64,000 nucleotides of DNA from Iphione sp. A-MEVVRFRX5 (taxonomy: Eukaryota), in NCBI GenBank assembly GCA_976226885.1, contig OZ320317.1, forward strand, positions 63,674,001 through 63,738,000, given 5' to 3'. Of this stretch, positions 1-64,000 are shown piece after piece. The notes below the pieces were generated by a model that worked only from the letters and a program-made list of their open reading frames with translations, did no database searches and was not told where the DNA came from. The first letter of the stretch is position 1, and the number at the start of each line of letters is the position of its first letter. The position numbers and the translations under genes were made by a program.

Positions 1-812
1 TTTTTCTTTATAGTCAGCAGTTCCTTTATGTTTCTTTCTTTCTATCATTTCTTCCAAGATTTCATCAGTCATCCATACCTTTTTCTTTTCTCTTCTCTTT
101 TTAGGTAGTATTGTTCTCATATGTTCTAAGTATTGTTCTCATGTTCTCATTAGCTCATCATCTCCAAACTTATATTGAGATAGACTAGCTTCTACCGATC
201 AGATTTTCCAAATGAAACCTGAGGTTCTAAGGAAGAAAATCCACTATAGCTTGTCTTTCTAACTTGATTTACAGAGAAGTTACAGCCCTGTAAATTAGTC
301 CCATGAACTCACAATGTAAATGAGGTAAATTTGACCGCAAATGTAAACAATGTAATTCTACGTTGGAATGGCATAAAACGGCGGTCGGCCCATTATCACA
401 AAGATACAAACAAGCTGTGGCAGACAGAAGAGAGAGACATCGTTCCTGTTGGTGTGGTATCCCACTCCTTGCAAGGTTGCCTTAAATAACAGTGGTAACA
501 TTGCCAGGGTGGGTATCCACTTATACTGGTCACACCTACAAAATCTGGACAAGATGTTTTGGGGAAGACACCGATCTGTGCCTTTTCTTTCTCACATTTC
601 AAGACAGGTCTGTATCACTACTGATTTGTTTGTGCTTCCTACGTTTACCAGCTAACGGTCTACCATTCATGCCACTGGTGCATGGAGTCTCAAGAATCAT
701 TTCAGCAAAGGTATGTGATGTTCCTGCAGGACCTAGATGATTGGATGGCGCAAAGCAGTGTGCAGAAAGGTAAAATCTGATCTAATGTCTTAACCAAATA
801 TTCATAGACACC

Positions 813-1220
813 TTGGTAGGTACCCGCACCTTCACCAGCCTTATAAACGTCATCCCAGGAGACCTAATAACTATGCAGTCCTTTCTTTTGTGTCTTTACT
901 TTCTAAATGATGATGCATCTCCGTCCGCATTTGAGGCTCCGGCGTCAGTAGACCAGGAGGTCCCTAAGAAAGATGATGGCAGCAAGGAAAGTGATGACAG
1001 TAACAGTGCATCTGAGGACAGTGGTACCTTGTCCTACAGTCCTCCTTCGCTGGGCCCTGTGTATGAGGCAGGGCCACTTCCACTGCCTATAACCAAAGGT
1101 CTTCCAGCAGCACGAGTGATACCACTACCACCACCAATGGTGCTTATGGCCATTGAGAAAGAGTTGCCTGAGCTCCATATCAACGCCGACCAGCACCGCT
1201 CCTTGTCCTTTTCATTATAA
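813..1220 (+). pseudogene. Unidentified coding-like segment (acidic/Ser/Pro-rich), possibly a terminal exon of a decayed gene; a possible upstream 60-nt exon lies at 651-710
   Basis: ORF track reads ...DDASPSAFEAPASVDQEVPKKDDGSKESDD...PLPPPMVLMAIEKELPELH...; 651-710 is bounded by a pyrimidine tract + CAG acceptor and an AAG|GTATGT donor. No recognisable domain. Confidence 0.3.
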
Positions 1221-1378
1221 AGGGATATGGGTAATATTTCTTTAGGGGATGGGGGTGAGGGAAAACTCTGGTGGTGGTAGTGGTGGTGGATAGGTTTCAG
1301 ACCGGTAGTAGTGGTAAAAGTTTGATGTAAGTTTGATGTTTGATATAAAAATATCTGCTATATACTATTAGTATCTAA

Positions 1379-1672
1379 CAGGTGTTTTCTCCAAAGAAGG
1401 GAATATATTCCACATAGACATGAAGTGAAATCTTTTTGGATATAAGTAAACATTCAAAATAATGAATCGCCATCTATGTGCCTGATGAGACATTGTCGAA
1501 ACCGTGTGATATATAGTGGTAAACCATAAGCCCCAGAAGAAGTATGACTGTGAAACCTAAGTATCCATAGCAACCACAAAACAACAATAAAAAGGGGAAC
1601 AAGGAGGAATGCTGGCCACTCACTCGGTAGCACTCCAAGAGTAAGGACTCTAGCGAATGTTTTTTCTTACAT
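1379..1672 (+). repeat. 5' pseudo-LTR of the PLE (direct repeat of 5906-6199)
   Basis: Colinear 294-bp match to 5906-6199; 10 substitutions by manual count (~96.6% identity), no indels. Confidence 0.95.
1473..1530 (+). ncRNA. Minimal type-I hammerhead-ribozyme-like motif in the 5' pseudo-LTR
   Basis: CTGATGA (1482-88), stem II GAC-att-GTC, GAAA (1498-1501), candidate stem III ACC...GGT then A (GUA site at 1519-21). Stem I pairing is imperfect. PLEs are known to carry such motifs. Confidence 0.62.
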
Positions 1673-2419
1673 ACGACCACCAGTTAGTCCATACTCGCCA
1701 AGGCAGCCGTGCCAGCATTCACTCGCATAAAAAGAAACCCCCACCAATACCACTATCGTTCGAGCGTTTGCTGACATCTGCCAATGTTACGAATCAATAA
1801 ATCCCCGAGTATTATACCGGGCACAAAACAAAATGGCAGTAAACTATATTACCTGCCAAAAGGACAGAAACCAATCCCATCAGACAAAGAAGCGCAAATT
1901 AAAAGCGATTAAAGAATATATAACTCACCGAGCAAGCCGAACACGCCGGAAGGTAAACATCATGGACATCGGTCACTAAACGACTGGACAAACGCTAAAA
2001 ATAAACAAACCACAATTGTTACATAACTACACGGGTTGCGACCCCAAGCGAAAACCACAGAACAAAAGAAAGAAACTGTGACAATAAACATCAGTATCAA
2101 GACAGAGGAAAAAGTAACTATAATGAACATGTCAAAAAGCACACACTGAAAAAATATCAGATCAACCTGCTGGCTCTTCTCAATAAGGAATTCCGAGAAA
2201 GCTAGCTGGACATCAAGCACCCCGTAAAACACCATTCAAAAACACCACTGCCACCACCTATATTCCCAACCAACCCCACTGTGAGGTCGGGAGAGACCAA
2301 GTTGAACTATACTGTCGTTTGGTCAAGAACAGCCCCGCTGTCAACTCCCTAAACCATCACACAGGCCCGAGGCATTTAGGTCCTATGAGGGACTAATACA
2401 TCCATCTCTTTCCTGTGAA

Positions 2420-3196
2420 ATGACCAGTACATCTGCATCTTATCTGGCCACGAGCATGGCGACAGGCAGACGCAGTTCCGACACTCTAGTCACCCTGTGT
2501 GCAAATCTTGTATTCCAGAATCAACCATGGCTTAGGTCTCTACCCCAATCAGACATAGATAGCTTGAATCGAGCCATGAGATTGATGGCGGTCCAAGCCA
2601 GAGCGAATGTGAGACTCGACTTCACAGAGCAATGTCTAGAGAACGGTTACCTCTTCAAGAGTACCGTCCACACAGGCACGGTACCAGGCTTCTATCGGGA
2701 CGATCCTGATCTGCAAAGTAATCTCAGTGAATTAAGACAGCAGAATGCAAGGAGTAAGATGCTAATGATGGTGGAATCCCTGAGAAAAATCAGCCAAAGA
2801 ACACGCTCTGAGGCATATTCAGAGATAGCGAAGGTTGAAGCTAAGATGACGAATCAACACATAGCAGACAGCTGGAGGTACACCCAAGAGTGCACTGACA
2901 AGGTGGACAGGGAAATGCATGACGATCTAGTGAACAGGCAAAATAATATAATCATGTCTAACCTATCCAGTTCCATTCTAGCCCCTTTTCACCAAGCGGC
3001 TCAGGGCCACACACGAGGCCCTACCCCACGATTGGGCCTGAAGGGAGCCGCCAACAAAAGGCCCATGTCAAGAACCGGCCAGACAAAACGATCAGCACCA
3101 GAATCATCAGCAGATCTACCAAAGGAAAAAAAGAAGACGATCAGGGTGAGCCAGGACGAAATGACTCTCCTGGAAAAAATACTACGAAAATCTTAG
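2420..3196 (+). CDS. N-terminal helical/coiled-coil region of the PLE polyprotein (258-aa ORF)
   Basis: Contains LDFTEQCLENGYLFK and a downstream amphipathic helical segment resembling N-termini of long PLE ORFs; lies inside the pseudo-LTRs directly upstream of the RT region. Confidence 0.6.
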   Translation: MTSTSASYLATSMATGRRSSDTLVTLCANLVFQNQPWLRSLPQSDIDSLNRAMRLMAVQARANVRLDFTEQCLENGYLFKSTVHTGTVPGFYRDDPDLQSNLSELRQQNARSKMLMMVESLRKISQRTRSEAYSEIAKVEAKMTNQHIADSWRYTQECTDKVDREMHDDLVNRQNNIIMSNLSSSILAPFHQAAQGHTRGPTPRLGLKGAANKRPMSRTGQTKRSAPESSADLPKEKKKTIRVSQDEMTLLEKILRKS

Positions 3197-3198
3197 TA

Positions 3199-5477
3199 AG
3201 TGACACCACCACCACCAAAAATAGGTTTGCGATACTATCAACCATGTCTGAAAATCCCAAGCCCACAAGTGAACCTCCCCCCAAAACCAATGAAAAAATG
3301 CAAAAAATTAATAACTGTAAGGCCAGACCAAAAGACAAACTTAAACCAAGCAAGATCCTAAGTGCTAGTCAATTCAAATCTAACGATATTCGCTTATAGT
3401 TCAGAAAAATTGATGAACGGGCGCCTCTGTCAAATGAGGCAGCACAAGGAACAAGTGATGCCCAGAATGCAGGTGCCACCAAAGGAAATGATCTTGACCA
3501 TACTACTGTTAACATAGACCTAAGAGTTCAAGCTAACCCCATCAAACGTTGCTTAATAAACATGTTCCATGAAAACCATGTGTGCCAAGACTATGACTGT
3601 CTCAAGAAAATTGAGCAAAGAATTGAAGAAATCGAAAATAAGCCCAAAAAGAAAGTATACAACATCTCACAATACGAATTAACTAATGCAGAGCTCAGCC
3701 TGCTTGAAAGAGGCCTTAGCTTCTGCCCCACCCCCGGCGAGATTAACCTAGGTGAGAAGAAAGAAGATATAGATAAATTCCATAACAAACTAAGATTCAG
3801 ACATCACTTTAAAGACCATTCAAACAATACACTTTCTGAATGTGAAAAAAACATACGAAAAATTGACAGAAAGAACAAACCAATGAGGAGGGGTCCATCT
3901 GTGCCTCCTCTACTGGAAACAATGATAAACATTAATGAATTACAATTGGACGACATCACCCCAAGAGACCCCGAGCACAAAATATCTCAAAAGAAGAGAA
4001 AAAGGCTATAAAGACATTGAGGAGTAACAGATCAATTATCATAAAGAAGGTGGACAAAGGAGGCGCAGTAGTGGTCATGGATAGAGATACATATCGCAAT
4101 GAGGCAGAAAGACAACTCTCTAACACCTCACACTACAAAAGATTGGATCACGACACTACTAATGAGTTTAATGCCTCCATAACGCAAATGATAAACAAAC
4201 TATGTGAAGATGGAGAAATCCCACCAGACACATCGAAAAAACTGATAACTGAAAAACCATGTACCCCTGAAATGTATTTCTTGCCAAAAATACACAAAAA
4301 TACATTCCCTCCATCGGGGAGACCAGTAATATCAGCAAATGGCTGCACCACAGAGAAAATATCAGCGTATGTAGATCATTATCTACAAACTGTAGCAAAA
4401 TGCCAACGATCCTATATCCGTGATACAACAGACTTTATAGATAAACTAAATAATCACACATCAAACAAAAAAGACCTCCTGGTCACGCTAGACGTAACCT
4501 CCCTTTACACCAACATCCCCAACATATCCGGGTTGACAGCCGTAGAAAGACAATTAAACAGATACCAAAACAACAAATCGGGTCCCAGCGATAAGACACC
4601 ACTGCAACTCTTGAAGGTGGTACTAGAAAAAAACAATTTTAAATTCAACGGCGAAAACTATTTACAGATTGGAGGTACTGCTATGGGCACAAGAGCAGCA
4701 CCATCATATGCAAATATCTTCATGGGCGACTTTGAGGAACGATATGTGTACATACAAGAACTACAACCAAGCCTCTATGTCAGATTCATCGATGACATTT
4801 TTCTAATATGGCCACATGGCATGAACAGTCTCAACAAATTCATCGAACGACTCCAAACCAGTGTAAAAGGTATCAACTTCACAGAATCCATTTCAGACAA
4901 AAAGGTCGTCTTTTTAGACTGTGAAGTCAAAATGGACCAAAAAGGAACCGTATCAACAAATTTATACATGAAGGACACAGATAGCAACACAATACTACAT
5001 TATCATTCAGCACATCCGAGGCAAATGAAAAAGAACATCCCCTATAGTCAGTTCCTACGCATCCGACGGATCTGCAGCAACGAAATGGACTTTGCCACAC
5101 ACTGCTTAGAGAAAGCCAGATCACTGGTAGAGCGCAAATACCCGCTACCAATAATTGCCAGAGCATTACATGAGGCCTCAAAGAAAACCCGCACAGAGAC
5201 ATTAACCTCAAGGAAAAGAAACGTAGAGGGAGACCAAAACATCCTAATCACTACCTACCATCCAGAGAACAATGAAACAGAAGAAATGGTAAGAAGAAAT
5301 TATGTCTTCTTACAACGATCTCAGTCCACCAAAGAACTGGGAGATTCAAAATTGCTCATAGCCTACCGTAGGTGCAAGAACCTAAGGGACACCCTAGTCA
5401 GAGCCAGGTTCCAAGACTATGAAGCAAAGAGTCATGGTGAACAACAGGAAAAGTTGATAACAGGTGTAGAGATGTGA
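3199..5477 (+). pseudogene. PLE reverse transcriptase region (disrupted)
   Basis: NISQYELTNAELSLLERGLSFCPTP, IIIKKVDKGGAVVVMD, YFLPKIHK, LDVTSLYTNIP, QIGGTAMGTRAAPSYANIFM, YVRFIDDIFLIW. In-frame TAG at 3397-99; frameshift near the A-run at ~3978-3981. Confidence 0.92.
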
Positions 5478-5972
5478 AATGCAAATATTGCCACTTGATA
5501 AACAAAAAAGACAGTATATGTAACAAGACAACTAACTGCAACTACCAAATGAAAAATCAATATATCCTGCAACAGGAGCAACATAATCTATGCATTAGTC
5601 TGTAGAGAGTGTGGTATCACATATGTCGAACAAACCAAGAGGAAATTAAAAGAAAGACTATGTGAACACATATATGATATAAGATGTAGAACAAACAAGA
5701 ACTTAATCACCCATCACTTCAACAAAAATCATGACCATAAGAAAAACCTGAGTATTTGTGTCTTAGATTTCATCCACCCAGCACCCAACAGCGAACAGGG
5801 AAAAACCCTCAGACAAAAATTCAAAAACAAATGGATCCATCGATTGAAAACCATTTCACCAGCTGGAATGAACCTAATGGATGGAGAATTCAATTTATTT
5901 CATTTCAGGTGTTTTCTCCAAAGAAGGGAATATATTCCACATAGACATGAAGTGAAATCTTTTTGGATATAA
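5447..5972 (+). pseudogene. PLE Cys linker and GIY-YIG endonuclease (frameshifted; not in the ORF track)
   Basis: Manual translation: GKVDNRCRDVKCKYCHLI...[frameshift ~5555]...ISCNRSNIIYALVCRECGITYVEQTKRKLKERLCEH...HHFN...KWIHRLKTISPAGMN; stop TAA 5970-72 falls inside the 3' pseudo-LTR. Confidence 0.88.
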
Positions 5973-6199
5973 GTAAACATTCAAAATAATGAATGGCCAT
6001 CTATGTGCCTGATGAGACATTGTCAAAACCGTGTGATATATAGTGGTAAACCATAAGCCCCAGAAGAAGTATGACTGTGAGACCTAAGTGTCCATAGCAA
6101 CCACAAAACAACAATAAAAAGAGCTACAAGGAGGAATGCTGGCCACTCACTCGGCAGCACTCCAAGAGTAAGGACTCTAGCGAACGTTTTTTCTTGCAT
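5906..6199 (+). repeat. 3' pseudo-LTR of the PLE
   Basis: Direct repeat of 1379-1672. Confidence 0.95.
6000..6057 (+). ncRNA. Hammerhead-like motif in the 3' pseudo-LTR, core mutated (GAAA to AAAA)
   Basis: CTGATGA at 6009-15 and GAC-att-GTC are present, but AAAA at 6025-28 replaces GAAA. Confidence 0.45.
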
Positions 6200-6416
6200 G
6201 ATGTTTGATATCAGTTTGGTGCTAGTTACTGCAAAATATATTTATTGTCATTTACGTTTTCATAAATAGAGAAAGTAACCTTACTTTTTATTGTCCATCC
6301 AACCACAACAAAGAGACACTTCTTTCACATTACAACATTATACATAACAACATTTCAGAAGGAAGAAGTAGTAGTACTGCGCCCTACTAAATTTTATCTC
6401 AGATAAATTGCAAGCA

Positions 6417-6760
6417 CTATTGTGTTGAGATGGTACAATGAGTGAGACTTTGGTGATGCAGATCTCCCTCTACATTAGACAGTATGAACTGGGAATGCTC
6501 CTGGTTCACATGGATGAAGCGCCGAAAATAGGTGGTGTCCTCCTGGATTTCCAGTACTAAATGATGATACATCCAAAGGTGGTTACGTTCTCTGTTCACT
6601 GGATGAACCCATGCAGTAGCATCGCCTGGGAGACAACCAATACTAGAGTTACAGGAGTGCCATTATGATAGCAGTGATTTGTTATATCAAAATCCACTGA
6701 TATAGGGACGAGGCTCTCCTCCTCCTCCCAGAATTGCTAGATCTCCAAGGCATCATACCC
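6417..6760 (-). pseudogene. Degenerate terminal-exon-like coding remnant of unknown identity
   Basis: Minus strand TTTTTTCTTGTTAG acceptor, then GYDALEI*QFWEEEESLVPISVDFDITNHCYHNG...[frameshift]...HPVNRERNHLWMYHHLVLEIQEDTTYFRRF...*; AATAAA lies downstream on the minus strand. Confidence 0.3.
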
Positions 6761-7590
6761 TAACAAGAAAAAACCACATCTAAACATATGCAGATGAAAA
6801 ATAAAACAAAGGCCGGCAGTTGGCGACTCTTATCAGAACGTACACACATGCACACAAAATGTAGAGGCCTGGTTTTGAGATTGCAATTTGCCCCTATGCA
6901 GCAGTTGGCGACTTTGATCAGAAAGTACATACATACACACAAAATGAGTTCGGTCTTAAGATTGCAGCATATCTCTATGTGTGCATACATCTTTTAGGGA
7001 TTGATTGGACATTTATGCAATATTTTTGGCACAAAGTAAGCATAGAAAATTGGGCAGGCTGCTATTTTGGGAGCTAAGAATGGTTAAATATCTTATCAAA
7101 ACAAATCTGCTCATAAAAATCTTGCCTGAATGTCAGCACTATGACTGTAGGATTAGGGCGGAAATACTAAGAATTATATTATTCATAGATTAATGAGAAT
7201 CGAATTACTTGTTAGCAGATAACTCTTTGGTAGGATGTAAACACAGAATCCGAGATGGCATGGCTGGGCACCTCCCCGAAACATCCAGTCCTGGTATATA
7301 GAGGGAACTGGGTCGACACATAAGGCACAACCAGACACATGTCAAAGCATTTGCAGTTTTCTCTCAGCAGACATGTATATCACATAATGCCAGCAGATAG
7401 GTTTGCGTTGGGAACAGATAGGCCTACATTTGAACACCCCCCTCCCCCAAGGAACTCAATATTTAGCCCTTGAGGTCTTTTCATATCATTCAAGAGTTTT
7501 GTGCTACTGAATCACGTTCCATGTCAAGCAAGTAGTGGTGGTCTGTAACAGGTCATTTAAAGTACCCCTTAACCTAATGCACAACCCTAC

Positions 7591-7915
7591 TGTAAGGTGT
7601 GGATAAATAAAGATGTGAACAACCCAGAGTCCAGTTTAAAAACTGTTTATTTCCTTCCAAAACCAGTCTTATATAGCCTGTGGGAGCCACAGTTAGCCAA
7701 TCAGAGAGCTAGGTGTGTTACCTGACCAATCAGAAACTAGGGTCACCAGTAGCAACAATGTATCACATTAAAAGAAGACATCCTGCCAATCAGCATCTTC
7801 CCTATAACAGAGGATACAAAGTAATTGAACATGGAACATCCCCCCTCCAATCAGAGAGCTTCTCCCATATTAGGAAGTGTGGGGTGATTGCCCAGTGGCC
7901 AATTATAGTGTGACA
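7591..7915 (-). mobile_element. Candidate solo LTR (~325 bp)
   Basis: Minus strand begins TGTCAC and ends TTACA; four CCAATCAG motifs, then TATATAAG and AATAAA in LTR order. No matching TSD found. Confidence 0.4.
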
Positions 7916-8864
7916 CCCTGTAGTGGAAATTTCCATACTGACACCAGTGCGGTGTGTAATGCAAGAAATTCCCATAGGGCAGTGCGTCACTTAAAAAAGG
8001 TGCGGTGGGTTAGATACAATCTGGTGCGACAACCTACCTTCTGTACCTAATAATCCTGGACTAACAGGGCATAAAGGCCAGTGCCTCACACTACCTTGTG
8101 CATCACCATGAACGTGATCCATGCATGTTAATCTAAATGACCTTTCTATTGCTATCCATTAAGAGGTGTATCGGAATCTTATCTGCGTATATATGTAGAA
8201 GCGCTGATCATTCATTATAGAGTAAATTAGTTAAAAAAAAGAGTGCCATTTAAAGTACTTTCCTATATTGACTTATCCAGCTCATTCAATGTCTGGGTAA
8301 CTTAGTAGTTGAAATGGGTATATTGATGAAAACAGTGAAATGACCGAATACCGAAAACAAAGGGAATGTGCTTGTGTGACACACCATACTACGACAGTAA
8401 TCATATAATTTGAAAAGAGGACTGACATTAACTCAACATACATTCACCTAGTGTGTGTCACATCTTCTTTAGCGTCAAAATGCATCTTTTCTATTCAAGT
8501 CTAATTATTTCTTCTCGGACACAAAAGAGTTGACAACATCAAAGTTAGGAGTCATTTCACTAGTAATTAGAAAAATCCTCTGCGAATTGAGAAGGTACAC
8601 TGCAAGCGCATATCAAAGGCAGCTCGCCACCTAATCAATAACAGATACATTACATGCACATGGTTTGCATATTTTGTGCATTCCGTCCATTCTTTGTGCA
8701 TTATAGTATAGCTCTTGGCAACGTTACTCCTGCAGGCTTACAAAAGATGATATCCACTGGCTGTAAATTTATCATGCAGAGAAACAAGGTAACCCCCTCG
8801 TTAGGCCTGCACTTCCTTTATTTGTGTAGTCGGTTAACCTGTAATAATGCTGCAGACGTCTTTA

Positions 8865-9176
8865 GGCCTAAATAATATCCATCTTTCCGATAAAATGATG
8901 AAGAAATGTGGGGTTGGTCGGTCAGTGCTTTTATTTTATTACCTCACAAATTTTCCTATGAAAATGATGGCCAATTCTTGTCAAGTATGGTGTTGTTACT
9001 TCTAAAACATAAAACATATATCAAATGAAAGCTAATGATACAAGAAATATATTGGTACATAGTATGGGTCTCTATCATTAACCAATCCGAAGATATTTAC
9101 GAAAAAAGAAGTTACAATTGACTATAATGTAGGGTCGGTCAGGTTATTGGAAACACAGAACCTTTTTTATTAGGCC
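8865..9176. mobile_element. MITE with GGCCTAAATAA...TTATTAGGCC ends
   Basis: Short imperfect terminal inverted repeats and subterminal GGTCGGTC motifs; left flank TTA, right flank TAT. A related right end occurs at ~21687-21731. Confidence 0.5.
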
Positions 9177-9780
9177 TATGCCTGCATATTGAGCTGTGGG
9201 TGCCTTCGAACAAAACAGTCAGACTTATTTTTGTTCTTTGAGGGAGGTCATTTTCAAAGAGATGCATTTGAGAAGATGTTACAATTATAGCAGGCACAAG
9301 AACACAGGTGTGACTTCAAATATATACCACGACACACCAGGTGGTAATGTTGATTTATCTGCTTACGTTGCAGTTGTACCTACTAAACAAGGCTAGAATG
9401 CATTGCAAATAACAGGATGTAACAGCAATAGTCAGAACAAGGCTAGAAAATGTTTGAACAGAACATGTTAAAGTCTGCTAAATTTGATGTTACCTTGTGC
9501 GTGCAAATTGTATGCCCATCTCCACACGTCATATATTTCTGCATATTTTGTTATGTTGTGATTTTTTTATGAGTTATTGACATTGTTGTGTACATTATTA
9601 TCAGTTATTTATGCTGTTTGCATTGGTTTGTGTTGCTTATCTATTTCCTGGTCACAAGAAATCAGATTTTCAGTATCTAGAACTTTCATATGAGCTATGA
9701 TTTTGTACTGCCAGCCTTGGTGAAGTTTGCTGTATCATTTTATATATCAAACTGAAGATGTTTAATTGTAGATTCTTCTG

Positions 9781-9801
9781 GGGCCAGCTGCTGTTATGCA
9801 C
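9781..9801 (+). repeat. Left TIR of the Harbinger
   Basis: Reverse complement of 19530-19550 with 2 mismatches. Confidence 0.93.
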
Positions 9802-9919
9802 ATCGCCACCGCGGGGTATTCGGCCGTGTTAGTGATGACCCAATTACTTTACCCCGTTGTAACCGCTACCCCGCTCTCCTTACCACGCTTTGAAAATCGC
9901 GCCTTGTTTCGTGATACGT

Positions 9920-10000
9920 GATTGGTTGCTCGCTAATTCCCGCGCGAAAAACTATATCCGCCATAAACAGACGCGCACGTGTACCTAGTAGTATATAAGT
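9920..10000 (+). promoter_or_regulatory. Probable promoter of the Myb/SANT gene
   Basis: GATTGG (inverted CCAAT) at ~9920 and TATATAAG at ~9991, about 110 bp upstream of the ATG at 10103. Confidence 0.4.
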
Positions 10001-10102
10001 AAGTGCTCTGAGCCGCTCGTCCACTCGTCTCTGAGCACGCCCACCAGCTACTCGTCAAGCTTTTTTTTTATCTCCGACATACGTGATACGCAACGTACCG
10101 AG

Positions 10103-13100
10103 ATGGGAAGGACACGGACCAAGGCCGCTAAATCATGCAAGAAGTCAAAGAAGCCTGCGACTACCTCAGACCCCAATTCTACGGAACCTGAGCGGGGTAC
10201 GAACTGGGCCATGGAAGACTTGGTAAAGGCTGTGCATTTGTTGTTCAAGTACGAGCTGAACAATGCTAAGGCCTTCGAAGGACCTGGAGCGAAAGCCCGC
10301 AAAGAGAAGGCATGGACAGAGATGATCGCGGAGTTCAATGAGTGAGTACTTCACGGAATTCCTTACTATCTATTTATAATTTATTACGTATTATGTATTA
10401 CGTGTGACGATTGTGGGCGGTATGAGGCACTTTAATAACGGATCTGTTTCAGAATGATTTTTTTTGTTGATGCTCGTATCACGTATTATGTATTACCTTT
10501 TATATGTTACGTAGTCTATGTTCGGATGAAAAGTTTTGCCTAAGCGTGAAGTATTCATGTATGTCAAAAATGTGCGATAATTTTTTTTGTGTGAATTTTC
10601 GTATCACGTATTGTGTATTATGTATTATGTATGCCGTATTATGTATCCCGTATTACGTCTTATGTATCACGTAATGAGGTTCTTGTATCGGTAAACTTTG
10701 TATTTTTTATTGTCTGTACAAGTTATTCGGTATTGGCTCCTATGCGCATATTTATTATATAGCATATTTGTGACTGCTCATTACGAAAGTAACGAAATTC
10801 GGTTAGAACCGTCCTAAGATAAGAGTCCATTTGCACGATCAACGGTCAGGGGCAATGTGTAGTGACCCCCTGGGGTTGGAATTAATTTTTCACTGGGGTC
10901 TGTTTCCTGCCTCGATCAACGGTCGGAGGCAATGTGTCCTGACCCCCTGGGGTTGGAATTAAGTTTTCAGTGTGGTCTGTGTCCTGCCATGATCAACGGT
11001 CGGAGGCAATGTGTCATGACCCCCTGGGGTTGGAATTAATTTTTCAGTGTGGTCTGTTTCCTGCCACGATCAACGGTCGGAGGCAATGTGTCGTGACCCC
11101 CTGGGGTAGGAATTAATTTTCCAGTGTGGTCTGTTTCCTGCCTCTATCATCGAAGTGTTACATTGCGCTTATACATGTTATACATATCACCCCACCACCA
11201 CAGGAAATTAAATGTATTTCCTTTCATTCTGTAGGATTGCCCTGGAACCCCACGATAAAGATGGCATCCTGGAACGGATGAAGGGAGTCCGTATCTGAGG
11301 TAACAGAAGTTTGCAACTTTTCCACTGTGATTAGTTACCGAATGCAATTCATTGATGTGATCCCACCCGATAATGTCTTTTGTCATCATTACAATGCCTA
11401 GTATGTCCACCCTATTTGTTCTCCCTAGATCGCGCCGCCAAAAACGCTATGTTGGCCACAGGCGGTGGGGGCCAAGTAAGAGTGGGAGAAGATGTGGATG
11501 TCTGGCGGCAATATGAACCCGATCATGCCATGCCATTCCAGGGTCCAGGCGCCCCCGATTGCAGTAAGTAGTGAGTGCAGTCTCTTCAAAAATGATTGTA
11601 ACATTCCTCACTGATTTGTACCTCCAAGACCCCCGCTCATCGTATGTATTGTCTGATTCCAGTCGGTGAACGTAGCCCACAGTCTCAGGCCCTCGCCAAC
11701 CGTAACTGCCCCACGCCTCCTGATGCAGATGTGTGGGCATCCGTAGACGACGAAGAGGAGGAAAACGTGGACGACGAGGCAGTGCAATGGACCCAAGGAG
11801 AGGGTTTTGCTACAAGCACACCTGCCACAGATGCTGCTCGTAAGCCGCCAGCCAGGTGCAACGGTGGCAACAACAACAGAGGGGCGAGCTCGTCGTTACT
11901 TGCCGCCCTCAATAGAAGCTCCGCTCCTGAAGCCGCATCTACTTCCTTCGGTGGGTCCTCCCAAGACACACAAGACATGTCTGCGATTGGACCGTCACCT
12001 CAGGTAGCAGTGCCTGTTATGGTGTACCAACCCCCTGCCAGCGGCACGTACACCAACTTGCAGAGTGTGGCCCGCAACGGGGTTCCTACGGAAGCTTCAC
12101 AGGAAATGAGCTTCATGTACACACAGATGCCCAGCCAGCCTCCTTATGTGAGCCAGACCATGAGTCAGATCGACCCTGAGAGCCAGAACACGAGCCAGGG
12201 TCCGAGCATGAGTCAAGGCCACACTCAGAGCATGAGCCAGGGTCTTAGCATGAGCCAAGGCCACACTCAGAGCCTGAGCCAAGGTCCGAGCATGAGTCAA
12301 GGCCGCACTCAGAGCATGAGCCAGGGTCTTAGCATGAGCCAAGGCCGCACTCAGAGCATGAGCCAAGGACAGAGCAGCAGTCAAGCTTGCATACAGAGCA
12401 TGAGCCAGTGTCCGGTCGCCAGTTTAGGCCACAGTCAGAGCACAAGCCAAGGTCCCAGCACGAGCCAGCCCCAAAGCATGAGTCAGAGTCAAAGCCAGAG
12501 CATACTGGGTTGCTCCAACGGTACCGTCCAAGGCACCTCTGCCACAGTCCAGGCGAAGACGAAGAAAGGCACGAGCAACAGGACCACCATCGCCAGTACA
12601 CTGGTGTCAAGTAGCTCCCAGCCACCCTCAAAGAAACCACGACTGAGTAAGTGGACGAATAAGTTATAGGCCTCAGTAAATGACGTACCTGCGAGCTGTT
12701 TTGTTTCTTTGAATAACGACATTTACCTATACGTACAATTTGCAATAAACCATCTGAGTAACCACTAGCAATTGTTCTTTTTTCAACAGAGCGAGCGGAG
12801 AAGGGGGTGCAGACGAGAGAAGAACTACTGGCCAGAGAAATTGATAGCGCCACTGCGAAGATGGATGCAATGGATAAGGACGACGAGCGGAGGGAGAAGA
12901 TAGCGGACAAGCGCCTCCGTCTAGCCGAGAAGGAAAGCAAACTGAAGGACGCCGCGCTTACATCCGCTGACAAGAGGGAGAAGCTGGCTGACTATCAGTT
13001 GGACAGAGAACAGGCCAGAGAGGCCAGAGAAGTAATTGAAAGTGGCCTGCGCTGCATGGAAGGTTCGAGGGCTGGCCGTGCAAGCCGAGGCCATAACATA

Positions 13101-13457
13101 CGAAATCCGGGCTGTGTCCGACGCCGCTGCACATGCCTCCACTCACAAAAGTAAACAGGTGCGTATTTGTTCAATTAGCATGTTTAATAGCTCCACACCC
13201 AAAGAAAAAAAAATACGTGATACGGAATTGTTACGTGATACATGCAAATTATGATTAAATGATTTTAACGTAATATCGAGTCGGATATTTTTTTATTAAG
13301 TGTTCATCGCCTTGAATTGCAGAGCATTGCGACGCAAACTGTGGAGGACGGTGTCCGATTCGACAGGCAAATGAAACGGCTAAGGAAACTACACCGCTGC
13401 ATGACCGAGGATGGACAACATTTCAGCAGCGACGACGAGGGCGAAAGCACATCGTGA
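10103..13457 (+). CDS. Harbinger Myb/SANT-like DNA-binding protein, 6 exons (10103-10341, 11235-11299, 11429-11563, 11663-12646, 12790-13158, 13323-13457), ~641 aa; in-frame TGA at 11296-98 and one inferred extra base in exon 5
   Basis: RGTNWAMEDL...KEKAWTEMIAEFNE...ILERMKGVRI*DRAAKNAMLATGGG is a trihelix-type Myb/SANT pattern followed by TGGG. All introns are GT-AG with matching phases; C-terminal coiled coil; AATAAA at ~13576. Confidence 0.85.
10834..11143. repeat. Minisatellite, 4 x 77 bp, in intron 1 of the Myb/SANT gene
   Basis: GATCAACGGTC recurs at 10837, 10914, 10991 and 11068; there are no unique spacers. Confidence 0.95.
12130..12500 (+). repeat. Coding tandem repeat (SQG-x-SM-SQG-x-TQSM, ~14 aa / 42 bp) in Myb exon 4
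   Basis: SQGPSMSQGHTQSMSQGLSMSQGHTQSLSQGPSMSQGRTQSMSQGLSMSQGRTQSMSQG in ORF 11644-12669. Confidence 0.9.
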
Positions 13458-13967
13458 AAATATGCAAAAACAGCTGTAAAATTTGTCCTGAGTTGGTAAA
13501 AGTCTGCATGCAAGAAAACGATATCTGTAGCGGTCAATACCGTCTGCCCTTGTTGCTGTTTGACTTGTTTTTTGAATAAAGTCTTTATCATATACTCGAC
13601 TCTTTATCAGCCAGTCACTGTAGATAAGGGGGAGAGACTGAAGATGTATTCCGTCGGGGAGTAAGAGGGAGGGGGTTTGTGGTTTGTGGTTTCAGGAGGG
13701 CTACATGCGTCTTGAATATGCGGGTTTGTGGTTTCAAGAAGATACTGCCTGGGAAACCGCAGACAGGCGCCTAACCGCATGGACCGCGACATGATTGGGT
13801 AGTTAAGGTCGCTAGGCAACGGTGCGCTATGGATTGCCATGCGGTGGGGTGATCGACGCGCTTCATTGGTGCGCACCCCCTTACAATAGGAAACTTCGCC
13901 GCCAGCTCAGACACCTGTTATCCAGCCAAGAGTGAAGACACTAACTTCTAGGCACTTATCCAGCGAC

Positions 13968-16900
13968 ATGGGGTCAGTGTTTTGCAAGCTTATTTACGTC
14001 AATTTACATCTCTTTCATTAGGATGGATACCTTCTACACCCGCAAGATGAATGAAGGATCGACTGTAATATTATATTTGCTAATTTCAGACGCAAGAATC
14101 TCGGCCCGAGAGCCCCTAGGACAGCTGGAGCTTTGGCCACCTACCGCTACCGCGAGCGTGAGAAGGCCAAGGGACCAGAATTCCTGGAAAGCGAGCGTCG
14201 GCAGGTAGCGGCTATCCGTAAGTGTGCAATGAATTTTAAGTAACTGATGTGTGCTTCATGTGTTATGACCACCGGTGGGTGGCAGTAATTTTGCGCGTCT
14301 TTCCTCTGACACATTATGTTAGGTGGCCAGTACAGGCCAGGTGTGTGTTCCTACATATGTTAGGTGGCCAGTACAGGCCAGGTGTGTGTTCCTACATATG
14401 TTAGGTGGCCAGTACAGGCCAGGTGTGTGCTTCTCCATATGTTAGGTGGCCAGTACAGGCCAGGTGTGTGTTCCTACATATGTTAGGTGGCCAGTACAGG
14501 CCAGGTGTGTGTTCCTACATATGTTAGGTGGCCAGTACAGGCCAGGTGTGTGTTCCTACATATGTTAGGTGGCCAGTACAGGCCAGGTGTGTGTTCCTAC
14601 ATATGTTAGGTGGCCAGTACAGGCCAGGTGTGTGATCCTACATATGTTAGGTGGCCAGTACAGGCCAGGTGTGTGATCCCACATATGTTAGGTGGCCAGT
14701 ACAGGCCAGGTGTGTGATCCCACATATGTTAGGTGGCCAGTACAGGCCAGGTGTGTGATCCTCCATATCTAAGGCCGTGCCTCCTTAGGTTAGGTCGTCT
14801 TATATGGCAATATGCCACGGTTACTGTTTTAGGGCGGCGGCAAGTGATCCCCTCGGACGATTCCGAGGCCACAGAGCTGTACTCACTCTCCGAGCAAGGC
14901 TCTCCCCCACACGACGAGCCCCCCCAAGAAGAACCGGTCGGTCCTGAACAAGAGGAGGACGACGAACGGGAAAGGTCCGCGTCCGAGGTTGAAGAGGACC
15001 AAGAGGAGGACGACGAACGGCAAAGTTCCGTGTCTGAGGCTGAACAGGAAGATGCGGCCCAGGAACCACCAGCCGGCCCTGCTGACCAGCCAGACGGCGA
15101 AGACGCCCACCGTCTCCAACCGCTGGCGATGTTGCGGCTCCCATTGAGGCAACCACTCGAGGCGCCCCCACAGCCGGTAGTAGAAATTGATGTCGCTGAG
15201 GGACCTGCCCTCGACCACAGACAGCCCGAGGAGGAGGAGGCGCCCCCAGAACCGGAAGTCCAGGAGGACCTCGCTGAGGGACCAGCAGCCCTCGACCACA
15301 GACAGCCCGAGGAGGAGGAGGCGCCCCCAGAACCGGAAGTCCAGGAGGACCTCGCCGAGGGACCAGCAGCCCTCGACCACAGACAGCCCGAGGAGGAGGA
15401 GGCGCCCCCGGAACCGGAAGTCCAGGAGGACGTCACCGAGGGACCAGCCCTCTTCTGGGCTGAGCGAGTGGAGCCACTGCGAGCTGGTGTCAAGGTGGCT
15501 CTCAAGAGTAAGGACGTCTAACTTCTTACAGTATTTAAATATCAGTGTTGTTTTTAACTTCACATATTGCGATCAATTCCTGTCTTGGTAATGGTGTGGA
15601 CTGCCATTTGTGTAACATGTATCATGTAATCGCGTATCTTGTATCACATATGCTGTAATACCGTATTGCGTAACACATAACTTTTTTGGGTTGCCTAATT
15701 TAAAGTTCCTACTTTATATTTGTAGCAAACGCAGGCGTCTGGTACGGCAGCGCGCTGGTCGCCATGAAACGACGGGGCGACACCACAGTCGCCAAGGACG
15801 AGGAGAGGCTGGTCACCTCGATCCAAATTCTGGACGGGTGGAGTGCTCCCATAACCGAGGCTGTCCAGCTGTGGTCGCTGGAGAGCAATGAGGAGGAGGC
15901 GCGCTACCATGCAAGGACGACCGCTCAGCCAGGTAATAGGCTCACCATCCGAGACCCCCACACCTGTACAGCGCACCAGCCACCGTACTGCATCGATCTG
16001 ACCGACGACGCAGAGGCACCACACGACCAGGCAGACGACAGAGGACAACAGGCGCCACACGACCTGACAGACGCCCGGACACAACAGACGGCACACGACC
16101 TGACAGATGACCAGGCACAACAGACAGCACACGACCTGACAGATGACAGAGGACAACGAGCACCACACGACCTGACAGACGACCGCACACAACAGACAGC
16201 ACACGACCTGACAGACGACAGAGGACAACGAGCACCACACGACCTGACAGACGACCGCACACAACAGACAGCACACAACCTGACAGACGACCAGGCACAA
16301 CAGGTACCACACACACACACACACGAGCAGACACAACAGACAACACACACACACACAGACGACCAGACACGTCCGACGCCACAGACACACACAGACGAGC
16401 AGACACGACAGACGCCACAGGCAGAAGGGGACTTCTGTTTCATCCAGGCTCTCAACACGCCGGATACACCCGGATGGAGATTAAGAGGCGCCGAGCAGCC
16501 GGTGACATCACGAGCCGGAGGCAAGAAGAAGAAGGGGAAGGGCATAACAACACCGTCGGCCCCCGCCCCCCCCCCCCCCGAAAACAGCACGGAAGCGGTC
16601 GGCACCCCGGCAAAAGAAGCCCTCCAAAAGGCAACGCCTGCTGGCAGCCAGTGAGCAGGCATTGGCAGCGTGGGGAGAGAACCCCGTCACTGCGGTGCAG
16701 GAGTTGGGTTGGGAGGACATTGCCCCACCAGCTCCCACTTCTCCCCTGCCCCTGCCTGCGGAAACCCAGCCCACTTCACCTGACCCTCCCACGACCACAC
16801 CGCCGCGTAACCCAAGGCCTCCACCTCCCTCAACCAGGATCAGCCAAGAAGGCCCGCGATCGCGATTCCAGGCGGTGGACCCTGCATCACCGGCTGCCGA

Positions 16901-17030
16901 GCAGGCGATAAAGCTCGAGGTGGAGCGACTGATGGCCAGAGGCGGTCAGGTCAACGAGGAGGACTTTGTGCAGCTCATGGCTGCCATGGAGCAAGTCCGT
17001 CCGTCAGGACGGCACATGCACGTGCCTTGA
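13968..17030 (+). CDS. Third Harbinger gene of unknown function, 4 exons (13968-13972, 14090-14217, 14833-15507, 15726-17030), ~703 aa after removing one extra C in the poly-C run at ~16561-16579
   Basis: All junctions are GT-AG with consistent phases (2,1,1). Product: MGRKNLGPRAPRTAGALATYRYREREKAKGPEFLESERRQ..., acidic repeats, PLRAGVKVALKTNAGVWYGSALV..., xDLTDD repeats, KKKKGKG, KKPSKRQRL, Pro-rich segment, C-terminal helix. Confidence 0.8.
14314..14765. repeat. Minisatellite, 11 x 41 bp, in intron 2 of the third gene
   Basis: Unit ATATGTTAGGTGGCCAGTACAGGCCAGGTGTGTGTTCCTAC, head-to-tail, with variation confined to the last ~7 nt. Confidence 0.96.
15195..15450 (+). repeat. Coding repeat, 3 x 81 bp (EGPAALDHRQPEEEEAPPEPEVQEDLA)
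   Basis: Visible in ORF 14733-15521; near-identical DNA units. Confidence 0.93.
15990..16420 (+). repeat. Coding repeat, ~11 x 36 bp (HDLTDD-xxQ-xxx)
   Basis: CIDLTDDAEAP followed by HDLTDARTQQTA / HDLTDDRGQRAP-type 12-aa units that degenerate to HTHTDD at the 3' end. Confidence 0.93.
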
Positions 17031-17471
17031 TGAACTTGTTTGCAATTCAGTGAACATTCCAATATTTTATTGCAGGGGCCATTATCAAACCTTATTTTCA
17101 CATGTATCATGTTTATTTCCTATTTTATTTAAAAATTGAAAAAAAAATTGAAATCCTGCCTACGTAATCACGTAAAACTTTTATTTCATTTTAGCATACA
17201 GATACTTCGAATAAAGGATACAGATAACGGTTCAATCGTGAGTTTTTATATCTACTTGCTTGATGACACATACAAACACTTTTGAAAACCATTTACAGTG
17301 CGGGTCCTGCATAAGATGACACAAACAGACCGGATGATGGACCAGTTAGGACACTACGTGCCTGAGACAGGTAGCAGCGATGAGTGTTCGGAAGGCATCA
17401 GTGACAGCCCGAGGACAATCCAGGAAACACCCCCAATGGAACTTGAAGGGTGAGGAAGGGGTGAGGTGGAT

Positions 17472-19285
17472 TTAGCTGAAGTACTGGTTAATGATCTGTT
17501 GGCGAAAGACTGCCCCATTAACAGCCACATCGTCGTTGTTAAGCTCGGGCGGGGGGGGATTTCTTCCGGGTCATGTAGATAGATATCTCTGAGGGGTCTG
17601 ATCGCTTCGAGAATCTCATCACGCTGGCGGACACCCAAGTTGTGCAGAATCGCTGCAGCCTTAATCATTGTTGCACATCGGGTTGGTCTGAAGTTCATCC
17701 TCTTGGACAACATGCCGAAACGTCGTTTCAGAACGCCAAAGGTTTGTTCTATTAGAACTCGGGTGTGGGTATGGGCATCCTGGTACCTGTCCTCAGACTC
17801 GTTCAGTACTTGGTTCTTGCGGAATGGCGTCAAGCACCTCCTTAGGCAGGCGTATCCACTGTCGCCCAGGAGGTGGCTGGGGCCGCGCATGGGCTCAAGA
17901 TAACGTTGGAAAACTTTGCTTTGTCGGAATATCCGAGCATCATGAACACTACCAGGCCAGCAAGCTACAATGTCTCTAATACGTTGCTTGTGGTCGCAAA
18001 CAGCCTACAAAAGAAAATTTCACATGTGTTAACCATCGGCGGTGTCCTTGGGTATGCGAGCAATGAAAACATGTCACAATTTAATGATTTCAGCAGGACT
18101 TTTTTAAGGCTATATTAGATCACCTAATTATTCTAACAATCACATCATTTACCTGTATGTTCAACGAGTATTCAGTCTTCCTGTCAACATATTCCGGGTG
18201 TCTAGTGGGAGGGCGAATGATGAGGACATGAGTACAGTCAATGCATCCGATGACAAAAGGAAACCCAGCCATTTTGCGAAATTCCCTCATTATACCATGT
18301 CGCTCCTCTTGTCCCGGCAGATAAAGGAACTCAGCATGCATGGTGTCGACAATGGCCAGAGCAACCCGGTGGACGGTACGACATATGGTGGGCCCCGATA
18401 CCTTGATGATGTCTGCAACAACATCCTGTATGCTACCTGTACAAACACAACACATTAGACGCCTTATTAGACTGAACGGACCCGCATCGGCAGTGCTAGA
18501 ACAACAGATATGGCATGACATGAGCAGAAGAAAACGGAACATTCAAATTGAGGATTCATGAAATAAAATACGAAAGAAAAATTTAGTTGTCTGTTACTAT
18601 GTAAGGAAATGTGGATAGGTGAGGACATGTACACAAACACCAATTAACAGTAACCTTAACGCCGAAAGAATTACGTGAAGCAAAAGAAAATGATCTTACG
18701 TCATACGTGATACCAAAATATTACACATGAACCAGTATAACATGAAATCAGTATATAACTATTGCAATCAACGCAATGTACAGATTGACATGGTTTGGAA
18801 AATACCTAATACGTAATACATCTTACATGATACGTGATACGTGATACATGTTACGTGATACGAAAAGTTCAAAAAAAAAAATTCCTACCTGTAGCAAGAT
18901 AACGCAGGAAGAGCACGGCTTGTATCAGAGGGGGGAGCGCAGGGCCTCTTTTACGTCTTTGCTCCAAACGACCTTTCACATAGTCAACCAGTATGTAGAT
19001 ATTATGACTGTAGAAACGATATTTTCGACAGATCTCCTTTTCCTTTAGAGTCTCTAATGGATTGAAAGGGTCAACCAACCTACGAGCTACAAATTCCTGA
19101 CCGTAATGTCGACGAGCATGATGGACCTCGCGGAATTCCACAGGTTCATCTTCCAAAACAAAATCCTCCTCATCCACTTCGTCTGCGTCAAGGTTCTCCA
19201 CAGCATCGTGGAATACTCCTTCCTCCTCTTCTGACAAAATTTCTTCCAAAAGATCACGTTCTTCGCCCAAATTATTCGTCGCCAT
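17472..19285 (-). CDS. Harbinger/PIF DDE transposase, 3 exons (19285-18889, 18436-18153, 18004-17472), ~404 aa; one base missing in the G8 run at 17551-58
   Basis: KYRF, LRYLATG, GFPFVIGCIDCTH, YVDRKTEYSLNIQAVCD, WPGSVHDARIF, LLGDSGY, RVLIEQTFGVLKRRF, AAILHN; the restored frame ends GAVFRQQIINQYFS*, a typical Harbinger C-terminus. Confidence 0.95.
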
Positions 19286-19529
19286 GATGTTTCTCCCTCG
19301 ACCTCTCCCGCCAAAGTGGTAAACTTACCCTGCCTCCTATAGGGGTGGTAGGAAAAGTGGGTCAGAGCTGTCAAAACACCCCTTTCCAGCAGGGTAAACA
19401 CGTTACAGCAAGCGGCACCCCCTCTGAGCGGGTTAACGACGGGTTAAACGCCGTGGTAAAGGGTTACAGCAAGCGACACTAATTTTCGCGCGTGGTAGTC
19501 GGCCAGGGTAATTTTAATGAGGGTGGTAA

Positions 19530-19550
19530 GTGCATTACAGCAGCCGGCCC
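19530..19550 (-). repeat. Right TIR of the Harbinger
   Basis: Reverse complement of 9781-9801 with 2 mismatches. Confidence 0.93.
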
Positions 19551-22500
19551 CAGTTATAATACCATTTGATTTTATTGCTTATCATAGCAATGACACAAAG
19601 ATAAATAATATGTATGATAAACTTTAAATTTCGATAGGTTCCCATGATTTCCAATAAAACAACAATAAATATTTACTCTAAAAAGCAATACCTAATTACA
19701 AAAGTGTTCAGGATGTGATTTGCCATGTTCATGCATAAAGGAAAGATTGATTTTTTTTATTACAGATACAGATTGTCTGATAAACGTATGAAAAATATTT
19801 TACAATATAGTTGATCAGTTATAATGTGTGCTTTTGCTAGCTAATTTGGTATGAGCTAAAACTGCCTGAAATCCCCTAGGGTTATGTTGCCAATTTCCAC
19901 GGGAAAAATAACTTCATAAATATATTAGTAAAAATATAAAGTAGCAGGCTAGATGACTACATTTTAATACATGAAACACAGACTTAATTGTTTTAAATTT
20001 CACATTTCTAGGAAGGCAAGACGACCACCATCCACATATGGATGACTTAGCACTCTACCAAGATAAAAGGGTTATGCATTTCATCTGCATTGCATTAAAT
20101 TTGCAGCATATGTTTTTTAAAAGATTTGTTTCATGTATTGTGTGTATGCATTGCATGTACACTGGGTATGCATTGGGTGTGTACTTTCTTGCAGTTATAT
20201 GAAAAGGACATGAAACAGGAGCCTAGACCTAGGCTTAGGATATGGGATCCATGTATGAAATCTACTCAGTTGCATTTTACTAGTGTATAAGCTGTAGCGT
20301 TGCAAAAATATTAAATATTTGTGGAAACAATGCACATTTGGCCCATATGTAAGAGATTTGAGCAAAGTCAGGGTATTTGTGGACAAAAAAGAGATAATAC
20401 ACAATACAAATAAAAGCAAAAGGACACTCTCATGCATTCCCATGTATTGTCACAGTCATAGATTGTGCAATGAAAACATAAAAAAATGCAAAAAATACAA
20501 GTATGGGACAACTTTTCGAAAAAGGAATCAATTCTGTTAACCTTTTGGACCGTCCCAAAAAGGAAACCTGCTTGTAAATATTGTTGACGAGATGAGTTAC
20601 TAGAAAAGTATTGATAGAAATATCTCAAAATTAAGATTATCCTTCCCTTTCCCTGTAGACTTTACCATACATGTACGTTACTCCAGAGGGATCTAGTAAT
20701 ACTTCTTGCATGTTTGTGAGAGAAGTTGTATGTCAGTCTACAGCTCCCACAGTAAGCACGAATTTCCACGGGAGCAGCACAGCTTAAATTGTCACGTACA
20801 CATTATCCCATCAACACACGAACTACTACTTTCAATGATCCCTTTAGCTACAGTCCACAGGTTCTCTGATGTGTGCTTGCATGCACGAGCCCGTTTTCGA
20901 TCTTGCCCGCAGGGCGTTTCGTTTGGTTGTACGGAATACGTACGCACATACGGAAAGCTGTCAATACGTATTATGTATTCATTTTATGCGTACATGATGC
21001 CCCTTGAAAAGCTTCGGTTACTTGGATTAAAATGATATATCGCTGAGTCATCATGATTTGCTTCGCTACGTGATTGAATTTTCGTGAATCCAACCAAATC
21101 TATATGTTTCAGCTTATTTCAAATGTACCTCTCGCCATATTGTATCATGTACCAGTATATGCGTGATGTATCTGCCACTGAACTTCCTACTTATTTATCT
21201 TCACTGTGTTTGTTGTATAACATCCCAACACAACGAATTTGAAAATTTATTTTGGATTTTTTGCTCCCAACGTTTCGTACACAATAGTGTCCTCGTCATC
21301 TCATAATTTATAATCAATACATGTAGTATCTTCACTGCTGTACATACAGGTGGAGGGTAGGATAGGAAACGAGGTGGCCATCATAAAAAAAAACACGGTT
21401 TAGAGACACTAACGGGAAAAATTTGTTATAAATGATTACATAGCCCAATGCTAATCAGTATATGCCTAATATAATAAAAGGAATATATCTGTTTTTCTCA
21501 TAACGGGCTGAAAAAATTTAATGTTGGTATGTAGATAGTCTTTTTTTCCTTTTAATCCAGAAGCATTTGTGTACAAATTCTTCCACTGGTTGCATCTAAA
21601 TGAAGATCATAGTATAGCTAGGGTCCTACGAAAGACATTCTTTCTGAAGTTATGCAGAAAAAGAGATATTCTATTAGGACAAAAAGGAGGGTTGGTACGG
21701 TTACTGGAAACATTTTTTTTATTTAGACCTTAGTTATTTCTTGCCCGAAAGAAACAGAGAAAAAAAGGCTAAAGATATCCAAAGCGGTTGGAATGCATTG
21801 TAAATATTTTCATTGGAAAGAAGTAGCCAAATGCGCATCAAAACTTAACTGATAGAGTGAAAAATTAAACAAAGGATATGATGCGATTTTTGCCATGTAC
21901 TCTGAGCTTTCCAGCTAAGAGATAGCCGGGTGTGCATGTAACGGGCCTGGACCAGTATTTATACCTGTGCTTCACACATGCGTGTTCAAATGGCATATTG
22001 ATATTGTGATACTAAAAAGAACACCTGACAAGATTTATGAGGGTAATAGTGGCCACCCTTTAGCTTGATAACGTCATCCAAGTCGCAAATGTAAGGGTAT
22101 AGACTCCGAGCATGGCTTGTCACGATAAAGACATTTTCCTGTAGTCGTTTATTGAAAATAGATCTCCGAGATCCTTCTAGATGGAGGAGGAATGTTTCTC
22201 CGAAATCCTGCTACATTGAGGTTCTCTTTAACAAGGAATAAAGATACATAGAACATGTATGATGATTGCAGAAGTATGATTAGAGCTACATCATGGACAT
22301 TCTATTGTACAACAATTTTGAAAATGTCGAGATGATGTATCAGTTAATCATGACATGATCTGCTGCATACACTGATTTGTCTTATGAAGTCAGTATCTTT
22401 CGTCACACTAGGATTAGTTAGAACTTCAGATTTGCTAATTATGCTAATTATCTACTTATCGAAGTCCTCCCTCTGTAACCAAGCGCAGCAGGATACTTTT

Positions 22501-24189
22501 TCTTGATGCTCAATAATATCATGGCCTTTCCTTGAGGTATTGTCTTCTGCAGGACATTCTCCATTGAGTCGGTATTTTATTTACCCCTGTACTAATTTGA
22601 TCATTCAGGTAAGACAGGAGACTACTTATAACGTAAACTGAGGTAAAAGAGGTAATATCATCATTCCCAACAAGCAGAATTAGATACGTTTTGTGAGGAA
22701 AATGCAACCGAACGGCCTTAATCAACAGATAACGGCATTTAAAGCATTCTGCCATTACTCATAAATTTATCTTCGAAGCATAACACGTGTGTGGACAGTC
22801 TGAACAAAACCACAAGAATGCCTAGTAAAATAAACATCACCCTTTCTACATCGTACTCGACTAAATTCGTCAATATCCTTCCACTTTTGCTAATTTTCAT
22901 CTACTACTGTGTTTATATTTGCTTACAGTGTGTGCGCTTATCCCAGCTTCAAACATAATCATGATAGGTATTGAAAGTAGAAATTGAGCAACCAGAAAAA
23001 ACAGGGCAAGCGTTAGGTCGATTTACACAGTAGCATCTGTGTTGTTTATCCTCTAGTACGTGGGAATCATACTCTCAATGATCCAAGATAAATTTAGAGC
23101 ATTTTGAAAGACCGATACAAATTCTAAATAGTTCACTTAGTTTCAGAATTAAAAATGTAATTATACCTCTATTATCGGAAAGTTAGGGACTGCGCACTAG
23201 CATCATACGAAGATACAGGTAGAGAGGGGCACCAAAGATGCACGTCGAGATTCAGGGCATCCGATAAAGATATGTGCAGAATGATCATCAGCTAAAGCCC
23301 TGGTGCAGAGAGAAGGTTTCAGATGGGGTCAACTGGAAAAGCGTGGCATGCGATATGGGAACTACATGATTGCTTGACAGGCTTTACGGGGAATACTAAC
23401 AGAGTAAGATCTCAGCTTGTATGGGAGAGATCATTTGACAGACATGTTACCAGATATTACAGCTGGCTCCACTTAATCATGTCCCAGTTAACCGAATCTC
23501 CCATTTATATGAACCATTGTCTGCCTCAAATGTGGGTTTTCCCCTATTTCGTGTTTTAATTAATCAAACCCTGGTTTACTGAACATCTTGGCAAGACCAA
23601 TTCCTGATTTGTAGGTAATAACGAAGAATCATGATTATTGGTTTGGTTAAGCGGACGGATTGTAAGTAATAAGTATATTGATATGGATTACGGTCGGGAT
23701 AAAGATGAACAGAAGTGCTGAGGAAAGATGCTAGTTTTTAGGTCATGGCAATATGTTACAGGGAGAGGATTCAAAGTACGGCTCGGCTGTTGAAGGATTC
23801 TATTGAGAGTGAAAAAAATTGAAGAGGTACATAGTTGTTTTAACGGGCGCGTAGTTACCTTTGTACATTCTCTCAATCTCCAGGTCTTGGGGAGGGCATA
23901 GTGCCACAAGCGGTCCTGCTTGCTGGGTACACGCTCTGTCAGCATCATCAGACTTATATAGGGCTCTTAAAATGATGATGAACCGTGGAGAAAGGTAGCT
24001 ATTACAAGTGTAGTATGCATGTATGCACTTTCTCCGTCCAGGAATTCGACAAATGCCGCGTGGGCGATATACAACCAAACTACACGTTAATTAACGTACA
24101 GATTTCCATTAGCAAATCACGATGGCAATTCAGATGAATGGTTATTGATGTTATAAATCTATTTCTGTGTCCTCATATTCTAATTAAAT

Positions 24190-24960
24190 GGGTTGACGTC
24201 ACGGCTTTAAGAATCACTTAGTTCTGCCTTCCACTCTGTCCTCTCCTCTCCAACAACATACCTATATTTCATCGCCCCCTCACCTTTTTAGCTACTTTTA
24301 ACACCGCAGACTGTGTTAGTCTCCCCCGCCCCCTGGTCCTGCTTTTCTTTGTATCTTTCAGTACAGGTCAAGACTTTATATTTATGTGTCGTAAATTTTG
24401 TGTTCGGACCGAACTTGCCTTTGAAAGCAGTAATTCGACCCCTCTCATCAACAGATCCTTACAAAAAAAACCAAGCCAGCCGCACAACTCCTCTCCAGCG
24501 ATGTCTCTTCCACGGTCAACACTCGTACCCGAGAACGCGTTGGTGTGACGTCACGGCGAACTTTAGCCAATCATTAGCTCCTCCCGTTGATCGCGGAGGA
24601 AGCGGCGTGGACGCTCGACGCCGCCAGCCTGACGCGTAGTGAGAAACGTTTGAACTAGTCCCCACAACCTTTCCACAGGCTAGGTGGGTGGCCGGATGTG
24701 TTGTGGGAATTGAGGGAGGGCGCTGCGGTGGGTAAGGTGAAAGCTACTTTGGGGGTGGAGAGTAAGATGCATTAAAGGTAGGTGGATATGTGTGTGTGTG
24801 GTGGGGGGTGCTGGTCGAGTGGGACGGTCCTACTTATCGAAGAGACGCCGCACTGCCCGGGATTGGACGCGCGAGAGGTATTCGAGGGAGGGGGGGGGGG
24901 GGCGGGGGAAGGAAGGAGGGGGACGAGAGTCGCGCGCGGGGGCGAGCGGCAAGTTGAAAT
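24190..24960 (+). promoter_or_regulatory. CpG-rich promoter region of a host gene
   Basis: TGACGTCA at 24194 and 24546, CCAAT at ~24567, ATTGG at ~24862, dense CpG and a G-rich tract at 24885-24922, upstream of the signal-peptide exon. Confidence 0.55.
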
Positions 24961-25947
24961 ATACGCGCACCGTTAGCGGACGACGCGGCGGCGGAGGCAA
25001 CACAGACTGAGAGGGATAGAGAGCACAAGCAACTCGCAGAAAGAGAGGGGCAGTGAGAAATACGACGGGATCCACTCAGTGAACGGGAGATAGGGAGCGG
25101 CCTTTGCTACGACGGCCTGCAGACCCACTACCACCACCTACGCTACCACCTCCATCATCAACACCAATTCACTACAACCCATCAGCACCTACCACCATCA
25201 CCACCTCCTAGTTCATTCTCATCCGTGTTGTTCAAGTGGATCAAGCAAACGCACAGATAGACAGACAGTGGATAGACAGGAGGGACAGACAGGAAGACAC
25301 AGCAGATACTTGATAGGAGAGGCCCGTAAGAAAGTGTGGTCCAAGGGGCATAAAGACCTGAGCGAGAACTGCACAAGGTAAAGTTGAATTTGTAGAAGAG
25401 AGAATAAGCTCATACACGGGTGAAAACGTTTCCAGTGAAGTCCGACTTTGGATTTGATTGTCATTGGCACTAATTTACTCAGTTGGAAAACGGGGTGAAA
25501 GAAGGAACTTACTTGATAGGATAACAAAGAAATTAAGAACCTTTCCGTTTGGGTCGATGGTTTGAACACCTGTAGACCACTGAGCAATAATTTCACCAGA
25601 GACCGGAAAAAACAGTTCACAGCAAAGAGTAGAGATAGACACCGAAGGGAGGGGAAAAGCGTAGATCTTACACCAAGGTCAAACCAAACTTTAAAGTCAT
25701 AAAGGATCAAGCACAGGGAGTGTGGCAGGGGTGATTAACAACATCAGAAACTACCAGGAGTGGGTGTACCACCCTGACTCTTCCGCCCACTCACGCCCCA
25801 GCTCCCTCTTGCCTAACTGCATACCTACCAACTACCCACGCCTACTCCTTCGACCCACCAATCCACCCGCCCACCTTTGGGCGGCCGCTCCCGCTGCCGG
25901 TGACACACCTGCTCGCTCCAGCTCCTCCAGTAACTCCGAGCTGCTCC

Positions 25948-26029
25948 ATGGATAGGTCGGGCTGCTGGGGCTTTCTCCTCCTCCTGTGCCTCGTCTACCT
26001 CTGGCTCGGCGAGCGACACTCCGTCTCAG
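25948..26029 (+). CDS. First coding exon of a host secreted or membrane protein (signal peptide), followed by a phase-1 intron
   Basis: GCTCC ATG G context; MDRSGCWGFLLLLCLVYLWLGERHSVS(G); donor CAG|GTACGT. Identity cannot be determined from this exon. Confidence 0.72.
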
Positions 26030-29000
26030 GTACGTTCAGCAACCCTCCACAACCCTTTCTGTTATTACATGCTCTACTATCAATTATGTAGGATCTTGCC
26101 AATATTCCTTCCTCTGACTTTCTGAGCAGAGCCTATTGATATGCACATCCGTAACTATTTAGCATTTTGGCCAAGTAATTTCACGAAGATTTCAAACTCT
26201 ATTTCATTACTACAGTATAGTAAGTTAGAAACATAATCCTCACAAGGATTTATACATTGAAATGCACCCTGCATATGAATCTGAACAATGTGGAGCTAGC
26301 CAGTTGACATGGTGTTCTCAAGATACTGGACGGAGCATTTGACTATGAATTAAGGATTTTGGTTGTTGCCATCGTTATTTCAGAAGGTTAATTCGCATAT
26401 ATTTGTAATCAAGCTTTTGATATTCAAGATACATAAGAACAATAATTATGCTTGTGTCATTCTCAGTTACTGTTTAATCAGGCTTTTGTATCTGTAACAA
26501 ACATGATGCTTTTTTAAGCCAAAGCATTCTGCGACATTTTGGGCCATCCTTTTCTGTATCCATGTTTAAATTCATACTCAAGGTGCTCTTTTTCCTATCT
26601 TGAGTCGACCAATGCAAATATTGTACGTTCATGTTAGGTGATACCTTTCCTTTATTTCAACGTTCCTCCATCAAGCACCAGAGTCTCCTACGACTGAGTT
26701 GTGCCTATTAAACGGGAAAATTCAAAAGCAGTGGTTTTGGAACTGCTTAAGTTTACATTGGCCACATGCGTCGCTCTTTGTCTGCGCCGTGAAGTTTCAG
26801 CGTCTAATGTACCGAATTCCCAAGAGAAGTCCTCAATATTTTCTCATCGGGAACGTGCTGCTTGGGCCTTTAGGGGCATTATAACCTTTTGATGTCGGTT
26901 ATATTGGTATTTGTCATTACATGGTTCTTTATTTTTTATGTCCATTAAGCTAACATACAGCGGGGATTTTCCCTACGTTTAAAGGGCACAGAAGTGGCTC
27001 ACTGGACTTTCATAATCACTAGGCCAGGCTCTTGCTTACTCTAGTCTGTTGGTAAGATTACATGGGATAAATCAATTGCACACATATTATTAAAACAGTA
27101 CAGATGATATAACGGCTCCATGCATATTTCTATTAAGCAGGTTACATCTAAATACGAAATCCTTTGTTCAAAGAGAGGTTCACCTTGTTCGCAGGATTGT
27201 CATCGATATGTTCGTTGCATAATCGGATGCCACTATCCTACATGGAAGGTGGCCTTCCAACTCTTTTAAACTATCTCCTATCTTAATAACGTTCCCCTCG
27301 CTTTCAGACAAGCACCTGGTGACATGTTAATGTATAACCTATTCTGAATACGGTCGATCGAACGTATTCGCACCATACTTAGCACTAGTTAGGGTATATG
27401 ATAGCGTTTGGTACATGCGCAATCTGATTAAAAAGATTTACAATCCATTTTGCTCATTACATATAACACAAAAGCACGTACGAAACCGAACAGAGTAAGG
27501 TAAGGGGTTGGTTGAAGACGTAGGAGAGAGCTAATTGAGGAAAGCGTAAGAAACATTTAGAAGCAGGTGGAGAGTGGAGGAAATGTGAAAGGGAATCAGT
27601 GCCATAGAGAGAAAGGCCTGTTAAGATTGTACCGTCTGATAAGCAAAATGGTTCCTTAGAACACCATTTTCGCAGAGAGGGTTTCTACTTTGGTAACGTG
27701 TTGTTCTAAGTAAAAGGGAATAATGCAGATTAAGGCAAATACCTTTAGGATAAGATGCATATCTCTGCTGGACTGAGATAAGCTGGGCAAGTGACATCAA
27801 GTCCGTATTCGATTATCTATTTCTCAGACGAGAACTAACCTTTAAAGGAGCAAGGACGCATGTTACAATAGAAAGGATATATCAACGCCCTCTTGGATTA
27901 CACATTCATGATTACCTATCCAATGACGCAGCAGCGAGCAACGTGACACCAGAATGGCTCGAACTGTCCATGATTTCGAGGAGGAGGAGCAGGTGGAGGA
28001 GGAGGGGGGGAGACATCCTGGTGTGAAACATCCTATTTCACGCAGGTGGGTTTGAAACCCACAAGTCCCGCTTGAAGGTCACTTTACCGACTTTAAGAAA
28101 AGTCTTGAGAAAGGCAACCTACGGCTTGGCACTCAAGGGAGAACAAAGAGAGCGCTTCTTTTCGAACAGCGCGAAATTTGTGTCACAAGCCGACAACGCA
28201 AAAATGCTGAGAGCGTGTCCCTTTCAGTGTCGAAGAGGGTCAGAACGGGCTGCGTTGGACTGCGGGTGATATGGTTAATAATAAGTCGTTAATCCACAAT
28301 AAGCCAGTACAATTTCAATCGAAAGTCCGATGACGATACTATTCTGGTCGCTTGAAATACATATAGCAACGATGGGGCCGCAAAATTACACTTCAGCCAA
28401 GAGTATCGATGTGCCGTGAATGGTAAAACGGCTTCGATATGAGGGAATCGTGTGCCCACCTAATTGTTTACCCCGGGGCCCCGTCATTGAACCTGAAAGA
28501 TACCTCATTACAAGTTGAGGATACCTTGCACCGATACTCATATGCTTAGATGCTACTAATACGTGCTGCTATCGGTATATATCAACCTAACTACTGATTA
28601 ATTGTGGGGGGATTGACCCTGGTGATTTGAAATTCAATATGAAATGTAGCCAGCAAAGGTCTGATTTTGATATAGTGTCGACTAATTACGGCAGAAACAG
28701 TGCACCTGCCATCAACAAAACTATACGCATCCATTCGACACGTAGCTCTCCTGTAACATATCAATTCTCTATGGACATTCCAGAAACAGGTATAGGATTT
28801 AAACTTTCAGCGGTGCAAGTTTGCTGTTGCGTACTTTGGTGATGGCCTTTGTAATCCTGCACCAAGCTGCGGTGGTTTAATTTATTCTTTGCTATTATAA
28901 TCAAAACTTGTCACTTTCCAGTTCTTTTCACGACTTTCCCATGACACCAAACTACCTTGTAGGCCCTATGATACCTGAGGCTCCATTACTTAAATAACAG

Positions 29001-29985
29001 ACTGCATTGTGGGGAAGGGGGTCCATTGGGTAACTCAGGTTTAGGGTCATCTATTGTCAGTTTAGCATGGGCCTCGGTTATTCTTACTACACTTTAGTCT
29101 GTGCAATGTAGTTATATAAAAACTTAAGTCGTATTCAGACCAAAGATTCTGCAATGCTTGTTAGACAATAAGTCCACTGTCACCAGGGGTCTATAATAAG
29201 GCTACTCCATAATGCTTGGTCTTACCAAAACAGATGGTAAAGTAACGAGCTAATCATTTAACAATGTAAATAGGGAGTCTGGGTCAAACAACTAAATGAT
29301 ACTAAACTAATAATATAACCAAAAACAATACTATAGGCATTCAGAAATTGATACTGTCCTGCAGACATCGGGTCCTGTTCTCTATGAACACTTCTAAATT
29401 CTACCACTGTAAGCATCAACCTTTCCTCTTCACAAAATGCAATTCAAGTATGTACAATCCACGAATACTTTATACACTTTCCTCTGTATTGTTTCAGTTC
29501 GCTTCGAACAAAAACAGCACCGCACATTAACTCGAATGAAAAACAAAGGAAATAAAGATGTCCATAAAAATGATTGGCTAGAATTGTTCTTTGGGCGTAG
29601 TGCAAATGATTTCGGTGAATCCAGCAAAAGAACACGAAAAACATGTGAATTTGATGAACATGTCAGGATTCTATATGAATCGAACTTAATACGATAAAAA
29701 AACTCCTCAAAGTCCCTTTACAAAGCCATCTGAAGAAGGCTGCAGACATTCAGTACATGCTCATTGTGTCGATGCAACTTATCTACTTTTCCTGCTTATC
29801 AGCTGGTGCTTAGATGGTTCTATGCCTTCCCTGCTGCAAGTCGATCACACCGTTAATTTCATTAGAATAGCGATACCTGCCTTAATATTGTAGGGTCTTT
29901 CTTGTAGGAAGACCGAATAGCAATCTAGGCTGAGATAGGTAAGGAAATGCCACCCTTTTACAGCAACAATATACCAAGCTAATTA

Positions 29986-31007
29986 CCCAACAAAAGCGTG
30001 ATGTTTTCAAAACCTTTTAAAAAGCTATTGAAAAGGGTTTAATAAAATATCATTAAATAGATCTCAAAATTAGCTTCATAAAATGCTATAAAATATGTTT
30101 TCAAAAGATCTCAAAACCCACTTTTAACATATTTTTGATTAATAGTTTGACAGTATTTCAATAATGTTCTTTTGTATGATGTTTATTCATTGTTTTATTT
30201 GACCGATAGTAGGTAACTTAGAATCCTTCTCTTGTCAACGTCAGAAGATGTTGTTCTAATCACTCCGACAGACCAATCCCCGCAAATTGGGATGTTTGCC
30301 TCATTCCTGCCCATGTTATCAATTGTCTCTCAGATATGTGGAATCCCTCAATTATGATATAACATTTTTACTCTATTCGAATAACATTTTCAAAGTATCT
30401 TGAAATGAAGGTCAAGAGTGATGACAAAAGCGATCTTTAAACAAATTTTAACACCATTCTCTTTAACGTTTTTAAAACATTTTCAAAAACCTGTTCTAAA
30501 GCTCCTACCATGATAGTCCCTATATAGACGAAATGAGCATTGATACATATGAAACGTATGGAGAGATGCGATATGGTGACTGTGTATTTTCATGTCAAGA
30601 AACCAGACATCAATCACGTAAAGAAGACATGATCTGGTTGACCTCTCCCATCCCACGAAATTATAGCCAGTGAAATTCATTCTATCAAGCATCAACATGA
30701 GCAGAATCCAATATGGCAACATGAGAGCGTTTTTGTTTAATCGCCATACAAGGAACAGGTATTTCAAGCAATTTATTATCAATATCATCATGAGGGGACC
30801 CCTTAAGTATTTCATGTTTGGTACGTATGTCCAAGCAGGAACACCCGAGATGTTTAGACCATATAGCTTCACCATACCGCCTATCTGTCGAGAGTGTTTT
30901 TGCTTGAAGATACTTACCAAAAATTAAAATCCTTACTAAATGGATACTCCACGGCATACCAGAAAACATTTTTACAATGCTTTTAATATGTTTTTGTGTT
31001 TGCTGCG
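29986..31007. mobile_element. Old non-autonomous DNA transposon (TA-flanked, CCCARCAAA-type ends)
   Basis: TA|CCCAACAAAAG left and GTGTTTGCTGCG|TA right (diverged inverted ends); subterminal AAAACATT/AACGTT-type repeats at both ends. Confidence 0.45.
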
Positions 31008-32954
31008 TATACACCTAAGTACCCTTCAAGGTATCGAGCATAGAGCAAATGAAACATAATTATACCATAGTATAAAACAATACTCTTAGGCTGATTTTTT
31101 CTTCTCAAACACACTGTCATAGAGTCTAATATATATATATATATTAGATATTAACTCTGCTTTGAGTTAAAGCATATACGGCCAAGATTTAAGTAATTTG
31201 GTACATTATGAGTCATATAAACTTCAGCATCATGGAATGCCACTGGCGCTCGCCACCCACAGTAAATGAGGTTAGACGCATATTTATCCATAGATTTTCC
31301 AAGGGTTCCGACTAGTATTAAGAACTTTCATTGAACGCTCTCTTTTCTGTGAGTTTTTAAAATCATCTATAGGTAAACTTTACTATCATGTTATCCTATG
31401 CACCAAATAAGAGCTAGGTTTATTCTTCTTGTTCCAGATTTCTCTGTTATATGACCGCGGAGTCTAAAAATGAAATATAGTACTTTTACATCCTCATAAT
31501 TAAGGAGTCTACCGCAGTGAACATCAAACATTTATCTATGTGTTTCTGTGTCCATTTTCTGAGTTTCGTTTCAGTGATAAGTTTGGAGTTCCTTTGGAGC
31601 TTAAAGGCCCAGTTGCATTGAAGCATATATGAAATGTTTAAACCTGGTGTGCTACTGAATGTGATACACCTTTATCACGGTACAATTTAAACACGTGCGA
31701 ACAGAATAGTTTTTTACCTCATGATGTCTTAACTAAAGTTCACTTCATGCCCATGACTAGTCTTGCACAGGCCTCATCGCTTCATTTCTCCCAAATGGCG
31801 TATTACCTTAATGACGCCCCTGCCGGCGTCTTTAGATTGGCCTGCCACTTGGGGATTTTCCGTTATAAGACTTGCCTTCACCTGGAGATGGCCTCACCGC
31901 ACGGTATAGGAATGTGCCCCGTTCTGTGTGGAGCTGGACTTAATACACTCCTCCAATGCAGTCGCACAGTCCCATGGGCAATCTACAGGCTCCCGGCAGG
32001 GCGATACCTAGGAAGCAAATATCGCAGTATTGGAGAGATTTTTCGGACCGAGATACGTATAGAATCCAGTTATTATTTGGTGGTTCCATGCTACAACGAT
32101 GGCATACCCAGGCATGGAAACTTCGCATCCCTCTAGACCTGCAGAATGTCATATTGTACAACGTTATGTCTATTGCATCAATGCTTCAAATAAGATACAA
32201 CAGACTTGATATGGGTTATATGCAAGTGAAATTGCATATATTAATGTTGTAGTTTGGTTAGGTTAGAAACAAAACCCTTGACACAACGTTGTACAATTAT
32301 TGGATCCTGTGTTGTATCTTCCACATATACTATATACATGAACCTTAATGTATTGGTATATATGCCAGACTAAGCTATTCTCAAGTTCGTATACACACTT
32401 CACGTGAAACAATACTGTCTCTCAGAGAATATGGATTTCTGAGAATGTTATTGCTTGTAAATTGGCCTGTGATTGGCTTTATTCATGATTTCCGCAGTTC
32501 TAGCATGCTGGTCAAATATGAGTCTCTAACATTTTCAGCATGCTGGCAAGGACATTATGAATAGAAATGTACCAATGTAGAATCCGTAGGGAACATTTTT
32601 TTCCCAACAGTGTGTGCTTTCATTTCACGACTGGCGCGGCAGTATTTCATATTCATGAATAAAAGGACATTCTTTCTCCGTAACCTTCATATGAACAATA
32701 GAGTAGTGACGTGGCCAACTAATGGTTAAACTTTTGAGATTCCTACTTTGTTCACGTAACACCCGTATACACTGATAGAATAGGATCTAAAATTTCATTT
32801 GACCGAAACATTTTGTTTAAAGCTAGGGCTACCTGAAAGGCCTCCTTTAGCGTTAGGAAGGACACTGCTAGAACATACCGCAGCCTCAAGAGAACAGAAA
32901 CAGTGCATTTACATAAGCCATCGGTAGAAGTAAGATCATTCTTGGTAAGTGTTA

Positions 32955-33263
32955 GGCGGTGTACACATGTATCCGTAGCGAAAAAACGTCTACGGGTCTG
33001 TAGACGTGGAATACCTCCTGCTGTGTTTATTCAAGGCCTTATCATATGTAATGCCAGATGTCCCTTCAACATTGTTTCCTATGGAAAACGGACGGGTGTC
33101 CGTAAAAAAACCGTCGCAGACGGTTTGAAAAACGGACCAAGGTCCGTACCCATTTTGTAACGGAGGCATGTGAACAGATTAGTACAATGTCTATGGAACT
33201 GATAGAAAACGTCTACGGGTCCGTACCCGTTTTTGAAAAATACGGATACATGTGTACACCGCC
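32955..33263. mobile_element. Tourist-like (PIF/Harbinger) MITE, 309 bp
   Basis: Perfect 23-bp TIR GGCGGTGTACACATGTATCCGTA with a TTA target-site duplication on both sides (32952-54, 33264-66). Confidence 0.92.
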
Positions 33264-36200
33264 TTACTCTTGATCTTTAGTCCCCGGTTGGTGGTCATGT
33301 AGCAAAAAACGTTTCCAACATTAAACACGATGTAGTTTACAAAACATGTCATAGCCCCCCCCCCTCGCTACGTTGACGCAATGTATACGTCATTGTACTT
33401 CCATTCCGTTTTTCTTGCATTTTGGTTGAGCTAGCGATAATTTAGGATATTATATGCTGATCTCGGGCGCTATATTCTTTTTAGAAGCAAGGCTGTTTCG
33501 GCTGTTTTTTACCTGGTATAATCTTTGCCCTTAGGTGTGTAAAATATAGTTCTAATATAATGCATTCGATTCACTATTAAATTGAATCTCTGAACGTTAA
33601 CCACCGTTTCTTGTTCTGTGATTTGATAGCCATAGTGAGGCCTTGCTATCAGGAGGTCGGATGCATTACTACTCGAATCAGTTATTGTATTTTAGTCAAT
33701 TCTTTTACATAAAACAAAAGATCTCTAAAACTGACTCAGTTGTAGAACTGTTTAATGCTTCTTTATAGTGGCGATAACCCGGGATGTAGAGAATGTAGGG
33801 GGTGTGAGGTTATGGCATTCGACCAAATTCGAAGTATCACTTGGCAAATTAAAGGCGGAATCTGCAAATTCACAGACTAAGTCGGAAAGCATCAAACCAT
33901 ACCCTCGTTATTGTTGGCTCCGGTACGGCGTTGCCTGATGCATGATCGAATGCATTTTGGGGCTGCCGTACTTTTGTCTCAAAAACCTAGTAAGAATCAT
34001 TATGAGACAGGAATGGCTACAGGCTATTATTGAATTTAAATTTCTGGCAAGTGAAAATTGTCCTTATGCCATCATTTGTAGCTACCCCAGTACCTTCTTG
34101 TTTATTGTACATTGTATTTATCAAATGTTTATTGAAAGGTAACTTAAAACTTTCAGAGGAAATTATATGCACAAAATATATTGCCACATGGGTAATATTA
34201 AACATTGCTGGCCTTTCCTGTCCTTTTTATCAGAAACTGAATCATCATTCCCCCCTGGATTTACTATTGCGTTCATACTGCACACCTTGGTTATGTTAGT
34301 GTCTGATACGTAAAATTAGCTTGAAAGCTTCAATGACACCGCTGTTTCTATTATGAATTAATCTATTCTAGTTATGTTAAAGTCCTGGTTGATAAACAAA
34401 TAACTTTTATTTAAAAACAACGCTTTCTGGAAATTGAGAGATTTTGGAGGCTTCCCCAAAGTGGTACATCAGGTATGGAACTATTCTGCAATTCGAGGTC
34501 TTAAACCATTTTTGATTTTAGTGTCTTCCCTATAGCATGGACAATTATGGCGTTTTAGAAACCAAATAGAGCAAAAAGGCAAGTGTCGTCAACAGGAATA
34601 TTCGCATCACCTTCACATATCCGTCAAGTCATCAACATACCCAGCGAGAGGGATGTTGTTGTACTTTTCAGCAAATCGATATGTATTTGAGAAGATGTGC
34701 TTGATTTATAAGAATAGAAGCCAGTGAATCTGACGACGTCTCCCTACCAGTAACAAGGCAAAGCCTCACTCCCTTTGCAGAGGGCATGGCGCCCAGATTT
34801 ATAGCCCGTGTTGGAAGAAAGAATATGCGATCAATCACCGCCTAAAGACACCTTTGAAGGTTTAACATTTGTGCCACAATAGAAACGTCAGAAGGTCGCT
34901 CAATGCCACCCAAAAAATCATGCTTAAGGGCAAAGTTAAAGTCTCATCGAAATTTTCAATCGGGATACTAGATCAGTGTGGGTAGACGAGCCTAAGCCAG
35001 TGTGAAAGTGCAAACATGCGAACTGTTACATGAGGTGCTCCAAACTCATGAACACAGCCAAGTATACCTTCTCCCACACCTCATGAGGGTGTCATTTAAT
35101 TTAAAAGAAACATACTAATGTCATTTGTCGAAGGTTAGTCTGATATCTTAAATATTTGCCATAACTATAAGCTAATGAAGAATATATGCTGTTTAGAGAT
35201 CTCAAGTCCTCACTCTATTAGGTATGAGGTAGCAATTACGTCATCCTGAAGGTACCACGATATCACAGGTACCACTTAAGAGTGTACAATATATTTGCAG
35301 TTTACATTTTATAAAATCACTCAGTACGGAGAATCCTTGATCCCGGATTCATTTCAGCTCATCTGACTTAAGCTGTTGTTAGTACAAGTCAGGAGTCATG
35401 CTTTCATCAGTAACAATACATGTACGTGAGATGGTAGCGCATGTTCCTATAGAGCTTGACCTTTTAAAAACTTATAAACAGAGGCTTTGCCTCCGAAGGT
35501 TATTCCTTTGTCTCTTGCGAGAGGATTATCGTTTTTCAATAGACCATATGGTCAATAGAACATATCAACTTTATCAAAAGGAAAGTATACTTCATAAGTT
35601 TACGAACTTGCTTCCAGGGCACACTCTTCTGTCTTTTATGAGAGGAATTTCTGCTCCGAATACTGGGGTTCTATTTCTAATCTTTTTAATCCTTATCACC
35701 GCCAGAGATATGAAAGGAAAGTGGTACTTTAGAAACGTTTGATATATGCTATGCCCCCAAAGATAAATCCGCCTTTAGGGTTTTTATTCATATGAAAATA
35801 TAGACCCAGAGTGTAGCGGTGTAAAGTTTTAAGATCGATCCGTAAAGTCTATTGAGGGACACCTAGAAAATGATACGGAAAAGCGTGACTGATGTCGATA
35901 GTGTAACTATTCGGTAAAACTGTTACATCAGCATCCGCAATATAATAAAAACAATTTTATTTACAATCTTCCTGTGAGCATCGCTTGTTTTGTAAATCTA
36001 TTCACATTTCTCTGTAGCCGTAAAATTCTATTTTCATTTATAATTCTTATCTTATTCTATTACTCCCAACACAGCGTACGCAACTTACATATTGGTCAAA
36101 GCCGTTAAAATTCTGTATAGTGTATCTGAATTACCAAAGGTCGACCAACAGACTATCTTCCAACAAATCATGTAAAGCGCGTGTAGTAAATTAACATAAA

Positions 36201-37269
36201 GATCAAATGGACCAACTAGCAAGTAATATACATCATACACGCACACACAAGACAATATAAAAAACTAGACTCGTTGTACTCATAAACAGAAAGCTATGTA
36301 ATATAATTCTCTCCTGGAAAAAGAACCTCCCCCCGATGTCATTCAACCGCTTTCTGGTTGCTGTGATGGACAGTGCTCTCAGGTTTGAAGCGTGTTTTTG
36401 TCATATGGTATATCATCCCTGTCTCACCAGGAGACAGCTTGACAAATCAATCAATCAAAATCCTACTCTTTTTTCGCCGTTGTTGGTACTGAGCTCATAT
36501 AGTTTTCCTTCCTGGGCATTCCACGCACATAAATCAGAGTGGGTGCTGAGAAACAATATCCAATCGTCCATATCAAAGTGGACATCTGTGGTTGGGCTAC
36601 CGTAAAGTCTCTAGCAGAAACCGCACCTTTCAGGGCAGACGCCTGAAGTGTTTGAGCGTGTCATTCATTATGTTTTGGCAAGGAATGCACAGTAATAAAG
36701 TAAGAACGTTATTTTGTACTCGGATATAACACTTATGTATTAGTTAAAGTACAAGGACCAGCGATTACAAGATATAATGCACAAGGTGGTGTTAGACCTG
36801 TGTTCATTATAGAACGTGAGCTGGTCCAAGGATTTTAACTGATTTAAACTAACCCTTTCACAACTGTACAATGTGCTGATCCAGTCAAGAAGATTTAGTC
36901 TACAGAGTTGCAGACAAGGTGGCTGTCATGCCTGACCCGCCAGCTCACTGCCACGTTTTTTTTTATGCACAAAGTCACGGCACAATGTCATTGCAACCTG
37001 CCGTAAACCCTCACCCCTAGTCTTTAAGGTTTCTATCTGCCTAGGAGACAGCTGAGGAGGCCATCAACCCCCCTACCCCTAGTGCATTCATATCCTTGAT
37101 TGATTTTTATAGAGAGAGGGAAAAAGGGACTCAGTAGGCCACACAAGCATTGTGAAGGAGACAGCAGTACATTGTAGTCAAGAGAGTAATAGAATGTCCT
37201 TCCCTCTATAATGGAAGAAAGACTGTCATCATTGTGGAAAAAAGAAAGAAATTTGAAAGAGAAGAGACA

Positions 37270-37530
37270 AGGGGTGGTGTGGGGTCTCCCCATATCAAAA
37301 GAAATATTTCTGGATGTTATAGTAGAGATGTATTCAATTCACGAAAAATTGGCAAATATTTCTGGAGGTAGTGGTAAAGATGTGTTTAATTCATGAAAAG
37401 TGCCAAATTTCCTGGGGGGTTGGCTGATGCATTGAATTTATCAAAAGATGGGAATATCTCTGGAGGTCATGTTAAAGATGCATTTAATTCATGAAAATAT
37501 TAGAAAGGGGGGTTTTGGGGTCTCCCCCCC
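37270..37530. repeat. Degenerate ~50-bp tandem repeat (4 units) bracketed by GGGGTCTCCCC
   Basis: Units of the type AAATATTTCTGGAGGT...AAAGATG..TTTAATTCATGAAAA. Confidence 0.6.
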
Positions 37531-39169
37531 ACATTAACAAATTTATGAAGTTTACTTTACTGACAAATTAAACGCATAGCCACACACCATCTTTAACCGT
37601 GCAATGAATGAATGAATTGTGGGCCTATCTCGCACAGCCTTTGTGGTGCAATGGATAGGAGTGCTGATTACATATTGGCTATGTATAGAAAGTCAGGTCA
37701 TCCTGATGACCAGGCTTGAATCTGCACCAAGCCCTTACACATTTCGTCAGGGGAGTTCAAGACAGCAAGACAACAGTCACCATAGCACAGAAACAACAGG
37801 ATGATAACTGGATATAATGGACTAGAGAGATAGGTGATAGGAAGAAAGAGAGAAATGGGTCGTACAGATAGTTTAAAAAAAATTATCAGAGCTGTTTTGA
37901 TTAGAACACCACACCAAAACACAAGAACATGGTATTAAATCAAAGTTGTTGAAACATTTATTAGACTTTATCAGAAAACAGTCTTAGTTGCAGGCATCAT
38001 TATTCATAATGAGCTTTTAATTATGCATTTAATAGTTACGTCTGAGCTTCACCTTGAAGATGGCCTGTTTTCAATATTAATCCTTCTGTCTCGAATGTTG
38101 CACACACGTGAGTTATGTGATGTGAAACTTTCAGAGAACTAGGAGCAAAATGACGATCATCAGGGCCCCTTCTCATACTTGTGTCTGGAGATAACAGCTA
38201 ACCTCTAGGGGAGCATGGTGCTGGGTTCCAAGCTTTACATAGCAGTTCTGAGCTGATGTAAACAATCAAAATGCACCACTAGACTGGTACACAGCTTTCA
38301 AAATCTACTTTGCGTCCCACTCAAACCACTGATCAGTTTTGAGGGTAACCGACCATGATGAAATTTACCTTATTACTTAGTCCCCGATGGCGTGTGGCTA
38401 TAGTGGGTATAAAGCTACAGGTCTGCGGGTGCTATACAGGCCTGTCTATCCATGGACTGGCCAGGGTGACAAGTCCAGGCCATACCAGCTCCCACCGATT
38501 AGAGGCTTGTGGCCAGTTTGACTCCCAACTGGCACGTGAATGTTCAGAGGCAGTCGTTAGAGTTACGGGGTGGTCAATAATGCTGTTCCAGCTCCCATGA
38601 CCAATCTTTAGGCGTCACTTATACTACAGCTCCCTGCTCATCACAATCAGGTCCTTGCTTGACTGTTCCTAGGGGCGAACTGTTCTGATATTCTAGACTG
38701 CCCCTTGTATCATGCGTATCATGTGCACCTACAAGCAGATAAACTAAGGCATCTGTATCTGATGACGTTACATTGATGGTATCCTGCATAATTGATCCGT
38801 TACTTTTCTGGTGTCAATTTTGTATTGCACTTTAATCTGTACAGTCCTCACAATTGTACCATGATAGCTCTGTCTGACAGAGATGTCAATAAAATTATTC
38901 TTATTCTTATATTCATTATCAACTATGATATCTTCTTACAAAAGGAGAATTTTGCTTCGATATGTCATCTTATTGTCAACTGTATATAGGACACGAAGAA
39001 GAAGTAGAAGAAGAAAAACAAGAAGAAGAAGTAGGATACACTCAGCACGATACATTATATCCAGCTAACTGCACTGTGACATTGTCACAGTTTTTGTGAA
39101 ATTGAGACTTAAACCCAGCCTTTCACTTTTTTCATGAGTGGCGTTCACTGGAATTTGCTTGTGCCTTTC

Positions 39170-39609
39170 TGAGGTAGCTATGAACACTGTATAATCTGTG
39201 TATCTGGGGTTGTTTAGATTCTGCCCTCCTATCCTAATGTCAGTTCAGATGTCAGAATCTTTTACTTCTCTCATGATGATTTTGCTGTGCAGGTAGGGCA
39301 GATCCAGAGAAAGAATGCAACCGTGTGTAACTCCCCTTATCCTTTCATCCTCTCTTACTGTCTAAAGTCATTTTCATATCGTCCTGCTGCAGTTTGATTC
39401 AAGTATAGGTACTTTATCTAGAGGTTTTTACCATCTATGCGTATGGATTGGAGTATTTTCATGAATTCTTCATGCATGACAGTGTTGAATGTTTTAGTGT
39501 AGCAAATGAAACATAAATGTAGGTCTTGCTGCATCTCAATTACTGCATCTATGGTGGTTCTAAGGATGTAACAACGTACATTTGATGCTCCTTGGTTGTT
39601 TTTCAGCAA
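39170..39609 (-). mobile_element. RTE-clade LINE reverse transcriptase remnant
   Basis: ILRTTIDAVIEMQQDLHLCFICYTKTFNTVMHEEFMKILQ...RGVTHGCILS...RIGGQNLNNPRYTDYTVFIA matches decayed RTE RT motifs (CFIDY.KAFD, RGVRQGC.LSP, NNLRYADD). Confidence 0.82.
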
Positions 39610-40589
39610 TTAGTTTGATTTTGTTCCTGGTTCTAGACATGTTTACCCTCAGTAAAATATTTGTCATGCAGCTGAGCAGACTGTGCTGTCCACACCCTGT
39701 AGCTCCTGGTAATTTGGTAATTTGGGAAGTGCTATGTAGCACAAAGCAAACACCACAAGTCAGGTTCGTTTCTGCCTTTTATTCTTCTCAGCGTAGATGG
39801 TTACAGCAGGTCTGCATCTTCACATCAACCAAGGGCGAGTCCGACTACAGCTTGGGACTGTTTCGTTTACATACCTTGTTCGCTATCATTAAATCTTTAT
39901 TTAGTAGCGTCAACCGGACATAGTCATTTACCATATGTCCGACAAGACAATAAGCCATTAAGTTCTAAGTTTTCATGATGTCACTAGTGCCCAGCCTCCA
40001 GGGTCGTGTTAGATATTTTCTGATGAGGACAACATTAAACCCTCATGTGAACAAAGTGGCAGAAAACAGAGTTGAGCTCTGGTTTTGCTGATAGAAAAAA
40101 CTGCGTTCTCAAAAGGGACAAACAAATTTGTTGTCCATCACATGTTACTTTGTAGTAGGCTTGCTTTACAGTCCTTTTAACTATACACTGTACATAATAT
40201 GTCCGACACAATTATTATTAGTAAAAGAACAGTGTCATAATACCCAAACTATCCCTTTTAAGGACAGTGGCCTTGCCAATATTTTCGTCATCATGTTCAA
40301 AACTGTGTTACAGCTACAAATATTGACCTGTATAGATCCTCAGTAATGATTCCTTTGTTATAGATTCTATACAGTAGGTATGTTATTTTGTCTATTCCAA
40401 ATTCCTTTATTGGCTATATTATTTCATTGAAATGTTAACTGGAAATGAAGCTCTCTCATCGTTAATGTTGTTCGGCACATATCTTACTCCATCTTTTATT
40501 ATCACTGGTCCATCATTAGTATATCTTATGGCACAGGATTCATTTCTGTCACTGTTGTATGGCTTTTTTTAATATGTCCTGACCATCTT

Positions 40590-41000
40590 GTCATTATTTT
40601 GTCCTTTTCTGTAGTGCGTTTTCCTCGTCCTAAATTCATACATCATGTCAATGAGTATGATTCATTTATGCTCAGTTGATATATTTCTTTCTGAATTCTT
40701 TTATTCCTTTGTTAACCACTCCTCGTTGGCTTTCACCTTTACATTTGATTTCTTTATGCATACGCTTTGTATTTATTCTGATTGTTTGTGTTCTCTGAAT
40801 GTTTGCTTCATTAGTTCCAGTATTGGAGGTGCCATCCAGTCCTTTTTCGCTTCTTGTCACAGTGATGGTATTACTTTGTTTGCAGTTGATGTTATAGAGT
40901 CCCTCTATTGTTCAAGTTGTTGGCTAACGCTATCTATATCTTCCAGTTCCTGAAAATTATTTCTCACCTTTACCTTTTCTGTCCTTGAATATTTGCGTCT
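40590..41000 (-). mobile_element. RTE-type endonuclease-RT linker remnant, probably the same element as 39170-39609
   Basis: Broken frames give ANKVIPSL..EAKKDWMAPPILELMKQ...KVKANEEWL, resembling the KxWM..EILELM...AKEEWL linker of RTE LINEs. Confidence 0.5.
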
Positions 41001-44000
41001 GACCTCATTCACTGTACGCTGAATTTAGGATATTTCTCATATATGCATCCAGAGTAACACCTACTCATCTAACTGTGATATTTTTGAACTCCACCTATCA
41101 GAATCTCTCACATCTTAAATGCAAAGTCGACACTCAGGTAACGACCAACCACCGGGGTAGACTACCCAAGATGACCACTTTCTGGCAGAACTGACCTTTT
41201 TTCTGTACTTAAGCTATATAAAACGTCCTCACGAAGGCAAACACTTAGCTGGGGCAACCAAGCGCCTCAGGCATACATCATTTTAAAAAGCTAAAAAGGC
41301 ATGTATCACTCATGGAGGTGACTGCCCAAACTGAAAGAGGCATGCTTGTTGCCCCTTTGAAGGGGATGCCCCCCCTTGCTTGTTCGCACCACCTCCAGGA
41401 GGCATGTTTCTCGACCTTTAGAAGGTATACACACCAGGGAGAGGTGCAAATTTGCTCCCCACATCTGAAGGAAGTTCCGGCTGCCCTGGAGGATTGTATC
41501 TTGTGCCTCCCCCAACTCATTTTGTCTCTGAAGTTAATCTATACATCCTTTGCTTGTTGCTCTCCCACTCATTCTGAAATAGAGACATTACTTCGTGTTT
41601 CGTTTTTCTTGTTTCTTCGTCTCCTTTTCCTTTATCCTGTCTACTCTAATTTTTCCGCCCTCCTTCCGTTTTACGCCAGCTGTTGACCTTCATATCTCTT
41701 TCTGGCTTCTTATCCACTTTCTATAATGCCCTTCTTCCCCCACCTTTCTCTTCCTTCCTTCGAACAAGCTCTGTTCCCCCTCAGAATAATCAAAGCTAAC
41801 CTTAAGGATCTGCCCACTAAACTGGACCTGTTTGATATAGCAGTGCTAAGGTGTCAAACAACCTGCTCTTGGTGGGTCTTTTGATCTCTGAGGAGTTTGT
41901 CACAAAAACTGGAGGCCTCAATAGTGGGAACCAGTCACGCATATATATTGTAACGTGACTAGCGTAGAGAGAAATGAGAAGTCAACAGACCGAGTAAAAA
42001 TAATCTTAAGAAAAAGTAGAATATAAGTTTCACTCCAATATACACTAAATCGTTGTGCATGGAATGGTCTCTCTCGTGTGTGCAAAGAGAAAGGGTCTGT
42101 TTATTCCAGAAAACATGGGTTTATATATGACAGTGTTACATAAGAGTTGCTAAAAATAGGATGTCTAGACACCTGCTTATGCGCAGCAAATAAACAGTCC
42201 GCAAAGTACCCTTACTACGCAGCATCACAATCCGTGAGATACCTCTACTACGCAATAACTCTACTGGTCCGGAAGTCGTCACGGATCGCACCCTATCCCG
42301 GATTGCGGATTCCGTTACGGACCATTCTCACGGACCAACCATCTCACTAGCACTATACGCTCTTATGACATGCATACGCTACAATATGTCACTGATGTAC
42401 TATGGCACACAAATATACGTGGGTGATTCCACCAACAGATGTACCAGTGGTATTTTCTGGGGTTATTAAAAACTACAGGAAGAAATCATTTCGTAGTGCT
42501 AAGAGAATTATCACAGCTTCCACGTATCCCCTAGACCAAGCCATAGCAAAAAAGATAGATGAAATATGAAATATGATTTACACTACAAAAATACAATCAT
42601 GGAAAATACATTTTGGTGGAATTGCTAACCGATATAGGCATTCACAGGCTCAGAGTAAATAACCTAATTCTGTATATCAAGATCGCCTATTTAAACAATC
42701 TGATTGGCGGCGTCACATGAATAGAAGATAATGCAGCATACTAGGAGTTATGATTGCGTGTTGGAGAAGAAACAAAGAGAAATATGCGTCATTCGTCATT
42801 GTTTTTGGACTCAGTGATATTCAATTTAGTTTTTCTGAACTGCTCTTCTTACTGTGCCAATTTTTCACGGTATTTTGCAGCATACGCTTAAGATGTATCT
42901 GCATACACACGTATAGGTGTACATGCATCCATGCATAACTGTCGTGTCATACTCAGCTTTCCATCTTTCCTTTTGTCCTTTTGTCGCGGTCACTGCTGGC
43001 ATAGGTTTTTTCCCATCGTATTGTACTTCTGCACCTGACACTCTCCCATTAAGGTTTGTCAATACTATCTTACGTCAAAGCTCCTTTTAGTGATGATGAT
43101 TCACAATACGTTTGTTGTATGTAAACGTACGTGAAAAAAGTGTGGGTGGCAGTTCTTTTCCTTTGTTTCCTGACACGTTTTCCTTATTGTTTAGAAGCAA
43201 TGAACGAACACTGAAATATGGCGGTTCATTTCCAAAGGCGTAAGATTCGTTCCTCCTTTAGCTAATATTTATTCCATTCCTACCTAACACTGCTCAGACT
43301 GTTTTTATGGTAGGTAAAGTACGATTTCGATTATGTAGGCAACATTCCAGTAAACAATCGAGATTATAATGTTTTTTTTATTCCCGTTAAGTGCAAAATA
43401 ATTCCATTCAATAAGAACACACGTAGACATTTCAGTAACAAGTATTGCTGCCTTTATGGAAACTTAGTGATCTGTTTGCACGGTGAAGAAAATAGCTGGA
43501 ATTAAGCTTAAGACGTTTCCGCGTTAATCCCGAAATAATTGACAGACACCACAGCATTTCGGAGGATAAGTAATTCCACGTACTGGGGAAGATACTTAGC
43601 GAGTATATGCCCTCTTCCCTGGTGACGTATCGGATCACTCCTGGGCACTACGAGGTTTAGCTAGGACGGACTAAATCGCCTTTTCAATGCTAATTATGCA
43701 GGATGCATAGCCACTTCCAATTTTTGTATCATTCTCCAAATACTATTCCACCTCAATATACCATCAAATTTCCGTATGTATGTATGTATATAATGTTGTT
43801 TGAAATCATCAATTGTTAGTCCAGCTATCTGGTTTACACTTGCGATTGTTCCATTCCTTTTTCACCACGTTTTTAGTGCTTTTTATTACGATTTCTTTCT
43901 TCAAGGTGATAACCTCAAATGTATCCATTTCTTCTTGTCTTCTATCCACTATAACCTCTTTCTTCACATAATACCTCTGTTCTCATGGTGGTAAATAACC

Positions 44001-45965
44001 CCTGATGGCCCCAAATCCTCGTATCAGTGTATGCAGTATTACATTGTTTTTAACCAATTACATTTTTATTTTTCCCTGTAAATCCCTTAATTGTTGGTGT
44101 TAGATCCCTTCCAAACTCTTGTTTTGTTATACTTAAACCTTTTGTACAATTTTCTTCCTTGTATTTCCGTACTTCATAGAGTGATCTTCTGAACATAATC
44201 GCTATGCCCAGCGTACAGTTGGTAAATCGTTGGTAGCTCCCTTCCGGATCATATTTTCTTTCAAGCGAAAGGTCCATTGTCAGGGTGACACAGCCCACAA
44301 AGGGACAGCCCTCAAGAAAAAAAAACATATGAGTAGAAATAAATATGTGCTGGACAACCGAGGGAAATAGCTGCACCTACTCAGGGACCGCAACCTTCCG
44401 GATATAAATGTGACGAATGCCGCACGTGACGTCACAATCGACCGTTTCTTTTCTCGCCCGTATGCATCATGTGACACGCGTTTTTGTGAGAGACGGCATA
44501 TCATCGCGGCAGGTACGAACATTGTATCGAAATGTCACAATCACTCCGATCGTCACAATGAAACCAATTTGCACGCTCCTGATGTCGTTGCGGATAGCTG
44601 GAATTTTGTTTGGCGGGGAACCTTCGTCGGCTTGTCGTCTGCCAGGCGTACATATCCTGAAAGCGTGACATTAAAGTAGGAAAATTAGGCCCTTTTTATT
44701 AAAGAATCGTTCTGATTTAAACTGAATGTAGAATGCCATCGGATGCAAATTATATTTTCATTCTAAAGCATTTGTCTTTAATAGGGTTTTCAGTGTAGTT
44801 TAAGAGAAAACCAAATTAAGTTATGGGACGTAAATGACGCAAACCAACTGAGCCTCCTGGAGATACGAGTTCTTTCTTCCTTGGAACAGAGCAATCGAGC
44901 AAACTGGATGAAGTTTTAAGTATAGTGCGAATAAGGGGATAGTTCCTAATTTATCTCATTCATTTAGTTTTTGCATTCCACTCGAAAAATAAAGCAAATG
45001 TGTTGTACATGCATACACGTGCTTGCACATGACAAAAGAAACACTTATCGTCCTCGTCCTACTCATACGTTGTATACCCAAGTAGCATTTATGTATAGAG
45101 TTGACCAAGTAACATTTACACGTGACAATGAATTTCTGAATAAAGGTGTTTTTATATACAGATATACCTCTGATAATGAAGTAGACATGTTCCTGCATTT
45201 TACTTCATTTGCTCTTCGCATAGTATGAGAGAGTGGACAGTGAGGAAGGGAGGAAAGTAGAATGACAGCACTAGAGGCGGAAAAGAAGGGATTCAGAAAG
45301 GAAAACCACTAATAAAGACAAAAAGAACCGCTGGGGTAGACGGAGAGACAGTAGGTTTGAAACAGAGAGAAAGAAGAGAGCCACAAGGACAGAGCCAGAG
45401 AAAGAGAAAACGAAACGGAGAGGAGGCACAAAAATAGAATGTAGTCAGGATGAAAGCCAGAGGTGTAGCACGTCAGAGAACCCCCTCGAGGAGGCGCTGT
45501 GTTCGGCGGGCCGGCGAGGACACGTGAACGATGTATAACACTTGAGGAAAGTATTGATAAGAAATCCCACGCTGGTTGAGTGGTACGACGTCTCCAGCAG
45601 AGGTAATCAATAGTCTTGTCTCCTAGAGATAAGAAGCCTCGCCTCTTATCTGACAAATGCTATCTCTAGTAGTCACCCCATCCCCATGCAACCTTAGGGC
45701 GCATGCGTGGGCGTTGTGTTGTAACTTCCGGACAACTCTCGTAAGGTTGATTCTGACTGGTTAGTTGTCTTGGACGTGTTTTCAAGACGTATACTTCTTA
45801 AACCAAGGGGAGTCTATTTTTCGCTTCTTCTAGCTGTAATATTTTGTCCAGAACTATAACTTTGCGTTGGTCAATAAACGACCAATCGGCAATAAACGAT
45901 GAAATCATGTTTACTGAATGTTTTCAGCAAATACACTCAGGAGTAAGGTTTGGCAGTTTGCTCTT

Positions 45966-46320
45966 GACTGGGTGGTGAGTTGGCAAGGTGCTTACTAGCA
46001 CTGGTCCGCTGATTGAGAGGTCAGAGGTTCAATCCTGGGTCTGGGACTCTTGATCATGACCAGACAGAGTTACTGTAGCCCAAACCCAGAGTGGTCCACA
46101 ACTTGTAGTATATTCTGTGGGTCTATAGGATTCTGTCTGCTAAGCATAAAAAGACAATAGAAACTTGCTTGGAATAAGAGTAAGGGACAACCATCAACAT
46201 TCTGGTCTCCCAGTTCTCAATAAAAGATGGTAGTATGCTACCCAAGGAAGCTATGAAAAACAGCTTAAATGATAGCTGAATATCTAATTCCTGGTTAAAG
46301 ATACCATAAAAATGAAAAAT
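45966..46320 (+). mobile_element. tRNA-derived SINE, copy A
   Basis: B-box GGTTCAATCC at 46026; body colinear with 55421-55770 (GGGACTCTTRATCATGA..CAGACAGA..TGTAGCCC..ACCCAGAGT.GTCCACAACTTG..GCATAAAAAGAC); A-rich tail. Confidence 0.8.
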
Positions 46321-47289
46321 GAATACAATGTGCATGCCTTACTGATCAGCGAAATGATAATACAACATTAGAATTATCTTTGCTTGCTGTGACTCACAAC
46401 AACCCAACTAATAGTTTACAGATATCAAGGTAATAACAAATGTCAGGGTTGATGGTATTATTGGTAATTTTCTATGTAGGAAAGCCTAGGAAAACTTACT
46501 TAAGTTTTTTATAATTGTATTTTGAATCACCCGGTCCCAGGAGTATAAGGTATATAATCAATGCTCATTGGAAATTTAATGAAAAAATTCTCACTATGCA
46601 GTGTTTCACCTCAAATCTCTTGGTACGTATTCACCAGGAACTCAAGAGAACACGTGTTTTATTTCTTCGCCCACACCAATTTTCTTCTTCGGAGGAAATC
46701 TCCTTTTCATTTTAACCATTCTGCACTAACTTTCTGAAGGGAATAGAGACTTCCACAAAATTCTTTGATAATTTCAAACGTAAATGTTAAGTGTCAAGAA
46801 AATGTAAGAAAACCGCATCGCCTGACCTTTCTTGTATTTATATTTGTATTTGTATTTCTTTAATCACCAATCTCCATGTACACAGAGGTCTCCTTTGAGA
46901 TAGTCGGACACTATACAGTAGCTTGATTACTCGATTGAAAGAGATAATTGTTGTAAAAAGTGAAAACATGAAACTCAGGACATTGTACAATCACAGAAAA
47001 CGGAACAGATCGCATGTTGACAAGTTTGTATATACCGAGTATTACATGGTTAACAAGTTCAAGTAAATGGTGAACAATAAGATGATAGATGAGTCCAGTG
47101 TGACTCGAAAAGATTGACTAGCGGGTTATGAAGTTGTTGTCATGCACACGGTAAGGACTTAACAAGTAGTAGACCACCATGCAAATGCAAAGGCTACAAA
47201 GCATCCAGAACCGTGTACTAACACTTTTACATAAAAGATTTTATGGCACGAGCCACATCAGCAATGCAGGCAGGCATCTTTTATAGCAT

Positions 47290-47793
47290 CTATCTTAACT
47301 GCAGAAAAGACAAGGTGTTTCCATACTAGATCTAATGTTTAGGTCAATTCCATTATGTATAGTGAGCCAAAGAGATGCGAACCTATTTCCCACTAGGCTT
47401 AATGATGGTATCATCTTAGTTCCTCAAGCCAAAACAAGTAAAATATATAAATCAATAAGCTATATAGGTCCTAAACTATGGAATGACCTTGGTCCTATTG
47501 TTAGAAACATTATTGAGAGAAAGGACTTCTTGTCCATGTGTAAGATATCTATGATGTAAATTTGACGATATCTCATCTGATTCATCCCAGACATTTTCAC
47601 CTGACCTTTTAACACATCAATCTTCTTCTATCAATGTACATACTATAAGAATGTATTCATATCATCTCATCCAATCATCCCTTTTCTCCTTTAATCATTC
47701 AGTTGAAAAGATGTAAATATTCCTCTGTACGAATACCACCATCGTCATGGCAAATAGATGGAAATAAATTGTTTTTGATTCTGATTCTGATTC
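47290..47793 (+). mobile_element. 3' end of a CR1/L2-group LINE
   Basis: ORF2 C-terminal signature LVPQAKTSKIYKSISYIGPKLWNDL; AATAAA at 47763 followed by a (GATTCT)n tail. Confidence 0.78.
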
Positions 47794-50700
47794 AGTTACG
47801 TAAAGCATTTAGATAAGCAAGCAACCGACATTATAACCAACTAGTGAATACAGGTGTTGCCATTGGGAATCCCATAGATTGACGTATAGGGAATGCTGAT
47901 GTTGTCACGAAAAGACAGGAGCATTAAAAGTGTTAAACAGCATTCGTAAACATTTAGAGTTATGCTATCAACTTACATCAAAGGTCTTGAGACTCTTTTG
48001 ATGATAATAATAAGGAGAACCGCGTATTGTACAACTCTTTTTATCCATAACGACGGAGTTCATGATGTAAAGTGTGTTCAACAATTCAGTCGCAAGTCGC
48101 GTATGTTTGATTGTGTTTCAAATAAAAAGCTTCTCTGAAGTTCCTTTAAATTCAAAGAACCTTCAGCACTTTCCCTAGCTGCATGGGAGAACATATACAG
48201 GCAGAAAGCCGGATAGGCTGCGAGAGGTAGCTATACGTCTGTAGCTAATTCGGGCTGTACATAGTTGGTTCATTAAGAGACTTTTAACTCAGTTTCATCA
48301 GCTCATTGCACATACTAAAATGGGCACGACCCCACTCTGTTAGAAACAAACTCGCAGGAAATCGGAAGGACAGTCATCAAGCAAAAGGAACTATAGTTTC
48401 CGAAAAAGGATACATACGTCATCGACGTAGTAACATTGTTGGACCAAATTACAAATAAATACCAAATACGAGAGCACAGATAGGAACTACATTCATCGGG
48501 ATGCTTTTCTCCGTTGCTTTAAAAGACATCCGTCTCTAAGCGACTGTAGCCTGCTGCCGAATCACCTAGGTTCTCTTTGACGCTTGTCGAGCGCGCAGCG
48601 AATATATTGCAGCCTCCTTCCTCCTAGACCATCGCCATGCACGACCTATTTAGCGCGGGATTTCTCTTATGGGCCCATCTGTGTCTATTTCCCATGAGAC
48701 GGACATCTTATTATCTTTGTTTGGTGAAAATATGTACACAATTCCCCAAAATATTGTGCGGTTTTCTTTTGATTTTAAGAATAATTCTGGGATTTTATGG
48801 TTATCAAATGAGTAGATACAGTAGAACCCCACATTACAAACAACTATCTATTCGGACACTGCTTAATATTGACAGGCCGGAAACAGAGCCAAATCTCTAA
48901 ATTAATTCAATTCTTGCCTTAACTACATGCTGACAATGGCTTGATATCGTGCGAGTGAGGAATATTGAGTCACGACGCCACTGAAAGAAATCGTGAACGT
49001 TTTGATAATTCTTATACCCCAACTTTTCTTAGTCGCTGCCCATGCGTTATGCCTCTCTCTAACAGTCATCATCGCTAAAATTAACGAATAGTTAAAACCA
49101 TCTAGTTTTCTTCGCGCTTGTGATGGTTGTTCAGTGGAGTCAATATTATTAGCCGTCATGTTCACCTGACTCTCAATCAGGTCCACTTTCTAAAACCACT
49201 TTATAGTTTTCCGAATGTAAACCGATTATCTTTGAATAACTAATTTTTTAGGGGAACGATTTTGGGGTCGAGAGGTCAGTTCCATGTACACTTGAGTATC
49301 ATCCTTCAGGTAGAAATGGCATAAACAAAATTCTCTTGTGTACCTCGTGTGTGCCAGCATCAATGCATCGTGGCATCATGGGATCAGTGCATCAGACCTT
49401 TACGCATAATGCTATGAGACTGTACGTGTGACATACCTAAACATGTGAACCAATACACTAATCAGAGTTCTAATGTGTTAGTTTAAAAGCATTTGTGAAG
49501 ACGATTGACGCACTGAGAGAATGCCCTACATGGAAACACGGCCGTGTGAGTGTACCCAAAATCTTGCCCTTCCCCAACACTGTATCCCCTGTTCATAGGT
49601 CACAGCAATGACATGTCGTAATCATGAACTACAAATCCACTATGAAACTGCTATAAAACGGATTTTTTAAGTCTCTTTCAAACACATCTCGATAGTAACG
49701 CAATAATGAGGATAAACAGCCTGGTGACAGTTGTTGATGTCATAGATCTGGCCCCATTGTGCTCGGGATCACTCTGAGAAACTCCTTTACTAAAGGCACG
49801 TAACGCTAACAGGACTTCTCATAGTTTTGGACTTCATATTTGGAAATAAATTATCTGTATAGAAATGGCTGTTACATTCTTTAGAATTGGCTTTAGATTC
49901 AAAAGAAAAAGAAAAAGTTGCCACAGTAAAAAAGGTTACATGTACTTTGTTAACGGGAACTAATTTTGTCAAACATAGGAATCATTATAAGAGGATTTGT
50001 ACCGTGGTAAATATGTTGATCTGCAAAAAAAGCTCTTAGTTATCGAGATGAGGCTGTATGTGTGTCAAACCTTCATAATTTATAACAACGTTTTCACACA
50101 TCTGGTTTAAAAACGATAAGGACTGGATTACTGCGACCTGTACGCCGTCCATGTCGTAGACTTGCATACATTCAACTTATATAAGCCTACTTGATAAAAG
50201 GTCTTAAAAGACATAGCCTTGACTGGTGGTTTCATAATAACAACGACTGTTTTGATTGTGATACATCACTGTTTATATTACATTAGTAGGCATTTGTTGT
50301 CATGCAAGAACTAGAACTTGACGCATTCGAATCAGTCACTTCTGGCCCGTGACCTCATGACATCAGATCTGACAAAACGCGCTGTGTCAGTGGGGGGGGG
50401 GGGGGCAGTGAAAATGACATTCAACTGTCGTTCCGAGATTTTGTCAGGCAATATTTTTTGTTTTCTTTTCTTCTCCTTCGCTTGCTATAATATATGGGTA
50501 AATGTAATTTAGAGCTGGACAGATTCCTGTCGTGCAAATGAATGATCTCGGGACGGTAGTAGTGTGGTAGGTGAAATATTTGTACACCTATATAGATTCT
50601 CCTGTTTCTTTTTTGCTCGTTGTTTTACCTAGCTTCGGCTCAGAGAAGGATGATGTAAAATGTTTTGATAACAATGCATCTATATGTATATTCTGATCGA

Positions 50701-53140
50701 TTTGCAAGTTCTGCCTCTTTCCTTTCTCTCATCGTCGGTTATCTATTAATTAATTTGGAGTGTGCGTCTTTTTGGTGAAACCGGCTTCGTTTGGGAAGGC
50801 TTCCTTTCGAGGAAGCAGCCATGGAGAAAAGAAAACTCGGTGGTATGCTTACCTGGTAAATGGGTCATATCCGAAGAGGATAAACCCACTAGAGCCAAAT
50901 AAATTAAGGTCATGTTTCCGTAAATGCAATTTGTGTGCATGCGTGAAGAAAATAGGTGAGAAGATTTTTCCAGACACTTCCTACACGGGGTATTTATATG
51001 AATACACATGTGCCCCTTAGTGTCAATGTGTTTATTAGCATTAGGATCCAGACCAGAGACTTAACGAATAGCGAAATCTACACAGATTTGGCTTACTTTC
51101 GAACGGAGAAAAAGGCAATTTACAGATTTTTCTTGAATTGGAAAAAAGTTCACAAATAAGTACAATCATACACAGATTTGGCTTAGGTTCCAAGCGATTA
51201 CACACTCATACACCCACACAGCCTGATTCAAACTAAAACCTTCAAGTGCTACTGGTGCCTGTGCTTTTTGCCCATACACATGCCCCCCCCCCACACACAC
51301 ATGCACCATGCACTAATGGAAAATGCCCCTAAGGCATAAGTCCAGTAAATAGACCGTCTTTTATATTTAGGATATGAAGTGTATTATTGCCTTCATAAAA
51401 GAAATGTGATGTTTATGTAGTTGGAGGAAATTCGCAGCTTCCCTGTCGGATATTCCTGAATGAGACTTGAAAACATTTTCTGCAGTATCCCCAGTACGAA
51501 AGCATAAGCACAGATTTTTCTTTGAAAGATGGATGACAAGAAATCGTGATTATGTTATTACTGTGAATGGTTGACAAATGTATAAGCCTCCTTCGTGGAA
51601 AAAATTATGGGGGGGCAACAGGAATATTTTCTCGGATATTTATTTGAAACTTTGTTTAATGTACATGTATTCTAATTGAGCCGGTCGCATGAGTAAGCCT
51701 CATTATTTGCCACACAAGGTTTATACCCATATAAATCAGGTGACTAGCATAACAATACTCAATCAGATATAATCATGGCACGTAATAAAACGGTTTCAGC
51801 AGCCCTAATTCTAAAATGCTTTACTAGGCTTATCAGAATAGATAGATTTGTGGTACCACAGAAATGAACCCGCTAGAGTATTTCATAATAGGACCGAAAC
51901 TCCCTCTTTTTCTCTGTTTCTGTCAATGTATGTCCATCTCCTTTTGCATGAAAATTGTATATATGTGCATTCCGATCCATATGCGCCAGAGGTACAATTT
52001 GGCAATCACTGAGCAACGGAAGCCTTCGAAGCATTAGCGTGAGAAGAGTACTTACAAACAACACTAAAAACCCCCTTCTATTTGAGCGTTGCATGCCAAT
52101 TAATCTGGCGAGTATTCGATACAAAAATGCATTAGTGTTATTTATATTGCGTTAGTTGGAAACTAAATCCATGCCTTGCTGAGAATCAAATAATCATGTG
52201 TAAAAACATCAACAAAGACAAAATAATAGTGGTTTCTTTAGAATCTGAGTGAACACGATAACCATTCAGCGAGAAACTCCAATTTGCGATTAGTAAAAAA
52301 TGCTGTCCCCCCACCCCTCCTGCTGTCTTGATTAAATTAATAAACAGGTCTAAACTGGTCGAAACAAGCTGAAGCAGGTTTAACCTAAGGAGAGAGGCTG
52401 ACTGACCTTTCAGTTAATGGTTTATGGTGGTGAGTTAGAACGGAACCTCTCGCTCTATCATTAGGCCATGAACCTTGATAGGGAGAGCATGTCCTCCAAG
52501 GAAAATGTCAGCATGTTGGACGAGGTGCTGTCAAGGAAGGATATCCTTTTTTATGGTAATATGGATGAAGAAACGAGCGGTTGGCGGTAGGGTGGTGCTG
52601 GGAGCAGCGCATGAATGTCAACCAGGGTTGTCAGGTAGGAAAAGGGATGCGCACATTTGAATACCTGCAAGGATATTTTTATTGGTTAGATTGTGATCAT
52701 ATGAACTGGTCAACGGCATGCGGGTTTTCAATCCTAGTAAACTGCCAGCAAGGACAAACCATAGCTCATGACAATAATCCAACCCAGCTGCCCAGTTTGG
52801 AGGGATTGAAGCAAGGGTTAAAGATAAGTACACTGTATTACAAAGCAGGTATGCGGTGTGGCACACGTATACGAGAGTCAATTACTTTTTTAACAGTTAC
52901 ATGAATTAAAGCAAAGTAAGAAATTAAAATACGCATAGATCACGCAAAAGCTATCCCTGGTAAGTAACTGTCTTAAAGAGAGAAAATGAAGAGCAAGTTA
53001 GGATTACTTTAAGAAAGCCTTTCGATGATCGGACAAAAGGCCACTAGCATATAAAAAGTTCGTGCCAACGGGATTTGACAAAATATTTCAGTAATTCAAA
53101 AAGAATTCTTTGCAGTAGACAAAAGTGTACGATTGATAGC

Positions 53141-53361
53141 ATGTCATCATATCTCAAATCTTTTGAAATACACGTTGGCGTTATTTTGTATGTAATCATA
53201 TGTTGTTACTTTCTCAAATCACACATTTCTGTTTTGAATGAGATTGAAAGTGAATGGTATGTATGTCATCATATCTCAAAGCTTTTGAAATACACTTTGG
53301 TGTAATTTTGAATGTTATCATATGCTGTTACTTTCTCAAGTCACATATTTCTGTTTTGAAT
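53141..53361. repeat. Local tandem duplication, 2 x ~99 bp (period 122)
   Basis: ATGTCATCATATCTCAAA.CTTTTGAAATACAC...TTTCTGTTTTGAAT at 53141-53239 and 53263-53361. Confidence 0.88.
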
Positions 53362-54739
53362 TCTGTCCTTATGGAAAGTTTTTTTCGATTTGTGAATATC
53401 TTCAGACTGAATAAAGTTAGAGACATATACTATACACCATTTTCATTATCTGTCACCTGATATATATTTCATTAAAATATGAACGAGTGAGGTGACAGTA
53501 TCAGGCTTGACAAGGACTAACTATCGGTTTCAAGAGGGATTTTTGTATCTCATTACAAAAAAAAAGAAACCATCAACTGACCGATCCTATAATTTTTCAC
53601 CGTATTACCAGAAACAGATTATTTTAGGCCTAACTAGTCCTTATTATTGCATAAATTTCGTTAGTAGTAAAAACGTAAGGATAGGAAAACTCAGGTCAGG
53701 CATAATATAATTGATACTTATATCAACTGAAAGTACTGGATAAAATACTCATTCGATGTACAGTTATCTCCAATTGAAACTAAAATTGACATGAATAATA
53801 ATATTGCCACCCAGGCATAAAGGGATGGGCTTCACCACACAACCAAAAATCGTTTACTATAGAACCTAAATTTTTTAGCATGTTAAGGAAGGCTTTAATT
53901 CAAGTAGGTGATTTTTGCTGTGCATACGAAAAATGTTCTTCATCTATGTGTTGAGCCTAGTGTTAGCTATAGGAATCATGAAGAAAAGGTTCTTTTCTCA
54001 CTTAAAACGTTTTTCTTATTTTAATTTTCTTCTAATAACTAGAAAATTATTTATGGCTGAGCAGTGTCGATACGAATATTTCATGTGGGTGTATATTGAC
54101 AACAATTAGTCATGACTGATTGAAATGTTATACCTTCCAAAAGTTTCACATGTGTATCTTTAAATTTGACCATAATTATGCTGCTGTAGCGATATACATT
54201 TCAATTTCTCTTGAGGACATTGCCATCATATGTGGCGTATTGCACTCCACATGGAGATATCAACTGTGTATTTTCTACATTTACTTACTGCGCAAATACC
54301 ACATATGTCACTCATCCAGTCCGAAATATACCAGAAACAAATTTAGAACAAAATATTCTTCACTTTACACAAACCATCATAATTATAATATGTTTTAAAG
54401 TCAGAGAATCATGTCAGCAGTTATTTAGAATGTTTTAGATAAAATAATTGACAAGCAATATCTGTTTTATTCTAAATAGACAATGTCAAGATACGTGGGT
54501 TTCTCTCTTTTGAAGTGCAGGGGGAGTGTGTCTGTTTATTTACAGTTCATTTTCCCGCTGGATGGATTATGATATTATTTCTTTGATAGCATTCAGCCAT
54601 ACATTCCCATATGAACTGCATTCCCTCCTGCAGACCAACACAATATATAATGCACTACGTACTTTGACTGCACAAAAATATTTAACCCACCACAAGCAAC
54701 AATCCCCCTTGAACATAGGCCTTGTATGGGAGTAGCATA

Positions 54740-54871
54740 TCTATGGACAGACTGGAAACAGAACCAAATCTATATGAGCATGTTTAAATACCCCTGCTAT
54801 AAAGCACACCCCTCTTTATGGACATGTTTTGGTCAGCCCTGTGCTGTCCGTAGTAGAGAGGTTTGACTGTA
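54740..54871. mobile_element. Right end of a Tc1/mariner-type (CAGT.../TA) MITE; related left-end fragment at 48819-48900
   Basis: Ends AGAGAGGTTTGACTG|TA; TA|CAGTAGAACCCC at 48817; both share GGAAACAGARCCAAATCT. Confidence 0.4.
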
Positions 54872-55420
54872 CATTTTTGCAATTGAACAACATCATAGGT
54901 ATTTCATAATACATAATCTGGTAACATTACAGAAATGGTAGAATACTAGACTCAGGATACGGTAACATGATCCGGTATGGAACTTGATTATTTATGACAC
55001 AATTCTGACGTCGGATCATGGTGAGGGGTTTGATCCTGTGTGAACGCAAGTCCTGGAGGAGGTGGACCTGCTTCCACTACACACCATTACCTACACACTA
55101 CCACCTTAAACTACCCTTTATTCATCCCCAGCATTACCCACCATCTTCCTGGTATCATATTTTATCAAACAATAATACCCAATGATATCGGATAGTCTAC
55201 CTTACCGGAGTTAATAAACTCTTTCTCTCATATTCTCTCTATGTGACATGCTCTGGGCACACGAGCATTCAGCATCATAGATGCAGTACCAAGCAATTCA
55301 TTCATGGAGTAAAATGATTCCAAAATGATCCTTGATATGGTTTCCACCAATGCTGTAAAACTGTGTATTTTCACTGGCTGTGAGTCTATTTTGATGTCAC
55401 AAAAGGCAAAACACATGGCA

Positions 55421-55770
55421 GGGGTGAGATTTACCTCAGTTGGTAAGATTGCTGACTAGCTGATTGAGATGTCACAGGTTCAATCCCAGGACTGGGACTC
55501 TTAATCATGAACAGACAGATTTATTGTAGCCCCGACCCAGAGTAGTCCACAACTTGCAGTATAGGATGTGGATCATTCCATCCCCTAGGCATAAAAAGAC
55601 CTTAGCAACCTATCCAAATAAGAATAGAGGATAACACTGGATAGTGTGACCTCTCTCTCCTCAATTATAGATAGTAGTGTGCTACTCCAAGAGGATATGG
55701 AAGAACAGCTAAAATAATAGCTTAATATATAGTTTCTGGTCAAAGATACAAAGAAAATAAAATTAAATGA
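55421..55770 (+). mobile_element. tRNA-derived SINE, copy B
   Basis: A-box-like TACCTCAGTTGGTAAG, B-box GGTTCAATCCC at 55477; body homologous to copy A. Confidence 0.8.
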
Positions 55771-57369
55771 ATTTGTAGTGGTGTCATGGCCAACTCACCG
55801 TTGGGCCATTCTTGGCTATTTGCCAAAATTAGTATGGCTCAAATGCAAAGAGGAGAGTAATATTAACAGTGGAGCAAAGTTAGATATTCTTCAAAACGAA
55901 TAAATTTAACAGCACAAAATAATAAAAACAAGACTACACTGTTCCACACATGCTGACAATTATTTTCCCGAAGATACCGTCTCTAGAAGGATGGGGTAAT
56001 TTTTGTCTTGACGCCATTGAAGTACATAGATCAAGGGAACGCTTTATAGTGTGGGCGATAATTAGAGAAGTCTGATCCTATATCTTGTACTTATCCATAC
56101 TTAGCTTCTTAACGTGGTGTCGTTTGATAAAAATGGGTACCTCTTATAGGATACAACAGGAAGAGCGAATATATATATGATAATATATATGATATATAAA
56201 ATATCAAGTTGATATATGTCGTATTGTATGCGAATGTTGGCATGTTATTCAGTATCCAGGTAACCAGTCATGTCATCCTTTTATAATGATATTTATATGA
56301 TTTATGTCTGTCCAGAAGTTGTTGGCAATAAAGGTAAAATAACTGTCAGTAGTATAGGACGGGCATCAGTGTGAGACCTGTTTGGAAACCATCCATGTCT
56401 TGGTGACAGTATGTGGTGAATAAAAATCTCAAATCTCGCATACCTTTGCGAAATACTAGGCAAGTGTTATCCTCAACTACGAGGTAGACTCATTCGCAAA
56501 ATGCATTAAAGGAAACTGAAAGATGCACGAACAATTTGCCAATTTCTTCGCTGTACTGTCTTAGTTGAGTTAAGACCTGCCTGTCGGCATTACTTAATGT
56601 GAAATGGAGGTACGTTGCAGTTACAGAGTGGGCACCCCTTGAAAGCCGCAACAATGGCCGTCCTTAGTAGTGCGTTAATGCACACGTCTGGATACCCACA
56701 ATACAGATCTAACAGTAGGGAGGGGGAAACAGTGCTGGATATTCTACTAGGAACGTTTGGTCACAGAGCTTAGCTAGAGAGATCCAAATGAGCAAGCCTC
56801 TCTCAGTCCGCATCAGTCGTTGTCCCGCAGCTGTGGAACTCTACTCTGGACTACTACTTTTTTCTGTACAGAGACCTTCTACGTAATACCGGTATTAAGC
56901 ATCGTCACTCCTGGGACGGTTCCACGGGATACCTGCATTTTACTTCAAATACTTCTTGACACAATTTCTATTCAAACTATTCATCCGGTATGCCTTTTGG
57001 TACAACCATGCGTTAGAAGTAAACATCCAGTTGTGCATTGATTAAGTCGCCTGTCTGTCCACCAGTATCCCCCTTGTACCACTTACTTCTCAACACACAA
57101 TTCACCAATCGCTTCCATTCATTGCGCCTACGCACGAACCGATGAAATATTGTTTGTTGTTTTTTTTATATAAATTTCGCTTATGATGCCGCCCGCCTAT
57201 GCCAGAGTTTACTTTCTGATCATAAAGAAATCACGTTGCATTGGCTCAAGCCAATTGCGATGTACGTCAGTGATTGGCTAATCATTACAGCAGCCGTATA
57301 TTAAACCAAAGTGGTTCTTGCTTACTCTCGGAATTTGGCTTGCTAATAATTTGTTGTACATTATCTAGT

Positions 57370-57790
57370 ATTGTAATTGTAATTGTAATTGAAAACTTTT
57401 ATTGAGCATATTCGTCATATACTGTAATACATGATGTTAATGAACAATGCTCAGCTGTGTACAAACTCTCATTCCCTTTATTCGGCGGCTGATATGCTAA
57501 CAATGTTTTGTTTAATATACCTCTTAATCACAATTTTATCTTTCGAAAGTATGTTGCTGGGTAATCTGTTTCAATACACACTAGCTTTATAGATGAAACT
57601 CCTTTTATACTGCTCCAATCTTGGTTTTAGTAGATGCAGCTGTATCTTTCCTCCAGTCCTTGTTGCCGTTCTCTGCTTTCTCTCACAAAAATCAAGTTTA
57701 AATAGATCAGTTACTGTTAGTAACGATAGATAAATCATTCGCATGTGCAACGTAAAGATTTGTCTTTCTTGTAACCATTTCTCAACCAGG
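57370..57790 (-). mobile_element. 3' end of a CR1/L2-group LINE (minus strand)
   Basis: Minus translation TRTGGKIQLHLLKPRLEQYKRSFIYKASVY*NRLP (probable W-to-stop); AATAAA followed by an (ATTACA)n tail at 57370-57403. Confidence 0.7.
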
Positions 57791-57791
57791 T

Positions 57792-57841
57792 CGCGTAGGT
57801 TATTTGTACAAGTAAATCATCTTGTACAAATAACCTACGCG
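57792..57841. repeat. Perfect 21-bp inverted repeat with an 8-nt loop
   Basis: CGCGTAGGTTATTTGTACAAG-taaatcat-CTTGTACAAATAACCTACGCG. Confidence 0.95.
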
Positions 57842-58543
57842 TATTTGCTGTTTTCTCGTTTCCTTACAGGTCGTTCCTTTAATGTGTATTCAAAAGAATA
57901 ATTTCCAGGCAATACTTTATGTACGCAAAAAATTGCAGCATGAAGTCAAATTCAAATTAGATGATCTCTACATCTAATTGTTTTTTGTCAACCTGGATAA
58001 ACACTGTGACAAAATAGGCTGCTGGCATGAAATTTATATATATAGGTGTGTGTATAATTATCTTGAATATTGCTTACATCTTCTCCGCTCGAAGAAATTT
58101 TGTTTTCATGGCCTGCTATAATGTCATCACTTTGGGAATGCGGTTTTGCAACCTTATCCTCCAAAATGTTTTTTATACGTCACGCTTCAAACTTGGGTTC
58201 TTCGCCTCGGGTGTGAAATAAAAGGAAGTACAGAACTGCCATAGCTATATACAACCTTGCCTGTATCCTCTCACGTTCTGTCCCTTCTTGTAATCTACTG
58301 CAACTCACTCACTCCGGTTTGACCCTTTCTGTTCTCTCTTACCGCATGTTTGGTATAAGCGAAGCGGCTCTAGTGGAAAGCGTTCACATTGCTGAAGGTG
58401 TGTTGGTCTGCGCATGGGGGCCCAGGTGACTATACCTGACCCAAGGAACGATCGATACGCCACTTGAGCAATGTTTGTTGGACTTAACTACGCCATCTGG
58501 TGAGTGGCTGGATCAAAGTGTCTCAAGAGCTTTCCTATATGAG

Positions 58544-58556
58544 TATAGTACATGAG

Positions 58557-58610
<54 letters not shown>

Positions 58611-58637
58611 GAGAGAACATAGTACATGAGAAAAATG

Positions 58638-58688
<51 letters not shown>

Positions 58689-58690
58689 CA
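58544..58690. repeat. Duplicated (GA)n microsatellite module
   Basis: Two copies of ATAGTACATGAGAAAAATGAG(AG)n. Confidence 0.9.
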
Positions 58691-61600
58691 GACAGAGCGG
58701 AACAGAGCAATGAACGGAGAGTACTAAGGTCATTGTCAAGGAAATAAAACCAATAATTATACAGGAATGTCAGATTGTGTCCAAGGAGATTGGACTAAAG
58801 AGATAGACAGATCGCACTAAACGAGAGGAATCGACATTGTTACTTTACCACAATGTACCGATTTCTTTCCTCTTTCCTATTTATCCCTATCCCCTTAAAG
58901 TTTCTTCATTGGTTCACTGGAAGGCCACATTGTCATCTATTTAAGGTGAATAAAGCGTAATCATTACAATAATTATTAAAGTGTTAGTGGAGGAGGTAGC
59001 GGGTGAGGTGTCATTCAGCTGGGGTAGAAGAGGGCGAGGCCAAAATATGGAAATGAAGGAAATAAGAACAAGGATTTACCCCGAGAAAACGCTAGAGATG
59101 TTAATGGAGAAGTTCAAAGAAATTATAGTCGGAGAGAGGAATTCTCAGACGGTCAGATGCAGGTGTCACGATGTAAGTCTATTTCTATCATGCCTTGGGA
59201 AGAAGTCTAAGTGTGTTTTATCCAGAGACGCCTTTCTCCTTTTCCCGAAAGCAACCCGTATACACATTAAGCACCTACTATTGGTGTGCTTTGGTGGAGA
59301 CACCACGTCAAAGGCGCCTGCAGGGGACATTGATTCCCCTAGCCTTTGAACTCTGATCCATGGTTGTCAATCGTTCAATGTGGCCGCACTGCTAGCATGA
59401 CTGTTTAGCCAGAGTGTACAAGCTTTGGTACCTCTGACATCTGTAGGTTCAAGGAAACGCTCCGGGTCACTTTGTGGTGAGCTCTCTTCCTCACCGCTTC
59501 CCTCAATCTTCTCTCGACCATTAGGCTTTCTCCATTGTAGGATTACTAGTGGTTAATTGATGAAGGAGGGCACAACACATGGTCCATGACCCTAGTAATG
59601 AGCTTTCACTGAGGCACCTGCAAACTCAAATGTAAGCCCTACTTAACAACCTTATTTATCGAGAAAGAGAAAAGCAGAGTGACAGAGACAGAGAGCGAGA
59701 AGCAGTAAGAAAGATAGAGAGAGCGAGAAACTTCGACAGGTTGGTCTGCCTTAATTCTTCGATGTCACCCTCTATGGCACAGTTGTTTACGTGGCTAGTC
59801 CAATTCAGGATCTCCTGGTACGACGACGCATGTTTAAAAAGAAATCTGTTTGCATTATTTTATCAGTTTACGTGGCAACCAGCGCAGCATTTTACCTCGT
59901 TGGTCATTCTTTTAACGAAAAATGACTTTCGAATTGAGCAACCCTCAGCATGCATACCTCTTAACTATGGGGATAAATTTTCTGTAACACGTCCTCAGAT
60001 ATCGAGGTCCAGCTTGTTGGTTCAGCAACAAGCGCAAACGTGAGCTAATTTCTCTGAAATTCGCCAGCAAGCCACGGCGCACGCTTTTGAAAGCGGGTCA
60101 TGTATTTCGTTTCTTTTTTTCCTGTGATTTTCTTTCTATCGGACACCTACCGTCTCATATTCCCTTTCAGAAATGTAGAGATTTTTTTTGGATTAGAAAT
60201 GCTTTATTTGACGATCCCCGTATACTTTGGAAATCGCCCATCTAAAAGAAAACCCGTCGGGCTGTATTTTTGCACTCTTATTTAATGTCAGTGCTTTAGT
60301 AAACCAGTACTCTCTTACTAGTTAGAGTCAGACTGATACAAATGCAAAGCACAATGCAATTGATTTTAGATCCATATCAAAAGTTGAAGAGTGACATTAA
60401 CTTTTCCAAAGTACTCTTGAATCCAGCATTTTGAAGTGTGTGCTTCTGCCTGCATAAAAAGGCGGAGGATTTTGAAGGATACTTGTAAAGCAGCACCTTT
60501 CCCCACCTGTTATAAATGCACCCGCCCACGGAATACCGTCTCGTCTCCATGGTTTGCCCCCTTTTCCAACATGGCGCACAGCGTTCACGTTTACATACGG
60601 ACTTATGAATGCCTTATAGTTGACATAATATTATGCTTTAGCTGTTAACAGTTAAAGAGAAACAGTGATCTGTAGAGGTCGCCTTCTATTCTTTTGGTCA
60701 AGGGAAGACTCGGAATAGATCAGCTCATTGCAACGTGGGTTGTTTGGTTTATAACCAACTAAAATATTTCGCATAATGTGGCACAATTTGCTGGACAACA
60801 GAAACCAACACTTTCCTGAAAATGAGGGTTGTGCTTGACTTAATAATTTCCATATTGCTTCACGCTTTGTGCAGATATGAATAGAAATTGGTTCCTTGGG
60901 AAACCATGGGTTGCTTCCTAAGTACCTATTCTGTATTTTTGTAACTATCTGCCACTGGTAAGTGGTACACTGACTCTGTCGATAAAACATGGTTATACAC
61001 AATATACTTTAGATAAATAAATCTGTCTATAAATATATTATCATATATCCAGTCTCAATATTGATAACCCATTCTATTACTATGAATTATCTTCAAGTTT
61101 TCTGCAGATCAGTCCTATTTTTCACACCTTTACTTGTACCGTGCATTAACAGTAGGCAAAAAGATGAGAAAGTAAGAATCCTTAATGATTTAAATTCCCG
61201 AACGTCTGAAAAGAAAAACAGATCTGACTGGGAAAAAGTCAGCACCAGCATCCATTTCAGTTCCAGGAGGTACGATGACTGATCATGCGACAACTGTCGC
61301 ACGATCAATCAGCAACCGATCGACACGCACCTAATTGTCCAAAATCATGCCCATGTGTTAGATGCAAAATCCGAATAATCATCAGGATGGGGGTTAGATC
61401 ATTTTCGATAGGCATCAACTTCAAAAGGAAGTTAGATCTTTCTTAATGCACCATTCTGTTCTAAACTAGTCTGTTTTGCATCGGGCTTAAATGACCGTAC
61501 TGAGGACATTGGTTCCAAGGCTGTAACTGGGTGCTCACATAAAACAGAAGAACGGAGCCATATCGAAATGCTGTATGTTCCCTTTTGCATTCTGAAAGAA

Positions 61601-63183
61601 AGTACTAGGTTTCGGCAGGAAAGAGTAACGGGTATTCACTACTTGACCAAATTCTGGGCTGTCTATTTTGAGCGGATTGCAACTATTCGCCCCAAAAGAT
61701 CTGATCCCTCCTACATGTCCACCTGTAAGACAAACGGACGACAAATGTTATTAGTAAACAGCTTACTCGTAGTCTTTGCTAATACATGACACATTCTGTA
61801 AAACCACTTAAACCAACCCTGCCACCCATTTCGCTCTATGTTCCTATCACCCCCGTGAGTCCATTATATTGCGTATTTGTACAGTACTTCATGTTGTTGT
61901 AGTGGCTGTTTTGTTTGGTTATAGGCAATTTCCAATTTGTTCTCTGGAAATCTGGGTGAGACTCAAACTTGCACAGGTGTTATTCATAGTCCAGCATTCC
62001 TATCCACTGCACCATTTGGTCTTGCCTTTAGTTTACCTCGTATATATGATATACTATTGTGTCCCAAATCCCTCCCTTTTCCTTCTAATGTTTTCATGAA
62101 TTAAACACTGTACATGTTTAGCGTGACCTCCAGAAATTCTTTCTACTTTTTCATGAATTTAGTGCATCTTTAGCCAAACCTCCAGTAAAATTTTAGTTTA
62201 AATTAGATAAAGACCTCGGACTGGCTCACATTCTATAATGTACTCAGTGGCTATGGCCACCTTGTACATTATATTATGTAATTGCTGATCCTCAAACTTT
62301 AACTAATACTTTTGACTTTTAGTTCCCTTGTAGATTGCAATTGTGGTATTACAAGCGGTATTGTGAAACAAAGGGTTGTAACAACAGTACCATTGAACTG
62401 ATTATCACTGTTCTACCTGCAGGTAAATGCGCTGGACAATGGGCCATCCACGCCTGTGGTGGAGGTAAGTGTGCTTTACCTCGCTATTTAGGCAGTGAAC
62501 CAATCACTGGTTACGTTATGTCCTGTGCGATTGATAGGCAACAGATGTAGCGACTATAATGCACGTTTTAGCCTCGGGAGATTGACCCAAAAAGTTTCCC
62601 CTTTTATCTTTTTCATCCACTTTCTTCATTTTTTTTTTCAATTGATCTCATGTGAAGCTTATGTTTTTTTCCATCCTTTCTCATCTATTCTATGTCTGCG
62701 GCTGCCTTTAATTATCTGTGTTCTCCGCTTTATTCATAATTCCGTGTCTCATAACGACTGAGTGTGTATTTTTATACATATGAAGTATTTTAGCTTTCTT
62801 CAGTTCTCCCGTTTCAGTTTTTTCATCACGATCAATTTATGATGCTTTCCGTTAATTCCTCTTATCTGCTATTTTATTATCCTCGTTTATGTCCTGAGCG
62901 TGTTCCCTTTCAATTCAATCATGTTTTCTCCAACTACTTCTGTCCCTTCCCTGTGTATCTGTAAACCATGGCACAGGACCCCTTAATGCTATTGTTCACG
63001 TTGTGTGACCAACTTTGTACCATGGGTACAACTTCAACTCTTGCCAACAATCTTGCTAGTTCTTTGAATGGAACTGCTTACGAATAACGCCAAGCAAGAA
63101 TCTTTGAAGATACAATGGATTAAATATTACCGATCCTCCTGTAGGAAGCCATGCGTTAGTGGCAGCACAAGTTGGTCATGAAA

Positions 63184-63270
63184 GGAAAAGTCGAGGGAGA
63201 GATTTATCAAAGTTAGAATATAGCTCATTCCTATACTCTGACTCTGATAAATCTCTCCCTCGACTTTTCC
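63184..63270. repeat. 87-nt near-perfect inverted repeat (40-bp stem, 7-nt loop)
   Basis: 37 of 40 stem positions are Watson-Crick; the plus strand has 2 A-C mismatches and 1 G-U. Confidence 0.95.
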
Positions 63271-64000
63271 AGTGACGCTTCACCCTATTGTTTCTTTCTG
63301 GGCCTCAGGTTGCCTGCAGTATGCTGTCCTTAGCATATACATGTATCCACTGGCTGCCTGCCTCTATCTTTTGTCTGTTTTCTCCAAGGACTCCTCTGAT
63401 CAGTCGCCCGAAGGCGTGCACGATAATTTGGGATTTGGGTTCAAACAAAAATATATCACTGGAAGGCATTCAGTCTCCCCAAGTTTTTTTTCCATTCCAG
63501 ATAGAGTAGAAACGCTTTCACTTACTGACGTTTTATGTGAGTGATGATGATGTAGAGGTAAGGTTTGCAGCAAAGACTTGAAGTATCTATATTACGAATA
63601 CACTGATTCTTCTAATTCAAGGTCAATGAATCTTATAACTACGAGCCTTTAAAACAATTAACCATTTAGCCGTTCCTTTCATTCTAAGAACAATAGAATA
63701 GAATATGCTTGTATTCCGAATCTTCATAGTGTTACAGAGCTACTTCTTTATTTGGACTGAATGTCGCTTTAGTAATTAACGTTATTTTGTCGTAATTGAG
63801 GCATAATAGATTGCTTAAACCAAAACGATTTCCAACTGTCGATATAATCAGTTTACCGCGTCAGTTGAGGTTAAGGAACTAATTTGATTGCAAATCAAAA
63901 AGTGAAAGTAAAACGCTTAACCACTGTAACCTCTGATGATCTGCTACCGAACGTAGCCACGCCTCAGTAGTTACCAGAACTAATAGCAACAGGATTATTG

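What the first reader, a model, noticed from the sequence alone, without database searches (positions are those of the whole stretch)
9781..19550. Three-gene Harbinger transposon: transposase, Myb/SANT and an unexplained cargo gene
Seen: one TIR-bounded 9.77-kb unit holds two + strand spliced genes and a convergent - strand transposase, each with phase-consistent GT-AG introns. Known: canonical PIF/Harbinger elements encode two proteins, and extra ORFs are reported only for some lineages. Inference: this family carries a dedicated third accessory protein, possibly forming a three-component mobilisation or anti-silencing system. The intact DDE motifs and TIRs suggest recent activity.
Basis: partly seen in the sequence, partly recalled or inferred. 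Interest (0 to 1): 0.9.

Follow-up and report, generated by a model that had tools for sequence, protein, structure and literature searches.

The report
Harbinger transposon with extra orphan gene
This is a real PIF/Harbinger DNA transposon that carries, between its two usual genes, an extra intron-containing gene-like unit with no relatives anywhere; the only retrievable relative lacks it, and all three genes in this copy have reading-frame breaks, so a working three-protein system is not shown.

Summary
The unit is real. 24-bp terminal inverted repeats match at 22 of 24 positions, at 9778-9801 and 19530-19553. They bound a HARBI1-like DDE transposase (minus strand, 3 exons) and a convergent partner gene (plus strand, 5-6 exons) that is probably Myb/SANT-like.

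A 4.3-kb insert lies between their 3' ends and holds a third gene-like unit (13968-17030). Evidence that it codes:
- It has three strong GT-AG introns.
- Exons are GC-rich and introns AT-rich.
- The proposed frame gives the best codon-usage score of six frames in 6 of 7 segments.
- Tandem arrays in exons have periods divisible by three.

It has no termini of its own. Its predicted product is a very acidic, mostly disordered orphan. Its two 3' coding pieces found no relative in collections drawn from about 15 billion proteins. No coding piece matched Pfam.

- The only retrievable relative (transposase 60-68% identical) has the partner gene abutting the transposase, with no third gene.
- There is no target-site duplication.
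- All three genes carry apparent frame breaks: a G8 run in the transposase, a C14 run in the third gene, and near 13040-13057 in the partner gene.

Other copies in the source genome could not be examined. Unchecked first-stage notes list other Harbingers with extra genes elsewhere in this genome.

The parts
9778..9801 (+). Left terminal inverted repeat, 24 bp
   Evidence: Matches the reverse complement of 19530-19553 at 22 of 24 positions. GC and CpG composition step up here.
19530..19553 (-). Right terminal inverted repeat, 24 bp
   Evidence: It is the outermost of three TIR-like direct repeats at 19393-19419, 19454-19480 and 19525-19551.
10103..13457 (+). Partner gene, probably Myb/SANT-like. 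Exons: 10103-10341, 11235-11290, 11429-11563, 11663-12646, 12790-13154 (592 aa as read). The likely ancestral 3' end continues in the +1 frame over 13036-13158, followed by a last exon at 13323-13457.
   Evidence: In-frame translation. Exon 1's nearest atlas clusters are PF13873 Myb_DNA-bind_5 (score 0.89). Exons 4 and 5 are homologous to the convergent gene of L001/L002. Similarity of the C-terminal frame and of the last exon to L002: z = 4.7, and 2 of 500 shuffles reached the score. AATAAA at 13575.
13968..17030 (+). Third gene-like unit. Exons: 13968-13972, 14090-14217, 14833-15507, 15726-16654 (578 aa up to the TGA at 16652-16654). Coding-like sequence continues in the +1 frame to 17030, giving about 703 aa if read across the C14 run at 16566-16579.
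   Evidence: Donors are GTCAGT, GTAAGT and GTAAGG, each intron ends in a pyrimidine-rich AG acceptor, and phases are consistent. Exon GC is 0.61-0.66, against 0.34-0.35 in two introns and 0.50 in the intron that holds the 41-bp array. GC is 0.64 as far as 17030 and 0.33 beyond. The proposed frame is the best of six in 6 of 7 non-repeat segments. Exonic arrays have periods of 51, 81 and 36 bp.
14315..14768 (.). 41-bp tandem array, 11 copies, 97% matches, inside intron 2 of the third gene
   Evidence: The period is not a multiple of three, unlike all the exonic arrays.
17354..19285 (-). HARBI1-like DDE transposase. Exons: 19285-18889, 18436-18153, 18004-17354 (443 aa as read). The conserved C-terminal motif ending in QYFS plus stop lies in another frame at 17570-17472, just after the G8 run at 17551-17558.
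   Evidence: DDE_Tnp_4 at E = 2.5e-15. 459 homologues; the best named ones are mollusc 'putative nuclease HARBI1' at 45-49% identity. Alignment and frame analysis.
10372..10689 (+). Degenerate heptamer array (GTATCAC/GTATTAT type, containing the 9-mer ACGTGATAC on the opposite strand) in partner-gene intron 1
15601..15690 (+). The same heptamer array type, inside intron 3 of the third gene
   Evidence: Five GTA[AT][CT]A[CT] hits in one 150-bp bin, against 0.15 expected. Only four such bins exist in the 64 kb, and all are in introns of this element. A 13-bp exact match links it to the array in transposase intron 1.
18688..18862 (-). The same heptamer array in transposase intron 1

Best explanation
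This is a PIF/Harbinger cut-and-paste DNA transposon with the canonical convergent gene pair: a HARBI1-like DDE transposase and a DNA-binding partner, probably of the Myb_DNA-bind_5 type. In this lineage it has gained a 4.3-kb segment in the spacer between the two 3' ends.

The segment carries a lineage-specific, intron-containing passenger gene. Its predicted product has a basic N-terminus and a strongly acidic body grown by in-frame tandem-repeat expansion. A basic, NLS-like patch follows, and the C-terminus has a few helices. Most of it is predicted to be disordered.

Shown here:
- The anatomy of the element.
- The coding-like statistics of the third unit.
- The absence of termini of its own.
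- The absence of homologues.
- Its absence from the one available relative.

Inferred:
- The gain was secondary.
- The protein is not part of the transposition reaction. Established work on PIF/Pong and Harbinger3_DR shows that reaction needs only the transposase and the Myb-like protein.
- The gene hitch-hikes, or at most modulates the element's expression or chromatin.
- This particular copy is decaying, or its assembly has homopolymer errors, because all three genes show frame breaks.
For: - TIRs match at 22 of 24 positions.
- DDE_Tnp_4 match and alignment with the catalytic D, D and E.
- The partner gene is homologous to the convergent gene in L001/L002 and has PF13873-like embedding neighbours.
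- Coding signals in the third unit: strong splice sites with consistent phase; exon/intron GC contrast; proposed frame best of six in 6 of 7 segments, even ignoring stops and training on the transposase alone; exonic tandem periods of 42, 51, 81 and 36 are all multiples of three, while intronic periods of 7, 77 and 41 are not.
- The element-specific heptamer array also occurs in intron 3 of the third gene.
- No flanking inverted or direct repeats beyond chance.
- In the relative, transposase and partner gene abut.
- No homologues or domains.
- No paralogy to the other two genes.
- Composition is 62% E/A/P/D/Q/T with net charge about -68.
- Literature states that two proteins suffice (PMC2836001 abstract; PMC13668399).
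Against: - No second copy of this family could be examined, so whether the gene is a constant part of the family is unknown.
- No expression data are available.
- The repeat-rich region is open in several frames on both strands, so ORF length alone means little.
- The first coding exon is only 5 nt.
- Language-model 'recognition' of two third-gene pieces (2107 and 2130) is below the 2300 that most real families reach.
- The relative is known only from contigs of 1.0-2.9 kb, so a third gene elsewhere in that element cannot be excluded.
Confidence: 0.5

Rival explanations
1. The segment is not a gene. It is a GC-rich spacer laden with minisatellites, and its open frames and splice-like sites are fortuitous.
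For: - Long ORFs occur in several frames on both strands across 14.7-16.9 kb.
- About a third of the putative coding sequence is tandem repeat.
- No homologue or domain was found.
- Atlas recognition is low.
- AlphaFold2 gives no confident fold.
- The frame is broken at 16652.
Against: - Three strong GT-AG introns sit exactly at the GC transitions, with consistent phases.
- Codon usage favours the proposed frame in 6 of 7 independent non-repeat segments.
- All exonic arrays have periods that are multiples of three, and none of the intronic arrays do.
Confidence: 0.2
2. It is a true third component. The acidic nuclear protein is encoded by all autonomous copies of the family. It takes part in mobilisation or protects the element from silencing.
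For: - The unit lies inside the TIRs and has no termini of its own.
- It shares the element-specific intronic heptamer array.
- It has an NLS-like basic patch and coding-like statistics.
- First-stage notes list other Harbingers with extra genes in this genome (unchecked).
Against: - The closest retrievable relative lacks it.
- Canonical Harbingers transpose with two proteins (PMC2836001).
- No recognisable functional domain was found.
- The gene is frame-broken in this copy.
- Nothing links it to silencing.
Confidence: 0.12
3. It is a transduplicated host gene, or part of one, captured at the DNA level with its introns, as in Pack-type elements or C. elegans Turmoil-1.
For: - Capture by a PIF/Harbinger element has an animal precedent (PMC2572040).
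- The unit has its own CpG-rich upstream region and an AATAAA at 17210.
- It is unrelated to the two transposon genes.
Against: - The pieces searched found no homologue of a parent gene. The 308-aa exon-4 piece was scored against 1.84 billion representatives of about 15 billion proteins and hit only low-complexity repeats. The C-terminal piece was blank.
- The intronic heptamer array is shared with the other two genes.
Confidence: 0.12
4. It is a nested insertion of a different mobile element that brought its own gene.
For: - The segment is absent from the relative.
- Its GC content is higher than the rest of the element.
Against: - No inverted or direct terminal repeats bound 13.04-13.42 kb and 17.03-17.50 kb beyond shuffle expectation (scores 20-22, against a null mean of 19-20 and a maximum of 29-30).
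- No transposase, reverse transcriptase or other mobile-element domain was found in it.
Confidence: 0.05

Closest known systems
Canonical animal PIF/Harbinger elements (for example Harbinger3_DR, Harbinger-1M_cIno, and mollusc 'HARBI1-like' copies)
   Same: - DDE_Tnp_4 transposase with conserved D, D and E.
- A second gene for a DNA-binding partner.
- Short TIRs with subterminal repeats.
- Genes carrying introns.
   Different: - At 9.78 kb it is unusually large.
- A 4.3-kb segment with a third gene-like unit lies between the two genes.
- This copy has no TWA target-site duplication.
- The transposase has a 60-aa acidic N-terminal extension.
The related element on ENA contigs L001/L002 (transposase exons 60-68% identical)
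   Same: - Same transposase lineage.
- Same convergent partner gene, with a coiled-coil exon 48% identical and an acidic last exon.
   Different: - In the relative the partner gene's coiled-coil exon overlaps the transposase 3' end.
- Its last exon lies antisense inside transposase intron 1.
- It has no third gene and no ACGTGATAC arrays.
Turmoil-1 of C. elegans, a PIF/Harbinger element with transduplicated host coding sequence (PMC2572040)
   Same: An animal Harbinger-superfamily element that carries coding sequence beyond its own genes.
   Different: - In Turmoil-1 the captured pieces are fragments of identifiable host genes (rsp-2, cpg-3) and sit in the terminal repeats.
- Here the extra unit is a complete multi-exon gene-like unit with no identifiable parent, and it sits between the two genes.
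Spy elements (PIF-related, no TSD). Recalled from memory: Han et al. 2014, Genome Biol Evol.
   Same: A PIF-like transposase and no target-site duplication.
   Different: Spy elements insert between AAA and TTT. The flanks here are ...ATTCTT and TTATAA..., so that defining target is not met.

Membership tests
PIF/Harbinger superfamily | DDE_Tnp_4 (HARBI1-like) transposase with a catalytic D-D-E triad | tested here: met
   Pfam PF13359 at E = 2.5e-15. 459 homologues found. D, D and E align with 12 homologues. The conserved C-terminal motif is out of frame in this copy.
PIF/Harbinger superfamily | A second element-encoded Myb/SANT-like or MADF DNA-binding protein | tested here: inconclusive
   Atlas neighbours are PF13873, score 0.89 with 171 shared features. 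Pfam on exon pieces was blank and the sequence search was blank. The domain is split over three exons and could not be submitted as one protein. The gene is homologous to the relative's convergent gene.
PIF/Harbinger superfamily | Short terminal inverted repeats | tested here: met
   22 of 24 positions match, at 9778-9801 and 19530-19553.
PIF/Harbinger superfamily | 3-bp target-site duplication, consensus TWA | tested here: not met
   The flanks are CTT and TTA, or TCT and AGT if the TIR is taken to start at GGGG. Consensus as given in PMC13668399. One copy only, so post-insertion mutation cannot be excluded.
Spy group | Insertion between AAA and TTT without a TSD | tested here: not met
   The flanks are not AAA|TTT.
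Transduplicating (Pack-type) DNA transposon | The captured segment has an identifiable host parent gene | tested here: not met
   Only low-complexity repeat matches among 1.84 billion representatives. The C-terminal piece was blank. The source genome itself could not be searched.
Tudor/SH3-like reader domain (claimed for the third protein in a sister note) | Profile match or a confident beta-barrel fold | tested here: inconclusive
   No Pfam match to either half. AlphaFold2 on the exon-4 part alone gave pLDDT 43. The candidate module is split by intron 3, and the spliced protein could not be handed to the tools.

The most novel reading that the evidence does not exclude
A Harbinger family in this animal lineage (probably a mollusc or close to molluscs) has evolved a genuine third gene. 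The gene encodes a nuclear, highly acidic, repeat-expanding protein. It is kept in all autonomous copies and acts with the transposase and the Myb-like protein, for example as a chromatin or anti-silencing factor. Together with the unchecked first-stage notes of other multi-gene Harbingers in the same genome, this would make Harbingers in this lineage gene-accumulating elements.
Probability: 0.12. Interest if true: 0.7.

Novelty: new variant of a known kind. Interest (0 to 1): 0.35.

Why it matters
PIF/Harbinger elements are the textbook two-protein DNA transposons. Both of their proteins have repeatedly been co-domesticated by hosts, for example HARBI1/NAIF1, ALP1/ALP2 and HDP1/HDP2. A family that stably carries a third protein would raise two questions. 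One is what else a cut-and-paste element can need or exploit. The other is how new genes arise inside transposons, here apparently by in-frame minisatellite expansion.

As it stands, the evidence shows one decaying or mis-assembled copy with an orphan passenger gene that its nearest relative lacks. That is a modest curiosity until other copies and transcripts are examined.

Tried and rejected
1. Other copies. None were found in the window (blastn). Exact look-ups of ten ORF products were blank. Metagenome scans with the transposase and with the TIR pattern were blank. The scan index by sequence was blank.
2. Homologues of the third gene.
   - A full HMMER scan of 1.84 billion representatives gave only repeat-region hits at residues 97-226.
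   - The C-terminal piece was blank.
   - Pfam was blank even at E up to 10.
   - ESM Atlas was blank.
3. Nested insertion. No terminal inverted or direct repeats were found beyond the shuffle null.
4. Paralogy of the third protein to the other two genes. None was found.
5. One transcription unit with the partner gene. Splice phases from partner-gene donors into third-gene acceptors run into stops (read from the sequence).
6. Rescuing the third gene's frame with an intron. The only GT..AG of the right length (16554-16587) is 34 nt, far shorter than the 99-893 nt introns of this element. It was rejected in favour of a break at the C14 run.
7. Mollusc relatives L003 (Haliotis) and L004 (Mya). 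The transposase was found, but no partner-gene or third-gene homologue within 10 kb. These were uninformative.
8. Extending the relative's contigs by exact look-up gave nothing longer.
9. Rfam and tRNA scans of the element found nothing.
10. Literature searches found no three-ORF Harbinger. Repbase and Dfam could not be queried.
The split Myb domain and the split barrel-like module were therefore never tested as whole units.


Full report
**1. What is at the coordinates**

The window has no N and no case masking. At 9778-9801 the sequence CTGGGGCCAGCTGCTGTTATGCAC appears. At 19530-19553 its near-perfect reverse complement appears. They match at 22 of 24 positions.

Exact-seed repeat finding missed this pair, because the longest exact run is only 8 nt. 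For a slightly weaker match (20 of 22), my own estimate of the chance of one between two 1-kb end regions is about 1e-4.

Composition changes at the boundaries:
- GC rises from 0.40 to 0.51.
- CpG observed/expected is 0.80 inside the element, against 0.47 and 0.68 in the flanks.

The right end carries three spaced TIR-like repeats. The first 230 bp of the two ends share further motifs.

There is no target-site duplication. The flanking triplets are CTT and TTA, or TCT and AGT if the repeat is taken to begin at GGGG. The family consensus is TWA (PMC13668399).

**2. The transposase**

Three minus-strand exons (19285-18889, 18436-18153, 18004-17354) join in phase through the intron boundaries GTAGGA...CAG and GTAAAT...TAG. 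They give 443 aa.

Support for the assignment:
- Pfam DDE_Tnp_4 matches at E = 2.5e-15.
- A search with exon 3 found 459 relatives.
- The best named relatives are 'putative nuclease HARBI1' of bivalves and gastropods, at 45-49% identity.
- One unnamed ENA protein is 64% identical.
- Aligned with 12 homologues, the exon joints are gap-free.
- The CIDCTH, SVHDAR, LLGDSGY and IEQTFG motifs, which contain the catalytic D, D and E, are all present.

The same alignment shows a problem. Homologues end in a conserved G..(V/I)R..I...YF(S) motif followed by a stop. In the window, that motif (...FRQQIINQYFS, then a stop) lies in a different frame at 17570-17472. It comes immediately after a G8 run (C8 on the coding strand) at 17551-17558. 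As assembled, the ORF misses the motif and runs on for about 70 unrelated residues.

**3. The partner gene**

Five plus-strand exons (10103-10341, 11235-11290, 11429-11563, 11663-12646, 12790-13154) join in phase to give 592 aa. One donor, GTATCT, is weak.

What the product looks like:
- Exon 1's nearest ESM Atlas clusters are all Myb/SANT-like, led by PF13873 Myb_DNA-bind_5 at score 0.89 with 171 shared features.
- Pfam on the separate exon pieces was blank.
- A sequence search was blank.
- The rest of the product is an S/Q-rich repeat region followed by a coiled coil.

Comparison with the relative (section 5) suggests a different true 3' end:
- The +1 frame of 13036-13158 resembles the relative's C-terminal part (z = 4.7; no shuffle in 300 reached the score).
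- That frame ends at a CAG|GTGCGT donor.
- The donor is phase-compatible with an acceptor-bounded exon at 13323-13457.
- The product of that exon resembles the relative's last exon (2 of 500 shuffles reached the score).
- An AATAAA follows at 13575.

If this is correct, this copy has a frame break near 13040-13057. I put that at about 70%.

**4. The third unit**

A 4.3-kb segment lies between the partner gene and the transposase 3' end. A four-exon model reads in phase to a TGA at 16652-16654 and gives 578 aa. The exons are 13968-13972, 14090-14217, 14833-15507 and 15726-16654.

Evidence that it is, or was, coding:
- The donors are GTCAGT, GTAAGT and GTAAGG. The acceptors follow pyrimidine-rich tracts.
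- Exon GC is 0.61-0.66. Two introns have GC 0.34-0.35, and the intron holding the 41-bp array has 0.50. The other two genes show the same exon/intron contrast.
- A codon-usage score ranks the proposed frame first of six in 6 of 7 non-repeat segments. The score was trained only on the transposase and ignored stop codons. By chance that result is expected about 1.5e-4 of the time.
- Every tandem array inside a predicted exon of the element has a period divisible by three (42, 51, 81, 36). Every intronic array does not (7, 77, 41).

Reasons for caution:
- The repeat-rich stretch is open in several frames on both strands, so ORF length alone is not evidence.
- The first coding exon contributes only 5 nt.

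Beyond the TGA, sequence with exon-like GC (0.64) continues to 17030, and GC then drops to 0.33. In that stretch the +1 frame is open and has the best codon score. The frames meet at a C14 run at 16566-16579. The ancestral product was therefore probably about 703 aa, and this copy or its assembly is shifted there. A 34-nt GT..AG 'intron' could also fix the frame, but it is implausibly short.

**5. The only retrievable relative lacks the third unit**

The 64%-identical protein lies on two short ENA metagenome contigs, L001 (2858 bp) and L002 (2550 bp). By tblastn, transposase exons 2 and 3 are 60-68% identical to the window's.

Immediately downstream, on the opposite strand, lies the homologue of the partner gene's coiled-coil exon (48% identity). 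Next comes the homologue of its exon 4. In L002 the partner-gene ORF ends at 1442 and the transposase ORF ends at 1483, so the two 3' ends overlap.

In L002 a GTAGGT donor then leads, in phase, to an acceptor-bounded acidic exon. That exon lies antisense inside transposase intron 1.

No piece of the third protein matches these contigs. In this relative there is simply no room between the two genes for a third gene. Because canonical Harbingers have two genes, a gain in the window's lineage is the parsimonious reading. The contigs are partial, however, so a third gene elsewhere in that element cannot be excluded.

**6. What the third unit is not**

- **Not a bounded nested element.** Alignments of 13040-13420 against 17030-17500, in both orientations, score within the shuffle null.
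- **Not a duplicate of the other two genes**.
- **Not a recognisable captured host gene.**
  - The 308-aa exon-4 piece, scored by HMMER against 1.84 billion representatives of about 15 billion proteins, matched only through its xDLTDD repeats.
  - The 122-aa C-terminal piece found nothing.
  - Pfam and the Atlas were blank.
- **No Rfam family or tRNA**.

One feature ties it to the element. The heptamer family GTA[AT][CT]A[CT] clusters in only four 150-bp bins of the whole 64 kb. The 9-mer ACGTGATAC occurs 10 times exactly, always inside the element, against 0.3 expected. The four bins are two in partner-gene intron 1, one in third-gene intron 3 and one in transposase intron 1. A 13-bp exact match links the last two.

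**7. The predicted protein**

- Residues 1-50 are basic (net charge +9).
- Residues 51-260 are strongly acidic (net charge -60).
- A stretch of about 85 residues of mixed composition spans intron 3.
- An acidic 12-residue repeat array follows (net charge -20).
- After that come a KKKK / KRxxxxRQKKPSKRQR patch, a proline-rich stretch and two or three helices.

Overall, 62% of residues are E, A, P, D, Q or T. AlphaFold2 without an alignment gives only isolated helices for the C-terminal 148 aa (pLDDT 65, pTM 0.23). It gives no confident fold for the exon-4 start (pLDDT 43). The Tudor/SH3-like idea from a sister note therefore remains untested, because the candidate module is split by an intron and spliced sequences could not be submitted.

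**8. Reading**

The best explanation (confidence 0.5) is a canonical two-protein Harbinger that has picked up an orphan passenger gene in the spacer between its convergent genes. That gene has since grown by in-frame minisatellite expansion. This copy is decaying, or carries homopolymer assembly errors.

The transposition chemistry itself should follow the known two-protein mechanism, in which the Myb-like protein recruits the DDE transposase to the ends. This rests on established work summarised in the PMC2836001 abstract and was not tested here.

Rivals:
- A non-coding repeat-rich spacer (0.2).
- A genuine third component (0.12).
- A transduplicated orphan host gene (0.12). Turmoil-1 is an animal precedent (PMC2572040).
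- A nested mobile element (0.05).

**9. Novelty and context**

Full-text searches found no description of a three-gene Harbinger. Repbase and Dfam could not be consulted.

First-stage notes of this scan list several other Harbingers with 'extra genes' or interleaved genes on other pieces of the same genome. These notes are unchecked. The interleaved layout is, however, what I see in L002.

The finding is a new variant of a known kind if the gene is real. Its importance depends on genome-wide copy analysis, which the tools here could not do.

Noticed in passing
window 10081-10672, 13215-13241, 15601-15690, 18698-18861: The 9-mer ACGTGATAC occurs 10 times exactly, always inside the element, against 0.3 expected. 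Its degenerate heptamer arrays sit in one intron of each of the three genes, each time in the sense orientation of that gene. A small antisense cluster lies just after the partner gene's coiled-coil exon. The related element L001/L002 has no such arrays. They could be binding sites for the partner protein, but this was not tested.
   Followed up: partly
L002:60-290 (minus strand) and L002:1442-1939: In the related ENA element, the partner gene's last (acidic) exon lies antisense inside transposase intron 1. The partner transcript would therefore run antisense through transposase exons 2 and 3. The two ORFs also overlap at their 3' ends. In the window the equivalent exon (13323-13457) is not interleaved.
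   Followed up: partly
window 16566-16579 and 17551-17558: Two of the three apparent frame breaks coincide with long C/G homopolymer runs (C14 and G8). This could reflect homopolymer length errors in the assembly and not real mutations.
   Followed up: no
window 2420-5477: Three consecutive plus-strand ORFs (258, 149 and 486 aa). The last one matches reverse transcriptase RVT_1 (E = 7.8e-7, just below Pfam's cut-off). The stretch is A-rich (AT skew about 0.3). It is probably a non-LTR or Penelope-like retroelement upstream of the Harbinger.
   Followed up: partly
window 10834-11149 and 14315-14768: Two young tandem arrays lie in introns: 77 bp x 4 (91% matches) in partner-gene intron 1, and 41 bp x 11 (97% matches) in third-gene intron 2. 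The element seems prone to minisatellite expansion in both introns and exons.
   Followed up: no
window 24001-26000: A second GC-rich block (GC 0.51, against about 0.39 around it) with a 163-aa minus-strand ORF at 25219-25710 that has no Pfam match. It may be another mobile element or an exon cluster.
   Followed up: no
window 19285-19100 (minus strand): The transposase carries a 60-residue, strongly acidic N-terminal extension that is absent from all 12 aligned homologues.
   Followed up: no
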